Shown piece after piece: positions 1 to 64,000 of a DNA stretch of 64,000 nucleotides (its first letter is position 1; the number at the start of each line of letters is the position of its first letter). Made by a program: the position numbers and the translations under genes. This stretch comes from Candidatus Poribacteria bacterium (GTDB lineage Bacteria > Poribacteria > WGA-4E > WGA-3G). Where the stretch lies: assembly GCA_965242965.1 (NCBI GenBank), contig OZ251518.1, positions 192,001-256,000 of the forward strand, given 5' to 3'. The notes below the pieces were generated by a model. The model saw nothing but the letters and a program-made list of their open reading frames with translations, ran no database searches and was not told where the DNA came from.

Positions 1-428
1 AATGCTTCAAGGAGTTGGATGAGATTGCGCGGCTCGGTGATGTCCAGGTCGAGGACAAGCGCGCCGTTTTGATAGAGTATGGCGCGATGCGGCGTTTGGA
101 AGATGATGTTTTTGGCGGGATAGCCCGTGGCAAATTTCTGTTGGGCTTCGGCGGGGAGATCATCGAGGAGATCTTTCGCCTCCCAGTGGCCGAAGATGAG
201 TCCGAAGTCGGTGACGATTTCGCCATCGATGCGGATGTGGTTGCCGTTGGGGGTTGTGCGCGTCTTCTCGCATATCAGCGTGAGGCCGCGTAATGTTGCG
301 TAGTGTTGCAGCAGGTTTTGGAAGGCGACGCGAACGGCACCTTCATGTTGCGCGCCGAGTTTTGTGAACTGTTTCAGTTCGGCGTAGTAGTTTTTTATGG
401 GTTTATGTGTGGGTTTGATGTTGAGCAT
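1..428 (-). CDS. N-terminus of a type ISP/IIG-like restriction-modification enzyme (runs off the window edge)
   Basis: Not in the ORF track. Manual translation from ATG at 428: MLNIKPTHKPIKNYYAELKQFTKLGAQHEGAVRVAFQNLLQHYA...RIDGEIVTDFGLIFGHWEAKD...GYPAKNIIFQTPHRAILYQNG. PD-(D/E)xK-like D...EAK motif typical of the N-termini of large N6-methylase/helicase R-M proteins; GGAG RBS upstream; open to base 1. Confidence 0.7.
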   Translation of the reverse strand, partial: MLNIKPTHKPIKNYYAELKQFTKLGAQHEGAVRVAFQNLLQHYATLRGLTLICEKTRTTPNGNHIRIDGEIVTDFGLIFGHWEAKDLLDDLPAEAQQKFATGYPAKNIIFQTPHRAILYQNGALVLDLDITEPRNLIQLLEA

Positions 429-461
429 CGTTTTTCTCCGTGTTTTGATTGGGTTATGAGC

Positions 462-490
462 ATTTTAACGTAAGTCAAAATAAATTGCAA
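462..490 (-). promoter_or_regulatory. sigma70-type promoter for the R-M gene
   Basis: Minus strand TTGCAA-17 bp-TAAAAT. Confidence 0.55.
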
Positions 491-513
491 GGGATTAAAA
501 AACGCCGTCCCTT

Positions 514-793
514 ACCGTAGGGCGAGGGCCTGTCCCTCGCCATGCTGCGGTCTACCGGACGATCGCGGGGGACAGGCCCCCGCGCTACGGGCCCGGATGG
601 GGTTCTCCTCGCCATGCCGTTCGGGATCAGGCGATCCCGAACTACGGTCACTGGGGCCTGAAACGATCGCGAGGGAAACCCGCTCGGATGCGCGTATGGC
701 ATCCGAGGGCCCACGCGCTACGGGACTCTGTAGTTTGCGATCGCCTGATCGCAAATGGCCGCGCGACGGTGAGCAAGTTATGAAACACCCTCA
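514..793. repeat. Composite REP-like repeat block ending in TIR-like TATGAAACACCCTCA (779-793)
   Basis: GTAGGGCGAGGGCCTGTCCCTCGCC, inverted GCGGGGGACAGGCCCCCGCGCTAC and GTAGTTTGCGATCGCCTGATCGCAAAT modules. Confidence 0.9.
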
Positions 794-799
794 ATAAAT

Positions 800-828
800 T
801 TGATACGGTTTTCAAAATATGGTATCAT
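800..828 (+). promoter_or_regulatory. sigma70-type promoter of argB
   Basis: TTGATA-17 bp-TATCAT with extended -10 TG. Confidence 0.55.
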
Positions 829-886
829 AAATATAAATACAATTTCATTCTGGACAACACTGGTTTGGAGGAGTTAACAGAAATAG

Positions 887-1765
887 ATGGATAGAACTGC
901 TGATGTGCTGATAGAAGCACTTCCTTATATCCGCCGGTTTTATGATAGGCAAATCGTGATTAAATACGGTGGTGCGGCGATGGAGGAAGACGCGCTCATC
1001 CACTCTGTCATGGAGGACATCGTGCTGATGAAATATGTCGGCATGCGCCCGATTGTCGTGCATGGCGGCGGGCCGCGGATTAGCGCGTGGATGGACAAAG
1101 TCGGGAAAGAGGCGCAATTTGTGCAGGGATTGCGCGTCACCGATGCCGAAACCGTTGAAATCGCCGAAATGGTGCTTGCTGGCTCGATTAACAAAGGCAT
1201 CGTCTCGCGGATTAACCAACACGGCGGGAAAGCTATCGGGCTCTCCGGAAAAGACGCAAACCTCGTCGTCGCCGAAAAACAGGAGATGCACTTCACCGAC
1301 GAAGAAGGACACCAGACTTCGCTTGACTTGGGTTTCGTCGGGAAGATTATCGGCATCAACACGGAGCCGATTATTACGCTGGACAAAGCGGGATATATTC
1401 CTGTCATCGCGCCAAACGGCGTTGGCGTTGATGGGCAAACCTATAACATTAACGCTGATATCATGGCCGGCGAAATCGCTTCCGCGCTTCAGGCAGAGAA
1501 ACTCATCATGCTGACAGACACGCGCGGCATCCTTCGCGATGTCGGCGATGAAAACTCGCTGATGCCCACCATCCATCTCAAGGAGCTTGACTCCTTAATT
1601 GAGGCGGGGCTCATCGTCGGGGGGATGCTTCCCAAAGTCGAAGCCTGCGCGACGGCACTCGTCGGCGGCGTGCATAAGACGCACATTATTGATGGCAGGA
1701 TTCCGCATTCTCTGTTGCTTGAAGTCTTCACCGAAGGCGGTGTCGGCACCGAAATTATTAGGTAA
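887..1765 (+). CDS. argB: acetylglutamate kinase
   Basis: VIKYGGAAM, VVHGGGP, GLRVTD, NINAD, GGMLPKV and HIIDGR motifs; GGAGGAG RBS. Confidence 0.97.
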   Translation: MDRTADVLIEALPYIRRFYDRQIVIKYGGAAMEEDALIHSVMEDIVLMKYVGMRPIVVHGGGPRISAWMDKVGKEAQFVQGLRVTDAETVEIAEMVLAGSINKGIVSRINQHGGKAIGLSGKDANLVVAEKQEMHFTDEEGHQTSLDLGFVGKIIGINTEPIITLDKAGYIPVIAPNGVGVDGQTYNINADIMAGEIASALQAEKLIMLTDTRGILRDVGDENSLMPTIHLKELDSLIEAGLIVGGMLPKVEACATALVGGVHKTHIIDGRIPHSLLLEVFTEGGVGTEIIR

Positions 1766-1767
1766 AA

Positions 1768-2335
1768 TGAGGGTGTTTCATATTTCGATGTGTTCGGTAG
1801 GGGAGCCCTTGGGGCGCGATTTCCGGTAGGAGAGACCTCCTGGTCTCGATGTGTCCCCGTAGGAGAGCCCTCCTGGTCTCGATGCGTTTTGTTGCTGCGC
1901 GTATCGGGACAAGGATGTCCCTCCTACCGGCAGGCATCGGGCCCCTCTGTAGTTTGTGATCGCCTGATCACAAACAGGTCAGGATCAGGCGATCCTGACC
2001 TACAGAGGTGACGCGGTCTGACAGCAAAACGATGGCAAGGACCTGTCCCTCGCCCTACGATGAAGGGGGCGTTTTTTATCGTAGCGCGGGGGCCTGTCCC
2101 CCGCGATGTCGATCGTCACGATGTGTGTTTCCCCCTCTGTAGTTTGTGATCGCCTGATCACAAACAGGTCAGGATCAGGCGATCCTGACCTACAGAGGTG
2201 ACGCGGTCTGACAGCAAAACGATGGCGAGGGGAACCCGCTCGGATGCGCGTGTGGCATCCGAGGGCCCAAGCCCTACGGTGAAGGGGAGATTTTTGCCGC
2301 CCTATTGCATCGAGACCGGGAGGTCTCTCCTACCC
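1768..2335. repeat. Composite REP-like block starting with TIR TGAGGGTGTTTCATA (1768-1782)
   Basis: GTAGGAGAGACCTCCTGGTCTCGAT x2; ~90-bp unit (GTAGTTTGTGATCGCCTGATCACAAAC...GACCTAC...) duplicated at ~1945 and ~2135; GTAGCGCGGGGGCCTGTCCCCCGCG. Confidence 0.9.
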
Positions 2336-2351
2336 GAAGAAGGGGAATAAC

Positions 2352-3518
2352 ATGACAACTTCCAAGAAAATCGCCGCAATCATCACCACCTATTTTCCGC
2401 ACTCGCACGCCGATGTAATTGCCACGAAATACATGAAAGGCTTTCCGACAGATGCGGGCCACCAAATGCCGCGCGTGGCATTGGCTTCTGTCTATCTTGA
2501 TCAGGTGGATTCGCGAGATATCGGTGTCGGTTTGGCGGCGGAACATAACGTCCCTATCTATCCAAGCATCCGACAAGCGTTGACGCTCGGTGGAGACGAA
2601 CTCGCGGTAGACGGCGTGCTACTCATCGGTGAACACGGCGATTACCCACACAACGAACTCGGACAACATCTCTATCCGCGCCGCTATATGTTTGAGCAGA
2701 TTTGCGGCGTATTCGCGTCAAGTGGGCGCGCGGTGCCTGTTTTCTGTGACAAGCACCTTTCCTACAATTGGGACGATGCCAACTGGATGTATCAACGCGC
2801 CAATGCGCTGAACGTCCCGTTCATGGCAGGTTCTTCGTTGCCGCTCTGTTGGAGGAAACCGTTCCTTGAACACGCGCTGGATACGCCTTTGGAAACTGCC
2901 ATCGGCATCGGCTACGGCGGGATAGAATCCTACGGCTTTCACGCGCTTGAGACGGTGCAATGCATGAGCGAACGCAGGCGCGGTGGGGAATCCGGGGTTG
3001 TCGCCGTGCAATGCCTAGAAGGAGCAACTGTCTGGGAGACAGAACATCCCGCACTCGCGCTCGCTGAAACGGCGTGCGCGCAGATTGAAACCAGACTGGG
3101 GAGTCCGATGCAAGAAGGTTGTCCTAACCCCACGGTATTTCTGCTGTGGCATCGCGACGGCTTCCAGTCAGCCGTGCTGATGCTCAACGGCTATATCACC
3201 GATTTTGCTTATGCCGGACAAATGGCGGCAAAAACGAAATCCACCGAGTTTTACTTGCAAAAGGGGCCGCCGCACGCGCATTTCAGCTATCTGAGTCTCA
3301 ACATTGAGGAGATGTTCCTGACAGGCGAACCACAATATCCGGTGGAACGCACGCTGCTCACGACAGGCGTTTTGGATGCAGTGATGCACTCACGGCATGA
3401 AGGATATATCCGCTTGGAAACGCCGCACCTTGCAAACCTTGCGTATCGTTCCTACCAAAAACCGCTTATCCGTCCGACTGCAGCGCGCCCCGAAGGGGCG
3501 ACGTTGAGCACCGAATAG
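2352..3518 (+). CDS. conserved hypothetical protein, Gfo/Idh/MocA-like oxidoreductase fold (Planctomycetes-type family)
   Basis: 388 aa with SHADVI, VDGVLLIGEHGDYP, FCDKHLSY, FMAGSSLP, YGFHALE and YPVERTLLTTG motifs. Confidence 0.65.
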   Translation: MTTSKKIAAIITTYFPHSHADVIATKYMKGFPTDAGHQMPRVALASVYLDQVDSRDIGVGLAAEHNVPIYPSIRQALTLGGDELAVDGVLLIGEHGDYPHNELGQHLYPRRYMFEQICGVFASSGRAVPVFCDKHLSYNWDDANWMYQRANALNVPFMAGSSLPLCWRKPFLEHALDTPLETAIGIGYGGIESYGFHALETVQCMSERRRGGESGVVAVQCLEGATVWETEHPALALAETACAQIETRLGSPMQEGCPNPTVFLLWHRDGFQSAVLMLNGYITDFAYAGQMAAKTKSTEFYLQKGPPHAHFSYLSLNIEEMFLTGEPQYPVERTLLTTGVLDAVMHSRHEGYIRLETPHLANLAYRSYQKPLIRPTAARPEGATLSTE

Positions 3519-3531
3519 ACGCAGTCCGTAG

Positions 3532-4029
3532 TTACGCTTTTTCAGCAAACGCCCGCGCGAGTTTTGCCTGCGTCGCGTTCGGTTCTTCGATGATAATCCT
3601 TGCGCCGCCGATAACGTCAACGAATCCCAATTCGCGCGGGTAACGCGGGACGACATGCACGTGCAAATGCGGAATGCTGGCACCCGATGCCTCGCCCATG
3701 TTATAGCCGATGTTATAGCCGCGCGGTTGATATACCTGTTCCAGCACCTCAACGCTGAGGCATTGCAGTTCGTGGAGTGCAGTCACCTCCGCGGCATTCA
3801 ATTCGCGCACATCCAACACATGCCGATTTGGGAAGATTAAGAGGTGGCCGGGACTATAGGGATAGAGGTTGAGCGAGAGCGTCCAGAGCTCGGCTCGATG
3901 CACCTCAAGCCGCTCAACCCTTTCATCCTTTTCCACAATTGCACAGAGGATGCAGGGCACATCCGGCCGGTTTTCGCCCCTCGCGTAGCCCATTTTGTTC
4001 GGAACAAACAAGTTTTGTCGCATACCCAA
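3532..4029 (-). CDS. HIT-family hydrolase (Ap4A hydrolase/phosphorylase-like)
   Basis: CILC, LNLYPYSPGHLL, GYNIGYNMG and histidine triad HLHVHVVPR. Confidence 0.9.
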   Translation of the reverse strand: MGMRQNLFVPNKMGYARGENRPDVPCILCAIVEKDERVERLEVHRAELWTLSLNLYPYSPGHLLIFPNRHVLDVRELNAAEVTALHELQCLSVEVLEQVYQPRGYNIGYNMGEASGASIPHLHVHVVPRYPRELGFVDVIGGARIIIEEPNATQAKLARAFAEKA

Positions 4030-4106
4030 GTCTTCTCCTCAAAAAAGAGTCTGATTTTCGCTATGGCTATGATATACTATTTCCTATTGATTTGCAAGGA
4101 GGAGGG

Positions 4107-5996
4107 ATGCAGGACCGGAAACCAGAACCCGCAACAGACTTCGCCACTTGGAGACTACCCGAAGGTGCAATCGCCCGGTTAGGGCGCGGCGATGTGGGCA
4201 GCGCGGCATTCTCACCAGACGAAAAGTATCTCGCCGTTTCAACTCGCTGGACGGGAATGATGTGGCTGTATGAACTCCCAACGCTATCCCCCGTGGCATT
4301 TTGGGAAGAAAGTGGCGGCATCACCTTTTCACCCGATAGCCAACGGCTCCTCGTGAGCAAAGGAAATGGATTGAGAATATGGGACGTGCAGCAACACGCT
4401 TGCATTACTGCTCTAGAAAACGTGCATGGCGGCACGCCTGTCTTCTCTCCAGATGGACAGCGGATAGTCACATTTGATGATACAAAAATCTATGTCTGGT
4501 GCGCGCAGACTGGCAGGCAGATTCGCGAAACGGAATTGTGCGAAAAGGGCTTAACCCGTCCCGGTAACGTTTTCTCTGCGGACATCAAGTTCTTGGCGCG
4601 TCAGAATTACGATATTGAACGTGGTAGGGATAAATCCTTTTCAGTCTTCGATGTCGAAACTGGGGAACAACTTGTCTGCATCACGGATGTGCCTAAGTGG
4701 GCGCAGCTCTTCAGTTTTTCGCCGTGTGGAAAATTCCTCGCGGTAGGTGGGCTGAGTGGCAGCCTTGATGTTTGGGAGTGGCAAAGCGAACGGCTACACT
4801 TGGCCACCGAATACGGAGACGGGCCTGTCCTTCCTTACTATCCCCCAACAGGTGAACTACTCGTTGCGGCCCGCAGTCAGCGGACAACGGCCGTATGGAA
4901 TGTAACCGAGAAACTTGACACTTTTGAATGCCACGGCAATAAAGGCACCCCGGTCTGTTTCTCTCAAAGCGGCGCATTCTTGTTGGCATCTGAAAGTTCC
5001 GGTGAGCTCTACGTGTGGGCGAAAGGCGATGCGAATGCACACACGCTTTCAACCCTTGATGGATATCTTAGGACAGTTGATTCGTTAGCCTTCTCCGCAG
5101 ACAGCAAGACATTAGCCGCCGCGATTTGGGGTGGGAATATCCTCTTATGGGATGTTGCCAGTCGACATTCGCAACGGCCAGAGGTGGCAATCGGCGGCAC
5201 AGAACAGGTTGTGCATCCCACTGCCAGCGGGAAAATCCTTGCGACTTCCAGAGACAGCGAAAACGTCAAAATATGGGAACTCGGTAATAGTGAACCAATT
5301 GCCGAGTTTGTTGAACCCGATACAGGCATTCGCAAGTCGCGCATTCGCAAGTTGCGTTACGAAGCCTTATCGCCTACTGGACAACAATTTGCCTTGTGCG
5401 ATTGCCAAGGCGACTTCCATGTGTGGGATTGGGCATCGCACAAAATGCCTCAGCACACTCTATTTACAGGGCATGGGCAGGACGATGTATCGTATGCATT
5501 AGCCTTTAGTCCAGATGGAAAACGCCTCGCCGGAATAGCATGCGAATGGACAGGCCGTTTGTGGGATATCAACGCGCGGACAGAGATTGCAGAATTGTCC
5601 TTTACATTACCGTCAAAACCGGGAGTAGTGGGCATAGCGTTTTCGCCGCGAGGTGACATTATTGCCGGTGCGCAGCGGGGTGAAATCGTCTTATGGGACG
5701 CGACGAACGGAAAAACGCTGATGAGTCTGCCGCAACCGGAAGAGAATCAGAACCCGGTGGTGTTGTGCTTCTCTCCCTGTGGCCGCTATTTTGCTTCCGG
5801 TTCGTGGTATCAGCGCGGTTTGAAACAGATGCCTATCCGGTTGTGGGAGGTTGCAACCGGTGAGAATATCGTCACCTTCCACGGTCATACCAGCGATGTC
5901 CAGTGCATCGCCTTTTCGCCGGATGGCACGCTCATGGCAACCGGCGGACATGATGGTGTCATTTTGCTTTGGGATGTGAGGAATTATCTGCAATAG
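4107..5996 (+). CDS. WD40-repeat beta-propeller protein (no signal peptide)
   Basis: Start taken at ATG 4107 after AGGAGG; LPEGAIARLG N-motif and many AFSPDG...LWD repeats. Confidence 0.9.
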   Translation: MQDRKPEPATDFATWRLPEGAIARLGRGDVGSAAFSPDEKYLAVSTRWTGMMWLYELPTLSPVAFWEESGGITFSPDSQRLLVSKGNGLRIWDVQQHACITALENVHGGTPVFSPDGQRIVTFDDTKIYVWCAQTGRQIRETELCEKGLTRPGNVFSADIKFLARQNYDIERGRDKSFSVFDVETGEQLVCITDVPKWAQLFSFSPCGKFLAVGGLSGSLDVWEWQSERLHLATEYGDGPVLPYYPPTGELLVAARSQRTTAVWNVTEKLDTFECHGNKGTPVCFSQSGAFLLASESSGELYVWAKGDANAHTLSTLDGYLRTVDSLAFSADSKTLAAAIWGGNILLWDVASRHSQRPEVAIGGTEQVVHPTASGKILATSRDSENVKIWELGNSEPIAEFVEPDTGIRKSRIRKLRYEALSPTGQQFALCDCQGDFHVWDWASHKMPQHTLFTGHGQDDVSYALAFSPDGKRLAGIACEWTGRLWDINARTEIAELSFTLPSKPGVVGIAFSPRGDIIAGAQRGEIVLWDATNGKTLMSLPQPEENQNPVVLCFSPCGRYFASGSWYQRGLKQMPIRLWEVATGENIVTFHGHTSDVQCIAFSPDGTLMATGGHDGVILLWDVRNYLQ

Positions 5997-6008
5997 GAGG
6001 CACGCCAC

Positions 6009-7940
6009 ATGAACAGCAATCTGACTACGTGGGCATTACCCGAAGGCGCAATCGCCCGATTAGGACTCGGGTCTGTCGGAGATACAGCGTTCTCTCCAGA
6101 TGGACAATATCTGGCCATTGCCACCGACATAGGACTTTGGCTTTACGAATTGCAGACGCTTTCCCCTGTCGCCTTGTGGGATACAGAACGCGGGCAGACT
6201 GAAAGTGTCATTTTCTCACCTGATAGCCGGTTGATTGCCACACAAACCTTTGCAGAAGACGTGAAGGTTTGGGACACCAACAGCGGTGTTTGCATTGCCG
6301 TGATGGAAAATCAGGAGAGTCGACTACTGAGCAATTTGCGGTTTTCACCTGATGGACAGCGCGTCCTTGCAGCCACGAACGAAAACGTATGGAAAGGGAG
6401 GCAGCTCTGTCCCGGGAAGGTGTATGTCTGGTGCGCGCAGACCGGCAAACAAATCAACGAATCTGAAATACTCTATGCCCAAGAAGTCGGCTGGCGGACA
6501 GCATTTTCGCCAGATTTCACGCTATTGGCATCAACTTATTGCAACAGAGAACGTGATATACAGACTTCTATTGTGGTATGGAATATAGCGACTGGCGAGC
6601 AGATTGCCTGCATGTCGGAATGCCCCGAACGGGTGCAGAGCCTCTGCTTCTCACCGTGTGGAAAACGCCTCGCCGTTGGGGGTGAGCAAGGCACGCTCCA
6701 CGTATGGGACTGGGAAAACGAGCGGCTTGAGTGGACAGCGGCATACGGACAAGCCCGCGTCTGCCTCTATTACCCACCAAATGGCGAATTGCTTGCCGCG
6801 GTCATCTCTAAGGATACCGTTGAAGTGTGGAATGTCACGGCGAACCAGAAATTGGATACCTTTGCCTGTCGTGGTGAAAGGGCATTCGCCTGTTTCTCTG
6901 AAAACGGCACACAGATGGCAGTCGCGCGTTCTAGCGAAATCAGTGTGTGGCGGAAAGGCGACGCGAATGCACAACCGCTCTCAACCGTTCACGAACATCT
7001 TCCTACCGTTGATTCGCTTGTCTTCTCGGCTGATGGAAAGACATTAGCCGCTGGAATGTTCTGGGATAATGTTCTTTTATGGGATGTCGCGAGTCGCCAA
7101 GCACACCGTCCAAACTCGGAAGAACTTCCCGGACGTAAGCAAATGGTTCATTCAACCACTAGCGGAAAAATTCTCACCACCTACAAGGATGGAGACATGC
7201 TCAAGACCCGGGAAGTCGGTGACAGCGAACCCCTCGCCGAATTTGATGCATCCCAGATAACTTTCCTGCCGCGTCACACCGCATTATCCCCCACGGGACA
7301 GCGGGTGGCGCGTCTTGACGAGGAAGGCATTTTCCATTTGTGGGAAAGGACAGCAGAAGGAACAGAAAAGCACATCTTGCTCAGAGGTAACCCAAGAAAT
7401 CCTGACAAGTGGGCATGGAGTCCACACGGGTTAGCCTTTAGTCCGGATGGCAAGCGACTCGTGACTATCGGACGAGACCGGGTTGTTCAACTGTGGGATG
7501 TCAATACCGCCGAAGAAATCGCCGAACTCCCCCTTAACCCCCCGGCGCGCACCGATCGCCAGCAGGATATGGGGTTAGCCTTTTCGCCACGCGGAGATGT
7601 CATTGCCGGTGCGCAGGGGGGTGAAATTGTGTTGTGGGACGCGACAGACGGTAAACTACTCAAGACTTTCCCGCAACCCAAAGGAAATCAGAGGCCGATT
7701 ACCCTCGCTTTTTCTCCTTGCGGCAAATACTTAGTTTCCGGTTCGTGGTACCAGCGCGGTTTGAAACAGATGCCTATCCGGTTGTGGGAGGTTGCAACCG
7801 GTGAGAATATCGCCACCTTCCACGGCCACACCAGCGATGTCCAATGCATCGCCTTTTCGCCGGATGGTACGCTCATGGCCACCGGCGGACATGATGGTAT
7901 CATTCTACTCTGGGATGTGAGAAATTATATGGGGACATAA
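6009..7940 (+). CDS. WD40-repeat protein, tandem paralog
   Basis: AGGAGG RBS; LPEGAIARLG; FSPDG/LWD repeats; 3' end nearly identical to the upstream paralog. Confidence 0.92.
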   Translation: MNSNLTTWALPEGAIARLGLGSVGDTAFSPDGQYLAIATDIGLWLYELQTLSPVALWDTERGQTESVIFSPDSRLIATQTFAEDVKVWDTNSGVCIAVMENQESRLLSNLRFSPDGQRVLAATNENVWKGRQLCPGKVYVWCAQTGKQINESEILYAQEVGWRTAFSPDFTLLASTYCNRERDIQTSIVVWNIATGEQIACMSECPERVQSLCFSPCGKRLAVGGEQGTLHVWDWENERLEWTAAYGQARVCLYYPPNGELLAAVISKDTVEVWNVTANQKLDTFACRGERAFACFSENGTQMAVARSSEISVWRKGDANAQPLSTVHEHLPTVDSLVFSADGKTLAAGMFWDNVLLWDVASRQAHRPNSEELPGRKQMVHSTTSGKILTTYKDGDMLKTREVGDSEPLAEFDASQITFLPRHTALSPTGQRVARLDEEGIFHLWERTAEGTEKHILLRGNPRNPDKWAWSPHGLAFSPDGKRLVTIGRDRVVQLWDVNTAEEIAELPLNPPARTDRQQDMGLAFSPRGDVIAGAQGGEIVLWDATDGKLLKTFPQPKGNQRPITLAFSPCGKYLVSGSWYQRGLKQMPIRLWEVATGENIATFHGHTSDVQCIAFSPDGTLMATGGHDGIILLWDVRNYMGT

Positions 7941-8557
7941 ATCGCTCAATGTCGCGGGGACATGTCCTGCGCTACGGTGAAAAAAACGCCTCCCTTTACG
8001 TAAGGCGAGGGCCTGTCCCTCGCCATGCAACTGATGAGAGATTGCTGCTGGCTTTAGGTCTGGAAGACCTTAATGTCTATAGCACCTCGCCCTGCGAAGA
8101 CTCTTAAGGTCTGTAGGACCTTAATATGCCTCTGCACCGCGTGGCTCGCATGTTATTAAGGTCCTAACGGACCTTGAAAAGGGGCCGACACGTGTTGCTA
8201 TAGACATGCAGGACCTAAAGGACCTGAAGAGCCGCGTTTTTCAAAAGCGATTTCGCCGACACGCGGGAGAAAATCCTGCAAATCCTAGCATCTTGTAAAT
8301 CCTGATTCAGACGATTGGCATGGCGAGGGACAGGCCCTCGCCCTACGTAAAGGGAGCCGTTCCGGATACCGTAGCGCGGGGGCCTGTCCCCCGCGATCGT
8401 TGCATGGCGAGAGACAGGCCCTCGCCCTACGATGAAGGGGGGGGATTTTTGCCGCCCTATTGCATCGAGACGCGGGAGGTCTCGCCTACCGAGGAAACGG
8501 AAACGTTCGGGGTATCACGAAACCATTTTGACAACAACGAGTTATGAAATACCCTCA
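7930..8557. mobile_element. TIR-bounded non-autonomous composite repeat element (degenerate left TIR; right TIR 8543-8557)
   Basis: Left end TGGGGACATAAATCGCTC resembles the TGAGGGTGTTTCATAAATCGCTC ends seen elsewhere; right end TATGAAATACCCTCA. Interior has GTAG hairpins, four AGGTC..GACCT hairpins and a 9-bp tandem. Confidence 0.6.
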
Positions 8558-8583
8558 CTTATACGCAATAGGAATTACGCTAA

Positions 8584-10650
8584 ATGATGAACAGCGACAT
8601 CACCACATGGGCACTCCCCGAAGGCGCGCTCGCTCGGTTTGGACGCGGTGACGTGCTCGCTTTGGCTTTCTCGCCCAACAAAACACATCTCGCTGTCGGA
8701 AGCGGTGTCGGACTTTGGTTGTATGAACTGTCAACGCAGGAGCCTGTCGCGCTTTGGGATACGGAACGCGGCAATATTATCCAGGCCGCCTTTTCGCCTG
8801 ATGGGAAATGGATTGCCACTCGCAATGGGGACGATGTTGTCAAAGTGTGGGATATTCAGCGGGGTGAATGCGTAACCCGCCTAGAATTAGATGGCTCAGA
8901 TATTGTCTTTTCGCCGGATAGCCAAGGGCTCGCGCTCGCTTACTGGCATCGTTCGCGAGTCGAAATTTGGCATCCGGAAACCGGTGAATTGCGCGCAAAA
9001 TTCTCGGGAGAACCTGAGAAGAGCGGCTATGATTGCATCGCCTTTTCACCCGATGCTCGCCTCCTAGCGGCAGCGAGAAGGGTTGATAAGCGAGAAATTA
9101 AAGACAGCGATGCTGAACACATCGAACTTTGGGATATCGCAAGCGGGCAACAAATTGCACACCTCACCGGGCACACAAACGGCGTGTCGGGAATCGCCTT
9201 TTCTCCGTGCAGTCGCTTTCTTGCATCCGGTGGCCAGGAAGACGGAACAGTACGAGTGTGGGAAGTTGAAAGCGGACAGTTGCACCAGACATCCGCGAAT
9301 TACGGTTCCTGCTCAATACTACCCGACTATTCGCAGGAAGGCGCGCTCCGCGTTGTCGCGGACGCTACCGATGCCGGGCGCGTCAACCCGTGGGATGCTG
9401 CTACCATCACTGTCTGGGACGTAGACAGCGGCAAAAAATGCTATTCTTCAAGGTGCGCGCAAAACTGCATTATCACATTTTCAAACGGTTCGCATTTGGC
9501 CTACCAAGGTGGCCGCGAAGCCATTGAGGTGTGGTGCTTCGGAGAACCTGATGCACGCACAACTATTCCTTCGCACTTCCCGTTTCCGAATTCGGTGCTG
9601 TTTTCTGCCGATGGGGAGACTCTGGCGGCTGAACATCGCTCAGATGGCAGACTCTACACGCACGGCAACGTTCTCTTGTGGGATATCGCCACGCGGCAGG
9701 CACGAAAGGCGGTTGAAGCGGAATGGGCATCTCAGTACGCCCACGCGACGTTTGATGGAAAACGCTACGTTTCAAGCTTGGACAGAAACAGCGTTGAACT
9801 CTGGGAAATCGGCGATGGCGAATCGCGGCACGTGATGACAGCAAGCGGACACGACAACAATTGGGTGCGCGCGGCACTCTCCCCTACCGGGGCACTGCTG
9901 GCATGCGCCGATGAAGAAGGCGGCCTGACTATCTGGAATGTTCACAGTCAGGATATCCGATGCACGTTCGCACATCCCCTGATTGACGAGCATGAGATTT
10001 GGACGCTAGCGTTTAGTCCAGATGGAAGACTCCTTTTGAGTGAAGCCGATATTTGGCCAAGTGCCCGGCTGTGGGATGTGGAACAAGGCAAAGCGATAAA
10101 TGCGTTCCCTGGCAACCAAATCGACAGTAAAGGTGGATTCTCACCGTGCAGCCGATATCTGGTTGGCGGTAGCAGGAGTGGACGAGAAATCATGGTGTGG
10201 GACATCAACCGTCGTGATGTCCTAGCACAAATACCGTTTTTGAACGCGGCTAAGTTTGCATACTCGCCGAGCGGCCGGTACGTCGCCTGCGGTGGTGATG
10301 TAGGCGAATCCGATGTCCTATTGTGGGATATTGAACGTCGCGAAACCTACATGCGGCTGCCGCTGCCCCATGAAGACGATTGGATACACGCGCTGGCGTT
10401 CTCGCGCTGCGGGAAATATCTCGCCTGCGGCAGCGGGTGGAATAGGGAAACGAAGCAGGTGCCGTTGCAGTTATGGGAAGTTGCAACCGGTAAAAATCTC
10501 GCCACTTTCTATGGGCATACTACTGATATTCAGGGGCTCGCCTTTTCACCCGATAGCACGCTTCTCGCAAGTGCCAGTTTTGATGGCACTATTTTACTGT
10601 GGGGGTTTCATAAATTGCTCAGCGCGCCGGGTCTCCATATCTCCCGGTAG
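8584..10650 (+). CDS. WD40-repeat protein, third paralog
   Basis: LPEGALARFG; GHTNGVSGIAFSP and GHTTDIQGLAFSPD repeats; C-terminus appears repeat-derived. Confidence 0.92.
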   Translation: MMNSDITTWALPEGALARFGRGDVLALAFSPNKTHLAVGSGVGLWLYELSTQEPVALWDTERGNIIQAAFSPDGKWIATRNGDDVVKVWDIQRGECVTRLELDGSDIVFSPDSQGLALAYWHRSRVEIWHPETGELRAKFSGEPEKSGYDCIAFSPDARLLAAARRVDKREIKDSDAEHIELWDIASGQQIAHLTGHTNGVSGIAFSPCSRFLASGGQEDGTVRVWEVESGQLHQTSANYGSCSILPDYSQEGALRVVADATDAGRVNPWDAATITVWDVDSGKKCYSSRCAQNCIITFSNGSHLAYQGGREAIEVWCFGEPDARTTIPSHFPFPNSVLFSADGETLAAEHRSDGRLYTHGNVLLWDIATRQARKAVEAEWASQYAHATFDGKRYVSSLDRNSVELWEIGDGESRHVMTASGHDNNWVRAALSPTGALLACADEEGGLTIWNVHSQDIRCTFAHPLIDEHEIWTLAFSPDGRLLLSEADIWPSARLWDVEQGKAINAFPGNQIDSKGGFSPCSRYLVGGSRSGREIMVWDINRRDVLAQIPFLNAAKFAYSPSGRYVACGGDVGESDVLLWDIERRETYMRLPLPHEDDWIHALAFSRCGKYLACGSGWNRETKQVPLQLWEVATGKNLATFYGHTTDIQGLAFSPDSTLLASASFDGTILLWGFHKLLSAPGLHISR

Positions 10651-11380
10651 GCGAGACCTCCTGGTCTCGATGCAACACTATAACCCTTATTAAGGTCCTA
10701 CGGACCTTGATAGGGTGAAGCACATTTTTCTATAGACATTAAGGTCCTACGGACCTAAAAGAGCCTGTCCCCCGCGAGTTTCCGGTAGACCGCAGCATGG
10801 CGAGGGACAGGCCCACGCACTACGGTGAGGGGGCGTTCTGCTGCCAAGAAACCCTCCCAATGTGAACCGCGCGGTGACGTTGACTTCGTCGCCCAACGGC
10901 ATTCTGCTGCCAAGAAACCCTCCCAATACCGTAGCGCGGGGGCCTGTCCCCCGCGTTGCCCATCGTTAAGAGGGGGCATCTTAGGTCCTTTAGGACCTAT
11001 ATGTCTATAGCAGCACGTGTCGGCCCGTTTTCAAGGGCCTTTAGGTCCTTAATAAAACACGCGCGGCCCTGGCAAAACCTATTAAGGACCTAAAGGACCT
11101 TAGCGTTCTTCGCGGGCGCGCAGGCTATAGACATTAAGGTCCTACGGACCTGAAGAGAACCAGAGACGTTTTTTGCGTAGCGCGAATGATGGCGAGGGAC
11201 AGGCCCTCGCCCTACGGAGGGGGACGTTTTTCGCCCAAGAACCCCTCTCGTTACGGGATCGCGGGGACCTGTCCCCCGCGATAGGATAAAAAAAAGGGAA
11301 GTGTCGGTAGGCGCGCCCTCAATACCTCCCGGTCTCGATGCAATAGGGCGGCGCGCCCCCCGGGTCTCAATGCAATACCG
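10600..11380. repeat. Composite REP-like block beginning inside the WD40 3' end
   Basis: TIR variant TGGGGGTTTCATAA at 10600; GTAG modules; AGGTCC..GGACCT quadruplet 10980-11157; 26-bp direct repeat 10836-10861/10902-10927. Confidence 0.85.
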
Positions 11381-11423
11381 TCACTAGAAACGCGCACGCC
11401 TGACAGATAAGGAGAAATTCAAC

Positions 11424-12164
11424 ATGAAGCAAGTCGTTTTTATCGGCATCCTTCTCGTGGTTTTCTGCACGATTTGGGTGTTGTTCTTAGAGCATGAGAA
11501 AAGACGCTTTGAGAGAAGCCTCCCGCAGGTCCCACAGACTCTCGCGCCACAATTGGAGAAGGATACCAATGCCTCTCCTACGGCGCGAGACGATGTATGG
11601 GAACCCTCGGCAGGAACGTTCACAAGCGAAGATACCGCCGCCGAGACTGCCGGTGCAGACTCAGCAAGAAGCCAAGAAGCGGCGGAAATCGAAACACCGT
11701 TCTTAGCGGAGCCGCGTGCCCTGCTGTTGGAACCCCCACCTGAGGATACCACAGCAGTCCCGCTAGGATATCCCCAACAGCCGCCGGATATGTCATTAGC
11801 CGAGTGGTTAGGGCGGCTCTCCCCTCAAGAACTAGAAGCCGTTTATATAGATAAGCCGTGGCTCAAGCCGACTTCTGAGATGACACCGCAGGAACTGGAG
11901 GCAGAGGTGGCGCGTCAGAAGCAAAAACTCCTTGATGACTATGGCACTACGCCGGAAGTAGCGATTATCAACAAATACACCACGGTTGCAATGCTAAGAG
12001 GCGAACCTGTGACATTTGAGGGTAATGAGGCGATAGAGTATATCAGAGCCATGAGTGTGCTCTGGCCCACAGCAGAGAATGTGGAGGTTTACCGAGAAAT
12101 CGAGGAAATCATTCAAAACGGGGGGCATGCCACCAGCAGTCAGGAATGGAATTTCCTGGAATAA
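11424..12164 (+). CDS. hypothetical single-pass membrane-anchored protein (paralog of 62431-63057)
   Basis: AGGAG RBS; N-terminal hydrophobic helix, EKRRFERSLPQVP, acidic/Pro-rich linker, helical C-terminus. Confidence 0.8.
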   Translation: MKQVVFIGILLVVFCTIWVLFLEHEKRRFERSLPQVPQTLAPQLEKDTNASPTARDDVWEPSAGTFTSEDTAAETAGADSARSQEAAEIETPFLAEPRALLLEPPPEDTTAVPLGYPQQPPDMSLAEWLGRLSPQELEAVYIDKPWLKPTSEMTPQELEAEVARQKQKLLDDYGTTPEVAIINKYTTVAMLRGEPVTFEGNEAIEYIRAMSVLWPTAENVEVYREIEEIIQNGGHATSSQEWNFLE

Positions 12165-12200
12165 AGTCTCCGAAACCTATCTTGTTTCTTGGGAAGAAAA

Positions 12201-12237
12201 CTGCAGCCTCAAACGCGCGAGGCTGCGGTTTTTTTTT
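12201..12237 (+). terminator. intrinsic terminator
   Basis: CTGCAGCCTC-8 nt loop-GAGGCTGCGG followed by T9; A-run upstream (possibly bidirectional). Confidence 0.85.
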
Positions 12238-12389
12238 CAAATTAAACTATCGTTCGGCACAGTTCCAGTTCAACCCGCATATTTTCTTGACCTATTCTCA
12301 GCGATGTGATATGTTATGCATAGCGTAGTGGATATGTCCGAAACAATCCGCTCGTTCATCGAACACAATCCGACAGGAGGTAACAAGCG

Positions 12390-13663
12390 ATGACACAGCA
12401 ACGAGAAGGAATTCGCAAGGCACCCTCCCACGTTTTTATCGTGGAGGATGAAGCCGTAGCCGACGAGGTGCGCAACATCCTCGATTTGCACGGTTACGAA
12501 GTATCACCGGCAGCATCGGAACCCGCAGACAGCAATGCGTTTCAGCAGATTTCGACGGCTGTCCCAGAGGCGACGGTTGTATCGGTTCAAGCAGCAGCGC
12601 AGCCGGACGACAGTGCTTTGTCAACATCGCGTCCCAACGCGCCTCGTTCCCGCGCCGATTTGAAGGGGACTTACTCAGACATTGTCGGCGAAAGCCGGCA
12701 GGTTTTAGAGATGCTCCAGGACATTGAGCGGTTCGCACCGCTCCCTTGCCCAGTGCTTATTCTCGGTGAGACCGGGGTAGGCAAGGAACTGGTGGCACAA
12801 GGGTTGCACAACCATAGCAAACGGCGGAAGGAGAAGTTGGTTGTTGTGAATTGTGGTGCCATTGATGCGAACCTGATGACTGGTGCCCTTTTCGGACATG
12901 AGGAGGGTTCGTTTACCGGCGCACATGAGCAGAAATCGGCTATTTTGAACAGGCTGACGGCGGCACCCTTTTCCTTGATGAAATCGGGGAAGTGCCGCCT
13001 GATGCGCAGTCAAATTTCCTCCGCGTCCTTGAGACAGGCAAATTCCATAGGATTGGTGGGACAGAAGAGGTCTCGGTGAATGTCCGACTCATCGCCGCTA
13101 CCAATCGCGATTTGCCAACGGACATTCAAGAGAAGTGGTTTCGCGAAGATCTTTATGAACGCCTCAAAACGCTGTCTATCTCTGTGCCGCCTTTGCGAGA
13201 GCGGCCAGGGGATATCCCGGCGTTGGTGCAACACTTTTTGCAGAAAGAGAGTCAAGCCCACAACCTACCTTTCGGTGGGCTCAGTGCAGCTGCACTCGCG
13301 TTGCTCAAGGCATACGCGTGGCCACGGAACATCCGGCAGTTGAAAAACGCGCTGGTAGCCGCTATTGTCAACGCGGAAGGCGACATCATTTTACCGGGGC
13401 ATCTCCCTCCAGAACTCTGGGGTGAGCCAGATTCGGAGGAAGAAGTGATTGAAGAAACTCCGACAGCAGACGCGGCTCATGTCGTGAACTTCCCGCTGGA
13501 TACAAAGTTGGGGATAGCGTTGGATGCGCTTGAGAAGGCGTGCATTCTCGATGCTCTTGCGCGGTGTGGTGACAATCGGACTCATGCCGCGGCGGCTTTG
13601 GGGATGGAGTTGCGGACTTTTAATCGCAGGTTAACCCGCTATCATCTCTTGCGGCGGCACTAA
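12390..13663 (+). pseudogene. sigma54-interacting (NtrC/Fis-family) AAA+ activator split by a 1-bp frameshift at ~12933-12935
   Basis: First frame has GETGVGKE, VNCGAI, LFGHEEGSFTGA; the frame continuing to 13663 has GYFEQADGGTLFLDEIGE, RLIAATNRDL, FREDLYERL and a Fis HTH. Adding one A to CAGAAATC restores QKIGYFEQA. May be a sequencing error. Confidence 0.8.
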
Positions 13664-13698
13664 GCATCGAAGAGCCTGCCGGGTCTTGATGTCTTCCC

Positions 13699-14040
13699 GG
13701 GTAGGAGAGACCTCCCGGTCTCGATGCAACACTATAACCCTTATTAAGGTCCTACGGACCTTGATCGGGTGCAGCACATTTTTCTATAGACATTCAGGTC
13801 CTACGGACCTAAAAGAGCCTGTCCCCCGCGATTGTCCGGTGGACCGCAGCATGGCGAGGGACAGGCCCTCGCCCTACGGCGAGGGGGGCGTTCTGCGAAG
13901 AAAATGTCCCGTTACCGTAGCGCGGGGGCCTGTCCCCCGCGATCGTTCGGTGGACCGCAGCACGGCGGGGGATAGGCCCTCGCCCTACGGTGAAGGAGTG
14001 CCGTTTTTTTTGCGTGCGCGGAGGTCTGTCCCTCGCGAAT
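13699..14040. repeat. Composite REP-like block
   Basis: GTAGGAGAGACCTCCCGGTCTCGAT, AAGGTCCTACGGACCT x2, GGCGAGGGACAGGCCCTCGCCCTAC and GTAGCGCGGGGGCCTGTCCCCCGCG; closely similar to 10647-10830. Confidence 0.9.
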
Positions 14041-14147
14041 TTTCACGGAAAACGAATCCCTATCAAAAAAAATAATAAAAAAACGTGACTTTTTTGCAAT
14101 GTTAGTATATACTATTTTAAAACACGACGAAATAGAGGCAAAACGCA

Positions 14148-14954
14148 ATGCTCGCGCAAAATGAACTGCTGGAAATTGAGCAAATCAACACCGAACTTGA
14201 ATCCTATCTCACCCGCATCGGCAAGATAACCTATCGGTTTCCAGCGCATGACTCCGGATGCCAATCGTTCGGCGTAACAGTAGCAGGACAACCGTGGTTC
14301 GTCAAATACAGCGAAGTTCCGCAAGCAATCACGTGGCTCAAGCAGGCGGTCCGTTTCCACGCGGCGATACAGCACGCGGCACTCCCTCGGTTGCACAACG
14401 CCTTCGCCACGCCGGAAGGATTCACCCTCGTCTACGACTGGGTAGATGGCGAAACGCTTCGGCCCGAACGGGAATTGAAAGCCGATGAGATGCATCCCCG
14501 CGACCGGTTTTGCGCGCTGCCCGCCGATGAAATCGTCGCGGCGATTAATGTCATCTATGACGTGCATCTCGTCGTGGAAGAAAAGGGCTTCATCGCCGAA
14601 GACTTTTACGATGGCTGCATCATCTACAATTTTGAGGAGAAGCGCATCCACTTATTCGACTTCGACCATTATCATCCGCAGCCGTTCATCAACGAACGCG
14701 GAAGATTATACGGTTCAACCCGCTTCATGGCACCCGAAGAATTCCAGAAGGGTGAGCGCATCGATGAAACAACGAACGTTTTTATGCTCGGACGAACGGC
14801 GTTCGTGCTGCTTGCAAACAGCAGCGATGCACGGCAAGACTGGAAAGGCACCGAGGCGATGTGGCAGGTAGCCAAGAAAGCGACGAACCTTGACAGGAAG
14901 TTGCGGTATCCATCGGTGAAGGATTTCGTCACTGCATGGCACGCCGCCTATTAA
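14148..14954 (+). CDS. Ser/Thr protein kinase-like protein
   Basis: WFVKY, LVYDWVDGE, AEDFYDGCII, LFDFD, GSTRFMAPEEF and NVFMLG subdomain motifs; upstream GTGACT-17-TATACT. Confidence 0.8.
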   Translation: MLAQNELLEIEQINTELESYLTRIGKITYRFPAHDSGCQSFGVTVAGQPWFVKYSEVPQAITWLKQAVRFHAAIQHAALPRLHNAFATPEGFTLVYDWVDGETLRPERELKADEMHPRDRFCALPADEIVAAINVIYDVHLVVEEKGFIAEDFYDGCIIYNFEEKRIHLFDFDHYHPQPFINERGRLYGSTRFMAPEEFQKGERIDETTNVFMLGRTAFVLLANSSDARQDWKGTEAMWQVAKKATNLDRKLRYPSVKDFVTAWHAAY

Positions 14955-14988
14955 GGAAATGACTCTTTATCGATAAAGTTCCGTTATA

Positions 14989-15727
14989 TGGGGGTGTTTC
15001 GTAACTCGTTGTTGTCAAAATGGTTTCGTGAGATTCCGAACGATGCCGTTTCCTCGATAGGAGAGACCTCCTGGTCTCGATGCAACAACACTATAACCCT
15101 TATTAAGGTCCGTAGGACCTTGCTAGGGTGCGGCACGTTTTTCTATAAACATTCAGGTCCTACGGACCTAAAAGAGGTTTTTGATAGCCCGCAGCACGGC
15201 GAGGGACAGGCCCTCGCCCTACGGTAAGGGGGCGGCGTTTTTTTATCGTAGCGCGGGGGCCTGTCCCCCGCGATCGTTGGAGTGCGCGGGCACGCAAAGG
15301 TCCTACTAAAAGAGGTTTTTGATAGCCCGCAGCACGGCGAGGGACAGGCCCTCGCCCTACGGTAAGGGGGTGGCGTTTTTTTTACCGTAGCGCGGGGGCC
15401 TGTCCCCCGCGATCGTTGGAGTGCGCGGGCACGCAAAGGTCCTACGGACTAAAAGAGGTTTTTGATAGATCGCAGCATGGCGAGGGACAGGCCCTCGCCC
15501 TACGATGAAGGGGGCCGTGCTGCCAAGAACACCTCACGTTACCGTAGCGCGGGGGCCTGTCCCCCGCGATCGTTGGAGTGCGCGGGCACGCACGATGGCG
15601 AGGGAAACCCTCTCGGATGCGCGGATGGCATCCGAGGGCCCAAGCCCTACGTGAAAGGGAAGGCGTTTTTTTCACCGCATCGCGGGGCCTATCACCGCGA
15701 CGTTGAGCGATTTATGAAACACCCTCA
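14989..15727. mobile_element. TIR-bounded composite REP element (~740 bp, non-autonomous)
   Basis: Left TGGGGGTGTTTCGTA, right TATGAAACACCCTCA; left ~80 bp is the reverse complement of 8480-8557; internal ~140-bp tandem duplication. Confidence 0.7.
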
Positions 15728-15755
15728 CGTTATATAGGAGGAAAGCAACATCACA

Positions 15756-16613
15756 ATGCGAAAAATTACAGATAACGAAATTCAGTTTTTCAACGACAAC
15801 GGGTATCTCATCCTGAAACAGGTTATCCAGCCCGATGAACTTGCCGTTATCCAGAGCGAGAGTCAACGGCTAATCGACGAAATTTTATCGGGAGGGCCTT
15901 CGGATGCATGGTGCAACCGCGGTCCCGAAGGCATCCCCTACTATCTCACGTACCTGCACTCGCACTCGAACGAATTTTCGTTGCGGTTGCTAGCGCATCC
16001 GTTCATCGGCGATCTGCTGCATCGCATCATCGGACCGGATTTCATTCCGTGTTACGAATCGCTTGTTTTCAAGCTGCCGAAGCACGGCTCTTCTGTTCGG
16101 TGGCATCGCGATGGCAACGCGATTCGCGAGAATCATCCCATCTTCAACATCGATATCTACGTCGACGATTCCACCGTGGATAACGGATGCGTTTGGGTGA
16201 TTCCCGGCAGCCATCTCTGGGGCATCGAGGAAGCACAGGAGGTCATTGACAGAGGCGATGCGAACTTCAAGCGCGCCGATGCAGTGCCTGCCGAGGTTAA
16301 ACCCGGTGATATCCTCCTCCACCACACGAAAGTCTTGCACGGTAGCAAGATTAACACGAGCGAGACGCTACGCCGTGTCATCTACTTTGACCAGCGGACA
16401 CCGCGCTGGAACGAGACATATCAGTGGTGGAAACCCGAATTTTTGACACAGCGGTGCAAACTTTATCAACGCGCGCTCCACGAACGCCGCATCCGTCCAT
16501 ACCCATCGGATACCGAGCAGTTTGATTACAAAGTGCCGCCGGATATGCCGGTTTGGGAGGCGGATGACAACTTCGATCTGCGCATTCAGCACCGTGCCTA
16601 CGCGGCGCAATAG
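15756..16613 (+). CDS. phytanoyl-CoA dioxygenase (PhyH) family 2OG-Fe(II) oxygenase
   Basis: FFNDNGYLIL, WHRD, DNGCVWVIPGSH, GDILLHH..VLHGS..N, RR motifs. Confidence 0.92.
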   Translation: MRKITDNEIQFFNDNGYLILKQVIQPDELAVIQSESQRLIDEILSGGPSDAWCNRGPEGIPYYLTYLHSHSNEFSLRLLAHPFIGDLLHRIIGPDFIPCYESLVFKLPKHGSSVRWHRDGNAIRENHPIFNIDIYVDDSTVDNGCVWVIPGSHLWGIEEAQEVIDRGDANFKRADAVPAEVKPGDILLHHTKVLHGSKINTSETLRRVIYFDQRTPRWNETYQWWKPEFLTQRCKLYQRALHERRIRPYPSDTEQFDYKVPPDMPVWEADDNFDLRIQHRAYAAQ

Positions 16614-16653
16614 CCGCCACCACACAGCAAACAGTGAAGACAGGAGGACAACC

Positions 16654-17418
16654 ATGAAGGTTCTACTCGTCGGAGGTTCAGGACACGTTGGAACAATGAC
16701 GCTGCCCTACATGAAGCAGCACCACGAATTCCGCGTGCTGGACATGTCACCGCCGAAAGATACGTCTGTGGAATACATCCAAGGCTCAGTCACCGACCCG
16801 GGGATTGTCCAAGAAGCGATGAAGGGCATGGACACGTTCGTCTACATGGTGATGCAACGTCCGACAAGCGACCGGTCATCCGTCGCGAATTTTGACGACA
16901 TCGTCGCAAATTACGATGTCAACGCCAAGGGACTTCATCTCGTTCTACACGCGGCGAAAGCGGCGGGCATTCGGCACGCTGTCTACACAAGCACCTTCAC
17001 AGTCCACGAACGGACGCGTAACAATTTTCCTTATGAAGATGTCGTGCCGCGGGATAATCCGGGTGTCTACGGCTTAACGAAAAGTTTTGGCGAGCAGGTC
17101 TGCGAATACTTTGCGCGAGAGCACGATATGTCGCTTATCGCCTTACGCATTACGGGCCCTTCCACGCGCGAGCAATGGTTGGAACGCCGCCCGCAAATCC
17201 TCGCGCGCTTGCAAGGCACCTCTACCGAAGAATCTGTCCATATTTGGTGGACAGATGAGGAAGACCTGGCGCGTGCATACCTCGCCGCCATTTCGGTTGA
17301 ACACCGCGGATTTGATGCTGTCTTCATCGCCGGTGATTACGAACAGCGGGAGATTAATCTCTCCAAAGCGAAACGATTGCTTGGCTGGGAGCCGCTGACG
17401 CATAAACAGATGGAGTAA
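16654..17418 (+). CDS. NAD-dependent epimerase/dehydratase (extended SDR)
   Basis: ATG 16654 after AGGAGG; GGSGHVG and YGLTK motifs. Confidence 0.88.
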   Translation: MKVLLVGGSGHVGTMTLPYMKQHHEFRVLDMSPPKDTSVEYIQGSVTDPGIVQEAMKGMDTFVYMVMQRPTSDRSSVANFDDIVANYDVNAKGLHLVLHAAKAAGIRHAVYTSTFTVHERTRNNFPYEDVVPRDNPGVYGLTKSFGEQVCEYFAREHDMSLIALRITGPSTREQWLERRPQILARLQGTSTEESVHIWWTDEEDLARAYLAAISVEHRGFDAVFIAGDYEQREINLSKAKRLLGWEPLTHKQME

Positions 17419-17517
17419 ATTGATTTCTAGCATGTTCTCCCGCTACCGGGAACCGGTGTAAAAAACTTGCTTTTAATTTACAATTAATGGTATTTTAAAA
17501 ATAGAAGGAATTTGCCT

Positions 17518-18300
17518 ATGACACATCCAGAATTAACACTCGTCGAAAACCGCCCATTCCAGACTCGCCGCCAAGACACGTGGTGGGTGCAACCCTTGGC
17601 TGTCTTCATTGGGTTGGGGGCTTTCATCGTTTACGCGACCTTCCGCGTTTTGGAAGGCGACAATTATCTCGTAGGGCCTTACCTATCGCCGTTTTATTCG
17701 CCGCTCCTTTTTAGTCCTGACGGTTCCCACAGTTGGTTCGGGACGATGCCGGCGTGGCTGCCCGCGTGGATTTCGCCAGCGGCACTGATTCTCTGGGCAC
17801 CTGCGGGGTTTCGGTTTACGTGCTACTATTACCGTGGCGCATACTACAAGGCGTTTTGGGCAGACCCGCCATCTTGCACCGTATCAGAACCGCGTAAAGG
17901 CTATCGGGGAGAGCAATCGTTTCCTCTGGTTATTCAGAACGTTCATCGATACTTCCTTTACCTCGCGCTCATTTTCATCGTTATCCTCGCATACGATGTG
18001 TGGAAAGCGATGTGGTTTGAAGGGAAATTCGGTATCGGGATAGGCACGCTTGTTTTAGCAGGCAACGTTATCTTTTTAGGAGGCTATACGTTCGGCTGCC
18101 ACTCTTTACGGCATCTCGTCGGCGGCGGCATCGATTTGCTTTCTAAGGCACCGGTGCGTCGAAACATGTATAACTGCGTCAGCTGCCTTAACCGCAGGCA
18201 CATGCTGTGGGCTTGGATGAGCCTCTCGTGGGTGGCACTGTCCGATATTTACGTTCGCGTTTTAGCGAAGACCGGCTGGCAGGATTGGATTACGTTTTAA
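17518..18300 (+). CDS. succinate dehydrogenase membrane anchor, actinobacterial Sdh1 (Rv0249c-like) type
   Basis: YLSPFYSP, GFRFTCYYYRGAYYKAFWADPPSC, FPLVIQNVHRYF and GCHSLRHLVGG motifs; multiple TM helices; upstream of sdhAB. Alternative TTG start at 17512. Confidence 0.85.
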   Translation: MTHPELTLVENRPFQTRRQDTWWVQPLAVFIGLGAFIVYATFRVLEGDNYLVGPYLSPFYSPLLFSPDGSHSWFGTMPAWLPAWISPAALILWAPAGFRFTCYYYRGAYYKAFWADPPSCTVSEPRKGYRGEQSFPLVIQNVHRYFLYLALIFIVILAYDVWKAMWFEGKFGIGIGTLVLAGNVIFLGGYTFGCHSLRHLVGGGIDLLSKAPVRRNMYNCVSCLNRRHMLWAWMSLSWVALSDIYVRVLAKTGWQDWITF

Positions 18301-18327
18301 CATTAAATCCAGAATTCTTCTATCACC

Positions 18328-18357
18328 TTGACACGAAACTGCAATTTGTGGTAAACT
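18328..18357 (+). promoter_or_regulatory. sigma70-type promoter internal to the sdh operon, upstream of the ART gene
   Basis: TTGACA-18 bp-TAAACT with extended -10 TG. Confidence 0.65.
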
Positions 18358-18405
18358 GATAGTGCATGGTTCAGGATTCCACGTCATAAAAAAGGAAAAT
18401 CGATT

Positions 18406-18981
18406 TTGATAGTCTATCGCGGCGCGGGCATCGGCAGTTATTGGTATGTGCATAATCCGGCAGAGACAGGGTTTACTGCTAGAGCCCCTCGCGCATCTCC
18501 GACTCCGGAACGGCTGATGCAACATATTTCTCGCGGCACGGGCAACAGCCCGTTTATATCGCTGACGCGTTCATACGCGGTGGCGCGGCACTACGCGATG
18601 CTCATCAGTACACGCACGCCTACGCCTCAAGATCCGGCCTACGTTTACGAGGTAGAGATTGAGTTCCCGCTACTCTCTGGGCTCCAACTTTTGGATCCTG
18701 TCAAAGTAGTCGCGCAGGCACTACCTGATATAGCGAGTCCGGGGCCGCCTTATCAGCACGATGGGATACCCAATTTCTTGCTCGGTGTCGTTGATTCGGA
18801 GAACATGAGGGAGTTTCTGGAAAAACATGCGCCGCAGCCTCCATCTAGCGAAGGCACCCCGCGCCCGCCAAATCTGTCAATTGAATTAGAGACGCTGGTG
18901 CGGGCCCTACGCGATGCGGAAATTCTGGCACTCGGCATCATCCCGGCTGTCTGTGTCAAAAACTGTTTTGATATCTATTAA
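18406..18981 (+). CDS. putative ADP-ribosyltransferase, cholera/pertussis toxin A-like (R-S-E clan)
   Basis: VYRG (R), GFTA...H, NSPFISLT (S-x-T), YVYEVE, and DAEILALGIIP (catalytic E; cf. cholera toxin EQEVSALGGIP). TTG start after AAGGA; no signal peptide. Confidence 0.75.
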   Translation: MIVYRGAGIGSYWYVHNPAETGFTARAPRASPTPERLMQHISRGTGNSPFISLTRSYAVARHYAMLISTRTPTPQDPAYVYEVEIEFPLLSGLQLLDPVKVVAQALPDIASPGPPYQHDGIPNFLLGVVDSENMREFLEKHAPQPPSSEGTPRPPNLSIELETLVRALRDAEILALGIIPAVCVKNCFDIY

Positions 18982-19041
18982 ATTCTTATGGTTGCGCAAC
19001 TTGCAAATACTTTGCGCAGCCCTTAAGAAGAGGAAACTCCC

Positions 19042-19395
19042 ATGAAACACATAGTCGATCACGCCAATCACGTCGATTACACGCTGAAGATAATTGACAT
19101 AGATGAACGCGTGCCCAACATTGATTCCATTGAATTCCTGTGGATAGAACGTCCTTATTGGGAGGGGCAACGATACGGCCCCTTTGCACGGGTGCGCTAT
19201 GCTCTCGACGGTGTTGAGCAAGTCGACGGCTTCCCCATAGACGTGGACAAAGGCATCTTCCTTTCCGTTTACGATGATGAATTGGCCGAAAAACTCCGGA
19301 AAATCGCACCGAAAATCGTTGAACTCCTTCACGAGGATCTCAAGAAACCTCCTACCGGAGACGAGCGATTTGTCTCGCCTTTCGCGAAAAACTAG
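19042..19395 (+). CDS. hypothetical 117-aa acidic protein, candidate antitoxin/partner of the ART
   Basis: GAGG RBS; directly downstream of and co-oriented with the ART; no recognisable family. Confidence 0.65.
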   Translation: MKHIVDHANHVDYTLKIIDIDERVPNIDSIEFLWIERPYWEGQRYGPFARVRYALDGVEQVDGFPIDVDKGIFLSVYDDELAEKLRKIAPKIVELLHEDLKKPPTGDERFVSPFAKN

Positions 19396-19405
19396 GGGGA
19401 AAACT

Positions 19406-21223
19406 TTGAGCTCTTATGAAACTTACGATTACGACGTGCTAATAATCGGCGCAGGCGGTGCCGGACTTCGTGCCGCGATTGAAGCCGCCGCCGGCAATCT
19501 CTCTGTCGGACTGATTTGCAAATCGCTGCTCGGCAAAGCACATACCGTCATGGCGGAAGGTGGTGTCGCCGCCGCACTCGCTAATGTCGACGAGAGAGAT
19601 AGCTGGCGGGTGCACTTCGCCGATACGATGCGCGGCGGACAGTATCTCTCCAACGCGCGGATGGCTGAACTCCACGCACAAGAATCACCGGAACGGGTGC
19701 GCGAACTTGAAGCATGGGGCGCGCTTTTCGACCGGACGGCGGAAGGAAGCATCCTCCAACGGAACTTCGGCGGACATCAATACCCCCGCCTCGCGCACGT
19801 CGGTGACCGGACGGGATTGGAGATGATCCGGGCTCTGCAGGACCACGGTATCCATCAAGGCATCGAGGTCCACATGGAGCACACCATCGTCTCTCTCCTC
19901 AAAAACGGCGAACGCATCGCCGGTGCCTTCGGCTATGAACGCGAAAAAGGCAGATTCAAAATCTTCTCCGCGAAGTCAGTCGTTCTCGCAACCGGCGGCG
20001 TGGGGAAGGCTTTCAAAATTACTAGCAACAGCTGGGAGTACACCGGCGATGGCCACGCCCTCGCTTATCATGCAGGCGCGGAACTCATCGACATGGAGTT
20101 TGTTCAATTCCATCCTACCGGGATGGTCTGGCCCCCAAGCGTGCGTGGCATTTTGGTGACTGAAGGTGTGCGCGGCGAAGGCGGCATCCTCACAAATAGT
20201 GAAGGACGACGCTTTATGTTTGACGACATCCCCGAACTTTACAAAAACCAAACCGCTGATAACCCGGAGGAAGGCTGGCGATACACGCAAGGCGACAGAG
20301 ACGCGCGCAGACCTCCGGAATTGCTCACCCGCGATCACGTCGCACGATGCATCGTGCGAGAAGTCGCAGAAGGACGCGGTAGTCCACATGGCGGTGTCTT
20401 CCTGGATATCGCGTGGATAAAGGAGAAACTGCCGAACGCACCGGAACACATCCGCAGAAAGTTGCCGAGCATGTATCACCAATTCAAGGAACTCGCCGAT
20501 ATTGACATCACGGCGGAACCGATGGAAGTAGGTCCGACAACGCACTATATCATGGGTGGCATCCGAGTGGATGCCGATACGCAGATGACAGCGGTGCCGG
20601 GGCTCTTCGCCGCGGGCGAATGCGCAGCAGGATTACACGGAGCAAACCGACTCGGCGGGAATTCCCTCTCTGACCTGCTCGTTTTCGGCAAACGTGCCGG
20701 TGAATACGCCGCACAATTCGCAGCGGAAAACGGAAGCGTTCAGATTGACAAGGCGCAGGCAGACGCGATAACCGCCGAAGTGCTGAAACCTTTTGAGAAT
20801 AGCGCGGACGGGGATAACCCCTATCAAATTCAGGCACAACTCCAAGAGATGATGCAGGAACTCGTCGGCATCGCGCGAAGCGAGGCGAACCTGACGCGTG
20901 CGTTGGAAGAAATCCAGGGCCTCGCCGAAAAAGCGCGCAACGTTCATGCCATCGGCAATCGCGAGTATAACGCCGGCTGGCACACTGCGCTCGATCTGGA
21001 CAATCTCCTCACCGTCTCCGAGGCAATTGCGCTCGCTGCAATGGAGCGGAGAGCCAGCATCGGCGCGCATTCACGCGACGATTACCCGGAGAAGGAAGAG
21101 CCCGGGGCGGGCAAATACAATACCGTTATCCAGAAGGCACCCGAAGGCACGATGACAATCCGGCGGAATCCTATCCCCGAATTGCCGGAAGATTTACAAG
21201 CAATCATAGAGGAAATGGGATAA
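19406..21223 (+). CDS. sdhA: succinate dehydrogenase/fumarate reductase flavoprotein subunit
   Basis: TTG start at 19406 after GGGGA; GAGGAGLRAA, AHTVMAEGG (FAD-His), QFHPTG, HYIMGG and LHGANRLGGNSL motifs. Confidence 0.95.
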   Translation: MSSYETYDYDVLIIGAGGAGLRAAIEAAAGNLSVGLICKSLLGKAHTVMAEGGVAAALANVDERDSWRVHFADTMRGGQYLSNARMAELHAQESPERVRELEAWGALFDRTAEGSILQRNFGGHQYPRLAHVGDRTGLEMIRALQDHGIHQGIEVHMEHTIVSLLKNGERIAGAFGYEREKGRFKIFSAKSVVLATGGVGKAFKITSNSWEYTGDGHALAYHAGAELIDMEFVQFHPTGMVWPPSVRGILVTEGVRGEGGILTNSEGRRFMFDDIPELYKNQTADNPEEGWRYTQGDRDARRPPELLTRDHVARCIVREVAEGRGSPHGGVFLDIAWIKEKLPNAPEHIRRKLPSMYHQFKELADIDITAEPMEVGPTTHYIMGGIRVDADTQMTAVPGLFAAGECAAGLHGANRLGGNSLSDLLVFGKRAGEYAAQFAAENGSVQIDKAQADAITAEVLKPFENSADGDNPYQIQAQLQEMMQELVGIARSEANLTRALEEIQGLAEKARNVHAIGNREYNAGWHTALDLDNLLTVSEAIALAAMERRASIGAHSRDDYPEKEEPGAGKYNTVIQKAPEGTMTIRRNPIPELPEDLQAIIEEMG

Positions 21224-21224
21224 A

Positions 21225-21962
21225 ATGGCGAAAACAACGTTTAGAATCTGGCGCGGGGATGCCAACGATGCAAAATTTGTCGATTATGAAACCGACATCT
21301 CCGAAGGCATGGTAGTCCTCGATGCCATTCACCGCATCCAAGCGGAACAAGCGAATGACTTGGCGGTTCGGTGGAACTGCAAGGCGGGAAAATGTGGCTC
21401 CTGCTCCGCCGAAATCAACGGCAATCCGAAGTTGATGTGCATGATGCGCATGAGCGATTTGCCGTCAGAGCAGCCGGTAACGGTAGAACCGATGCGCGCC
21501 TTCCCACTTATCAAAGACTTGGTTACGGACGTATCCTGGAACTTCAAGGTGAAGGAACGTATGAAGCCGTTCACACCACGTCCCCCGGATGCCGATGATG
21601 GAACATGGCGCATGGAACAGGAAGACATCGATGGCATCCAAGAATTTCGGAAGTGCATCGAGTGCTTTTTGTGTCAAGATGTCTGCCATGTCCTCCGCGA
21701 GCATGAGCTCCACGAGGAATTCATCGGGCCGCGCTTTTTTGTGTATGCGGCATCGTTAGAGATGCATCCCATTGACACCGAAAACCGGCTCGCCGAATTG
21801 AAAGACACAGATGGCATCGGGTATTGCAACATCACGAAGTGTTGCACGAAGGTGTGCCCGGAGCACATCACGATTACGGACAACGCCATCATCCCGTTGA
21901 AAGAACGCGTCGTTGATGAATTCTACGATCCGGTGAAAAAGTTATTCCGCATTTTTAGTTAG
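21225..21962 (+). CDS. sdhB: succinate dehydrogenase/fumarate reductase iron-sulfur subunit
   Basis: CKAGKCGSC, CIECFLCQDVC and CNITKCCTKVCP clusters. Confidence 0.95.
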   Translation: MAKTTFRIWRGDANDAKFVDYETDISEGMVVLDAIHRIQAEQANDLAVRWNCKAGKCGSCSAEINGNPKLMCMMRMSDLPSEQPVTVEPMRAFPLIKDLVTDVSWNFKVKERMKPFTPRPPDADDGTWRMEQEDIDGIQEFRKCIECFLCQDVCHVLREHELHEEFIGPRFFVYAASLEMHPIDTENRLAELKDTDGIGYCNITKCCTKVCPEHITITDNAIIPLKERVVDEFYDPVKKLFRIFS

Positions 21963-22033
21963 TCGTGCGGGTGCCGCGGCGGTTCGGAATTTGTCCGACA
22001 AAAAACTTGACTATCCAATCCGGAGATGTTATC

Positions 22034-23173
22034 ATGATGAAAACCAGTAAGAACGATGTGTTACGAGTCGGCGTGATTGGCCCCGGGGGTGCAGGCCGTG
22101 GCAACACGCTCGGTTTCGCAATGCGTCCCGATGCAGAAATCGTCGCCGCAGCGGATACCCATGAAGCGAGTTTAGACGCGCTAGAAGACGCGCTCCAACA
22201 GCGTGTCGAAGGGTATCGGCCGAATAGTTTCAAACGCTACCTCGGTGAATACGAATTCGTGGAAATGCTCAACCACGAAGATTTGGACATCGTCGGCGTT
22301 TTCTCACCGCACTCGCTGCACGATATCCACACCAAATACGCGCTCCGCGCCGGATGCCATGTCATTGTAGAGAAACCGATGGCGAATATCGTCGGGGACG
22401 CTATCGCAATCACCAAGATTGCAATAGGTAGCGGCCTGCACCTCGTCGGTGGATACCAACGGCACTATGAGGATACCTACATCAGCGGTAGGCGCGCCAT
22501 CGCTGAAGGACGTATCGGCACCCTGCAGAAATTTGATGTCTACATGGCGCAACGGTGGGGAGCCGGCGGCTGGCGCGGCGACCCGAGGTTTTCCGGCGGC
22601 GGACAGCCTAATGACTCCGGCAGTCACCTTCAGGATATCTTCTTGTGGATGACAGGCGCGTTGCCGAGCCAAGTCTACGGAACGACCGATATGAAATTCG
22701 AGGACGATGATGGAAACCTCGTCCCGAAATTCGTTGAGATTAACTCCTATTCCGACGTAACGCTGGATAACGGCGCAGAAGGCACCATCACTATCCTCGG
22801 CAACACCCGCGTCGGGTTTGAGGAATCGGTTATCCTTGAGGGCGACGAAGGCACGATTGAAATCAAAAACGGCATCCGTTATACGCCTAAGGGAGGCGAA
22901 CCGCAGCCGCTTGCATATCCACGTCCCGAAGGATACCCGCACAATAAAGTAGATCAGCTCGTCGGCTTAGTGAAAGGCGATTACGAGGCGAATTATACTT
23001 CCGGCATTAATGGCGTGCGGACCAGTTGGTTAACGAACGCAATCCTAGCAGCGGGACGCGGCGCGGCGGAGAAAACCCGCGTCGATTGCGATATCCTCGT
23101 CGAAAAAGAGGGTTACAGTCGCCAGGCCGTTTTAGCGTTAATTGACGAATGCGCATCGAAACAGATGTACTGA
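22034..23173 (+). CDS. Gfo/Idh/MocA family oxidoreductase
   Basis: VGVIGPGGAG, HVIVEKPMA, GYQRHY and WRGDPRFSGGG..DSGSH motifs. Confidence 0.9.
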   Translation: MMKTSKNDVLRVGVIGPGGAGRGNTLGFAMRPDAEIVAAADTHEASLDALEDALQQRVEGYRPNSFKRYLGEYEFVEMLNHEDLDIVGVFSPHSLHDIHTKYALRAGCHVIVEKPMANIVGDAIAITKIAIGSGLHLVGGYQRHYEDTYISGRRAIAEGRIGTLQKFDVYMAQRWGAGGWRGDPRFSGGGQPNDSGSHLQDIFLWMTGALPSQVYGTTDMKFEDDDGNLVPKFVEINSYSDVTLDNGAEGTITILGNTRVGFEESVILEGDEGTIEIKNGIRYTPKGGEPQPLAYPRPEGYPHNKVDQLVGLVKGDYEANYTSGINGVRTSWLTNAILAAGRGAAEKTRVDCDILVEKEGYSRQAVLALIDECASKQMY

Positions 23174-23191
23174 TGTAAGGAGGACAGACGA

Positions 23192-25135
23192 ATGAAACTG
23201 ACAAAACACCTCGCTTCGCTTTTCTGCGTCGCGCTGCTCGCGGGATGCCTCGGCGGCAGTGGTGCGATTCGCAACGCCGAAAAATTGGTAGAAGCGAAGG
23301 ATTACCGCGGTGCAATTGAGGCGTATCAAAGCATCGTGGATACGAAACCTGGCACACCGGCAGCGCGTCAGGCGCAACTCGCTATCGGCAAGTTGTCAAT
23401 TGAGCGGATGAATCAGCCCGCTGTCGGTGTCAAGGCATACCAAGCCGTTATTTCAGACGCGCCGGAGAGCGATGAAGCCGCCGAGGCGCACTACCAACTC
23501 GGCATGCACCACTATCGCTCAAAGGATTTTGCGTCGGCGCAGACAGAGTTTGACAAAATTGTCAACCAATTCCCGCAGCTGGAATTGAGCCACAATGCGC
23601 AACTGATGTTGGCGAAAAGTTACGAAGAAGCGAAGAATTATGAACAGGCTGTGGAAATCTTCGATAACTTCGCTAACCGCAACCCGCGGAGTGAGCGCGC
23701 CGCGCAAGCAATCGCGAATAAGGCGCGTATCCAGCGTGAGCACCTGAAAAACAGTGAGGAAGCGAAGCGCACATATCAATCGCTCGTGAAGCGGTATGGC
23801 AAAGTTGAAGGCACCGAAAAAGAGATTGAGAAGGCGAAGCAAGAACTGACAGCACTTGGGGCAAGCATCCCGACACCCGATGACCCGCTGGCAACGCAGT
23901 ACGGCAGGGCCCTCGCGCAACAGGAGGCACGCCGTGAACGCGACCGGCCCCGCGGCGGTGCAGAAAAAAGCCGCGCCATGGGTAGCGCAAATGTCCAAAT
24001 CGCGGACTCCGGATTCGGTGTCAGTGCGTCAGAGGTGATGCGCGATTTCGGCGGCCAGACTGCCATCGCCGGCGATGAACAGGGCAGTTTCCACGACGCG
24101 GAACTCATGATTGCCAACTTCTTCTACGGCGACGAAAATTATCGCGATGCGGGCGCGCTCTACTTCGATGCAATCGCGCGCGCCGAGACGAACAACGAGA
24201 AAATCGATCCTTACAGCTACCTCAAGCTGTCTGTCTGCTACCGAAAAGTCGGGATGCATCAGCGCGCGAAAGCGGTGCTGAAAAAAGCCGCTAGCCGAGA
24301 TGGCGAGGTGGTGGAGGCAGTCGTCAGCACCGGACGAAATCAGTATACCAACGAAGAATACGAAAAGGCAATCGAGACTTACAACTCCGTTGTGGGGCTC
24401 AACCGCAATCGAGATTCGGAGGTATATTGGCTCATCTCGCTTGCTTACAAAAAGTTAGGCGAACCGGAGAAGGAGCGGGAGGTGCTGGAACGTTCTGTCG
24501 CCGCGAATACGATGAACGCCGATGCGTTGCAAAGCCTCGCCGAGGTGCTGCACTACCGGCTGAAGGACCGGAAGACCGCGGCGATTTACCAAGATCTGGT
24601 TGATGAAAAAGGTGATTCTTATCTCGCTTCAAAAACCCTCGGAGATCTCTGCTATCAGTATGAGAACTACGTGCAAGCCAGATCGAAGTATCGGGCGGCG
24701 GCACGCACCGCAAAGCGGCTCCTCGACAAATCGGAAAGCCGGGCAGAGAAGCAGAAACTCCACAATCAGATCGTATACGCCACCGTTCTCGCCGCCCGCG
24801 CAACGTTCCACCTGAAAGGCGTAGACGCGGCGCAGGCGATGCTCGATGAACTCGCAGCTGAATTCCCCGAACACGCTTTGATTCCGTATGGCCGAGGCGA
24901 AATCGCGCTGCTTAACGGTGATGCAGATACCGCGGTCGCCGCGTTCAAAGAATCGATCGAGAAGGCACCTCTCTCGGACATTCCGTTGATAGCCCTCGGC
25001 GACTACTACCTCTCGCAAGGCTATAACGACGACGCAATTGCGCTTTGGGAAGAGTTCTTGAAAACGAACCAATATAACCAGAACGTTCAGCGTCGCCTGA
25101 AAAAACTGCAGAAGAGTAGTGAAACCGAGGAGTAA
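23192..25135 (+). CDS. TPR-repeat lipoprotein
   Basis: Lipobox LLAGC; many TPR-like repeats (AHYQLG, AQLMLAKSY, YEKAIETY). Confidence 0.88.
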   Translation: MKLTKHLASLFCVALLAGCLGGSGAIRNAEKLVEAKDYRGAIEAYQSIVDTKPGTPAARQAQLAIGKLSIERMNQPAVGVKAYQAVISDAPESDEAAEAHYQLGMHHYRSKDFASAQTEFDKIVNQFPQLELSHNAQLMLAKSYEEAKNYEQAVEIFDNFANRNPRSERAAQAIANKARIQREHLKNSEEAKRTYQSLVKRYGKVEGTEKEIEKAKQELTALGASIPTPDDPLATQYGRALAQQEARRERDRPRGGAEKSRAMGSANVQIADSGFGVSASEVMRDFGGQTAIAGDEQGSFHDAELMIANFFYGDENYRDAGALYFDAIARAETNNEKIDPYSYLKLSVCYRKVGMHQRAKAVLKKAASRDGEVVEAVVSTGRNQYTNEEYEKAIETYNSVVGLNRNRDSEVYWLISLAYKKLGEPEKEREVLERSVAANTMNADALQSLAEVLHYRLKDRKTAAIYQDLVDEKGDSYLASKTLGDLCYQYENYVQARSKYRAAARTAKRLLDKSESRAEKQKLHNQIVYATVLAARATFHLKGVDAAQAMLDELAAEFPEHALIPYGRGEIALLNGDADTAVAAFKESIEKAPLSDIPLIALGDYYLSQGYNDDAIALWEEFLKTNQYNQNVQRRLKKLQKSSETEE

Positions 25136-25148
25136 CGAGCGGATTTCG

Positions 25149-25194
25149 GTTTGATTGTCGGGATGGATATAGCCTGCCATCCTAACAATCAAAC
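25149..25194 (+). terminator. long imperfect hairpin downstream of the TPR gene (possible terminator or processing stem)
   Basis: 18-bp stem GTTTGATTGTCGGGATGG/CCATCCTAACAATCAAAC with one mismatch and one G-T pair; T-run about 50 nt downstream. Confidence 0.4.
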
Positions 25195-25260
25195 GAAAAC
25201 CCACCGTTCGCTAGCGACACGAGGGAAAACCGAGCCGTCCTGCTTTTTTTTGAAAAAAAT

Positions 25261-25289
25261 TTGACATTTTCCCGTTAATTAGGTATAAT
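25261..25289 (+). promoter_or_regulatory. consensus sigma70 promoter of the rho-rpmE-prfA-prmC cluster
   Basis: Perfect TTGACA-17 bp-TATAAT. Confidence 0.85.
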
Positions 25290-25459
25290 TAGTTAATAGC
25301 GAGGTTTGCAGGCTTCTGCGAGCGTCGCGCTTGAGCACAATGTGAGATATTCCCGCAGGCATCCTCGCACCTACGCCGCTTGCACCCGCATTTTGCCCAT
25401 ATCCAGATTACATCATAATCGCCTGCCGTGCGTAGGCCGTTAGAGGAGTATTAGAAATT

Positions 25460-26791
25460 ATGGAGAGCTTGGACATTGGCAAGCTCCAAGAGATGGGGTT
25501 CTCGGAACTCGAAACCCTTGCACTTGAATCCGGTGTCGGAGAATCTATCGGACTCCGGAAAGAGGAATTGATAAACCAGATTATTGAGGCGAAAGCGGAC
25601 GGAGATACGCAATTTTACGGTGGTGGCGTTCTGGAAATTTTGGATGACCGGGAGCAAAACTACGGGTTTCTCCGCTCCTCGCGCTCGAACTATTTGCAGA
25701 GCAACGAGGACATTTACGTCTCGTCGTCTCAAATCCGGCGATTCGATTTGCGGACGGGGCATGTCGTTGAGGGCATCGTCCGTCCCCCCAAGCGGGCGGA
25801 AAACAAGGCGGAACGGTATTTCGCTATGTTGCAGATTGAAAAGGTGAATGGCGAATCACCAGACCTCGCCAAGCGGAAAACCCTTTTCGACAATCTCACG
25901 CCTATCTACCCCTATCAACAACTGAAATTGGAGCACAATCCATCGGAATTCGCGACGCGCATGGTAGATTTGCTTTCGCCGATCGGGAAGGGGCAGCGCG
26001 GGTTGATTGTCGCTCCGCCTTACAGTGGGAAAACCACGCTGCTGAAGAACATCGCCGCCGGCATCGAGGCGAACCACCCGGAAACCTCGCTCATTTTTCT
26101 GCTGATTGATGAACGTCCGGAGGAGGTCACAGATGTCGCGCGCTCTGTCAAAGGCGAAGTCATCAGTTCTACCTTTGATGAACATCCGGAACGGCACATC
26201 CAAGTTGCGGAGATGGCGATTGAAAAAGCCAAGCGTGCCGCTGAATATGGACAGGATGTCGTTATCCTGCTTGACAGCATCACGCGGCTGGCAAGGGCCC
26301 ACAATCTCATGGCACCGCACAGTGGCAAGACGCTGAGCGGCGGGTTAGACGCGATGGCGTTTGTAAAGCCGCGGCAATTCTGCGGTGCAGCCCGGAAGTT
26401 TGAAGAGGGCGGCAGTCTTACCATCATGGCATCTGTCCTCGTCGGAACGGAAAGCCGCGCCGATGAATACATCTATGAGGAATTCAAAGGCACGGCGAAC
26501 ATGGAAATCCACTTGGAGCGTTCGCTGTTGGACCGGCGCATTTTCCCATCGATTAACATTGAAAAATCGAAGACTCGGCGGGAAGAACTCCTGCTTGCAC
26601 CCGATGTGCTGAACAAAGTCTGGGTGCTGCGGAAGTTCACCAGTCAAATGGACACCGCCGAATCCATGGAACTGCTCGTTGAACAATTCGGTAGAACCCG
26701 CACCAACGAGGAGTTTCTGGAGAGGTTGGTAGACAGCACAAGGCGAAGTGCGCCCGCGCGGACGCGAACCCGAACGAAGCCTACTGCATAA
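25460..26791 (+). CDS. rho: transcription termination factor Rho
   Basis: [54 protein letters not shown] and EEFKGT motifs. Confidence 0.97.
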
Positions 26792-26871
26792 CCGCGCCTT
26801 CTCGGCGCACGGATCTCGCGCTTTTCGCATATCTCTTTATTCTGGACAAGCGCGCGAAAGGAGAATCTAGC

Positions 26872-27084
26872 ATGAAAACTGAAATTCACCCTGAATTGGT
26901 GGAGAGCGTTATCACCTGCGTTTGTGGGGCAACGCATAACACGCTTGCCATTCAGCCACAGATGCGGGTGGATATTTGTGGTAAATGCCACCCGTTTTAC
27001 ACAGGACAACAAGCACGGTTTATTGATACAGCCGGGCGTGTTGAGAGTTTCCGGCGGCGTTACGGCCTCACCGCTGATAAGTAG
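26872..27084 (+). CDS. rpmE: 50S ribosomal protein L31 (Zn-binding type)
   Basis: MKTEIHP, CxC...CxxCHPFYTG, [14 protein letters not shown]. Confidence 0.96.
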
Positions 27085-27098
27085 CACGCCTTGGCTCC

Positions 27099-27335
27099 CG
27101 TAGGGCGGGGGCCTGTCCCTCGCCATGCCAACTCGCTTATTATCGTAGGGCGGGGGCCTGTCCCTCGCCATGCCAACCCACCTCGGTTCCCGTAGGGCGA
27201 GGGCCTGTCCCTCGCCATGCCAACTTGCTTATTATCGTAGGGCGAGGGCCTGTCCCTCGCCAAACTTATCTGCATCGAGACCGGGAGGTCTCTCCTACGG
27301 AGAGGCCTCGTGAGGGCCTGTCCCTCGCCATGCCA
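27099..27335. repeat. Tandem of four GTAGGGCG(G/A)GGGCCTGTCCCTCGCC REP units (period 45-47 bp) plus further REP modules
   Basis: GTAG starts at 27100, 27145, 27192 and 27237. Confidence 0.9.
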
Positions 27336-27379
27336 ACCCCGAATGCCCAACGCAGCATTCCACGCGATAGAAATAAAAA

Positions 27380-28447
27380 ATGTTTGAAAAACTGAAGGAT
27401 ATTGAATCCAAATACGCTGAAGTGGAGAGAGCCCTGGGAGACGCGGCACAGATCTCGAACCAACAGCGGTTAATGGAACTCTCTAAAACGCATGCGGAGC
27501 TTTCCCCAATCGTCTCTGCTTATCAAGAATACCAGCAACTTGAATCGGCACTTGAGGAGACGCACTCCCTTGCCGAAACGGAAACCGACGAGGAGATGGT
27601 AGGATTGGTGCAAGAAGAATTGGAGAGCCTCACAGCGCAAAGAGAGGAACTGATGGAGAAACTGACACTCCTCCTCATTCCGAAGGACCCGAACGATGAG
27701 AAGAACGTCATCATCGAAATCCGGGCTGGCACTGGCGGGGAGGAGGCGAGTCTCTTTGCCGCGGAACTGTTCCGGATGTACGCCCGATTCGCCGAACGAC
27801 AGAGTTGGAAACTTGAACTGTTGAATTCCAACGCTACCGGATTAAAGGGGTTCAAAGAGGTAGTTTTCTCTATTGCCGGCGCGGGTGCGTATAGCCGACT
27901 CAAGTATGAGGGCGGCATACACCGCGTCCAGCGTATCCCCGCTACCGAGGCGAGTGGGCGCATACACACCTCTGCCGCAACCGTGGCGGTTCTCCCGGAG
28001 GCAGAGGAACTCGATCTGGCGATTGACGAGGCAGCCGAACTACGCATTGATACCTACCGTTCCTCCGGTCCCGGCGGGCAAAGCGTGAATACGACGGACT
28101 CAGCCATTCGGATTACGCATTTGCCGACAGGTTTGGTTGTGACGTGCCAAGACGAGAAGTCTCAGCACAAAAACCGCTCCAAGGCGATGAAAATCCTCCG
28201 GGCGCGTCTGCAAGAGCAGAAACAGGCGGAACTCAACAGCGAACGCGCCGAAACGCGCCGCTCCATGGTAGGAAGCGGCGACAGGAGCGAGAAAATTCGC
28301 ACCTATAATTTCCCACAATCCCGCGTCACCGACCATCGTATTCGATTCAGTTCCTATCAATTGGACTCGGTTTTAGACGGTGACCTCGGGGCTTTCATCG
28401 AGCGGCTGACTACCGTAGATCAGACTGAAAAACTGAAAGAGAGTTAG
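27380..28447 (+). CDS. prfA: peptide chain release factor 1
   Basis: [14 protein letters not shown] tripeptide, GPGGQ and RTYNFPQ motifs. Confidence 0.97.
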
Positions 28448-28455
28448 CACCGAAA

Positions 28456-29322
28456 ATGCCTACCCAAATCTGGACTGTGAAGCGGCTGCTTCTTTGGACG
28501 ACGGACTATTTCACGCATCACGACATTCCGAATCCACGGCTAGACGCAGAAGTTCTCCTCTCACATCTGCTTAAGAAAAGCCGGTTGCAACTCTATCTTG
28601 ATTTCGATATGCCGATTTTTCAGGAGCATCTCACGTCATTTCGCGCCCTCATCACGAAACGCATCGCCCGGACCCCGGTAAGTTATCTCACGAACCGGAA
28701 GGAGTTCTTGTCGCTAGATTTCTACGTTGATGAACGCGTCATGATTCCGCGTCCGGAGACCGAACACCTCGTTGAAACGGTTTTGACTCAGACACCGATA
28801 GACTTGCTCCCTAAGCGCGCGCTGGACCTGGGCACCGGCAGTGGCGTTATCGCCATCAGTCTCGCCGTGCAGCGGCCCGAATGGGATATCGTCGCGACGG
28901 ATATCTCCGAAGACGCTTTAGCTGTAGCGCAGAAAAACGCCGAGACGCATACCTGCATCGCTCATCTCAGTTTTCTCAAGGGCCCCTTGTTTGAGCCGGT
29001 TAACGCGCAACAATTTGATTGGATACTCTGCAATCCGCCTTATGTCAAATCAGGCGAACGGGAGACGCTCAGTGCCGATGTCCGCGACTACGAACCTGAA
29101 ATCGCGCTCTTCGCGGGCGATGATGGCCTAGCGGTTATCCGTCGCCTCATCGCCGAGGCCCCCGATTACCTTGCGCCGAACGGGAAACTCATCTTTGAAA
29201 TCGGCGACACACAGGCCGAAGAGGTCTGCTCGTTGCTTGATGAGGCGCGGCCTGCATATCGCACATATCATTTGCTAAAGGACTACGCACAGAAAGAGCG
29301 GATTGTCCTTGCGAGCATATAG
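28456..29322 (+). CDS. prmC: release factor glutamine methyltransferase
   Basis: IPRPETE, LDLGTGSG, NPPY and EPEIALFAG motifs; follows prfA. Confidence 0.95.
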   Translation: MPTQIWTVKRLLLWTTDYFTHHDIPNPRLDAEVLLSHLLKKSRLQLYLDFDMPIFQEHLTSFRALITKRIARTPVSYLTNRKEFLSLDFYVDERVMIPRPETEHLVETVLTQTPIDLLPKRALDLGTGSGVIAISLAVQRPEWDIVATDISEDALAVAQKNAETHTCIAHLSFLKGPLFEPVNAQQFDWILCNPPYVKSGERETLSADVRDYEPEIALFAGDDGLAVIRRLIAEAPDYLAPNGKLIFEIGDTQAEEVCSLLDEARPAYRTYHLLKDYAQKERIVLASI

Positions 29323-29359
29323 ATAGCACCTATTTTCTTTTTCAATCGTCTGAGCACAA

Positions 29360-29560
29360 CCAGGGCAGGAGCAGGTGCTCCTGCCCTACAGGCGGCGCGC
29401 ACGCTAGTCCTGTAGTTCGGGTGCGCCTGCACCCGAACGGGTCAAGATCAAGCACGCCTTACCTCATCGAGACCAGGAGGTCTCTCCTACGAGGAGGAGA
29501 AGGCATTGAGATCAGGAGGTCTCTCCTAGCGCGAAGGCATTGATATATGAAACACCCTCA
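29360..29560. repeat. REP-like block ending in TIR (29546-29560)
   Basis: GGGCAGGAGCAGGTGCTCCTGCCCTAC, GTAGTTCGGGTGCGCCTGCACCCGAAC and GAGACCAGGAGGTCTCTCCTAC modules. Confidence 0.85.
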
Positions 29561-29944
29561 TCCTAACTTATACCGATTTGTCACCGGCTGCCATTCACGG
29601 ATGAGTGCCGTTTCAAGTTCCAACGTCTCCACCGGCTCCTCGGTAAGAGCAAAAGAGAAATAGACGAATTCGCCGAACATCCGAAGTTCAGTCCGAAGTT
29701 TCGGATTCTCCTCATTAGAGAGATGTTGTAGCAAGCGGCGGCGCACACAAGTAGTAGAAACACCGGCGTAGAGACGTTCGTAAGTTGCCTCTCCCTCAAC
29801 ATCGGTGGCGAGCCAAATTGCATATAGTCCACAGCGGTTCTTTGGTAATCGCAACACTGCCTCACGAGTGAACGGTTCGCGCGTCTTTTCTAACTGATAT
29901 TTGACGTTAAAGATTCCTGTATAGGTGGCTTGTGATTCGCGCAT
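29558..29944 (-). CDS. small GIY-YIG family nuclease
   Basis: GLY-x16-YAG, RRRLLQH, ELETALI, QPVTN; CAGGAG RBS 6 nt before ATG 29944. The longer track ORF overlaps the Rpn gene and is likely over-extended. Confidence 0.75.
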   Translation of the reverse strand: MRESQATYTGIFNVKYQLEKTREPFTREAVLRLPKNRCGLYAIWLATDVEGEATYERLYAGVSTTCVRRRLLQHLSNEENPKLRTELRMFGEFVYFSFALTEEPVETLELETALIREWQPVTNRYKLG

Positions 29945-29986
29945 GCGCATCTCCTGAAATACGGTTTTCGCTTTTGCGTAAAAACG

Positions 29987-30016
29987 TTGACATTTCTGCA
30001 CAGATTGGTGTATACT
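29987..30016 (+). promoter_or_regulatory. sigma70-type promoter, probably giving a leaderless rpn mRNA
   Basis: TTGACA-18 bp-TATACT; ATG 30023 begins 7 nt after the -10; no SD. Confidence 0.6.
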
Positions 30017-30022
30017 ATTAAT

Positions 30023-31018
30023 ATGACACGACAAAACATCATTCAACCCGAAATTGATTGGGCAGCTATCCCTGGTCAGAAATATGACATTACCTCGAAA
30101 AGTGTGTTTCGCGCTTTTCCGCAAGATGTCGCGAGCTATCTTATGAACGATCCGACGCTTAAGTTTCTTGAATTCATTGATAGCGGACTTCCGCTCGTGG
30201 AAACACGCGAGATGGACATCTTGATGAAAGTTGAAATCCGCGGCAGGCTCACCCTGGTGCACTTTGAGATCCAGGCAGCCGAGAGCACGCATCAACGCAT
30301 GGTGCGCCGAACCGTCGGATACATCGGCAGAGTCTACGAAAAACACGGCCTGCCGGTCCGCTCACACGTTATTTACTTGCGGCCAGGTGCTGGGCGCAAT
30401 GACCCGGGGGTGTATACCCAATCGGATCCGGGGTATAGAATCCACATCGAGTATCAGGTAATTCGCCTGTATGAACTCGATGGGCAATCGGTATTAGATG
30501 CGGCGAACGTTGGTTTGATCCCGTTTGCGCCGCTGATGCAGCCGCCGGCGGGCTCGGAAGGCATCGCTTGGGTGCAGGAGTGCATCGAAGCCACGCGGGA
30601 ATTACAGCTTGAGCCGCTGAGTCGACCGGATTACTTGACATCGCTTGGGATTTTGAGCGGGCTCGCGCATGACCCGAACGTTGTCGCCACTCTCATTCCA
30701 GAGGAGGTTAGAATGGAATCAGGTTTTTATCGGCTGATGCAAGAAGAAGCGCGGCAATCAGTCGAGGCTGAAGTCCAAGCGAGGGTTGAGGCAGAAATCG
30801 AGGCAAAAACCCGCCAACGAGTCACACGCGAAAATGCTATTGAGAGCATCCTTGATGTGCTGGACGTGCGGTTTCAGTCAACTCTCATGCAACTCTTCAA
30901 GGCGCACCTGGAGCAGATTGACGATTTGCAGCAACTTAGGCAGCTGCACCGCGCAGCAGTAAGCGCACCAAGCCTTGAAGCCTTCACCGAAACTTTGGTG
31001 CAAAACGGCAACAACTAA
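30023..31018 (+). CDS. Rpn family (YhgA-like) PD-(D/E)xK nuclease / recombination-promoting nuclease
   Basis: KYDITSK, REMDIL...LVHFEIQ, RMVRR..Y, PVRSHVIYL, YQVIRLYE, LIPFAPLM; DUF4351-like C-terminus (LDVRF...IDDLQQLRQL). Confidence 0.85.
   Translation: MTRQNIIQPEIDWAAIPGQKYDITSKSVFRAFPQDVASYLMNDPTLKFLEFIDSGLPLVETREMDILMKVEIRGRLTLVHFEIQAAESTHQRMVRRTVGYIGRVYEKHGLPVRSHVIYLRPGAGRNDPGVYTQSDPGYRIHIEYQVIRLYELDGQSVLDAANVGLIPFAPLMQPPAGSEGIAWVQECIEATRELQLEPLSRPDYLTSLGILSGLAHDPNVVATLIPEEVRMESGFYRLMQEEARQSVEAEVQARVEAEIEAKTRQRVTRENAIESILDVLDVRFQSTLMQLFKAHLEQIDDLQQLRQLHRAAVSAPSLEAFTETLVQNGNN
30713..31018 (+). CDS. putative intragenic small protein RpnS (antitoxin), in frame with rpn
   Basis: GAGGAGG at 30701-30707 followed by in-frame ATG at 30713, the architecture described for Rpn toxin/intragenic antitoxin pairs. 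Confidence 0.6.
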   Translation: MESGFYRLMQEEARQSVEAEVQARVEAEIEAKTRQRVTRENAIESILDVLDVRFQSTLMQLFKAHLEQIDDLQQLRQLHRAAVSAPSLEAFTETLVQNGNN

Positions 31019-31089
31019 TTCCAAATGAGGTCGATTCGTCTTGCCTCAGTAGGACAAGATGAGTTCACTAGAACTTGATCTATTTGGAA
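31019..31089 (+). other. putative structured RNA/ssDNA element (3-way junction) between rpn and the RpnS copy
   Basis: Outer stem TTCCAAAT(G)AGGTCGA/TTGATCTATTTGGAA; inner hairpins CGTCTTGCCT-CAGT-AGGACAAGATG and GTTC-ACTA-GAAC. Confidence 0.4.
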
Positions 31090-31194
31090 TCTGACTCCTT
31101 TGCAGGCAACCCGAAACTACTCAGGTTAATTTCGTAAATCCTGCTCGCGCATGACCCGAACGTTGTCGCCACTCTCATTCCAGAGGAGGTTAGA

Positions 31195-31581
31195 ATGGAA
31201 TCAGGTTTTTATGAGCTGATGCAAGCAGAAGCGCGGCAATCAGTTGAGGCAGAAACCCGCGCGAAAGTTGAGGCAGAAATCCGCGCGAAGGTTGAAGCAA
31301 AAATCCGGGTCGAAGTCGAGGCTGAAACCCTGGCGAAATTCATCGCAGAAATGGATGAAACCTGGACAAAGGAGTACCAGCAAGCTACCCACAAAGTTGC
31401 TGTAAAAAGCATCCTTACCGTCCTAGACATGCGATTTCAATCCATTCTGGTGCAATGCTTAAAACCAGCGATTGAGCAGATTGACGATTTGCAACAAATT
31501 AGGCAGCTGCTCCTCCAAGCATTACAAGCACCAAGCCTTGAAGCCTTCGCCGAAACGTTGGTGCAAAACGGCAACAACTAA
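31195..31581 (+). CDS. stand-alone RpnS-like protein (duplicated rpn C-terminal module)
   Basis: 31143-31212 is identical to 30661-30730 including RBS and ATG; ends APSLEAF(A/T)ETLVQNGNN like rpn. Confidence 0.8.
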   Translation: MESGFYELMQAEARQSVEAETRAKVEAEIRAKVEAKIRVEVEAETLAKFIAEMDETWTKEYQQATHKVAVKSILTVLDMRFQSILVQCLKPAIEQIDDLQQIRQLLLQALQAPSLEAFAETLVQNGNN

Positions 31582-31590
31582 ACTTGGCAA

Positions 31591-31619
31591 GGCGCGGGCT
31601 CCTCTGTGGAGCCCGCGCC
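31591..31619. terminator. GC-rich hairpin between convergent genes
   Basis: GGCGCGGGCTCC-TCTGT-GGAGCCCGCGCC, 12-bp perfect stem; no clear U-tract. Confidence 0.55.
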
Positions 31620-31630
31620 CCCGCGCCTTC

Positions 31631-34456
31631 TCACTCCCTCAAATTCATTTCCTCCTGCACATCTTCACGCGAACGCGACGCAATGACCTCCCACGAAGTC
31701 ACAAGATTGTTGAAAAGCACCGCATTCGCCGAATCCCCGCGCCTGTCATAGTGATTATACAGAATCCGCGCCAGACGCTCAACCGACGCAACATCGCTTG
31801 ACTTAGAATCGTCCCGCATCGCACGCGCAACCCGTGCAGCACCCGACACATCATCACTCTCCTCGTTCGCAGGATTCAGTTGATATACCATCAGATAACA
31901 CGCCTCCCACGCCGTTATCTGCGACAGCGACGCATCAGCATTCCGATGCGCGGGACCATACGCCGATGGCGGCAACAACTGCACGCTTCCCTTCTCCGCC
32001 GTTAGCACGCGCCCCTGCATCGAAGGAATAGCCACAACACTTGCCTTCGCCAACGTTTCCGCTTCCCCATACGCCGCCGACGCATAGCCGTGCTGCTTAA
32101 ACCATGTCAAACAGAAACGCGTCCGCGGATCGAACTCTCCCTCCTGCTGCTCATGATAATTGTCGATCTCGCGGTTAATCGCCATCAGTGCCTCGCGCAC
32201 CGTAACCTCCACTAACTCCTCATCGCGCATCGTTTTGACGCTACTATAACGAGAGTAGACCTCCATCCCGGGCCCGATGGCGGCTTGCGCCAAATCTACA
32301 GGCGCGATATGCGCCTCGCGCGTCAGCCTATCCAATGCCGCGGGCATCTCATTCCTGAGGGCAGTGAGGAACCCGCCGTAACTGATGTTCGATGCCGATT
32401 CAGGACGCGGCCGACAAACGAGGACGATAGATGATGCGAGCACGTTCTTCCCTTTCTTAATCCCGGTAGGCAGTTCAGTCCGCATTGGCCATGTGCCAAC
32501 GATTTGGAAACCGGCGGAGATAAGCGCAGTAAGCATTGTCTCCCATCCGGTGGAAGTTCTGCCATCTCGTTCCTTTTCCTCTTGTTTATAGGCATAGAAG
32601 ATAGACGAAGGAAATTGGTTTGAACACCTTTCCCGGATCCGGCGGAGTGTTTTGTGCAACAGTTCCTCAAAGCGCCCTCGCGAGTTCGCAAACCGCTGCT
32701 GATTCGCAATCATTTCTTCCGTTTTAGGGGTTGACATACCCGCAAATAATTCCGGATAAATACCACGAAGTGGATTCCTCAACCAGACATAGAAGAAATC
32801 AGAAAAATCGGCATACCCTATATTGTCATAATAGGGCGGATCGGTGACGATGACAGGCCCGCCTGCCACGTGCGGTGTCTCGGCGGCATCCGCTTGAAAT
32901 ACTTCTCCAGCATTTGCTGAAGCAGGCAGTCGCTGCACCACATTCGCTATCGATTCCACTTGTTTTATCCAGTTTTGAGTTGAAGAAGAAAACGGATTCG
33001 TCTCGGCAAAATCCCACCTCATTCCAATTGCCTGAACTCCGAAAACCCCGGTTATCTTGTCTCCCGTATTCTGCCATCCGGTGCAACGGGAACCACCATT
33101 AGCAGATTTCCCAATAGCAAGAGTTAGATAGCTGCATACTGCATCAGCGTAATCCACTGTTGCTCCACACTGTAAGATTTGGCTTCGGACCTCGTTCTGC
33201 AAGTCACTGAAGGAAGTTAGTGCCCTCAATTGTCGACCTCTGAACAGTTGATGCCAATGCGTGACTCCGTAATTCTGCACACGTAAATTTGGGGATTCCT
33301 TTGGCAATCTTGTGCTAGGTCGCCAATTAGGTTTGGCGGCAAGAGCAACTTCAATGTGTTCCTCAGTAGGCGGCAAAAATAAACGTTGTCGATCTCCTTC
33401 AGCAACTATCGCAGTCATTGTTTCGCCCATTTTGCCAGCTCTCGCTTGTTCACGAACATAGGGCAGTTTTACCGGTGTTCTACAAGCAAGACAGATGGCA
33501 CCGTTACGGTTTACCGTCCCCTTATCAGGCACGCCAGCATCATGGTTTTGCACGACAAAGGAAACCGTATTTGACTCGCGATCCACAACGGGCCGAATCC
33601 AATGCTCATTTCCCTTTTTCTTCGACAACTGAAATGTCTTAAGCAGCGGCATCGCTATACGACATGCGGGATTAGCGCAAGGCACCGTGCGTGCCCACAG
33701 CCATGCGATGACAGTCGCCTCTGTCCCATCAGCCGTTTTCACCTTCGGATAAAATTCGCCGATGCGTTTATATGCCTCTTCGCGCATCCAATTTCCGTAG
33801 TAACGGATGTCGTTTGCTAACCCGGCGGTGCCGGTCCACGCAACCTGTTCTCGCCTTCTACCGGTGCCGACGAACATGCCCAACGGATCTGCCTCCGGAT
33901 TCACCGGCGGCTGATTACGGAACGGATGTGGCAACTCTATCATCGCTTTGTTGAGTAACACCGCGACTGGGTTAAGATCGGAGGCCACGGCACGAAGACC
34001 GAGTTGTTGTGCTGCAAGCGGAATAGAACCGCCGCCGCAAAAGGGATCGTGAATAGGAAGGGCTCTCTCACGTAAGTAAGAAAGAACTTCACCAGATTCT
34101 GTAGGGGCAGTTTCGCCGTGAGAACGCGCCACAGAACGTGCAATCTCATAGCGTGCTGCCGCCAGAAGTGACTCGTCGCTGCTATTTTCCCATATCACGA
34201 GTTGCCTGATAATCGCGTGGAGCCGCTCACGCTCCCTCTCCTGATCGGTTTCAGTAGGAAATTCCCCCAGGCATTCAGAGGGATCGTCTACCATACTTGC
34301 GAAAATAACTGCCCGACAAGCAGCAAGAGGACGACGAGCCCACCATAAGTGCAGCGTGGAGGGATGGCCATGCCGTATTGACTTCTCGCGCGCAGATTCA
34401 CGATTGATGTCGTCTAACGGCAAATCGACTTCAATCAGTTTCTTTCGGTAGTTCAT
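31631..34456 (-). CDS. DUF1156-domain adenine DNA methyltransferase
   Basis: KKLIEVDLPL, LHLWWARRP, DPFCGGGSIP (motif I), TDPPYYDN (motif IV), CxxxxC/CxxC Zn sites. Confidence 0.92.
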   Translation of the reverse strand: MNYRKKLIEVDLPLDDINRESAREKSIRHGHPSTLHLWWARRPLAACRAVIFASMVDDPSECLGEFPTETDQERERERLHAIIRQLVIWENSSDESLLAAARYEIARSVARSHGETAPTESGEVLSYLRERALPIHDPFCGGGSIPLAAQQLGLRAVASDLNPVAVLLNKAMIELPHPFRNQPPVNPEADPLGMFVGTGRRREQVAWTGTAGLANDIRYYGNWMREEAYKRIGEFYPKVKTADGTEATVIAWLWARTVPCANPACRIAMPLLKTFQLSKKKGNEHWIRPVVDRESNTVSFVVQNHDAGVPDKGTVNRNGAICLACRTPVKLPYVREQARAGKMGETMTAIVAEGDRQRLFLPPTEEHIEVALAAKPNWRPSTRLPKESPNLRVQNYGVTHWHQLFRGRQLRALTSFSDLQNEVRSQILQCGATVDYADAVCSYLTLAIGKSANGGSRCTGWQNTGDKITGVFGVQAIGMRWDFAETNPFSSSTQNWIKQVESIANVVQRLPASANAGEVFQADAAETPHVAGGPVIVTDPPYYDNIGYADFSDFFYVWLRNPLRGIYPELFAGMSTPKTEEMIANQQRFANSRGRFEELLHKTLRRIRERCSNQFPSSIFYAYKQEEKERDGRTSTGWETMLTALISAGFQIVGTWPMRTELPTGIKKGKNVLASSIVLVCRPRPESASNISYGGFLTALRNEMPAALDRLTREAHIAPVDLAQAAIGPGMEVYSRYSSVKTMRDEELVEVTVREALMAINREIDNYHEQQEGEFDPRTRFCLTWFKQHGYASAAYGEAETLAKASVVAIPSMQGRVLTAEKGSVQLLPPSAYGPAHRNADASLSQITAWEACYLMVYQLNPANEESDDVSGAARVARAMRDDSKSSDVASVERLARILYNHYDRRGDSANAVLFNNLVTSWEVIASRSREDVQEEMNLRE

Positions 34457-34473
34457 TCAGGTTGTTTACCTCG

Positions 34474-37400
34474 CTATTCATAAACGTTCACGTCAACGTC
34501 CAACTCAACGCTATTTTCCCTGACAGAACGTTCAATGTTTTGGGAGAAACCGTCTGCCTTATAGGCGGTGATGGTAATCTCCACGGTGACTTCGCCGCCA
34601 TCGGTGCCAAGGGGGCCAATGATTTCTTGGCGCAGGTCATCGATGTCGTCAAGGGAGAGTTCACCTCGGACGGTTTTTCGAGCGACGATGCGCTTGGAAC
34701 CAAGTTCTTTCTGGCTCTTCTCGACAGATGCCTTTTCGGGGGAAACCAGCACACCGTCCATTGCGACTATGCCGGATGCCAAGTTCTCGCGGAAATGCAG
34801 GTTTTCGTAAGCGAATGCGGAGGTCGCGTTGGCATAGCCGGTTGCGTATCCGAATTTTCCCTGCGGCACGCCTTGCTCGATGCACCTGATGAGGGTTTCG
34901 GTTTCCAATTGGTTTGCATCGACATGTTCTGGCAGCATGCCCCACAGCGTATCAATGCCGACGTAGTCGCGGGCATCCCAAACGTTTTCCTGCAATATCG
35001 GCGTGAGGGAGTCCAGAGAAAGGCGTGGCTTCAAACCGGCAATGTCCGGCTTGACGATTAAGCCGTTCGGATTGACGGTGGAGACCGGTTGACTAAAACA
35101 GAGTCCCTGATATGCTTCCTGTTCTGCGTCGTAATTGTCGGCATATCCGAACGTGCCGTTGAGGACACCTTCCTTGATAGCATTCGTCAGCACTTCTCGG
35201 TTTCGGAGTCTCGGCATGTAGACATGCTGCGTCATCATTTTCCACAGCGCATCAATGCCGATGCTGTCGCCGTTATCCCAGACATATTGGGTTAACAGCG
35301 CGTTCAGCGATTCGGGGGTTTCATATTCGATGAGTGCCTCTGTTGCCTTGAAGGTATCAAACGCGCTTTCAACGATGTCGCCGTTCTCCAAAATGCGGGT
35401 TTGTTCCGGAAACATCTGGAATTTGGTAACCTGCGGGTCCAACTGCGCGGGTGCGATTGCCCATCGGTATGCCTTCGGTATCGTGCTACGGATGAGTTCT
35501 TCCGCTCTTCGCAGGCTTGCTTGTGCCTGTTGAAGCCGTTCCCCCGCGAGGTTTTGGACGCGGCGTTCGCCGGCGAGGATAGATTTCCACGCCAGATATT
35601 CGCGCGCGTGGATTTTCAAGGTGCGGATGTCGTCATTCTTCGCTGTCAGAAAGAGGAGCGTGTTCCGATGCGTCCGTTCGGCGTTTGCGCACTGCCTGAG
35701 AATGTGCAGCGCGGTTGGCGTTGCATCATCACTTTCGGCGGTGCGGCTCGGTAGCAATTTATCTGGCGGCAGGATGACGAGACGGAGCTCATCTGAGTCC
35801 GGAATCGCGTCCACATTCTCTGGACAGACGATAATTCCCGTTCTTCGCCGGCCGACAGCCTCGCCGAGTTCAGTAACGATATGTTCGTTCAGTTCATCGT
35901 TATTGAGTGCCGCAGCCCGATCGATCGCCACCTTATTAAGATTTTCCTCGGCGTGGAAGAAATAGCGGTTGTCGTCAATGTAGAGATAGTAGAGACTGCC
36001 GGTCATCTCCCGGATAGCCTCGGTGTAAGTGGAGATGCGCTGGCTGGGTTGCACGACCCCGAGGTGGATGCGATTGGCATCGATCCCTTTAATAGCCCCA
36101 CTCGGACAACTGCCGAGGAAGACGGTGCGCGCAATGCGCCGGGCGGCACCACCGAGTGCTGCGAACCGCTGCGTTTCATCAATCACATCCACGCGCGAAC
36201 CGTCGCTGTCTACCTCTGCCAGCACAGCCTCCCACTGTCCCGATAGCAGCTTCTCGAATTCCGCGGCGAGATTCGGATCATTCAACGGCAGATTCCCCGG
36301 CATGATGAGCGGCGATGTGTCTGTCCGATAGAGCCGGCTGATGCAGTTCGCCAGGAGCCGAAGCACGCCGCGTGTGCGCTGAAATGCGTGAATCGATGAC
36401 CAGTCCGAATGGAGCCGGTCAAATATCTCTGGATGAATCGGGTAGCACGCCTTCATCCGCTCAAGGTAACGTTGCTCATGAACGCCGGGTGGAAACTCCT
36501 TTTTTGCTCTGTTATAGATAGCGAGAAAGGCGTTGCAAGTCCGGTCGCGTTCCGCTGTGTCAATTTCGTTGCCGAACAATCTCCGGCGCACGACTTCAAA
36601 CGCCTCGTTCGTCTCCAACGGTTTCCAGATGGATTCAACGCGTCCGATGCGGGCTTCAAGCGTGGCAAGAATCTCTGCGCCTTTCACACCGCCTGCTTCA
36701 AGTTCGCTTTGAGGAAGCGTTACCACAAGCACAACGTTGTCGCTCCGACGCACCACTTCGCTGAGGATCTGGACAAAGGTGTAGTTCACCTCTAAATTCT
36801 CACCGGTGTTGAGCATATAGGCTACCAGTTCGTCAATCAGGATGACACACGGGCCGATGTGTTGGAAGAGTTTGTCGAGCTGTTCTCCGCCGGGAGAGAC
36901 ATCTTGCCGCCTTGCCGCCTCGCGGATAGTTTTGTATGCCTGCTGTCCACCGAGTTGGTATGCCATTACCCCCCACAGCGTATTCAGCGGTTCTCCATCT
37001 TCTGTCACGTTCGTATCCGTGGGTGACAGCCAAGTGCCGGAAAGGACGGCCACCTTCGGCTGGACGCTTCCGTCCCATTCTGCTTCCTGCAAGATACTAT
37101 GAATTTCGGTGCGGGTCTGCACAGATTCGCTATCCGCTGGCATGTTGGCGAGAGCCTCAACGCTATTGACGAGGTGATAGAGCGCGATGAGACTGTGGGT
37201 TTTGCCGCCGCCAAACCCGGTTTTCATCTGGATAATCCGATGTCCGTCCTTACCGCCGAGGCGTTTCAAGGCGTTTACCAACAGCGTGCGGATGCCGCCT
37301 GTCAGGTAGGTCTGGTTGAAGAAACTGACCGGATTGCCGTAGCTAGTTGCGCTGGCTGAGCCATCGTAAACTTGCTGCAGGTCTGCCGCCAACTCCGCCT

Positions 37401-38004
37401 CCTCAAACGTGCCTTGCGTCAGCTCCAGATTCGGCGGGATGACTTCGCGCCACGGCTTAAGTCCGCTGGCATCCGGTGCTGATGTCACCTGCGGTTTCTC
37501 GCGGGTTTGCGGTGGTTCTGCTATCGGTTCAGTTGCGAAGAGCGCGTCGCGGATTTCTTCCACCGCCTGCTTCTCGTCCGGGCAACCGATTTTGCCGAGC
37601 ACCTCGGCGATATGAAACAGACTGGTTCGCGTGTATTCCGCTTCCAGGTCATCCCTGTCGGGATGCGCGGCGTGATTCCGCGCCATCCCGATGAGACGAA
37701 GCCTGTCTTGCACCGTCATATCCGAGGTAAATTGCGGCCCGAAGACCTCGCGTTTCCAATTTCTACTGACGAGATAGGGAAAGTGCCCGATGTCAATGAG
37801 TGCTTCCACGTCAGCACCGCTTGTTGCCAGCCGGTCATCAAATTCGTCTGCTTGTCTCGGCGGCAATGAGTCGTAAACGGCATCCTCAAGACGCTTTCCT
37901 TGCACCCGTTTTAGCGAACGGACGAGGAATGGGCGCATGGCATCACGATAGATGTCAAGTGCCTTGTTGAGTGCATCGCGTTTGGGACGTTCAGTGGTGT
38001 TCAT
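34474..38004 (-). CDS. Swt1-type HEPN domain fused to DUF499 AAA+ ATPase
   Basis: N-terminal RNHAAH (Rx4H); LKPWREVIPP, TGFGGGKTHSLIALYH, ILIDELV, FEVVRRRLF, YPIHPE and FQRTRGVLRL motifs. Confidence 0.92.
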   Translation of the reverse strand: MNTTERPKRDALNKALDIYRDAMRPFLVRSLKRVQGKRLEDAVYDSLPPRQADEFDDRLATSGADVEALIDIGHFPYLVSRNWKREVFGPQFTSDMTVQDRLRLIGMARNHAAHPDRDDLEAEYTRTSLFHIAEVLGKIGCPDEKQAVEEIRDALFATEPIAEPPQTREKPQVTSAPDASGLKPWREVIPPNLELTQGTFEEAELAADLQQVYDGSASATSYGNPVSFFNQTYLTGGIRTLLVNALKRLGGKDGHRIIQMKTGFGGGKTHSLIALYHLVNSVEALANMPADSESVQTRTEIHSILQEAEWDGSVQPKVAVLSGTWLSPTDTNVTEDGEPLNTLWGVMAYQLGGQQAYKTIREAARRQDVSPGGEQLDKLFQHIGPCVILIDELVAYMLNTGENLEVNYTFVQILSEVVRRSDNVVLVVTLPQSELEAGGVKGAEILATLEARIGRVESIWKPLETNEAFEVVRRRLFGNEIDTAERDRTCNAFLAIYNRAKKEFPPGVHEQRYLERMKACYPIHPEIFDRLHSDWSSIHAFQRTRGVLRLLANCISRLYRTDTSPLIMPGNLPLNDPNLAAEFEKLLSGQWEAVLAEVDSDGSRVDVIDETQRFAALGGAARRIARTVFLGSCPSGAIKGIDANRIHLGVVQPSQRISTYTEAIREMTGSLYYLYIDDNRYFFHAEENLNKVAIDRAAALNNDELNEHIVTELGEAVGRRRTGIIVCPENVDAIPDSDELRLVILPPDKLLPSRTAESDDATPTALHILRQCANAERTHRNTLLFLTAKNDDIRTLKIHAREYLAWKSILAGERRVQNLAGERLQQAQASLRRAEELIRSTIPKAYRWAIAPAQLDPQVTKFQMFPEQTRILENGDIVESAFDTFKATEALIEYETPESLNALLTQYVWDNGDSIGIDALWKMMTQHVYMPRLRNREVLTNAIKEGVLNGTFGYADNYDAEQEAYQGLCFSQPVSTVNPNGLIVKPDIAGLKPRLSLDSLTPILQENVWDARDYVGIDTLWGMLPEHVDANQLETETLIRCIEQGVPQGKFGYATGYANATSAFAYENLHFRENLASGIVAMDGVLVSPEKASVEKSQKELGSKRIVARKTVRGELSLDDIDDLRQEIIGPLGTDGGEVTVEITITAYKADGFSQNIERSVRENSVELDVDVNVYE

Positions 38005-38026
38005 GGTTTAAAAGGGGAGCGCGCCT

Positions 38027-38180
38027 CCTGTCGCGCGGGAAGAACGGTAGGAGAGACCTGGCCCGTAGCGCGGGGGCCTGTCCCCCGCGATCGCGTCGCG
38101 GGGGAAGAACAGTAGGAGAGACCTCCTGGTCTCGATGCAATACCGTATGGAGCACCTCTTGTCGCGCGGGAAGAACAGAG
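38027..38180. repeat. Three copies of GTCGCG(C/G)GGGAAGAAC interleaved with GTAG REPs upstream of the DUF499 gene
   Basis: Copies at about 38030, 38095 and 38161. Confidence 0.75.
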
Positions 38181-38570
38181 ATAGCCCCTTGGTAGGAAAT
38201 CCAAGGAGCTCCGGTAGCGTTTGCCAACTCCGCGCGGCGCGCAGGAAGGCGTTGCCGTGCGGTTTAGAATGCGAAAATGGAACTTACAATTTGTGAAGGG
38301 GGGGGGGTCTTAAGCCCTAAAAAGTAGGGCATCGAGACCGGGAGCCTACCTGAAAAGGCGAACAGAGCAGGGCGCGAGAGGACAAGCACACGGCCCAGGC
38401 AGAGAGCATTTGGGGGATGCGCGTTCGGCATTTGTGGATTTCGGCTGCAAGGCCAGCGTGCTCGGTGTGCGTCGGTTTCAGCCATAGGTTCACCGTAGGC
38501 GCGCGTCGGCACAGCCCTTATTTTTTCCTGCATCGTCTTATATCCTAATGTTTGCGTTCGTTCGCTTAAT

Positions 38571-39110
38571 TGAGGGTGTTTCATAACTCCGTTATGGATA
38601 CCTCTTTAGGTCCTTTAGCACCTACATGTCTATAGAAAAACAGACATGCCACTGTTTTCAAGGTCCTTTAGGTCCTTAATCCAGCGGCAGCGAGGTGAGC
38701 CGCGGCACATTAAGGTCCTACAGACCTTAGGATGCGCTGCGATGCAAAATGCTATAGACATTAAGGTCTTACAGACCTTAGGCATGGCGAGGGAAACCCG
38801 CTCGGATGCGCGTGTGGCATGCGAGGGCCCAAGCCCTACGGTGAAAGGCGGCGGCCTTGCATATCGTAGCGCGGGGGCCTGTCCCCCGCTTTGGCCAGCG
38901 TCACGATGTCTGTTTCCCCCACTGTAGTTTGTGATCGCCTGATCACAACGGGGTCAGGAGCAGGTGCTCCTGACCTACAAGGGTGATGCGGTTTGTCAGC
39001 CAAACGCGTGGCGAGGGACAGGCCCTCGCCCTACGGTGAGGGGAACCGTTTTTTTTCATCGTATCGCGGGGCGTGTCACCGCGATCGTTGGGCGATTTAT
39101 GAAACCCTCA
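38571..39110. mobile_element. TIR-bounded composite REP element (MITE-like) with a candidate 3-bp target duplication
   Basis: Left TGAGGGTGTTTCATA, right TATGAAACCCTCA; ATT immediately outside the GAG...CTC ends on both sides (38569-38571, 39110-39112). Confidence 0.7.
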
Positions 39111-39121
39111 TTATATCCCAT

Positions 39122-39150
39122 ATTATACCAAAAAGCGCGTAAAATGTCAA
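39122..39150 (-). promoter_or_regulatory. consensus sigma70 promoter pointing into the repeat element and the DUF499-DUF1156 operon
   Basis: Minus strand perfect TTGACA-17 bp-TATAAT with extended -10 TG. Confidence 0.8.
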
Positions 39151-39164
39151 AAGAAAAAAATCAG

Positions 39165-39193
39165 TTGCATTTCCAGAAAAATTGTGTTATATT
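39165..39193 (+). promoter_or_regulatory. sigma70-type promoter, probably giving a leaderless ZIP mRNA
   Basis: TTGCAT-17 bp-TATATT with extended -10; ATG 39200 begins 7 nt downstream; no SD. Confidence 0.55.
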
Positions 39194-39199
39194 TTAAAC

Positions 39200-39943
39200 A
39201 TGCTCATATTTTATTTAGCCATTGCGGTTTTGACGGTGCCTTTCGGCGCGGGCATCGCCTTCATCTCGCGCACGCAGCAACGCCATTTCGGGATTATCTT
39301 CGGGTTTACGGCAGGTGCAGTCCTCGGCATCGTCTTAATGCTCATGATGCACCTTTACACGGAACAAGGCGGTGCCACCATTTTCGTGATGTGGGGAGGG
39401 TTTCTGCTTATCACGGTGTTGGAATACTTCACGCGGCGGAGGGGAAACGCTCCCCGCACCCACACAAAAAACCTCAGCCTTGACTTAACGCTCCTCGGCC
39501 TGTCCATTCACTCTCTCGCCGATGGGTTCAACCTCGTCATCGCCGAGAGAGAGGCAGCCCTCGGCGGCATGCTAGTTTTGGCAACTCTACTGCACCGACT
39601 CCCCATCGCCACGGTGATGGCGGCCGCACTCTATAAACAGGATAGTGACAAACCGGCAGGGAACACTTTCATTCGGATAATCGGAAAATTGACACCGCTG
39701 ATGTTGGGACCGCTAGTCGGCGCGCTTGCCGGTGAACGACTGCTCCAAGGGACTTTCAAAGAATTCACCGAATATCTGACAGCCTTCGCCGCCGGCACCT
39801 TGTTGCACGTTGTGATGGACGAATTTCGCGCGAGCGAACCAAGCACCGGCCGCATCTCTAAAGTCGTGTTTATCATCGGATTTATCCTCACGTTCTGTCT
39901 GATTTACTTCTTCCAGGGGTTTGACCTTGAGCATCATCACTGA
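39200..39943 (+). CDS. ZIP family divalent metal transporter
   Basis: About 8 TM helices; SIHSLADG, LLHRLP and FAAGTLLHV motifs. Confidence 0.85.
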   Translation: MLIFYLAIAVLTVPFGAGIAFISRTQQRHFGIIFGFTAGAVLGIVLMLMMHLYTEQGGATIFVMWGGFLLITVLEYFTRRRGNAPRTHTKNLSLDLTLLGLSIHSLADGFNLVIAEREAALGGMLVLATLLHRLPIATVMAAALYKQDSDKPAGNTFIRIIGKLTPLMLGPLVGALAGERLLQGTFKEFTEYLTAFAAGTLLHVVMDEFRASEPSTGRISKVVFIIGFILTFCLIYFFQGFDLEHHH

Positions 39944-42452
39944 CATCAAGAAAACCGGCGTTATCTTCATCACCTTCGTCACCTTCGTTATCTTATTGTG
40001 CTTGTTAATCTTCACTACATCGGTGAAAGGTGCTGACGTGCCGCTCGTTGCATCAGGAGAACCGCGCGCCACGCTACAAATCGGATCTGGTGCTTCGGAA
40101 CAGGAACAGTTCGCCGCAACCGAAATACAGCACTTCATCCAGCAATTCACCGGCGCGACGCTGGACATTCTGACGAATCGCGAACGGACGACAACACCGG
40201 CGGTAATCGTGTTAGGCACGCCTGAATCAAACCCCACAATCGCCGGGTTACAGGCGAATGCAAACTTGACATTGGCTGAAACCCTCGGCGACGAGGGATA
40301 TCGACTGAAGACAATTGAATTCGGCACAGAAATTCTTTTCGTTATCACGGCGCACACGCCGCGCGGCGTGCTTTACGGTGCATACAGTTTCATTGAAGCG
40401 TGCATCACCGCACTCACAGGATTATCGCCTGTGCATCCGGAGGTATCCGTCAAGCGTTCGCCCGCGCTACTCGTGCCGTTTCTGGATGAGACATCACAAC
40501 CTTTCTATCCCGTGCGCGCCGTGTTGGAGATAGTCGAACCTGACTGGCTCGCGCGCCACCGGGTAAATATGAGCGGTGCCGAAGGTGGCTTGATCGGCAC
40601 AGGCATCGAAGATGGATTCGGCGCGGCGTTTAAATATATTGATACCCCCGCGTTTGAAGCACTGCAAGATGAACCGCGCGCGCAAAGATTAGAACGGATT
40701 GAAACGCTACAAAATAGGTTCAACGCCCTCAAACAGCGCGGGATTGATGCCTATCTCTTTATGTATGTCACCGGTGAGCCGACAGAGGCACTGATTCGGG
40801 AAATGCCAGAGGTGCTAGGACCGGCGGTGCTTTACGGTGCCTCGCGGAACGAGGTTTCGTATCGGCCCTTCTGCTGGACTAGACCCGAATTCCATGTCCT
40901 CGCGCGGCAGTTAACTCAAGAAATTGTGAGAACCTATCCGGCACTGGCAGGGTTCCACCTTCGTTCGTGGGGACGTGAGACGCGCGGCTGCGATTGTCCG
41001 GAGTGCGGTGACAGGACAACAGAACAGGGACAGGCGCAATTGTGGCAGGTCTACTTTACAATCATCAGTGCTGCACGGGAGGTGAAGCCGGATTTCAAGT
41101 TCTACATTTCGGGATACGATAGTAGTTGGTTGAAGGATGCCGCGGGAGTCTACGCGCAGCAACTACCGAAAGGCACGATTTTCTCCCGAAAATGGGGCGC
41201 GGATGGCGCACCTGTCGCCGATGCTGGCGTGGCGATTCCACAGATGAACGCCCTCGTTGAAATGGGGCACCGCTTCATCGTTTTATCTCACGATGTCGAA
41301 GAAGTGATGCCGTTCTGGATGCTGGAGAGTGATTTGTTTGTGCAAGGCGTGCGACAACTCGCGAACAACCCGAACGCCACCGGTTTAAGCGGGTTCACCG
41401 TGCAAGGCGCGACGCAGGGACTCGGCTACCTTGATAGACTCGTCAGCGCGCGCCTGAATTGGGATATTGAACTTGACGCTTTTCAACTCATGCACAACGA
41501 ATTAGTGGGAAGATACGGTTCCGAAGCGGCACCCCTCATTCTCAATGCCTTGCGCGTCAACGGTTGGAATCTGGCGAGTTACTTTACAGACTACGCCTCC
41601 TCACTCACCGTGGGAGGCACTTATGGCAGTGGTTCCGCCGCGTTCGCAACGCGGTTTTGGGAACTCATCGGCCCGCGCGCTGTCAAGGATACTCTCGCGA
41701 TACCGGACTTGGAAACGGCGAGAACTTCGGTGAACCGGTTCACGTCACTCTTGGCACCGCAGCAGCAATCGGCAAACGAAATGCGCGATGCAAGTGAAGT
41801 GGCAAACTCGTTCGATGGGGAAGCGGCGGAAGATTTACAAGACGCTGTCCACTTGATGGAATTGTGGGTGCAATTCTTCGCGAGCCGCGCGAAACTCGTT
41901 GAAGCAATAGTTCTCGGCTATGAACCCGGTACCGAAAGTGCTATCCGTGCCAAACTGACAAGCGCGATAGAATTTTCAAAATCGATGCAGCCGCATGTCA
42001 GGGGCATTCAGGAGTTCGTCCCGGTCTTCGGTTACTCGCATCGGACGATTGAGGCGGAGCTGCTGAGCCCCTTAAACGGCGAAGCCGCATGGCTCACCAG
42101 TTTTGACCACCAAGTCTTGCGGAAATACGAGGATAGTTTTTCACCGGAGGGAACGCCGCTCCGCATCTCGGCAGTCCATAACTATCCAAACCCGCTGAAG
42201 CGGAAAACCACGTTCACCTATCAGTTGTCGGTGGATGCCGATGAAGTTTCCATCGCCATTTATTCGACATCGGGCCGCAGGGTCGCCGTTTTGACTGAAC
42301 TGCCGGTGAACGAAGGTTACAACGAATTTTTATGGAATGCGCAAGATGCGGATGGCATGCCGCTCGCCAACGGTGTCTATTTCTATCGAATCCGCGCTAG
42401 CGTTGAGGATGAGCGAGTGGAGGCACTTGGCAGACTAGCGGTGTTGAGATAA
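39921..42452 (+). CDS. secreted glycoside-hydrolase-like protein (GH67/GH20-like N-domain, putative TIM barrel) with C-terminal FlgD-Ig/T9SS-like domain
   Basis: N-terminal hydrophobic signal; AATEIQHFI..DEGYRL..RGVLYGAY; CDCPEC; C-terminal NYPNP...WNAQDADG..LANGVYFYRI. Confidence 0.7.
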   Translation: MTLSIITDIKKTGVIFITFVTFVILLCLLIFTTSVKGADVPLVASGEPRATLQIGSGASEQEQFAATEIQHFIQQFTGATLDILTNRERTTTPAVIVLGTPESNPTIAGLQANANLTLAETLGDEGYRLKTIEFGTEILFVITAHTPRGVLYGAYSFIEACITALTGLSPVHPEVSVKRSPALLVPFLDETSQPFYPVRAVLEIVEPDWLARHRVNMSGAEGGLIGTGIEDGFGAAFKYIDTPAFEALQDEPRAQRLERIETLQNRFNALKQRGIDAYLFMYVTGEPTEALIREMPEVLGPAVLYGASRNEVSYRPFCWTRPEFHVLARQLTQEIVRTYPALAGFHLRSWGRETRGCDCPECGDRTTEQGQAQLWQVYFTIISAAREVKPDFKFYISGYDSSWLKDAAGVYAQQLPKGTIFSRKWGADGAPVADAGVAIPQMNALVEMGHRFIVLSHDVEEVMPFWMLESDLFVQGVRQLANNPNATGLSGFTVQGATQGLGYLDRLVSARLNWDIELDAFQLMHNELVGRYGSEAAPLILNALRVNGWNLASYFTDYASSLTVGGTYGSGSAAFATRFWELIGPRAVKDTLAIPDLETARTSVNRFTSLLAPQQQSANEMRDASEVANSFDGEAAEDLQDAVHLMELWVQFFASRAKLVEAIVLGYEPGTESAIRAKLTSAIEFSKSMQPHVRGIQEFVPVFGYSHRTIEAELLSPLNGEAAWLTSFDHQVLRKYEDSFSPEGTPLRISAVHNYPNPLKRKTTFTYQLSVDADEVSIAIYSTSGRRVAVLTELPVNEGYNEFLWNAQDADGMPLANGVYFYRIRASVEDERVEALGRLAVLR

Positions 42453-42453
42453 C

Positions 42454-42658
42454 TGAGGGTGTTTCATATTTCGATGCGTTCGGTAGGAGAGCCCTCGGGT
42501 CTTGATGTTCCCGTAGCGCGGGGGCCTGTCCCCCGCCATGCGTTTGGCTGGCAGACCTCCTTACCCCTGTAGGTCAGGAGCGCCTGATCCTGACCCGTTC
42601 GGGAGCAGGCGCTCCCGAACTACAGAAGTGGGCCCGATGCCTTTATGAAACACCCTCA
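42454..42658. mobile_element. smallest TIR-bounded REP element (205 bp)
   Basis: Perfect 15-bp TIR TGAGGGTGTTTCATA / TATGAAACACCCTCA; four GTAG hairpin modules inside. Confidence 0.75.
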
Positions 42659-42748
42659 GATAATACCAAACGACGTTGATTCATCCACTGACTCTTCAGG
42701 CGATTCGCACCTACAGAACGCATATTTTTAGATGCAAGGAGGCTAACA

Positions 42749-43852
42749 ATGCACCGCGCATATTTACTACTAACGCTATCACTTTTCCTCATCGGTTGTC
42801 AATCACAAACATTACAGGAACACCTGTTGGAAGCACCGCCGCCACTCATCAACTTCGCCTTGAGCCGCAACGGCGCGACCGCGGTTGCCTCACAATCTGT
42901 TCCTAACCACCGCCCGGAGGAAGTCATCGATGGCGACACCAATTCCGAGACGTGGGACGAAGGCAGCGGATGGGGATGCAGTTTGGAGCATCTGCGCACC
43001 TCAGATTTGAACAAGCGTCCCTATGTGTTAGTTGAACTCGCCAGACCGGTTGACATCCGCCGCATCGTCGTCTGGACGATTGACGCAGCGCAATACCCGG
43101 CTACGCAATTCGGTTTGAAAGACTATCGCATCGAGTATTGGCACGGCACAGGTTGGGGTTTAATTCCGTCCGGTGATACGAAAGATAAGCAGTATACGGC
43201 ACGGAGCAACACCAAAGGCACGCGCGTTCATGAGATTCAGCAACGCCTTATTGCCCAGAAAGTGCGGCTTGTCCCGGTATCCTCAAACGATACCGTGCGC
43301 AATTACCAGCACATGGCGGGCAAACGTCCCGTTTACGCGGTGGAGGGCATCGCGCGGGTGATGGAGTTGGAGATCTGGGGGTATGCCGCGCCGATAGTTC
43401 ATACTCTCAAGCAGCTCGCGCAAGGCATCCCCCCGGAGGCGATGAGTCAGTCTGTCCCGATGGAGGAAGCGCGCGCTGGACAACAAATCGGTGAACCGAC
43501 GAACGAAGAGGCAATCCGCAGCGTCTTAAACCGATATGAATTAGGGTATGATACCGCTGACCTGGGGCAGGTGATGTCTTGTTTTTCGGATTCGTATCTG
43601 TCCAATGGGCGCACGTATCAGGACGTTCAAAGCAAGGCGGCGCGCTTTTTCGAGGCGCATCACCAGATCGACATGACGTTGTCAAACATCGACATCCATC
43701 CCAACATCGCCGATGACACGGCGATTGTGACTGGCATTTATACCTTGCAGCGCACCCCGAAAGCGAATGGGCAAGTGGAGCAAACGTCGGGGAAATTGAC
43801 GTTGGTCTTGGCGAATGAAGATGAAACTTGGCGGATTATTCGTGCGGAGTAA
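42749..43852 (+). CDS. lipoprotein with discoidin/F5-8C-like domain and C-terminal NTF2/SnoaL-like domain
   Basis: Lipobox LIGC; NFAL..GATAVAS...VIDGD...W; ELEIWG; C-terminal FSDSY...WRII. Confidence 0.75.
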   Translation: MHRAYLLLTLSLFLIGCQSQTLQEHLLEAPPPLINFALSRNGATAVASQSVPNHRPEEVIDGDTNSETWDEGSGWGCSLEHLRTSDLNKRPYVLVELARPVDIRRIVVWTIDAAQYPATQFGLKDYRIEYWHGTGWGLIPSGDTKDKQYTARSNTKGTRVHEIQQRLIAQKVRLVPVSSNDTVRNYQHMAGKRPVYAVEGIARVMELEIWGYAAPIVHTLKQLAQGIPPEAMSQSVPMEEARAGQQIGEPTNEEAIRSVLNRYELGYDTADLGQVMSCFSDSYLSNGRTYQDVQSKAARFFEAHHQIDMTLSNIDIHPNIADDTAIVTGIYTLQRTPKANGQVEQTSGKLTLVLANEDETWRIIRAE

Positions 43853-43872
43853 GGGCAAAGTCCTAATAGCAT

Positions 43873-44567
43873 CGTAGCGCGGGGGCCTGTCCCCCGCGAT
43901 CGCTCAGGCAAACCGAAATAGCCTCGTAGCGCGGGGGCCTGTCCCCCGCGATCGTTCGGTCAAACCGAATAGCCTCGTAGCGCGGGGGCCTGTCCCCCGC
44001 GAATGCTCAGTCAAACCGAATAGCTCGTAGATCGTTCAGTCAAACCGAAACCGCCCGCAGCGGCCTTGATACAACCGATGCATGGCGAGGGACAGGCCCT
44101 CGCCCTACGACGCGCGGAAGTTATTTGGAAATGGAAATAGCGGGGTCCACATTAAGGTCCTACAGACCTTAGACATTGCCGTTCCGGGCGTGCTATAGAC
44201 ATTAAGGTCCTACGGACCTAAAGAGTAGGGGAGACCTTTAGCCTCGTAGCGCGGGGGCCTGTCCCCCGCGATCCCTCAGTCAAACCGAATAGCCTCGTAG
44301 CGCGGGGGCCTGTCCCCCGCGATCGTTCGGTCAAACCGAAACCGTCCGTTGCGGCATTGATACAACCGATGCATGGCGAGGGACAGGCCCTCGCCCTACG
44401 ATACGCGGAGAGTGCGGCGCGGCATGGCGAGGGACAGGCCCTCGCCCTACGGTGTGCGGAAGCTATTTTGGAAACAGCGAGGGACAGGCCCTCGCCCTAC
44501 GGCTGAGTAGGAGAGACCTCCTGGTCTCGATGCAATACGCTGGCGAGGGACAGGCCCCCGCCCTACG
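43873..44567. repeat. REP block with 51-52-bp tandem units and a larger internal duplication
   Basis: GTAGCGCGGGGGCCTGTCCCCCGCG at 43874, 43926, 43977, 44246 and 44297; several inverted GGCGAGGGACAGGCCCTCGCCCTAC. Confidence 0.92.
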
Positions 44568-44588
44568 ATGACCGGAAACTATGACTTC

Positions 44589-45809
44589 ATGAAAACCTTC
44601 ACGATGATTTTTCTCGGCTGTGTTGTGCTGCTACTCGTCGGTTGTGGGATATCTACCACAACACCGAACGTAATAACGCATCCGCACGCAGAACTGCAGA
44701 CAGAGATCGACAGCGTTTTGCAAGATGCACTCTTCACCTCGGCGCACATCGGGATAAAGGTTGTCGCTGTTAAGACAGGAGAGGTGCTTTATGCGAAAAA
44801 TGTCCACAAGCTGCACCACCCCGCCTCGACGATGAAGCTCATCACAGCGGCGGCGGCTTTGGCAAAATTGGGTCCTGACTTCCGGTTCAAGACGACGCTT
44901 TATGCCGATGCTATTGTCGATGGGCACGTGACAGGGAATGTCTACCTCAAAGGCAAGGCTGACCCGATTCTCCAAGAAGGCGCGTTGAGGGAAATGGTTA
45001 ATGCTTTACGCGAGGCTGGTGTTCACTCAGTCTCCGGCGGTATCGTCGTTGATGAAACATATTTGGATTCCGTGCGGGAAGGCCCCGGATGGATGTGGGA
45101 CGATAAGCCGTTAGGGTTGAGCGCGCTAGCCATCCGAGGCGGCGCAGTTGAGGATAGAGCCCTCGCCTGTGGCACTGTGCTGAAGGAGATGCTGCAGCGA
45201 GAAGGCATCGTTGTCAATGGAGAAGTATCTGACGGCACGGTGCCGCTGGATGCTGTCGTCATTGCCAAGCATCTGTCGCCGCCGTTGGCGGATATCCTTA
45301 AGTTGATGAACAAGCCGAGTGATAACGCTATCGCTGAGTTGATTTTCAAAACCCTTGGCGCGGAAGTGAAGGGTGAACCGGGAACGTGGCAAAAGGGGAG
45401 GCAGGTGATTGGCGAATTTTTGGAGGAAATAGATGCGGCGTTTCGGGTTGTGGACGGCTCAGGGCTCTCTCGTTACAACCTTGTCACGGCGGAACTGCTA
45501 GTGGACTTACTCGTTTTCGTTTACAATGATTTTGAACTGATGCCGGACTATGTGGCATCGCTGCCGATTGCTGGTGTTGATGGGACGTTGAAAAATCGGA
45601 TGAAAGGTGTCCGGGCAGAAAGAGTGCTCCGCGCGAAAACAGGCACCTTAAGCGGAGTCTCCGCGTTGGCAGGCTATACCGTCACTGCAAATGGCGAGGT
45701 GTTGGCGTTCAGCATCCTTATTAGTCACTACGCCGGTCCGGCGGCACCTGCGCGGCGTATCCAAGATACAATCGGGAATTGTTTGACACGGTGGAGCCGG
45801 GACTGGTAA
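44589..45809 (+). CDS. dacB: D-alanyl-D-alanine carboxypeptidase/endopeptidase (PBP4, peptidase S13), lipoprotein
   Basis: PASTMK, KPSDN, DGSGLSR and AKTGTL motifs; LVGC lipobox. Confidence 0.92.
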   Translation: MKTFTMIFLGCVVLLLVGCGISTTTPNVITHPHAELQTEIDSVLQDALFTSAHIGIKVVAVKTGEVLYAKNVHKLHHPASTMKLITAAAALAKLGPDFRFKTTLYADAIVDGHVTGNVYLKGKADPILQEGALREMVNALREAGVHSVSGGIVVDETYLDSVREGPGWMWDDKPLGLSALAIRGGAVEDRALACGTVLKEMLQREGIVVNGEVSDGTVPLDAVVIAKHLSPPLADILKLMNKPSDNAIAELIFKTLGAEVKGEPGTWQKGRQVIGEFLEEIDAAFRVVDGSGLSRYNLVTAELLVDLLVFVYNDFELMPDYVASLPIAGVDGTLKNRMKGVRAERVLRAKTGTLSGVSALAGYTVTANGEVLAFSILISHYAGPAAPARRIQDTIGNCLTRWSRDW

Positions 45810-45920
45810 GCGCGATTACAGGGGTTGGCATACATCGTAGATTCAAAGGAAAAGTAGGAGAGACCTCCTGGTCTCGATGCTATAGGACTGTTGACATACG
45901 TCGTAGATTTAGAGGAAAAT

Positions 45921-47081
45921 ATGAAAGATGTCGTTATCGTATCCGCAGTGCGCACCGCTGTCGGCAAAGCGGGAAGAGGGACACTGCGAGACACGCGTCC
46001 TGATGAACTCGCCGCGGTCGCCCTGCGCGCCGCTGTTGAAAAACTATCAAACCTTGAGCCAGCGGCGATTGACGATGTCATCATCGGGTGTGCCTCGCCG
46101 GAGGAAGAGCAGGGTTACAACGTCGCGCGGGTTGCGAGTTTACGCGCAGGGTTACCCGTTTCTGTGTCTGCGATGACGCTCAATCGGTTCTGTGCATCCG
46201 GGTTGGAATCCATCGCCGTGGGTGCGGAGAGAATTTTGGCTGGGCGCGCGGAGGTAGTCCTCGCGGGCGGTGTAGAGAGCATGAGTCGCGTGCCGTTCGC
46301 CGAGAATCTCTCACCGAATCCGTATTTGATGGAACACGCCCCAGAGGCATATCTCAGCATGGGTTTGACAGCGGAGAACCTCGCGCAGAAATATGGCATC
46401 TCGCGCGAGGCACAAGACGCGTTCGCTTTGGAGAGTCATCGCAAGGCGATTCGGGCAATAGATAAAGGCAAATTCTACGCCGAAATCGTGCCTGTCCCGG
46501 TTGGCAAAATCGCCGAACGGAAACCTCTCTATCCGTTCTTCACCAGAGATGAAGGCGTGCGGCGAGATACGTCACTGGAAACGTTGGCATCCCTCAAACC
46601 TGTTTTCCGTGAGGACGGAACGGTGACAGCGGGCAATGCCTCACAGATGAGCGATGGCGCGGCGGCTGTCGTCCTGATGTCTGCCGAACGTGCAGAGAGC
46701 GAGGGATATCCCCCGTTGGCGCGGTTTGTCAGTTACGCAACAGCGGGCGTTCCGCCAGAGATTATGGGAATCGGGCCCGTGCCTGCAATTCCAAAAGCAC
46801 TCCACTCCGCAGGGTTAACGCTGGAGGATTTGGACGTAATTGAACTGAACGAGGCATTTGCCGTGCAAGCACTCGCTGTGATTCAAGAGGCGGAATTGGC
46901 AGAAAAAAAAGTGAATCCGAATGGCGGCGCGATTGCGTTGGGACATCCCCTCGGCTGCACCGGGACAAAACTAACGGTGACGCTCATCAACGAGATGCAT
47001 CGGCAAAACTACCGATACGGCATGGTGACGATGTGTGTCGGCGGAGGGATGGGGGCCGCCGGGATTTTTGAACGTTTGTAG
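45921..47081 (+). CDS. acetyl-CoA C-acyltransferase (thiolase)
   Basis: NRFCASGL, ELNEAFA, GHPLGCTG and MCVGGGMG motifs. Confidence 0.95.
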   Translation: MKDVVIVSAVRTAVGKAGRGTLRDTRPDELAAVALRAAVEKLSNLEPAAIDDVIIGCASPEEEQGYNVARVASLRAGLPVSVSAMTLNRFCASGLESIAVGAERILAGRAEVVLAGGVESMSRVPFAENLSPNPYLMEHAPEAYLSMGLTAENLAQKYGISREAQDAFALESHRKAIRAIDKGKFYAEIVPVPVGKIAERKPLYPFFTRDEGVRRDTSLETLASLKPVFREDGTVTAGNASQMSDGAAAVVLMSAERAESEGYPPLARFVSYATAGVPPEIMGIGPVPAIPKALHSAGLTLEDLDVIELNEAFAVQALAVIQEAELAEKKVNPNGGAIALGHPLGCTGTKLTVTLINEMHRQNYRYGMVTMCVGGGMGAAGIFERL

Positions 47082-47191
47082 TTCCGGTGCCTGAAGCGCG
47101 GGGGTTGTCCTCCGCAAGCCGCTTTGGCGGCATCAACACGGCGAGGGATATGCCCTCGCCCAACAATGTTAAAGTCTGTAAAGGAGAAAAT

Positions 47192-48196
47192 ATGCAAACT
47201 CACGTTTATCTCTCCATTGCCGGAGAAAATAGAATTGCGATTTACACGCTGGATGCTGGCACCGGCGCGATTGAATTTCAGGAAGACATCTCGGTGAGCG
47301 GCTCGCCGGGGCCGTTGGCACTCGCGCCGTGCGGTGAGTATCTCTACGCCGGACTTCGTTCCAGCCGGGAAATCGCCAGTTTCCGCATTGACGCGACTAG
47401 CAAGCAGCTCATCCTTTTGCGCACGGTTCAATTGGACGCGGACACTTGCTACATCGCGCCCGACAAAACGGGACGCTTTTTGCTCTCCGCCTATTACGGT
47501 GCAGGCAAGGTGACCGTGCATGCAATCGGCGAGGATAAGACGGTGAAAGGCGAACCTATCCAGACGGTGGAAACCGCGCCGCATGCACACTGCATCGAGA
47601 CAGACGCGTCTAACCGATTCGTCTACGTGCCGCACACCGTGCCACGAAACGCCATCTATCAGTTTCACTTTAACGAAGAGACTGGCATGCTGTCCGAAAA
47701 TAGCAACGGGCACTTGCATCCGGCTGAACCGATTGGCCCGCGCCACTACTGCTTGAATCCACACAAACCGATCCTTTATTCTTCCGATGAACAAGGCTCA
47801 AGTGCGAGCGTTTACGCAGTTGATGAAACGGATGGGAGTCTATCGCATCTGCAGACGCTCTCCACGCTGCCTGCAGATTTTGAGGGTGATAACACCTGCG
47901 CGCAGATTCACATCACGCCGAACGCGAACTTTCTCTACGTTTCTAACCGCGGGCACGACAGCATCGCCGTGTTCGCCATTGACGAGGAAAGCGGACAATT
48001 AACCGCGATTGGCCACCAATTAACCGAGCCCACGCCGCGCGTCTTCAATATTGACGAGACAGGGAATTTCCTATTCGCCGGTGGACTAGGTTCGGGCAAA
48101 CTGGCTACTTATCGCATTGATGGGGAGAGCGGGGGACTCTCGCCGCTTGCAACCTATGCCATCGGCGAAAATCCGATGTGGGTGCTTTTTTTATGA
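47192..48196 (+). CDS. pgl: 6-phosphogluconolactonase-like (lactonase, 7-bladed propeller)
   Basis: AYYGAG, HAHC, GPRH, LYVSNRGHDSIA and PRVFNID motifs; AGGAG RBS before ATG 47192. Confidence 0.85.
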   Translation: MQTHVYLSIAGENRIAIYTLDAGTGAIEFQEDISVSGSPGPLALAPCGEYLYAGLRSSREIASFRIDATSKQLILLRTVQLDADTCYIAPDKTGRFLLSAYYGAGKVTVHAIGEDKTVKGEPIQTVETAPHAHCIETDASNRFVYVPHTVPRNAIYQFHFNEETGMLSENSNGHLHPAEPIGPRHYCLNPHKPILYSSDEQGSSASVYAVDETDGSLSHLQTLSTLPADFEGDNTCAQIHITPNANFLYVSNRGHDSIAVFAIDEESGQLTAIGHQLTEPTPRVFNIDETGNFLFAGGLGSGKLATYRIDGESGGLSPLATYAIGENPMWVLFL

Positions 48197-48475
48197 GGGG
48201 GTTTCCTAACTCCGTTTCGGTATTTATCCCGCCTTGGAGAGCGGGCGAATACCGTAAGGCATCGGGCCCACCTCTTCGGTAGTTATCCCGCCTTGGCGAG
48301 AGGGCGAATACCTGCAGGCATCGGGCCCACCTCTGTAGTTCGGGAGCGCCTGCTCCCGAACGGGTCAGGATCTGGCGATCTTGACCTACAGAGGTGGGCT
48401 GTCGGCGAAAATCCGATGTGGGTGCTTTTTTTGTGAGGGTTGGAGCGCAGGCGCGGTTTCAAACCGCGCCTACCG
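48194..48475. repeat. REP block starting with a TIR variant, flanked by a 38-bp duplication of the pgl 3' end
   Basis: TGAGGGGGTTTCCTAACTCC at 48194; 48162-48199 repeated at 48402-48439 with one mismatch. Confidence 0.85.
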
Positions 48476-49469
48476 GAACATCTTTGACCCACTCGCGATT
48501 TTCCTGATACCATCGGACAAGTTCCGTTATCCCCTGGCGAAACGTGACTTGCGGCCGCCATCCCAAAAGCCGTTCTGCTTTCTGGATGTCTGCCCAAGTC
48601 GCGCGGACATCCGCAGGGTGAAACGGATGATGCTCAAGATTCGCCTTTTTGCCGACGAGTTCCTCTATCAGGCGAATTGTGTCGATGAGGACAATTGGGC
48701 TATCCGAACCGAGGTTGATAATCTCGTAACCGAGGGGTTTCAAGCCTGCGATGACACCGCGGGCAATATCATCAACATACGTATAATCGCGCGAGGACTG
48801 CTTCCCATCGCCGTAAACGGTAACCGGTTCTCCTTCGCTAATCCACTTCACAAATCGGAACGCGCTCATATCTGGCCGCCCCGCCGGTCCGTAGACGGTA
48901 AAGAAGCGGAAAATCGTCGTGTCAATGTCATAGAGGTGGTGATGACTGTGGCAGAGTGCCTCCGCGCCTTTTTTGGAGGCGGCGTAAGGTGAAAGCGGTC
49001 CGTCCGTGTTTGCATCTTCACCGAACGGCAGCGGGTTGTTTTCGCCGTAGAGGCTGGAAGTGGAAGCCAAGACAAATTTTTTGATACCAAACTCACGGCA
49101 GAGTTCCAGCAGATTCAATGTGCCGGTTACGTTGGTATCAACGTAGACCCAGGGGTTCTGCACGGATTGCCGCACCCCTGCGCGCGCCGCGAGGTTGATT
49201 ACCGCGTCAAAATCCACTTGTTTAAATACGTCGTTCAGCGCGTTTCTATCGCAGATATCCAAACGATGGAATTGGAAGATGCCCCGTTCCTGTAGTGCGC
49301 GCTCGCCTGAGCCCGCGGTCTGCAGTTGATTGAGTCTCCACGTTTTGACTGCCGTGTCGTAAGCATCGTTGAGATTATCCACGCCGATGACGGTGTGCCC
49401 ATCCGCGAGCAAGAACTCAGTTACTTTCCAACCGATGAAACCGGCGCAGCCAGTGACAAGATATTTCAT
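48459..49469 (-). CDS. NAD-dependent epimerase, UDP-glucuronate 4-epimerase-like
   Basis: GCAGFIG, NLAARAGVR, ASTSSLYG, YAASKK, FFTVYGPAGRPDM and RDYTYVDD motifs. Confidence 0.92.
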   Translation of the reverse strand: MKYLVTGCAGFIGWKVTEFLLADGHTVIGVDNLNDAYDTAVKTWRLNQLQTAGSGERALQERGIFQFHRLDICDRNALNDVFKQVDFDAVINLAARAGVRQSVQNPWVYVDTNVTGTLNLLELCREFGIKKFVLASTSSLYGENNPLPFGEDANTDGPLSPYAASKKGAEALCHSHHHLYDIDTTIFRFFTVYGPAGRPDMSAFRFVKWISEGEPVTVYGDGKQSSRDYTYVDDIARGVIAGLKPLGYEIINLGSDSPIVLIDTIRLIEELVGKKANLEHHPFHPADVRATWADIQKAERLLGWRPQVTFRQGITELVRWYQENREWVKDVPVGAV

Positions 49470-49502
49470 TAATTAGTGTTCTCCTTCAGCAGGCATATAC
49501 AT

Positions 49503-49685
49503 TGAGGGTGTTTCATAACTCCGTTTCGGTATTTATTCCGCCTTGGAGGGCGGGCGAAATACCGGCAGGCATTGGCCCCACCGCTGTAGTTCGGGAGCAC
49601 CCGCTCCCGAACAGGTCAAGATCAGGCGATCTTGACCTACAGAGGTGATGTAGTCTGAAAACGCGCTTGAAAACCGCGCCTACCG
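49503..49685. repeat. REP block starting with TIR; closely related to 48194-48400
   Basis: TGAGGGTGTTTCATAACTCCGTTTCGGTATTTAT...GTAGTTCGGGAGC...GACCTAC. Confidence 0.85.
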
Positions 49686-49695
49686 GAGAGAAAAA

Positions 49696-50250
49696 TTAGT
49701 CTTTACCCTGAGTGTCTCCGTTTAGGGTTGCCAAAAGCGTGTCAATTTCCGTTTTGAGTTCGGCGTAAACTTTCGGTTTAAAATCCGATTTTCGGTGGAA
49801 GACAAGGATGCCTTTCGGTGAGATGAGATAGAGATTCGGCTTCTCCTTCTCCGTTTGATACTTTTCATGGACGCGCCCTTTCCAATCCATCAGAAACGTG
49901 ACAGGCGGCGGATTTTTCTTCAGTTGATTCCGAATGAACCACTTCGGGACAAACCCTGGCACACTCCGCAAATCGCCGACGATATAGGCGACTGTCCGTT
50001 TATCTTCGGCGTAATCCTTCTGAAACGCCGCCGCCCATTTATCGTCTTCTTTGCGGATTTTCCGGTTGCCCATGATGAGAAAGACCACTTTGCCGCGAAG
50101 TTTTTCGAGGCTATGCGATTTTTCTTCGGCATCTTCAAGCGTAAACAGTGGTGCTTCGTCGTTGATTTTTAGCGGTTTCGTCTCCGTTTTTTCCTCAGCA
50201 AAAGCGAACATCGCGATGCAGATGAAGGCGAAGAGCCAGAGTTGTTTCAT
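49696..50250 (-). CDS. secreted thioredoxin-fold (redoxin/AhpC-TSA-like) protein lacking CxxC
   Basis: Signal peptide MKQLWLFAF..AFA; APLFTLED...SLEKLRGKVVFL; PNLYLISPKG; upstream promoter TTGACA-18-TAAAAT at 50318-50289. Confidence 0.7.
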   Translation of the reverse strand: MKQLWLFAFICIAMFAFAEEKTETKPLKINDEAPLFTLEDAEEKSHSLEKLRGKVVFLIMGNRKIRKEDDKWAAAFQKDYAEDKRTVAYIVGDLRSVPGFVPKWFIRNQLKKNPPPVTFLMDWKGRVHEKYQTEKEKPNLYLISPKGILVFHRKSDFKPKVYAELKTEIDTLLATLNGDTQGKD

Positions 50251-50326
50251 GAGGAGGTTCTCCCTTGCGAGTTGTTTTTTGTTGTGACATTTTAGCATAA
50301 TGGGTGGGTTTCTGTCAAGTTTTGGG

Positions 50327-51380
50327 GCAGGATTTCCAAGATTTTCAAGATTTGCAGGATGAGAGGGCTCTTGGCGATGCAAATCATCTATCTACCGTAG
50401 CGCGGGGGCCTGTCCCCCGCGATCGCCCGCGTGCCCCAGTGACTGTAGTTCGGGATCGCCTGATCCCGAACATGTCAAGATCGGGCAATCTTGACCTACA
50501 GAGAATAGGCTTTACCGTAGCGCGGGGGCCTGTCCCCCGCGATCTACCGATCGAAACGAAAAACGCCCGCAGCAAAGGCCCCGGACGTTTGCTGTCACGA
50601 CCGGGGCACGGCGAGGGACAGGCCCTCGCCCTACGGTGGGAGGAGGGGTGTTTTAGGTGACGTAGCGCGGGGGCCTGTCCCCCGCGCTGCCAATTGTCTG
50701 AAGCAGGATTTCCACGATTTCCACGATTTCCAAGATTATCTCTCGCAACGAGTTTTTTGCAATGGACACCTCTTCAGGTCCTTTAGGACCTGCATGTCTA
50801 TAGAAAAACAGATCTGCGACTGTTTTCAAGGTCCGTTAGGACCTTAATCCAGCGGCAGCGAGGTGAGCAGTGGCACATTAAGGGCTTACAGACCTAAAGA
50901 GACTTTCGGCGCGATACCCACCTAATCCTGAAAATCTTGAAAATCCTGCTCCAGACCTAGGCATGGCGAGGGACAGGCCCTCGTCCTACGGTTCGTGGGC
51001 ACGGTTTGGATAGCGAAAAAAAAGCATATTAAGGTCCTACAGACCTTGGCAATCTTCGCGTCGCATTGTTCTATAGACATTAAGGTCTTACAGACCTAAA
51101 GAGACGTTTCGTCGGAATAAAAACCGCCTAATCCTGAAAATCTTGAAAATCTTGGAAATCCTGCTCCTATCTTGCAAATCCTGCTCCAGGCGAATGGGAT
51201 CGCGGGGGCCTGTCCCCCGCGCTACGGTGAGCCGCAGCTGTCCTCTGACATCGCGGGGGACAGGCCCCCGCGCTACGGTGGACAGCAGCCGGCCCCTGAC
51301 ATCGCGGGGGACAGGCCCCCGCGCTACGGTGGACAGCAGCCCTCCTCTTCACCGTAGGGCGAGGGCCTGTCCCTCGCCAC
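50327..51380. repeat. ~1-kb composite repeat block (largest in the window)
   Basis: 9-bp tandems (AATC(C/T)TGNN), GTAG REPs, AGGTCC..GGACCT hairpins, and ~50-bp tandems at 51200-51345. Confidence 0.92.
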
Positions 51381-51425
51381 GCCTCGGTCTGAATAGAAGA
51401 CATCGCGGACGTTTCTTCTGCGCCG

Positions 51426-52937
51426 CTATCCCCCAAAAAGCGGTAAGATATACGGCACTATCACCTTCTGGATGACCGTCAACGTCCCGAAGATGGAATA
51501 AAATCCGGCGCACAAAACTAAACCGATTTGTTTCCAGACAGGCGGTTGGATCTCCGGCGGTAAGAATTTCCGATTGACGTAGAGGGTGTGAAGCGAGGTA
51601 ATCACGAGTAGGTAACCGCCGACCGTCGCTGATACTAAAATCATGAAAAACGGTTTGGCGAGATACATCGCGATGACTCCCCAAAGGATATAGACGACGA
51701 GAATCGGGTAGTAAATCCACTTCGCGCCGTGTTCTCCCAGTTTACGCGTGCCTTTAAACCCGGTCCAGATAATATCGGTATACCGACGCGGGACTCCGTC
51801 TACGCCGCCGAGTTGCGTTGAAAACAGCACCCAAAATCCACAAAGTAAGGTGAGATACCAGAGGTGCCTGCCGCCTTTTGCAGCGAGGCCTTCTGCTTGG
51901 AATGCTGCGGCAGACCACTGGTCGACCGCTTGGCCAGAAGGGACGAACGCTAGTGTTAGCATTGCCGGCAGCGCAAGCCCGATGAAACAGCCGATTAGCC
52001 AGATGTAATACTGCTCAAAGCGGACATATTTCCACCACTCTCGGAAGCGCGCGAGGTTTTCGGGGGTGATGCGGAATACCTTGCCCCAGTGCGATAACGT
52101 CACGTTTTGTCCGCCGATGATAGAGGGAATCGCGCCGACGAGACTGCTCATGCCCCAGCCTTTATCACGGACATAATTGGTAATGGTGACGTTGCCTAAG
52201 CCGCCACTCCCGGCGTAAGCGGCGAACGCGCCGAGCAACACCCAGTCTACCTGTCCGCCATCGGCTGACTGCGGCAACGCGCCGAAACTGAAGAAGCCTT
52301 TGACGACACTCCACCACACACTGGGCGGCACGAGAAACAGGTCGATGATGACGAGGTAGCCGATAATCCAGACTACCATGAAAAGTTGCACTTTCTCCAG
52401 CGCGTTGTAAATCTTGCCACCGAATAGGACGATACCCAAACAGATGAAAAAGATGGCGAAGGCAAAGAGACGCACCGTGCCGCCATCGGCATCTTGTGGC
52501 ATATAGCCTAACCATGCGGCGGCGAGCGCGGTTGCGGCTGTCATTGCCCAACCGGGCCAGATGCCGAAGAAGTCAACGGCGGAATAGAAAATCGCCCAGA
52601 ACCGCGCGCCCGGTTTGCATCGCATATAGCCGCTCAGCATCGGTTCGCCGCTATAGAGGGTATAGCGGATCGCTTCGGTGTTGAGGATCGCCTGTAGTAA
52701 AATCGCGAAGGTGGCAATCCAGAGTAGACGGCCTCCGTATTGTGCGGTAATCGCCGGACCGAGCAGCCATTCGCCACTGCCGATGGAACCGCCTAAGGCG
52801 ATGATGCCGGGGCCCAGGATGCTCCGAAACGCTTTTCCGAATTGATAACGGGGCGGCGCGGGGAGTTCCGCGACTTCCCAATCCGGGAGCGCGCCGCCGT
52901 GAACCCGTTCGTGGGTCTGTCCGTATGTCTGTGCCAT
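51426..52937 (-). CDS. Nramp-like (APC superfamily) membrane transporter
   Basis: LGPGIIALGGSIGSGEWLLGP, RYTLYSGE and AFAAYAGSGG motifs; about 11 TM helices. Confidence 0.8.
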   Translation of the reverse strand: MAQTYGQTHERVHGGALPDWEVAELPAPPRYQFGKAFRSILGPGIIALGGSIGSGEWLLGPAITAQYGGRLLWIATFAILLQAILNTEAIRYTLYSGEPMLSGYMRCKPGARFWAIFYSAVDFFGIWPGWAMTAATALAAAWLGYMPQDADGGTVRLFAFAIFFICLGIVLFGGKIYNALEKVQLFMVVWIIGYLVIIDLFLVPPSVWWSVVKGFFSFGALPQSADGGQVDWVLLGAFAAYAGSGGLGNVTITNYVRDKGWGMSSLVGAIPSIIGGQNVTLSHWGKVFRITPENLARFREWWKYVRFEQYYIWLIGCFIGLALPAMLTLAFVPSGQAVDQWSAAAFQAEGLAAKGGRHLWYLTLLCGFWVLFSTQLGGVDGVPRRYTDIIWTGFKGTRKLGEHGAKWIYYPILVVYILWGVIAMYLAKPFFMILVSATVGGYLLVITSLHTLYVNRKFLPPEIQPPVWKQIGLVLCAGFYSIFGTLTVIQKVIVPYILPLFGG

Positions 52938-52938
52938 A

Positions 52939-53967
52939 TTACCACTCCCAGAAAATCGCAACGCCCAACCTATCGGCGATGTCCGCGAGGCTTTGCAAGT
53001 GGTTGCGGTGGATAGGGATGCCGCTTTCTCGCCACTTGTCGTAGTTATTCCACTCGATCTCGCCGGGGAGGAACGCCTGTTCTACGCCTTCCGCCGTTTT
53101 CGAGGCGTGAATTTTGTCAATCGCCTGCTGAAGTTCGGCGGCGTATGCATCGTAATCCGTGAAACTCGCGACGTTTATCGCCATGAAGAAGTGCTCGGAA
53201 GGGTCATCGGCTTTGTTGGATGCCATCAAGCCGCCGCAGAGCGGTCCCGCCAAAATGCCCATGACGAGTGCGAGTCCGTAGCCTCTCGGACCGGCGGCGG
53301 GTGCGAGTAAACGGCTATTACCCGGGTCATCGGTAGGTTGGCCTCTGTCGTCCAAAAGCCATCCGTGCGGAATGGGTTTGCCATACATCCGCAGCGTGCC
53401 GATTTTCCCCCAAGCGGATGCGCCGCACGCCATGTCCAACACGATCGGATGTCCATCGCCGGTGGGGAGCGCGTAACTCATCGCGTTGTTTGCGACGACA
53501 GCCTCCGCGCCACCGGGTGCGGCTACGGACACCCGTCCTGTGTTCGTCGTTGAAAAACCGATGAGTTGTTCGGATGCCGCCATGATGGAATAGCATCCCG
53601 CTGCGCCGAAGTGCCCGGCGTTACGGACACCCGCTGCGGCCACCCCGGTCGTTTTCGCTTTCGCAATCGCTGTCTGCATCGCGAAGGTGCTAGCGAGGTG
53701 CCCCATCCCGTTATCGCCATCAATTACGGCGAAACTCGGTCCATCCGTAACGATGCGCAAGTCGGGTTTTGGATTCATCTTGTCCGCAAGCACTAGGTTT
53801 AGATATCCGGGCAAGGCGCGTGTGCCGTGTGAATGCACGCCGCGCAGATCGGTTTGCACCTGCAATTTCGCCATTTGTTCTGCGTCTTCGGGAGGGAGTC
53901 CAGCTTTTTCACAAAGCGTCTGGGCGAAATCGTGCAATTTCGTTGCGTCTACCACAATCTCCTGCAT
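52939..53967 (-). CDS. Ldh_2 family (malate/L-lactate/ureidoglycolate dehydrogenase-like) oxidoreductase
   Basis: DLRGVHSHG, DGDNGMGH, HFGAAGCY, VLDMA, GYGLALV and LPGE motifs. Confidence 0.9.
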   Translation of the reverse strand: MQEIVVDATKLHDFAQTLCEKAGLPPEDAEQMAKLQVQTDLRGVHSHGTRALPGYLNLVLADKMNPKPDLRIVTDGPSFAVIDGDNGMGHLASTFAMQTAIAKAKTTGVAAAGVRNAGHFGAAGCYSIMAASEQLIGFSTTNTGRVSVAAPGGAEAVVANNAMSYALPTGDGHPIVLDMACGASAWGKIGTLRMYGKPIPHGWLLDDRGQPTDDPGNSRLLAPAAGPRGYGLALVMGILAGPLCGGLMASNKADDPSEHFFMAINVASFTDYDAYAAELQQAIDKIHASKTAEGVEQAFLPGEIEWNNYDKWRESGIPIHRNHLQSLADIADRLGVAIFWEW

Positions 53968-53996
53968 AAGGTTCTCCTGAATAGAGTGTTGTTTTC

Positions 53997-54025
53997 AGTT
54001 TAGCAGACATCGTTTTATGCGTCAA
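53997..54025 (-). promoter_or_regulatory. sigma70-type promoter of the Ldh-transporter operon
   Basis: TTGACG-17 bp-TAAACT with extended -10 TG. Confidence 0.6.
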
Positions 54026-54059
54026 GGAGAAAATGGGAGGTGCGAGAGAAAAGGGTTCG

Positions 54060-54480
54060 CGGCGCGTAGTGCGAGGGCCTGTTCCTCGCGAAAATAACCG
54101 CTCGCGGCGGGAGCGATTGCATCGAGACCGGGAGGTCTCTCCTACCGGAACGCATCGGGCCCACCTGTGTAGTTTGTGATCGCCTGATCACAAACAGGTC
54201 AAGTCAAGCCCACTTCTGTAGTTTGTGCTCGCCTGATCACAAACGGGTCAAGTCGGGCCCACCTCTGTAGTTTGTGCTCGCCTGATCACAAACGGGTCAG
54301 GATCAGGCGATCCTGACCTACAGAGGGGATGAGGTTTGACAGTCAAACGCATGGCGAGGGACAAGCCCTCGCCCTACGAAAAAAAATGAAGATGAGGCAT
54401 GGCGAGGGACAGGCCCTCGCCCTACGAAAAAAATGAAGATGAGGCATGGCGAGGGACAAGCTCTCGCCTTACGAAAAAAT
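54060..54480. repeat. Composite REP block
   Basis: 3x GTAGTTTGTG(A/C)TCGCCTGATCACAAAC; 3x GCATGGCGAGGGACA..CTCGCC.TACGAAAAAA. Confidence 0.9.
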
Positions 54481-54484
54481 GAAC

Positions 54485-55090
54485 CTACTGCGCGCCTTTC
54501 AACGCGCCCCAGGTTGTCGTCACTTTCCCTGTCGGTTCAACGGGAGTTGTGGGCAATGCGCCGACGGTTTTGCGGAAATACACGTCATCTTCGACATCGT
54601 TTGGGCCTGCCCAGACCCAGAATGCTGTAGAATCCGGGTCTTTCAGGATTTCGCGCATCGTATCTGCACCGAATCCCCAGATGCCCTCGCCAAACGGGTC
54701 CAGTTGCGTGGCGTTATCCCAGCCGCTGTCGTCAAAATCGGGTTGTTCCCATCCATCGGTGCGTTCCTCAATAGGAACACCCGCGTTTGCCTTCCAAGTC
54801 TCGTCTGATGGGATATACGTGCCATCGTCAAGGATGACATCAAACAAGGCACCGCCGCGCCCGGCATCACCGGGTTCGGCATCGTGCACGTAGACAGCGA
54901 TGACAGCATACCCATCGGGCATGTCAAACTCGGTGACGCTGGCTTCCTGCCAGTTATTGCCTTCCGCGACTTGCTCGCCGTTGACGAAGCCTACCCAGGA
55001 ATTATCGCCGTTGATGCGCAGTGTCGCCGCCCACAGGCTAGCCGTGGCCATCGCGAGAATCAGAAGTGTTGCAACAAAAAGTCTTTTCAT
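54485..55090 (-). CDS. secreted beta-sandwich/lectin-like protein with C-terminal PVEP..TTWG motif
   Basis: Signal peptide; GDNSW..FVNG, GWEQPDFDDSGW, VYFRKT; tail PVEPTGKVTTTWGALK. Confidence 0.75.
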   Translation of the reverse strand: MKRLFVATLLILAMATASLWAATLRINGDNSWVGFVNGEQVAEGNNWQEASVTEFDMPDGYAVIAVYVHDAEPGDAGRGGALFDVILDDGTYIPSDETWKANAGVPIEERTDGWEQPDFDDSGWDNATQLDPFGEGIWGFGADTMREILKDPDSTAFWVWAGPNDVEDDVYFRKTVGALPTTPVEPTGKVTTTWGALKGAQ

Positions 55091-55146
55091 TGATGAATCT
55101 CCTTTTCAGTTTTATGCAGTAAGGCGAGTTCAGGCGAACTCGCTCA

Positions 55147-55262
55147 TTCGTAGGGCGGGGGCCTGTCCCCCGCCATGTATTGTTACTCATTCGTAGGGCG
55201 GGGGCCTGTCCCCCGCCATGTATTGTTACTCACTCGTAGGGCGGGGGCCTGTCCCCCGCCAT
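55147..55262. repeat. Three 43-bp tandem REP units
   Basis: GTAGGGCGGGGGCCTGTCCCCCGCCATGT at 55150, 55193 and 55236. Confidence 0.92.
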
Positions 55263-55280
55263 GTAGAGAGAATGAGATGG

Positions 55281-55916
55281 CTACCTTGCCATCCGCTTAA
55301 CTCGCGCCCATGTCGTCGCGAGTTTATCTTGGGGTTCAACTGGGAGTGTGCCGATGGCGTAACGGAAATAGATGTCGTCTTCCGCGTCATTCGGTCCGCA
55401 CCATGCCCAGAATGCTTCACAATCCGGGTCCTTCAGGATTTGGCGCATTTGCGCGGCCCCGAATCCCCAGATGCCGCCCCCGAATTGTTCGTAAATTTCG
55501 AGTTCGTCTTCCCATTTGCTGTCGTCAAAATCGATTTCTTCCCAGCCGTCCTTCCGGTCTTCGATGGGTTTGCCGGTATCACACCGCCAGCCTTCTTCGC
55601 CGGTGCCGATGTATTCCGGTGCATCGTCGAGAATGATGTCGGCGAGAAACCCGCCTCTGCCAGCGGCACCCGGTTCCGCGTCGTGGACGTAGATGGCAAT
55701 GAGCGCAAACCCTTTGTCGAGTTTAAACTCGGTGACGGTGGGCTGCTGCCAATTGTTGTTCGCGGCGACTTCTTCGCCGTTGACAAACGCGACCCAACTG
55801 TTATCGCCGCTGATACGCAGAACGCCGTTTTTAGGCTCGGCGTTTACAGCGGGAGTGAGAAGCATTCCGATGAGCAAGAATGCAAGTATTAAACGTCCCA
55901 TAGATTGGGTATTCAT
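55281..55916 (-). CDS. secreted lectin-like protein, tandem paralog of 54485-55090
   Basis: Shared GDNSWVxFVNG, VHDAEPG.AGRGG and GIWGFGA; tail PVEPQDKLATTWARVK. Confidence 0.78.
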   Translation of the reverse strand: MNTQSMGRLILAFLLIGMLLTPAVNAEPKNGVLRISGDNSWVAFVNGEEVAANNNWQQPTVTEFKLDKGFALIAIYVHDAEPGAAGRGGFLADIILDDAPEYIGTGEEGWRCDTGKPIEDRKDGWEEIDFDDSKWEDELEIYEQFGGGIWGFGAAQMRQILKDPDCEAFWAWCGPNDAEDDIYFRYAIGTLPVEPQDKLATTWARVKRMAR

Positions 55917-55992
55917 AAAACCTCCGTTTTTTGTTAATTTTGGTAGGCGCAGTTTGAAACCGCGCCATTCATCAGGACAGACGCAAATGCTA

Positions 55993-57291
55993 TTATTCTG
56001 CGCCGGTCCTCTTCATTTCAAATTCGCGATAGAGCGAAAGCACCCCATCGGCGGTGTTGTCGTTGAAGAGACTCCGCGCGTAGGGTTCATAAGGCGCATA
56101 CTGCGTTTTAAAATAAGAGACGACAGATGCCTGTTTGGGTTCAATCCGATTTTCCTCAATTGCTTCACATAAAGCACGATAGGGCGGCCAGCGGCGCAAC
56201 TGTTCGTGGAAAATGAGTTCTGCATCCGCGCCCGCATCGGCGTAAATCTTGCCTAAAGGCGTGAGCGCGTAGGTGACTCGTCTTCCTACCGGCTGTTTCT
56301 CTACCAAGCCGAGGATAGTCAGATTATCCAACGCTTTGCGGACACCGGTATCTCCCGTTTTCCAATCGCGTTCTTCCAACCATCGGCGGAGGATGCGGCG
56401 CGTCCGGTTGGGACAGGCACTGACAGCCGCTGCCGTAATCTTCATTGCCCTGTAAACGCGGGCGGAATAGCCTAACAAGGCATCTTCAATTTCCCACGCC
56501 TCCCACAGGCTGAGTGCCGATTGCCGGTCGGCGATGTAGCGCGCTTCCTGCGTCTCTTGCAAGAAATGGAAGTTCCCCGTGCCGAATTGTGTTTGCGCGA
56601 GGCGGAGGCGCGGCAAACGGCGGAGCCACTTCTCCAATTCATCAGGAAAACAGATAAATTCGGGAAACCCCTCAAGCGTTTTACATTGCGGCTGCGCATC
56701 AAGTTGTAAGCGTGACTGATGCTTCCCGGTGCCGCCGATGATGCAATTCCCTTCCATGCCAAAGGCATCTAACAGCACGGAGGTGTATTTCTCACCGGGC
56801 GCGATGCGCGATAAAACGTGTGGACGTAGCGCGCGCCAATCGATGAGGAGAATCTCCAGTGACGTTTCCTGCCGTTGCCATTCGTGAACGCTTTCGTCAA
56901 ACCCGTTGAGAGAGACGCAGACGATGCCTTTGCACGCCAGATCACGGGCGGCTTGCAGGCGGCGTTCGACATGCAAATCCGAGAGAGTTGCGGCGCGTTT
57001 TTCAAAAAATTTCGCTTCCAATAGATAGCGGTTCGCGCCATCCCACAAAATCCCATCGCACTGATAGAGCGTGCCGGAATCGCCATACAGGCAACTTGAC
57101 CATTCCTGAACCTCTAGACTCCGCACGGAGTTGTAATAACTGAGGATCAGGTGCTCGAAGGCGTTCCCGCGTTTTGAAGGCGAAGATGGCAACGCAATTT
57201 TCGGCGAGGCTTTGCTGCTTAAGACGAAGGGTGCGGCTTCCTCTTTCAAAGCGGTAGTCAAGGTTGTGGGATGTGCGTAGATATATGCCAT
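55993..57291 (-). CDS. Mrr-like PD-(D/E)xK restriction endonuclease with C-terminal winged-helix-like region
   Basis: KRGNAFE...CDG...LLEAKF...GIVCVSLNGF; C-terminal VRKALDNLTILGLVEK..RRVTYALTPLG. Confidence 0.65.
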   Translation of the reverse strand: MAYIYAHPTTLTTALKEEAAPFVLSSKASPKIALPSSPSKRGNAFEHLILSYYNSVRSLEVQEWSSCLYGDSGTLYQCDGILWDGANRYLLEAKFFEKRAATLSDLHVERRLQAARDLACKGIVCVSLNGFDESVHEWQRQETSLEILLIDWRALRPHVLSRIAPGEKYTSVLLDAFGMEGNCIIGGTGKHQSRLQLDAQPQCKTLEGFPEFICFPDELEKWLRRLPRLRLAQTQFGTGNFHFLQETQEARYIADRQSALSLWEAWEIEDALLGYSARVYRAMKITAAAVSACPNRTRRILRRWLEERDWKTGDTGVRKALDNLTILGLVEKQPVGRRVTYALTPLGKIYADAGADAELIFHEQLRRWPPYRALCEAIEENRIEPKQASVVSYFKTQYAPYEPYARSLFNDNTADGVLSLYREFEMKRTGAE

Positions 57292-57352
57292 CTTGATTTC
57301 CAAGGTTTCCGTGCTGTCGGCGGGTCCTCCGGGTCCTGATTCCGTCCTTCTT

Positions 57353-57686
57353 GTAGGCGGGACATCCTTGTCCCGATATGATATTGCATCGAGACCAGGA
57401 GGTCTCTCCTACGGGGACAAGGGACATCCTTGTCCTGATTCCGCCGTTTTTGTAGGCGGGACATCCTTGTCCCGATACTCTTCTAGTAGGCGGGACATCC
57501 TTGTCCCGATATGATATTGCATCGAGACCAGGAGGTCTCTCCTACAAGGCCAAGGGACATCCTTGTCCTGATTCCACCGTTTTTGTAGGCGGGACATCCT
57601 TGTCCCGATACTCTTCTAGTAGGCGGGACATCCTTGTCCCGATATGATATTGCATCGAGACCGGGAGGTCTCTCCTACGGGGACAA
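57353..57686. repeat. 133-bp tandem repeat (~2.5 copies) of GTAG REP modules
   Basis: GTAGGCGGGACATCCTTGTCCCGATATGATATTGCATCGAGACC... at 57353, 57486 and 57619. Confidence 0.92.
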
Positions 57687-57707
57687 TAGCCCTCCGGGTG
57701 CGGTATC

Positions 57708-58604
57708 CTAGAGAGCCAATCGGCCGGCGAGGTCTGCCACGAATTGATAGGCGACGCGTCCGGAACGTCCGCTTGAGGATGCTTCCCACTCCAATGCGGC
57801 GCGCCGTAACTCCACCGGCGGAACGGAAATGCCCCGTTTTTGTGCGTAATGCGAAACGATTTGTAAATAGGTATCCTGCGAAATCCGATAGAAAGCGAGG
57901 CGCAGACCGAACCGGTCGCTCAAGGAGACCTTCTCTTCGGTTGCCTCGCGCGGATATAATTCGTCTTCATCGTTCTGTGGATACTGATTTTCACGCACTT
58001 GTCGAGGCATCAAGTGCCGGCGATTGGAGGTGGCGTAAATCAGCACGTTATTGGGACAAGCGGCGATGCCGCCTTCCAGCATCGCCTTCAGTTCGCGATA
58101 TTCGGGTTCGTCTTCGTTAAACGCCAGGTCATCGCAGAAGAGGATGTATCGTTCCGGACGTTCCCACAGCAATTCGGCGATATCTTGCAGGTGCGCGAGC
58201 CCCTCTTTCCCGATGCCGATGAGACGGAGTCCGTCGTCAGCATAGCGCGCCAACATCGCTTTCACGAGAGAGGATTTGCCGGTGCCTCTGTCTCCCCAGA
58301 GTAGTGCGTGATTTGCGGGGAGTCCGCGTAGAAATTGCCGCGTATTCCGGTCTAACGCCGTGCATTGCGCTTCTATCCCGATGAGGTCTGCACTATCAAC
58401 GAGGTGCGGGTGTTTCACTGGCACGAGGGTTTGTGTCCGCCACCGAAAAGCAATGTAATCGTCAAGGCAGTTGTCTGCAATTGCGGTTTGCGCGTCCAAG
58501 CGGGTTAGCAAATTGTCCACTTTTTCCAGCAGTTGCGTGAAAAGAGGGAGGATGTCCTGCATGTTCGGTGAAGGCGAAACTTCATGGTGTTTCTGTGTAG
58601 ACAT
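57708..58604 (-). CDS. DUF815 family AAA+ ATPase
   Basis: LLWGDRGTGKSS, ILFCDDL, YATSNRRHL, EEKVSLSDRFGL and RSGRVA motifs. Confidence 0.92.
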   Translation of the reverse strand: MSTQKHHEVSPSPNMQDILPLFTQLLEKVDNLLTRLDAQTAIADNCLDDYIAFRWRTQTLVPVKHPHLVDSADLIGIEAQCTALDRNTRQFLRGLPANHALLWGDRGTGKSSLVKAMLARYADDGLRLIGIGKEGLAHLQDIAELLWERPERYILFCDDLAFNEDEPEYRELKAMLEGGIAACPNNVLIYATSNRRHLMPRQVRENQYPQNDEDELYPREATEEKVSLSDRFGLRLAFYRISQDTYLQIVSHYAQKRGISVPPVELRRAALEWEASSSGRSGRVAYQFVADLAGRLAL

Positions 58605-58610
58605 CGTTGA

Positions 58611-58796
58611 CTATCGTTCCTCTCGCCTACTGAAAACTTGTTTCAGCCATTCGGTGAGTTCATCATCCCTAGCAATTGCTCTCAACAGCCAAAGCCCGCC
58701 TAGTCTGACTCCCCATGCTATGCTGAGGATAATGAAAATTGTCACCATAACTGAGCTTAAGAATACCTGAAGCAGGAATCTCAATATCATTTCCAT
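58611..58796 (-). CDS. small single-TM hypothetical protein
   Basis: 61 aa, hydrophobic N-half; GAGG RBS; upstream TTGACA-18-TAAAAT (58859-58830); 6-bp gap to the DUF815 gene. Confidence 0.5.
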   Translation of the reverse strand: MEMILRFLLQVFLSSVMVTIFIILSIAWGVRLGGLWLLRAIARDDELTEWLKQVFSRREER

Positions 58797-58974
58797 GTCA
58801 CAAAACCTCATAGTTCAGCTATTTAGTGCATTTTACCACATTTTGGGGAAATCTGTCAAACAAATTTTATTTTTCGTTTAAATTGCCCGACATCGTGCAG
58901 TCTCAAACTGAATTTGTCCGTTTCCGTGCAAATATCGCCGCGTTTTGCGGTTATGGGGTTGGCATATAAATTGC

Positions 58975-59160
58975 TGAAAGTGTTTCATAAATCGCTCCAC
59001 GTCGCGGAGACAGGCCCCGCGATACGGTGAAAAAAACACCTCTCCTTCACGTAGGGCAAGGGCCTTTCCCTCGCCATGCTGCGATCGCGGGGGACAGGCC
59101 CCCGCGCTACGGTAAAAAACGGTTTTCTTCACCGTAGGGCGAGGGCCTGTCCCTCGCCAT
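58975..59160. repeat. REP block starting with TIR variant TGAAAGTGTTTCATA
   Basis: Alternating inverted GACAGGCCCC..CTAC and GTAGGGC.AGGGCC..CCCTCGCC modules; similar to 62085-62232. Confidence 0.85.
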
Positions 59161-59218
59161 TGTTCCGCGCGCCAGACCGCTTTCAAGAAAACATTTCCGA
59201 AAAGAGAGGAGCTCACTC

Positions 59219-61987
59219 ATGAAAACACCGCAACTTTCCATCTTCACGCTATTAGCAATTCTTACCGTGCTGCTGCCAACTGACGCTGCGGATTATACAC
59301 GTTATACACAGTGGCAATTGCCGGAAAGTGCCACCGCGCGCATCGGTAAAGGCATTATACGGGACATTGCCTACTCTCCCGATGGCACCCGGCTCGCTGT
59401 CGCAACAACTATCGGCGTTTGGCTTCACGATGCACGGACATACCAAGAAGTAGCCCTGATTTCGATACGTTCGCTCACAGCGATGGTATTCTCTCCAGAT
59501 GGGAGGATGCTCGCGACGGCGCATTACGGTAATCCTATCCAGATCTGGTCTGCACGTTCCGGGCAGAGTCTCGCGACGTTCACCGGGTATGTCAGCGATG
59601 TGAACGCGCTCGCCTATTCTCCTGATGGCGAGACGCTGGCTGTCGCAGATGCTTCGGAAATCCTGCTGTGGAATGCCAAAACGGGCAAACAGCGCGCCGT
59701 GCTGCAGGGAGGTGCAAAAGCCATCGCCTTCTCGCCAGATGGAGACACTTTATTCAGCGTCGGTGAGGACAAAACGATTCGACACTGGGATGCAGGCACA
59801 GGCGAAGCCTTGGATGTCACTGAGATAAAGTTAGGCAAGATATCTGATATCGCGTTCTCGCCAGATCGAACCCTCCTTGCCAGTAGCGAGTTTAACGCCA
59901 ACATAATTGAATGGTGGACTGTGCGAACAGGACAGCGTCAAGCAGTTCTCAAAGGACCTGAGCGGCATGTCGATTCCATTCAGTTCTCACCCGATAGCCG
60001 CTTATTCGCCAGCGCAGGAAGTAGATGGGACGATGTTGTGTCTGAAGATGTAGGCGAGATTCGGGTATGGAATGCCTACACGGGTGAACCCCACGTAACG
60101 CTTGGTGGACATCAGCGGTGGGTAAACTCCCTCGCGTTTTCACCGGATAGCAAAACGCTTGTCAGTGCAAGTTCAACCGAGGTGTTGTTATGGGATACAC
60201 AGACGTGGCAATTGCAAGATACGCAAGACCGGTTTCAAGGACATACGCGATGGGTTGAGTCCCTGGCGTTCTCACCAGATAGTGCCATGCTTGCAAGCGG
60301 CATTGGGAACGAAATCTGGCTGTGGAACGCACAAACTGGACGACTACAAAATATCCTCGCTGACCACTGGTTAACCGTTGAGTCGTTAGCGTTCTCACCA
60401 GATGGACAGCTACTTGCCAGTGCGAGTATAGAAGAAATTACATTACAAGACCTCGCGACCGGACGATATGTCCCTTGGATTAGACTGCGCGGTAACTGGA
60501 ATTCCCCTGTCGTATTCTCACCGAATGGACAAACGCTTGCGATGCGGAGATTCCACGGGCCAATCTGGCTGCGGGATGTAAAGACCGGAGAGTTGCAGGT
60601 TATCCTTGAAGAGGATAACTATTCGGTTGATGCCCTAGTCTTTTCGTCCGATGGCAAAACCCTTGCTGGCACAGGCAGAGATGGAAATGTTTGGCTGTGG
60701 GATGCTGAGACCGGTAAACGCCACGATACACTCTATGGACACAGGAAGCCGTGCTATAGTCTAGCCTTCTCGCCGGATGGGAAAACCCTCGCCAGTTGTA
60801 GCGAAGATTGGACGATTCGGTTGTGGAACGTAGCGAATGTAAAAGATGGCCGTTTCAGAAGTTTCCTGCGGGGACATAGCGATGCAGTCCTCTCTGTCGC
60901 CTTTTCGCCGGATGGGCGGTTACTCGCCAGCGGGAGTGTCGATGGAACAGTCAGGTTATGGGATACAGATTCGTTTCGGCACCGTGCTACGCTGAGTGGA
61001 CAGTCAGACAGTGTCACTTCTGTCGCCTTCTCCCCCGATGGCCGCACGCTTGCGAGTGGCAGTGGGGATGGCACGATTCTTTTATGGGAAGTGCCACCGT
61101 CGCCTGCTGCTTTTGTTCGCATTGAACCTTCCCATATAGCGGCACCACCAATTGGCGAGTTCCTCCATGTCAACGTGAACATCTCCGGTGGAAAAAATGT
61201 GCGCGGCTATCAACTCACCGTGCAGTTTGAACCCGCTTTGCTGCGTTACGTTTCTAGCACCAACGGCGACTATTTGCCCGGTGACGCGTTTTTTGTCCCG
61301 CCGATTGTGAAGGGTGAGCAGGTAACCCTTATCTCAACTTCGCCAGCCGGTGTCGGCGACGGTGATGGAACCCTTGCCACGCTCACGTTTGAGGTAATCG
61401 GCAGAAAAATGTCAGCGTTGACGCTTTCAGAAGTTCTCCTCTCTGACAGCGCGGGCAAAACTTCAGAATCCTTTGTCCAAAACGGATGGCTGCTTGAACC
61501 TCCCTGGGATCTGAATTTTGATGGTGTCGTGAACGTTCAGGATTTGGCAATCGTTGCGGCGCATTTCGGGGAGACGAACGCGGGCGCGGCAGATGTCAAT
61601 CAAGATAACATTGTTGACATCCGCGATCTCGTCATCGTTGCCAGTGGGTTAGATATCGCAGTAGGTGCGGCACCTGAGCCGTTTTTACTGCCCACGGCAA
61701 CTGTCCTATTGCCAAACTATCCGAATCCGTTTAATCCGGAAACGTGGATCCCGTATCGGTTAGCAATCGGTGGGGATGTGACGCTGACGATTTATGATGT
61801 CCACGGAAAAACTGTCCGGCAATTTACGCCGGGTTACCAACCTGCCGGTGCTTATCAACGCCGAAGCCGGGCGGCGTATTGGGATGGGAAAAATGAACTC
61901 GGTGAGCCGGTCGCGAGTGGTGTCTATTTTTATACTCTGACGACAGCGGATTTCAGTGCAACGCGAAAGATGTTGATAAGGCGATGA
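59219..61987 (+). CDS. secreted WD40-repeat protein with cohesin, dockerin and C-terminal FlgD-Ig/T9SS-like domain
   Basis: Signal peptide; ~14 WD40 repeats; GYQLTVQF...GDGTLATLTFEV (cohesin); DLNFDGVVNVQDL / DVNQDNIVDIRDL (dockerin); NYPNPFNPETWIPY...SGVYFYTL...RKMLI. Confidence 0.9.
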   Translation: MKTPQLSIFTLLAILTVLLPTDAADYTRYTQWQLPESATARIGKGIIRDIAYSPDGTRLAVATTIGVWLHDARTYQEVALISIRSLTAMVFSPDGRMLATAHYGNPIQIWSARSGQSLATFTGYVSDVNALAYSPDGETLAVADASEILLWNAKTGKQRAVLQGGAKAIAFSPDGDTLFSVGEDKTIRHWDAGTGEALDVTEIKLGKISDIAFSPDRTLLASSEFNANIIEWWTVRTGQRQAVLKGPERHVDSIQFSPDSRLFASAGSRWDDVVSEDVGEIRVWNAYTGEPHVTLGGHQRWVNSLAFSPDSKTLVSASSTEVLLWDTQTWQLQDTQDRFQGHTRWVESLAFSPDSAMLASGIGNEIWLWNAQTGRLQNILADHWLTVESLAFSPDGQLLASASIEEITLQDLATGRYVPWIRLRGNWNSPVVFSPNGQTLAMRRFHGPIWLRDVKTGELQVILEEDNYSVDALVFSSDGKTLAGTGRDGNVWLWDAETGKRHDTLYGHRKPCYSLAFSPDGKTLASCSEDWTIRLWNVANVKDGRFRSFLRGHSDAVLSVAFSPDGRLLASGSVDGTVRLWDTDSFRHRATLSGQSDSVTSVAFSPDGRTLASGSGDGTILLWEVPPSPAAFVRIEPSHIAAPPIGEFLHVNVNISGGKNVRGYQLTVQFEPALLRYVSSTNGDYLPGDAFFVPPIVKGEQVTLISTSPAGVGDGDGTLATLTFEVIGRKMSALTLSEVLLSDSAGKTSESFVQNGWLLEPPWDLNFDGVVNVQDLAIVAAHFGETNAGAADVNQDNIVDIRDLVIVASGLDIAVGAAPEPFLLPTATVLLPNYPNPFNPETWIPYRLAIGGDVTLTIYDVHGKTVRQFTPGYQPAGAYQRRSRAAYWDGKNELGEPVASGVYFYTLTTADFSATRKMLIRR

Positions 61988-62003
61988 ACCTAGATGTTTT
62001 TCA

Positions 62004-62356
62004 CGTAGGGCGAGGGCCTGTCCCTCGCCATGCACCGATCGCGGGGGACACCCGCTCGGATGCGCGTATGGCATCCGAGCCCCCCCGCGCTACGGTGAAA
62101 AAAACGCCTCTCCTTCACGTAGGGCGAGGGCCTGTCCCTCGCCATGCAGCGATCGCGGGGGACAGGCCCCCGCGCTACGGTAAAAAACGGTTCTCTTCAC
62201 CGTAGGGCGATGGGAAAACAGGTCCCTCGCCATGCGTTTTGCTGGCAGACCGCATCACCTTTGTAGTTCGGGATCAGGCGCTCCCGAACTACAGAGGCGG
62301 GCATCGCTCGTACTGAGAACGGGACGGCGCGCCAACGGATTTATGAAACACCCTCA
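62004..62356. repeat. Composite REP block ending in TIR (62342-62356)
   Basis: Several GTAG modules; TATGAAACACCCTCA. Confidence 0.88.
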
Positions 62357-62430
62357 ATTTAGTGACTTTAGGCTCCTCCGTACGAAAAAAGCCACTATTG
62401 GCAAAATGCAACAGTGGCTTAAGAACGAAT

Positions 62431-63057
62431 TTATTGCGATTCAACGATTCCCAATCTCCTGAGTTCCTTGAGAGTCTCAAGAGATTCTTGGTTGGCAGGA
62501 TGGGGAAAGAAGCGCACCATTCCCTCCATGTGAGTTATCTGCTCGTCGATCGTCAGACGCTCATGCCTATTGGCTCTCAAATCCAACTCAATAAAGGAGA
62601 TGACTTTAGGCGTTGCACCATATTCCTCAATTAGTTGAGTATGTATGGCTCCAATCTGCGTCATAAAATCTTTCTGACCATTCTGTTTTTCCGGCGTTGA
62701 CTCGTGCTGTTGCCGCAGGGTGTCCTCATGCACGTGCGTATCGGCCGGGGTGTGAGAATGAACATCATTATCCGCCCAGTCGTAGTTATCCAGCATAGGC
62801 GGCGTATTTTCTACATTCTCTTCAGGAACCTGGTCTTCAAGCGTTTCGGGGACAGGCTCAGGCTGCCCATCAGTGTCCTGAGCGGGTAATCCTGTTTCCT
62901 GCGTCGTGCCTTGCGGCACATTGTTAATAGGTTTCTCTACGGTGCGCGGAACTTGTGGGAGACTCTCGTCAAATGCCCTTTTTTCCCGCTCAAAGTAAAT
63001 CATCCATCCGGCTAACATGAGTAGGCAGGCGATACAGGCTACGATAATATGTCGCAT
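62431..63057 (-). CDS. hypothetical single-pass membrane protein (paralog of 11424-12164)
   Basis: N-terminal TM then EKRAFDESLPQVP; acidic linker; LIEEYGATPKV...FFPHPANQE. Confidence 0.78.
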   Translation of the reverse strand: MRHIIVACIACLLMLAGWMIYFEREKRAFDESLPQVPRTVEKPINNVPQGTTQETGLPAQDTDGQPEPVPETLEDQVPEENVENTPPMLDNYDWADNDVHSHTPADTHVHEDTLRQQHESTPEKQNGQKDFMTQIGAIHTQLIEEYGATPKVISFIELDLRANRHERLTIDEQITHMEGMVRFFPHPANQESLETLKELRRLGIVESQ

Positions 63058-63076
63058 ATCAGAATCCTTTTAGAGG

Positions 63077-63266
63077 AGGTGTAGGCAATGTAATTGCCTA
63101 CACCTAATCCGGTCTAGATACGGTGGCTTCCCCTACGGGAATGCATCGCGATTCGGAGGGCGCGCCGGCCTATTGCATCGAGACCAGGAGGTCTCTCCTA
63201 CCGGAAAGGCATTGAGACCGGGAGGTCTCTCCTACTGGGAAGCCATTGAGTTATGAAACACCCTCA
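63077..63266. repeat. Hairpin plus REP block ending in TIR (63252-63266)
   Basis: AGGTGTAGGCAAT-GTA-ATTGCCTACACCT 13-bp stem; GAGACC(A/G)GGAGGTCTCTCCTAC x2. Confidence 0.8.
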
Positions 63267-63268
63267 TA

Positions 63269-64000
63269 TTACTGAGATGCTCCGACGTTGACGTAATCGC
63301 CGCGCAGCTCAAAGAAATGTATGGTTTCTCGACTTGTCCGGTTTGGCAGGTCAAGATTAATCGCTCGCGGTCCTTCTAAGGTATGATAAAGGTTCGCGTC
63401 TTCCATGCTGGCGAATTCAAATTCAACGTATCGGTGCGGCGATTCCCCGTAGTAGTTATCATAGGAGGCTATCCGCTGCACCTGCTCAGGTTCAGAGAGT
63501 TCGGGCGCGATAGTGGCTACCCAATCCAGATAAGCGTCTTTGCCGCCCAGCGGGTAATCGATTAAGTAAACCACCTTAATCGTGCGTTCCGGGCCTAGCC
63601 TCTCTGCGTAATCCGAACGTTGGATGAGCACGTGATTGCTTGATTCACTACTCTGGTCTGGCAGTGCCTCAAAGACCGCGGCGATTTCCGGTCTGTTCAT
63701 ATATGTCATCGCATCGACGAAACTCGCGAATTCAAATTCAACGAGCCGATGTGGATTCACACCGTAATAGTTATCGTAGGATGCGACTCGCTGCAGTTCT
63801 TCGGGTGCAGAGAGTGCCTCGGAAACGGACGCAACCCACTCAAGGTATGCGTCTTTTCCGCCGAGCGGATAATTAATGAGCCACACCAATTTTACTGGCG
63901 TTGCCTCCATCTCCGGCGCAGCGGATTCTTCAACAATCGGATTCGCCGGTGGCATCGTCACGCCTGTGATGACCTGTTGTGCTGAATCACAGCCGACGAA
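63269..64000 (-). CDS. lipoprotein with two tandem dimeric alpha/beta-barrel (EthD-like) domains; 5' end outside the window
   Basis: Frame open to 64000, reading FVGCDSAQQ (lipobox); internal repeat YPLGGKDAYL.WVA...ASYDNYYG..PHR.VEFEFAS x2. Confidence 0.75.
   Translation of the reverse strand, partial: FVGCDSAQQVITGVTMPPANPIVEESAAPEMEATPVKLVWLINYPLGGKDAYLEWVASVSEALSAPEELQRVASYDNYYGVNPHRLVEFEFASFVDAMTYMNRPEIAAVFEALPDQSSESSNHVLIQRSDYAERLGPERTIKVVYLIDYPLGGKDAYLDWVATIAPELSEPEQVQRIASYDNYYGESPHRYVEFEFASMEDANLYHTLEGPRAINLDLPNRTSRETIHFFELRGDYVNVGASQ

Follow-up and report, generated by a model that had tools for sequence, protein, structure and literature searches.

The two genes inserted between sdhC and sdhA in the succinate dehydrogenase operon of this Poribacteria sponge symbiont probably form a toxin–antidote module of a previously uncharacterised family, with a cytoplasmic ADP-ribosyltransferase (ART) as the predicted toxin and a protein encoded just 3′ of it as the putative antidote. 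The initial annotation had proposed such a module, and the proposal is supported in that the fold search, the co-occurrence counts and the comparison with related sdh operons all failed to refute it.

Location of the gene pair

The window (the whole 64,000-nucleotide stretch of DNA that was analysed) contains the two open reading frames at the positions first assigned to them, as a two-gene unit between the membrane gene and sdhA. The features of the locus are as follows.

17512–18300, forward strand: Sdh1-type membrane-anchor gene (262 residues), the 5′ flank of the insert; matches 7d6v_C
18328–18357, forward strand: promoter-like site TTGACA-18-TAAACT with an extended −10 TG, the cassette's own; 10 of 12 consensus positions match
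18406–18981, forward strand: 191-residue cytoplasmic ART-fold protein, putative toxin (model, fold matches, conservation and Atlas search)
19042–19395, forward strand: 117-residue acidic partner, putative antidote or antitoxin; downstream of every intact ART gene
19406–21223, forward strand: sdhA flavoprotein gene, likely TTG start; FAD_binding_2 at 9e-92 and a match to 7d6v_A
21225–21962, forward strand: sdhB iron–sulfur subunit gene; Fer2_3 at 1.2e-25 and Fer4_8 (Pfam)

The flanking genes are of the Sdh1 type, as had been claimed: the membrane-anchor protein matches 7d6v_C, 'Succinate dehydrogenase (membrane anchor subunit)', with an E of 2.7e-62 and the sdhA product matches 7d6v_A with an E of 1.4e-219, so that both are related to a solved mycobacterial enzyme, which we take to be 'Sdh1'. 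The 191-residue frame has a TTG start with AAGGA 9 nt upstream. The partner stop is separated from the TTG start of sdhA by 10 nt and no terminator-like site was seen between the two genes; sdhAB would now probably be transcribed by read-through from the cassette.

Contigs bridging sdhC, both inserted frames and sdhA are present in sponge metagenomes from separate studies, which excludes an assembly artefact. None of these contigs shows a joint that bypasses the entire cassette, contigs of this kind being unable to prove that such alleles are absent. A reading of the two frames as a frameshifted or misannotated sdhD was ruled out, as they have homologues of their own at non-sdh loci.

The claim that the unit has its own promoter stands in part. 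The TTGACA-18-TAAACT site with its TG is kept in all three species that carry the insert (G000, G001 and G002), but one such site was found in the sequence against 2.1 expected in shuffles, so the match alone is indistinguishable from chance.

Comparison of 30 related sdh loci showed that sdhC directly precedes sdhA in 27 of them (3–327 nt apart), and that the insert is found only at three loci, all of genus g1. The pair is thus an insertion limited to one genus and not a conserved component of sdh operons. It would have landed between sdhC and sdhA in an ancestor of that genus, with its own promoter included.

Fold and conserved residues of the 191-residue protein

The AlphaFold (AF2) model of the 191-residue protein is of high confidence (pLDDT 96.7, pTM 0.88) and has the ART fold of the cholera/pertussis/scabin structural group. 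A Foldseek search of the PDB with this model returned, among the matches listed, exclusively ARTs of the cholera/pertussis group: CARDS toxin, cholera toxin A1, pertussis S1, PltA, typhoid toxin, LT and TreTu/TreX. The probabilities were 0.97–1.00 and the best E was 6.4e-4, with modest TM-scores (TMq 0.37–0.47, all below 0.5). An Atlas protein-language-model search concurs, placing the protein at 0.92–0.96 to clusters of Pertussis_S1, Scabin-like, NarE, Enterotoxin_a and DUF7587. Matches among viral structures (BFVD) were weak; the best was Gp610 of Bacillus phage G (E 8e-4, TM 0.42), and those to DarT, Arr, ModA/B and Tpt1-like proteins had an E of 0.1 or worse. They are consistent with the modelled fold and add little.

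Searches of the PDB by sequence or profile found no solved ART, the best matches being a BNR protein (E 0.56) and YaaQ (E 1), and in a Pfam scan with E up to 1 the families Enterotoxin_a, Pertussis_S1 and Scabin-like (PF22596) were all unmatched. The sole Pfam signal was DUF7587 (PF24494), at 19 bits against a gathering cutoff of 27 bits (E 0.0016) and over residues 34–65 only; the precomputed labels of some close homologues include PF24494.2. No model in PADLOC, PHROGs, NCBIfam or Pfam reaches its threshold for either cassette protein, and PADLOC gave no family for either with E up to 1. Literature searches on DUF7587, Poribacteria ARTs and pertussis-toxin-like toxin–antitoxin ARTs, covering titles and the openings of abstracts, gave no paper on the enzyme family among those listed.

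All of the motifs listed in the initial annotation (VYRG, GFTA, H40, NSPFISLT, YVYEVE and DAEILALGIIP) are found in the 191-residue frame. Conservation was counted over 63 diverse homologues, and equivalences to the cholera-group ARTs were drawn from motif and strand order rather than from superposition. The residues conserved family-wide are [K/R]5, H40, S52-x-[T/S]54-x-S56 and R169-D170-x-E172. Position 5 is always basic (Lys in 39 of 63, Arg in 24); R5 of the window's protein is located in strand 2–7, and its equivalence to the Arg of the group is taken from position alone. H40, S52, S56, R169 and D170 are invariant (63/63 each), position 54 is Thr in 51 homologues and Ser in 12, and E172 is present in 62. 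In the AF2 model the segment S52-L-T54-R-S56 spans the end of strand 50–54 and the start of helix 57–66, and E172 opens strand 172–176. The first position of the catalytic-type motif is the invariant Asp170, against Gln or Glu in the [Q/E]-x-E of the group. Of the R-S-E signature that had been claimed, the S-T-S motif is borne out and the catalytic-type Glu is conserved, with Lys in place of the 'R' in most homologues; no toxin family of Pfam matches. R5, H40, S52/T54/S56 and R169-D170-A-E172 are candidate active-site residues. A helical insertion of ∼70 residues, bearing a near-invariant and family-specific Y-x-H-D-G motif, separates the central strand (YVYEVE) from the catalytic one.

These departures leave room for an ART fold with a non-toxic role, in NAD+/ADP-ribose metabolism or in Arr-like modification of a small molecule, with the partner as substrate carrier or specificity subunit. 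The non-canonical motifs (Lys at the Arg position in 39/63, D-x-E), the size of the family-specific insertion with its near-invariant motif and the presence of Arr-like and Tpt1-like proteins among the weak BFVD matches all favour such a role. However, the top structural matches are toxins that modify proteins or nucleic acids, and the asymmetric decay and TIR fusions described below are typical of conflict systems; we consider a non-toxic role unlikely.

The homologues begin 2–4 residues before the Y[R/K]G strand, which leaves no room for a signal peptide, in agreement with the initial annotation.

The partner protein

The 117-residue partner is an orphan, as had been suggested: Pfam (E up to 1) gave no family, Foldseek with its model gave no fold match in the PDB (best E 0.31) and the Atlas search gave nothing above 0.76. 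It was also described as small and acidic, and its pI is indeed 5.0, but acidity is not specific to it, the enzyme being itself mildly acidic (pI 5.7). The model is a β-rich sheet with one long C-terminal helix. Neither the model nor the Pfam scan (E up to 1) shows a DNA-binding domain typical of type II antitoxins (HTH, RHH or AbrB), and the model has no hydrolase-like fold, which makes direct binding the likeliest route of neutralisation. Prediction of the complex with alignments as input gave a score of 0.00, with the fold of the partner uncertain, and weighs neither way on binding. In relatives, the N-terminal domain of the partner is fused to FRG-TPR or nuclease-like domains.

Pairing and asymmetric decay

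The pairing of the two genes is strict. The partner lay immediately downstream of the ART gene at 12/12 of the loci inspected first and at 28/28 further loci; across 41 related genomes it is directly 3′ at all 29 intact ART loci, no intact ART gene without a partner was found, and the same 19 genomes hold both genes. The two frames thus occur together well beyond the sdh operon.

Loss, by contrast, is asymmetric. Of 12 degraded ART loci nine still have the partner alongside, and a further 11 partner matches have no adjoining ART match, giving 20 partners beside a degraded or absent ART. At the sdh locus of G001 the ART gene is down to short remnants, with the promoter-like site and the partner (75% identical) retained. 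At a second locus in the window's own genome only the start of the ART gene is left, followed by repeat elements, and the long partner-like gene is intact. To judge from these gene patterns, strict pairing together with asymmetric loss supports a toxin–antidote module.

Between G000 and G002 the dN/dS values of the cassette genes are 0.24 and 0.41 (0.08 for sdhC), indicating that both are under purifying selection in this comparison. That the frames are chance ORFs or dead, functionless remnants in this genome is very improbable indeed: searches gave 520 homologues and 306 cluster representatives, the 191-residue protein has a high-confidence model, both reading frames are uninterrupted with a dN/dS below 1, and the promoter-like site is conserved. 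As far as computation reaches, this reading is refuted.

The strict coupling and the decay of the enzyme with retention of the partner also bear on a possible role as an effector against the sponge host or other eukaryotes, with the partner as chaperone or self-protection factor. Such a role would suit the nearest structures, which are toxins acting on eukaryotic cells, the presence of the stretch in runs labelled sponge metagenome and the partly eukaryotic make-up of the DUF7587-bearing Atlas clusters. No RNA run is listed among the public runs that contain the stretch. Coupling and decay point instead to an intrabacterial target. Further, the protein starts straight at the first catalytic strand and so has no signal peptide, translocation domain or B subunit; no secretion-system genes were seen beside any locus examined, and relatives are present in free-living lineages of soil and water. 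A host effector is rather improbable on these grounds.

Distribution and genomic contexts

The ART gene is patchy and often multi-copy. It is found in 19 of the 41 related genomes, with 18 of the 24 genomes of the family carrying it and none of 16 from three sister families, and there are up to six matches per genome. The contexts vary: a suf operon, a type III restriction–modification (R-M) system, a Pycsar-type TIR gene with a transposase fragment, and housekeeping genes. Defence-like neighbours are found at L044 (type III methylase and DUF3800), L051 and L054 (ResIII) and L055 (Pycsar-type TIR and a DDE fragment); in the close clade about four of the 13 contexts examined are defence-like and the rest are housekeeping. 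The suf location is shared by four genomes with the same flanking ORFs, with a Pfam check at L045. In the divergent clade, seven of 14 loci share one pattern of downstream ORF sizes, and the downstream genes at L068 are annotated as FGE-sulfatase and FG-GAP; judged from this shared arrangement, the stable locus seems to be inherited vertically and not to be selfish.

The enzyme family comprises at least 306 clusters at 50% identity across several phyla. The loci in other phyla were sought with a 12-sequence sub-alignment of the family, and relatives outside Poribacteria were found in Acidobacteriota, several classes of Proteobacteria, Chloroflexota and Binatia, each with a small ORF 3′ of it. 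When the Poribacteria partner family was set against these small ORFs by profile–profile comparison, the match was weak (probability 15.5%, E 0.0017, 35 columns); a single alphaproteobacterial protein links the two groups, with an E of 8e-6 to the partner profile and of 3.7e-5 to the ORF at L080. Two of ten long relatives of the enzyme carry an N-terminal TIR domain.

The operon locations might themselves be functional. The pair could be a regulatory one of the DraT/DraG kind, in which the enzyme would reversibly modify a metabolic protein (e.g. a component of Sdh or Suf) and the partner would modulate it. The close clade lies inside two core Fe–S-related operons, sdh (genus g1) and suf (four genomes), the insert has outlasted speciation in the genus, purifying selection acts on both genes and the divergent clade is at a stable locus, all of which would suit regulation. 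Against this, copies are multiple and patchy, with six of the 24 family genomes lacking any; the enzyme genes often decay and the partners persist; other contexts are non-metabolic (R-M, TIR and transposase fragment); 27 of 30 sdh operons do without the insert; and no hydrolase fold is seen in the partner. We regard regulation of this kind as improbable, and continue to prefer the toxin–antidote module.

Comparison with known systems

The best structural matches of the 191-residue protein are the R-S-E group of cholera A1, LT A, pertussis S1, PltA and CARDS, with which it shares the order of elements: a basic residue in strand 1, a His, an S-x-T/S at a strand-to-helix junction, a central aromatic strand and an x-x-E opening the catalytic strand. 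Unlike these toxins, it has no signal peptide, A2/B subunits or disulfide loop, whereas it does have the helical insertion and a dedicated downstream partner; where the group has E/Q-x-E and Arg, it has D-x-E and most of its relatives have Lys for Arg.

TreTu–TriTu and Tre1–Tri1 of Rhs/T6SS systems have the same layout, an ART-fold toxin gene directly 5′ of a small cognate protector, and TreTu and TreX stand at ranks 48–49 among the fold matches. In secreted polymorphic toxins, however, TreTu and Tre1 are the C-terminal domains; the 191-residue protein is free-standing, cytoplasmic and without a delivery domain, and the 117-residue partner has no structural similarity to TriTu (E 0.78, probability 0.06).

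DarT–DarG, ParT–ParS and CmdTAC are toxin–antitoxin or abortive-infection systems with ART toxins. The toxin-first gene order is the rarer arrangement in toxin–antitoxin pairs, which counts against the module, and is that of DarTG and of the pair described here. The likeness extends to a cytoplasmic ART (here a putative toxin) with an adjoining neutraliser and to a patchy, mobile distribution that sometimes places the pair beside R-M and TIR defence genes. The fold, however, is of the cholera/pertussis type, a different ART subgroup from the DarT/PARP-like or ParT types, and the partner has no macrodomain and no match to known antitoxin families.

Pierisin, scabin and ScARP belong to the same structural group, and Atlas neighbours of the 191-residue protein carry the Scabin-like Pfam family. 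These enzymes are secreted and use Q-x-E, whereas the 191-residue protein is cytoplasmic, has D-x-E and does not match PF22596. According to one report, the guanosine and cytidine of nucleic acids are substrates of ScARP and Scabin (PMC12945103), which makes a nucleic-acid target a live possibility here also.

Proposed mechanism and significance

By analogy with the cholera group, the 191-residue protein would bind NAD+ through R5 in strand 1, the S52-x-T54 strand-to-helix motif and H40, and E172 (in R169-D170-A-E172) would transfer ADP-ribose to an essential intracellular target, either protein or nucleic acid. The D-x-E motif may, as the initial annotation suggested, go with a non-canonical target. 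The partner, predicted to be co-transcribed from just 3′, would neutralise the enzyme, and the pair would move among genomic sites and lineages. Defence by abortive infection would be a plausible role, and is the least supported step.

A bolder reading would take the pair beyond a selfish module. It would be a new family of cytoplasmic cholera-toxin-fold ARTs whose active site reads [K/R]-S-(D-x-E) and whose target is of a novel class, and it would be wired into core Fe–S and respiratory operons (sdh here, suf in relatives) with its own promoter driving sdhAB; respiratory state or phage-induced shut-off would set the toxin:antidote ratio, as a metabolism-coupled switch for abortive infection or dormancy, with the N-terminal domain of the partner as sensor. 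We hold this to be a long shot.

To our knowledge, DarTG, ParTS, CmdTAC and Tre1/Tri1 each revealed a new cellular target or nucleic-acid modification. The general kind, an ART toxin with an antidote, is already known; the enzyme family appears from our searches to be new and has no curated model. It has the fold of the cholera and pertussis toxins and yet is cytoplasmic, stands alone and is partnered by a protein without known relatives, and its variant catalytic motif turns the target into a directly testable question. The insert, lying in an essential respiratory operon and kept through speciation, is a clean natural example of a cassette becoming hard to lose.

Operon context and layout of the cassette

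By their sequences, the genes flanking the cassette are those of a genuine Sdh1-type succinate dehydrogenase operon. The membrane protein encoded at 17512-18300 matches the solved membrane anchor 7d6v_C (E = 2.7e-62), the flavoprotein SdhA matches 7d6v_A (E = 1.4e-219) and both sdhA and sdhB carry the expected Pfam domains. The layout is as follows.

Features of the sdh operon and the cassette (window coordinates)
17512-18300: sdhC-like membrane protein, Sdh1-type, 262 residues; upstream flank of the cassette
18328-18357: TTGACA-18-TAAACT with TG upstream, within the 105 nt spacer from sdhC to the 191-residue ORF
18406-18981: 191-residue ORF (the enzyme); TTG start, AAGGA 9 nt upstream
Spacer of 60 nt separating the two ORFs
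19042-19395: 117-residue ORF (the partner)
Gap of 10 nt from the 117-residue ORF to sdhA, including GGGGGAAAA
19406-21223: sdhA; TTG start
21225-21962: sdhB

Three successive genes, sdhC (17512), the ART gene (18406) and sdhA (19406), appear to start with TTG. The TTGACA-18-TAAACT site is the sole promoter-like match in a scan of 17300-19600; chance would give 2.1 matches, so the single match is not significant by itself, and the site carries weight because it is kept in all three species with the sdh insert. The scan found no terminator-like site between the partner gene and sdhA, and sdhAB are therefore probably transcribed through the cassette.

Fold and candidate active site of the enzyme

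The 191-residue protein has no match among the curated PADLOC, NCBIfam and PHROGs models, and the sole Pfam hit, to DUF7587 over residues 34-65, scores 19 bits (E = 0.0016) and falls short of the 27-bit cutoff. No relative turned up in the PDB by sequence or by profile. A 90%-clustered collection holds 520 homologues inside the length window, the named ones being Candidatus Poribacteria, and clustering at 50% identity leaves 306 representatives, 234 of them with E ≤ 1e-10; to judge from these counts, the family is sizeable and real.

AlphaFold2, run with 63 diverse homologues, gave a very confident model (pLDDT 96.7, pTM 0.88). According to Foldseek, all of the PDB matches listed are ADP-ribosyltransferases (ARTs) of the cholera-toxin group: CARDS toxin, cholera toxin A1, pertussis toxin S1, EcPltA, typhoid toxin PltA and heat-labile enterotoxins, with the Rhs toxins TreTu and TreX ranked lower. 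Their probabilities are 0.97-1.00, with E values of only ∼1e-3 and TM-scores of 0.37-0.47, and for this reason the model places the protein as a distant member of the group. A protein-language-model search agrees independently, returning Pertussis_S1, Scabin-like, NarE, Enterotoxin_a and DUF7587 clusters (0.92-0.96). The initial annotation had called the protein a cholera/pertussis-like ART, and every motif that it quoted is found in the ORF.

Over the 63 homologues, position 5 is always basic (Lys in 39, Arg in 24), and His40, Ser52, Ser56, Arg169 and Asp170 are present in 63/63; Gly120 and Glu172 are present in 62/63 and Tyr63 and His118 in 61/63, and position 54 is Thr in 51 and Ser in 12. 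In the model Arg5 lies within the first strand (2-7), Ser52-x-Thr54 ends strand 50-54, which is followed by helix 57-66, and Glu172 begins strand 172-176. The order and placement of these elements correspond in the model to the R / S-T-S / x-x-E layout of the cholera-group ARTs, the residue equivalences being inferred from position. The family departs from the canonical pattern in that most relatives have Lys in place of the canonical Arg, an invariant Asp stands two positions ahead of the catalytic Glu, and a helical insert of ∼70 residues (roughly 98-169), bearing a near-invariant Y-x-H-D-G motif, separates the central strand (YVYEVE) from the catalytic strand. Glu82-x-Glu84 of YVYEVE was considered as the catalytic pair and rejected, because Glu82 occurs in only 44/63 homologues and position 84 is Asp or Glu. 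A signal peptide would not fit, since the homologues start 2-4 residues ahead of the first strand.

The partner protein

For the acidic 117-residue protein (pI 5.0), Pfam, NCBIfam, PADLOC and PHROGs gave no match, the Atlas search of protein clusters gave nothing above 0.76 and the PDB offered no similar fold (best E = 0.31). Its model (pLDDT 79) is a β-sheet followed by a single long helix. The partner evolves faster than the enzyme: a word-based search recovers only 20 relatives, and dN/dS between the window's genome and G002, another species of genus g1, reaches 0.41 for the partner, 0.24 for the enzyme and 0.08 for sdhC. Two longer proteins carry the partner domain: one of 498 residues (L054, 1952-3448) with a C-terminal FRG domain and TPR repeats, and one of 460 residues (L047, 4655-6037) with a C-terminal HSDR_N-like nuclease-type domain. 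These long extensions suggest that the N-terminal domain is a reusable module.

Distribution and insertion history

The enzyme family is patchy, with members in 18/24 genomes of the same taxonomic family and in 0/16 of three sister families, and multi-copy, with up to six matches per genome. Members of the close clade (65-87% identical) lie at unrelated genomic sites. The site between sdhC and sdhA is confined to genus g1. In four genomes (G023, G015, G003 and G010; loci L045, L047, L048 and L049) the suf operon for Fe-S assembly houses the cassette, with the cysteine desulfurase gene on one side and, on the other, a glutaredoxin-like gene that follows sufB/sufD; the same flanking ORFs recur in all four, and at L045 Pfam identified a pair of SufB/D genes upstream of the cassette and a class-V aminotransferase gene downstream of it. 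This is a second instance of the cassette within a core Fe-S-related operon. Elsewhere the close clade adjoins a type III R-M methylase and DUF3800 (L044), ResIII helicase genes (L051 and L054), a Pycsar-type TIR effector gene and a DDE transposase fragment (L055), or assorted housekeeping genes. The divergent clade (40-57% identical) has a steadier locus, 7/14 sharing a downstream ORF size pattern, annotated in L068 as FGE-sulfatase and FG-GAP/ASPIC genes.

At 27/30 sdhC loci sdhA is the next gene, 3-327 nt away on the downstream side; only the three g1 species depart from this, which makes the insertion a single event, in the ancestor of the genus. One contig spans sdhC, both ORFs and sdhA in two of four sequencing runs from separate studies (X10 record 9 and X5 record 27, the latter run labelled sponge metagenome). 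The sdhC matches at L020 (G013) and L032 (G023) each contain one in-frame TAA, which may reflect sequencing errors or pseudogenization.

Relatives of the enzyme outside Poribacteria come from MAGs labelled Vicinamibacteria, Acidobacteriota, Gamma-, Delta-, Alpha- and Betaproteobacteria, Chloroflexota and Binatia. A small ORF (∼80-125 residues) lies directly downstream in eight of the nine such loci examined that have downstream sequence (the ninth is L078). Five of these ORFs are clearly mutually related; their kinship with the Poribacteria partner is no more than suggestive, on the strength of a single bridging protein and a weak match between profiles. Of ten longer ART relatives, two carry TIR at the N terminus, and another has a calcineurin-like phosphoesterase domain (P0177, P0218 and P0156 in the protein library; TIR_2 twice, phosphoesterase once, 678 residues).

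Pairing and asymmetric decay

A toxin-antidote pair is expected to leave a signature in which the toxin never occurs without the antidote and the antidote often occurs without the toxin. This is the pattern that we observe. The enzyme occurs in 19 of the 41 related genomes and the partner in the identical 19; at 29/29 intact enzyme genes the partner is directly downstream on the same strand. Twelve enzyme loci show decay by fragmentation, internal deletion or stop codons; nine of them retain the adjoining partner, and 11 more partner matches have no detectable adjoining enzyme gene. In G001, the third species of g1, the promoter of the sdh insertion persists and its partner gene is intact (75% identical), the enzyme gene being reduced to three short remnants of ∼130 nt altogether. 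At a second locus in the window's own genome (L070, 4586-5964, G000:C1, outside the window), only the first nine enzyme codons are left, running into REP-like repeats and then an intact partner-like gene of 339 residues with its C-terminal module duplicated. The decay asymmetry, together with the pattern of copy number and the absence of any export signal, is the main evidence against a regulatory ART linked to Fe-S or respiratory operons (such as the sdh and suf operons occupied here), against an effector targeting eukaryotes and against an ART-fold enzyme that is not toxic, all of which we disfavour.

In contigs of runs X1 and X3, 93 nt are skipped at 18947-19041 by a joint that runs from the final codons of the ART gene to the partner start codon; its shorter side has only 30 nt, and either strain variation or an artefact may explain it. 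Palindromic REP/MITE-like repeat clusters at 13694-14025 and 15050-15687 flank both sides of a 268-residue ORF (14148-14954). Their families are of 51-91 nt and 64-99% identical, with many inverted pairs and two direct repeats ∼1356-1359 nt apart; translated in frame they yield recurring 'GTGPRAT / ARDRPSPYG' pseudo-peptides, common in spurious ORFs. The decayed ART gene at L070 (4586-4969) is overrun by this element type, and G001 has a different palindromic repeat between sdhC and the cassette (L015, ∼2330-2400).

Interpretation

In the reading that we favour, as fairly probable, the enzyme would be a cytoplasmic, free-standing ART toxin and the partner its cognate protein antidote; in g1 the pair has lodged in the sdh operon, where precise loss would be constrained because sdhAB probably rely on read-through. 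The analysis establishes the fold, the pairing, the asymmetry of decay and the history of the insertion; that the enzyme is catalytic and toxic, how the partner would neutralize it and any role in defence are inferred. The role in defence, drawn from the TIR fusions and the minority of neighbourhoods that are defence-like, is the weakest step. Since ART toxin-antidote pairs are already familiar, the cassette would be a new family and not a new category; our literature search, which covered texts outside supplementary files, found no account of the enzyme family. A nucleic-acid target is plausible by analogy, since scabin/ScARP relatives modify nucleic acids according to the abstract of PMC12945103. 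For the specialist, a cholera/pertussis-fold enzyme that would act inside bacteria through a [K/R]-S-(D-x-E) site is worth testing, as are the new partner fold and the identity of the enzyme's target.

Follow-up and report, generated by a model that had tools for sequence, protein, structure and literature searches.

The locus described here is probably an Rpn-type gene-within-gene toxin–antitoxin defense module with two slots for C-terminal tails that exchange old alleles; we give this reading a probability of roughly 65%. It lies in a stretch of 64,000 nucleotides from Candidatus Poribacteria (the window), which was analyzed as a whole and to which all positions refer. Its features are:

29987..30016, + strand: σ70-type promoter matching 11 of 12 consensus positions, with a –10 box ending 6 nt before the start codon
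30023..31018, + strand: rpn-like gene for RpnL, 331 amino acids, with a PD-(D/E)XK-type nuclease domain, a helical linker and tail 1 (based on hhalign, a structure model and invariant residues)
30661..30730, + strand: copy 1 of the 5′ homology arm, exact over 70 bp, holding GAGGAGG (30701–30707) and ATG 30713
30713..31018, + strand: RpnS1, 101 amino acids, predicted intragenic antitoxin, tail class A
30962..31018, + strand: copy 1 of the 3′ homology arm, sharing 52 of 57 nt with copy 2
31019..31142, no strand assigned: spacer of 124 bp, with a hairpin at about 31029–31069 that lacks a U tract
31143..31212, + strand: copy 2 of the 5′ homology arm, with ribosome-binding site 31183–31189 and ATG 31195
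31195..31581, + strand: stand-alone RpnSs, 128 amino acids, tail class B
31242..31360, + strand: 24-nt (8-amino-acid) repeats, which lengthen the first helix of tail 2
31525..31581, + strand: copy 2 of the 3′ homology arm
31591..31619, no strand assigned: GC-rich hairpin 3′ of the last tail
31631..34456, – strand: HmaB-like DUF1156 methylase (PADLOC, E 2.6e-284)
34474..38004, – strand: HmaC-like DUF499 ATPase (PADLOC, E 1.3e-221)

The second ORF is preceded by in-frame stops and therefore stands alone. Its start lies in an exact direct repeat of 70 bp (30661–30730 and 31143–31212), the longest exact run at the offset of 482 nt, which extends to 139 nt at 92% identity (blastn E 2e-53 for the 139-nt match) and is far beyond chance. 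Both this repeat and the ORF of 128 amino acids had been described in an initial annotation made from the sequence alone, and both were confirmed to the base. The same annotation had noted a near-match to the 3′ end of rpn confined to the last ∼55 bp. The near-match holds for 52 of the last 57 nt, but the confinement does not, since tail 1 and tail 2 are similar over their whole length (205 nt at 77% identity), including 76 of the first 87 nt. The reported expansion of an 8-amino-acid repeat in tail 2 is confirmed by a periodicity of 24 nt, with a self-identity of 0.65 compared with a maximum of 0.36 over all periods of tail 1. Removal of the 482 nt between the repeats would, as a matter of arithmetic only, keep the reading frame and give a protein of 358 amino acids. 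An assembly artifact was ruled out, as differences are spread over most of the two copies, and similar small proteins were also seen in other data sets. The 64-kb window contains no further homologue.

The best 80 of 544 genome matches were used for comparison. They fall into 74 loci, among them 53 from Ca. Poribacteria, 19 from Latescibacterota and one from Gemmatimonadota; several of these loci carry tandem copies of the full-length gene. Within this set, the closest locus, L001, is syntenic with the window over ∼17 kb at 80–90% identity. It encodes the nuclease with a single B tail, followed by DNA that matches the sequence after copy 2 in the window, a layout that would fit the expected deletion product or the state before an insertion. 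Because a similar sequence follows the single tail of L001, we regard the GC-rich hairpin at 31591–31619 as the old end of the unit. A blastn search with spacer and hairpin returned no second match, either in the window or among the 74 loci, which rules them out as a dispersed repeat, and a 15-nt motif was matched only with two mismatches, in 7 of 78 loci.

By remote homology, the upstream gene is a divergent member of the Rpn-like PD-(D/E)XK nucleases, with predicted nuclease activity. In this sense its earlier designation as rpn stands, but none of the Rpn models of Pfam, NCBIfam and PADLOC, nor any PDB sequence, RpnAS (7TH0) included, is matched by the 331-amino-acid protein itself. An hhalign comparison of the family profile with two E. 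coli and three cyanobacterial Rpn sequences gave a probability of 99.6% (E 1.6e-24, 272 columns), a signal carried by the cyanobacterial rows, as E. coli RpnA alone yields 0.15%. The nearest annotated relatives are the Rpn/DUF4351 proteins of cyanobacteria and Chloroflexota (TIGR01784, PF14261, PF11103), whose models the window protein misses; they are reached at 22–28% by tblastn, with profile E values of 4e-20 to 7e-13, and Rpn/DUF4351 clusters are the Atlas neighbors at a score of 0.96. Of 21 plasmid records matched by tblastn, 20 were listed, 18 of them with an annotation as Rpn or DUF4351. Among 78 aligned relatives, 28 match TIGR01784 at E values up to 0.01 and none matches an Rpn Pfam model.

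Four residues, D65, E82, Q84 and R96, are invariant in all 78 aligned rows and align to D63, E82, Q84 and R94 of RpnA, which together with D11 are the active-site residues named in PMC5350276. The nearly invariant D22 is probably the counterpart of RpnA D11, although the alignment did not pair the two. In the predicted model of RpnL (pLDDT 86), residues 21–152 resemble NucS (Z 7.0, rmsd 3.0, 103 residues aligned), and VC1899, Can2, SdaI and Card1 follow at Z 5.7–6.1, so that all fold matches stay below Z 8; a Foldseek search with the model returned no match with E < 0.001.

Given this distance, the gene might encode a PD-(D/E)XK protein that serves a different function, such as mobility, and the small protein might be a structural partner in a system that is no toxin–antitoxin pair at all. 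The lack of a direct family match and the 0.15% obtained with the RpnA profile alone fit such a role, as do the tandem full-length copies and the fact that Rpn proteins were first linked to recombination (PMC5350276). We consider it highly improbable, because the catalytic motif, the internal start, the variable repeat helix and the downstream copy all occur as in the tested E. coli system, and because defense genes adjoin. The latter are the HmaB- and HmaC-like genes, which are also syntenic in L001; they are context and lie outside the module.

The motif GAGGAGG (30701–30707) and ATG 30713, in frame with ATG 30023 at a distance of 690 nt, are present as first annotated. To follow this start through the family, we took 93 attached tails with 71 distinct upstream contexts; three free tails without a locatable start were set aside. 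The codon equivalent to ATG 30713 is ATG in 45 contexts, GTG in 22 and ATC in four. A GGAG or GAGG motif is found 4–17 nt upstream in 62 of the 71 contexts, compared with 25 of 696 other in-frame ATG or GTG codons of the same genes, and the nine exceptions comprise seven with a Shine–Dalgarno (SD) sequence and ATG a few codons earlier and two with a run of G. Codon choice follows the same pattern: the Glu codon forming the SD motif is GAG in 60 of 60 cases compared with 353 of 811 (44%) elsewhere, the codon before it has G in third position in 48 of 48, and GTG encodes Val at the internal start in 22 of 22. As the 71 contexts come from related rows, they were thinned to 32 and to 14 representatives; in these sets GAG again encodes the SD Glu without exception, in 26 of 26 and 10 of 10 cases, respectively. 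In the window, the predicted duplex of GAGGAGG with the anti-SD sequence has an energy of –12.0 kcal/mol. That the internal start is real and under selection is thus strongly supported by comparative sequence data, and codon choice together with SD strength bears out what had been proposed for this ATG. A consensus scan gave no internal promoter for the small proteins of the kind present in E. coli.

The start of the full-length gene looks different. ATG 30023 has no SD sequence (–2.8 kcal/mol), and the –10 box of its promoter ends 6 nt upstream, so that the full-length mRNA is probably leaderless. The geometry of promoter and start recurs in 40 of 87 distinct upstream regions, with a gap of 6 nt in 34 and 7 nt in six of them, and shuffled upstream regions gave a mean of 0.11. 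L001 and L002 share it with the window. A longer reading frame from TTG 29987 (343 amino acids) was ruled out, since this codon overlaps the –35 box and L001 and L002 keep the promoter–ATG geometry. A leaderless toxin mRNA would therefore probably stand against a strongly initiated antitoxin.

The evidence for exchange comes from the tails of the close family, 14 full-length clusters at ≥64%. These tails form two classes with support of 100/99, class A resembling tail 1 and class B resembling tail 2, and the nucleases form two tight lineages, the window type (99/99) and the L001 type (99/98). Both tail classes are attached in each nuclease lineage, and nucleases 97–99% identical carry either: P0006 has a nuclease 97% like that of the window, yet is B-tailed, and P0004 and P0005 are 99% like L001 in the nuclease, yet A-tailed. 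In one-clade tests, tails following their nucleases were rejected (p-AU 9e-5 and 1e-4), as were tail 1 and tail 2 as sisters (p-AU 0.004); these trees rest on 48 columns and a simple model, with groups that were defined only once the A/B pattern was known, and the truncated P0014 was left out of the nuclease tree. Tail 2 is 27 amino acids longer than tail 1 and 56% identical to it in the 48-amino-acid domain. By these sequence comparisons, tail 2 belongs to an older allele class and is not a recent copy of tail 1.

At the DNA level, the window tails are mosaics of shared arms around an old middle. The two copies are identical at 52 of 52 nt upstream of the ATG, compared with 40 of 52 to L001; in the middle, tail 2 agrees with L001 at 83 of 102 positions, compared with 67 of 102 for tail 1; and over the last 99 nt the window copies agree at 87 positions compared with 71 and 76 to L001 (runs test, p 3e-5). 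A second, syntenic series shows this mosaic again. In L019, the free tail is 90% like those attached in L007 and L040 and 65% like the attached tail of its own locus, and in the comparison of L019 with L007 the arm has 17 own-genome sites to one, the domain four to 41. The corresponding signal for L024 against L009 is weaker (p 0.015). These patterns suggest that tails do exchange between attached and free slots, and deletion, insertion of an incoming tail and gene conversion would all fit as routes.

The initial annotation had envisaged grafting of tail 2 onto the nuclease by a simple deletion of 482 bp. Grafted tails agree with the pattern in relatives, which gives no support to simple deletion as the route: the tail-2 signature is present in none of the 14 close full-length clusters and was found only in two small proteins on contigs of 853 and 880 bp, and the order of the two tails appears reversed in two cases. 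In these, P0006/P0151 and P0009/P0137, a B tail is attached and an A tail free, the reverse of the window, as judged from pairing by equal contig sizes only; in all, three small proteins were paired with a full-length relative in this way and not by DNA. Of 31 small proteins from the databases, those on short contigs may be calls of the internal start, and the 14 on contigs of at least 30 kb comprise eight of class A, five of class B and one mixed. One C-terminal mark that many free tails of the window's lineage share occurs in none of 17 attached tails, which argues that whole tails are not often exchanged.

The direction of exchange can also be read differently. Tail 2 might be an old attached tail pushed downstream when an incoming tail and the spacer entered at the arm, in a one-way displacement by which the displaced tail is kept for a while as legacy immunity, is then lost or decays, and is only rarely grafted back. 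Free tails do continue into the same downstream DNA as the attached tails of relatives, B is attached in L001, P0007, P0008, P0009 and the outgroup L002/P0012/P0013, broken free tails exist (2 of 17), and no back-graft of the window tail 2 was found among the 14 close full-length clusters. Displacement has also been modeled for orphan immunity genes of the Vibrio cholerae type VI secretion system (T6SS; PMC5361080). Both orders are found, however, and in either lineage each class is present free as well as attached, with identical 48-amino-acid domains shared by attached and free tails in the L001 lineage. We regard strictly one-way displacement as possible but doubtful. In part, it is a special case of the two-slot exchange that we prefer and differs from it in direction.

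Free tails are present in 11 of the 74 loci from the best 80 of 544 matches; none was found in the 20 loci from Latescibacterota and Gemmatimonadota. They number 17, with 14 intact, two broken and one cut by the edge of the locus, so that of the 16 visible in full, 14 run uninterrupted from start to stop. Their 5′ arms upstream of the start measure 5, 9, 12, 12, 14, 20, 40, 51, 78, 78, 82, 82 and 90 nt, compared with 52 nt in the window. With arms of 5–90 nt in relatives, a fixed recombination site, suggested earlier from the 70-bp repeat, is ruled out. The arms mostly keep the SD sequence, and the four shortest that bear it (12, 12, 14 and 20 nt) end just 5′ of the ribosome-binding site. Six of the 14 intact free tails are closest to a tail of their own locus and two tie, which indicates that ordinary duplication also happens; clear cross-genome cases are limited to L019 and L024. 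The repeat unit of the tail is 8 amino acids, its length changes in steps of 4, 8 and 11 amino acids in close relatives, and classic four-residue repeats are present in the more distant relatives at 40–45%.

As to decay of the second ORF, which had been raised as a counter-indication, tail 2 is intact, with a dN/dS of about 0.27 against the L001 tail, a value that mixes attached and free history. For the free tails of L031 and L036, dN/dS is about 0.58, and their attached tails show no amino-acid change. The term silent cassette lacks support, as the copy has a perfect ribosome-binding site and the E. coli counterpart RpnESs is made. Free tails might also be neutral debris, left behind when a repeat-prone gene recombines and without any selected role. 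The absence of a free tail from 63 of the 74 loci, the two broken cases among 17 and the varying arm lengths would be expected of such debris. We nevertheless judge it very unlikely, given the intactness of 14 of 16 free tails, the arms ending just 5′ of the ribosome-binding site and the frame of tail 2, kept over a dS of about 0.5–0.7.

If tail 2 is functional, it could simply add to the dose of antitoxin: a cross-reactive tail 2 would block the resident RpnL and raise the threshold of activation, and swaps would be incidental. The 76 of 87 matching nt at the start of the tails are in line with this, and so are L031 and L042, whose free tails are 97–98% like their own upstream tail. In the structure model, tail 2 consists of a long first helix (residues 3–81) and three short helices, with the 8-amino-acid repeats placed in the first helix and beginning near residue 16; a fold search gave generic helices only, with Z < 8, so that a likeness to RpnAS did not emerge. 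A predicted complex of RpnL and tail 2 scored 0.50 compared with 0.00 for the best control and lends weak support to binding, for this role as for the slot-exchange reading. Of 157 solved complexes 116 passed the mark, as did 2 of 215 mismatches, but scores of ≤0.60 comprise only 18 of the 157 solved complexes and both mismatches. The score is blind to specificity, close cousins passing in 10 of the 12 pairs of colicins. Between runs, contacts agreed to at least 73%, with a partner pLDDT of at least 74. Against the extra dose stand the 27 additional amino acids of tail 2, its 56% identity in the 48-amino-acid domain, and the loss of blocking in E. coli upon addition of one 4-amino-acid repeat (PMC10400941). 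We consider this role unlikely.

The layout of nuclease, internal antitoxin and downstream copy is not new. According to Zhong et al. 2023 (PMC10400941), Rpn antitoxins arise from internal starts and repeat number sets specificity; separate downstream rpnSs genes are described for RpnCSs, RpnESs, RpnFSs and RpnP1Ss, with RpnESs being synthesized; and the rpnSs copy can disappear by deletion, or when the N-terminal domain becomes fused to the rpnSs region. A commentary by Koonin (PMC10400984) restates the downstream copies and their loss by fusion. Of the Rpn background given in the initial annotation, the internal-start antitoxins thus stand, but the published free downstream copy and its fusion had been overlooked.

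Like E. coli RpnLS, the window locus combines a predicted PD-(D/E)XK-type nuclease carrying an E-x-Q motif with an internal SD and start and with a tail whose first helix contains variable repeats. The copy behind rpnE of E. coli K-12, ypaA, starts just 5′ of the SD and has one extra 4-amino-acid repeat, and with rpnE-ypaA the window shares a separate downstream tail ORF that has its own SD and begins just before it. The sequences are very distant, without a Pfam or NCBIfam match here, and tails are longer (101–128 amino acids compared with 47–61), with an 8-amino-acid unit instead of four-residue repeats starting 8–20 residues after the Met. Unlike the pattern reported for rpnSs, the free tail of the window groups with attached tails of other species and not with its own upstream tail, the published grouping being at family level, where tail 2 still falls into the same Rpn subfamily as tail 1. 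Two allele classes, each in both slots, set the locus apart from E. coli RpnLS, and the full-length gene is apparently leaderless, in contrast to rpnA with an SD for both products (legend of Fig. S1 in PMC10400941). New, on the sequence data, would therefore be the old tail alleles trading slots and the leaderless toxin. We found no report of tail swapping or leaderless translation in Rpn systems in the open-access literature, and Dataset S1 of PMC10400941 may list such loci.

Arrays of orphan modules are a feature of polymorphic toxins, as with the orphan tips of Rhs and CdiA. The T6SS immunity arrays (PMC5361080) are alike in that variable C-terminal modules are exchanged at a conserved arm and old modules are retained downstream of the conserved N-terminal part. 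They differ in that Rpn is not secreted and in that the tail swapped here would be the antitoxin and dimerization part of a toxin, not the toxic domain. The likeness is a working analogy and does not imply membership.

According to the slot-exchange model that we favor, a weakly translated, probably leaderless mRNA would give the nuclease RpnL, and the strong internal ribosome-binding site an excess of RpnS1, its C-terminal 101 amino acids. By analogy to E. coli Rpn, RpnS1 should bind and block RpnL, and the nuclease should be toxic and act against phages. The downstream ORF would be an rpnSs gene comparable to ypaA; it has a ribosome-binding site of its own and is probably co-transcribed with the upstream gene and translated. 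The body of tail 2 would represent old class B, predating the split from the sister species, and homologous recombination at the start-codon arm and the 3′ end would move tails between the slots, by a presumed route and direction. Because Rpn specificity depends on the tail and one extra repeat breaks blocking in E. coli, tail 2 most likely neutralizes B-tailed nucleases better than the resident A-tailed RpnL and would guard against the former, which may arise by a swap or arrive from relatives. For the rpn genes of Poribacteria at large, we tentatively suggest a two-way exchange in which balancing selection across species maintains a small number of ancient tail alleles that rotate between slots via both arms, with the free copy protecting in advance; the contrast between leaderless and SD-led starts may be a switch flipped by phage. 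If so, tail rotation would change what activates or blocks the nuclease.

As its architecture has been published, the locus adds little as a discovery. The purpose of the downstream copies and the driver of tail variation were left open by Zhong et al. (PMC10400941) and Koonin (PMC10400984), and for both questions the locus is a test case. Nucleases that are nearly identical but bear tails of two natural classes, which occur both attached and free, provide a ready matrix for cross-neutralization. The contrast of a leaderless toxin and an antitoxin with a strong SD suggests a testable way to keep and to lose an excess of antitoxin. Slot-trading alleles and a leaderless toxin would thus refine a known system.

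Many full-length rpn genes of the Poribacteria are preceded by a σ70 promoter whose –10 box ends only 6–7 nt 5′ of the ATG (40 of the 87 related upstream regions). Starts with this promoter geometry lack an SD, and, judged from sequence, the full-length rpn mRNA is probably leaderless at many Poribacteria loci. Features of the window at and around rpn include:

29362-29387, 29465-29546 and 38020-39040, intergenic: REP-like palindromes and short direct repeats
29987-30025: promoter/start region of full-length rpn, a σ70 promoter with the –10 box close to the ATG
31631-38004, minus strand: genes for an HmaB-like protein (DUF1156 methylase) and an HmaC-like protein (DUF499 ATPase)

At 8981-8987 in locus L015, one free tail lacks an SD and begins 4 nt past the preceding stop, an arrangement that suggests its translational coupling to the upstream gene. 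The small database proteins P0129 and P0149 start with 5 new residues, continue with roughly 29 residues from the end of the nuclease and then enter the tail; they represent a longer 5′ arm, the shared stretch around the tail start, with a predicted start of its own. In some rpn genes of Latescibacterota and Gemmatimonadota (L043, L045, L050, L051, L053, L057 and related loci), the internal SD and ATG lie 3–4 codons earlier, which extends the small protein at its N-terminus.

The Hma-like genes lie side by side with rpn in convergent orientation, and the HmaC-like ATPase carries a Swt1-like HEPN domain at its N-terminus. Because no HmaA-sized ORF adjoins them in the ORF lists of the window, this may be only part of an Hma system. 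Divergent from rpn, we observed a small GIY-YIG-like ORF (about 29558-29951, minus strand), whose Pfam match at 29570-29785 falls narrowly short of the cut-off (E = 1.7e-4) and which is kept in the closest relative, L001 (89%). The REP-like palindromes and repeats flank the defence block on both sides.

Among the relatives, a large array extends over L026 (8001-13165) and L030 (1-9350) of one chromosome and comprises six full-length rpn genes and six free tails in about 30 kb. Full-length genes are likewise repeated in tandem in L029, L046, L066, L068, L070 and L074. Tail lengths, compared among the tail-like small proteins (P0121-P0151) and the clusters of close full-length relatives (P0001-P0014), differ by increments that include 4, 8 and 11 residues, as in the pairs 101/105, 120/128 and 131/142; such increments would roughly preserve a helical face.
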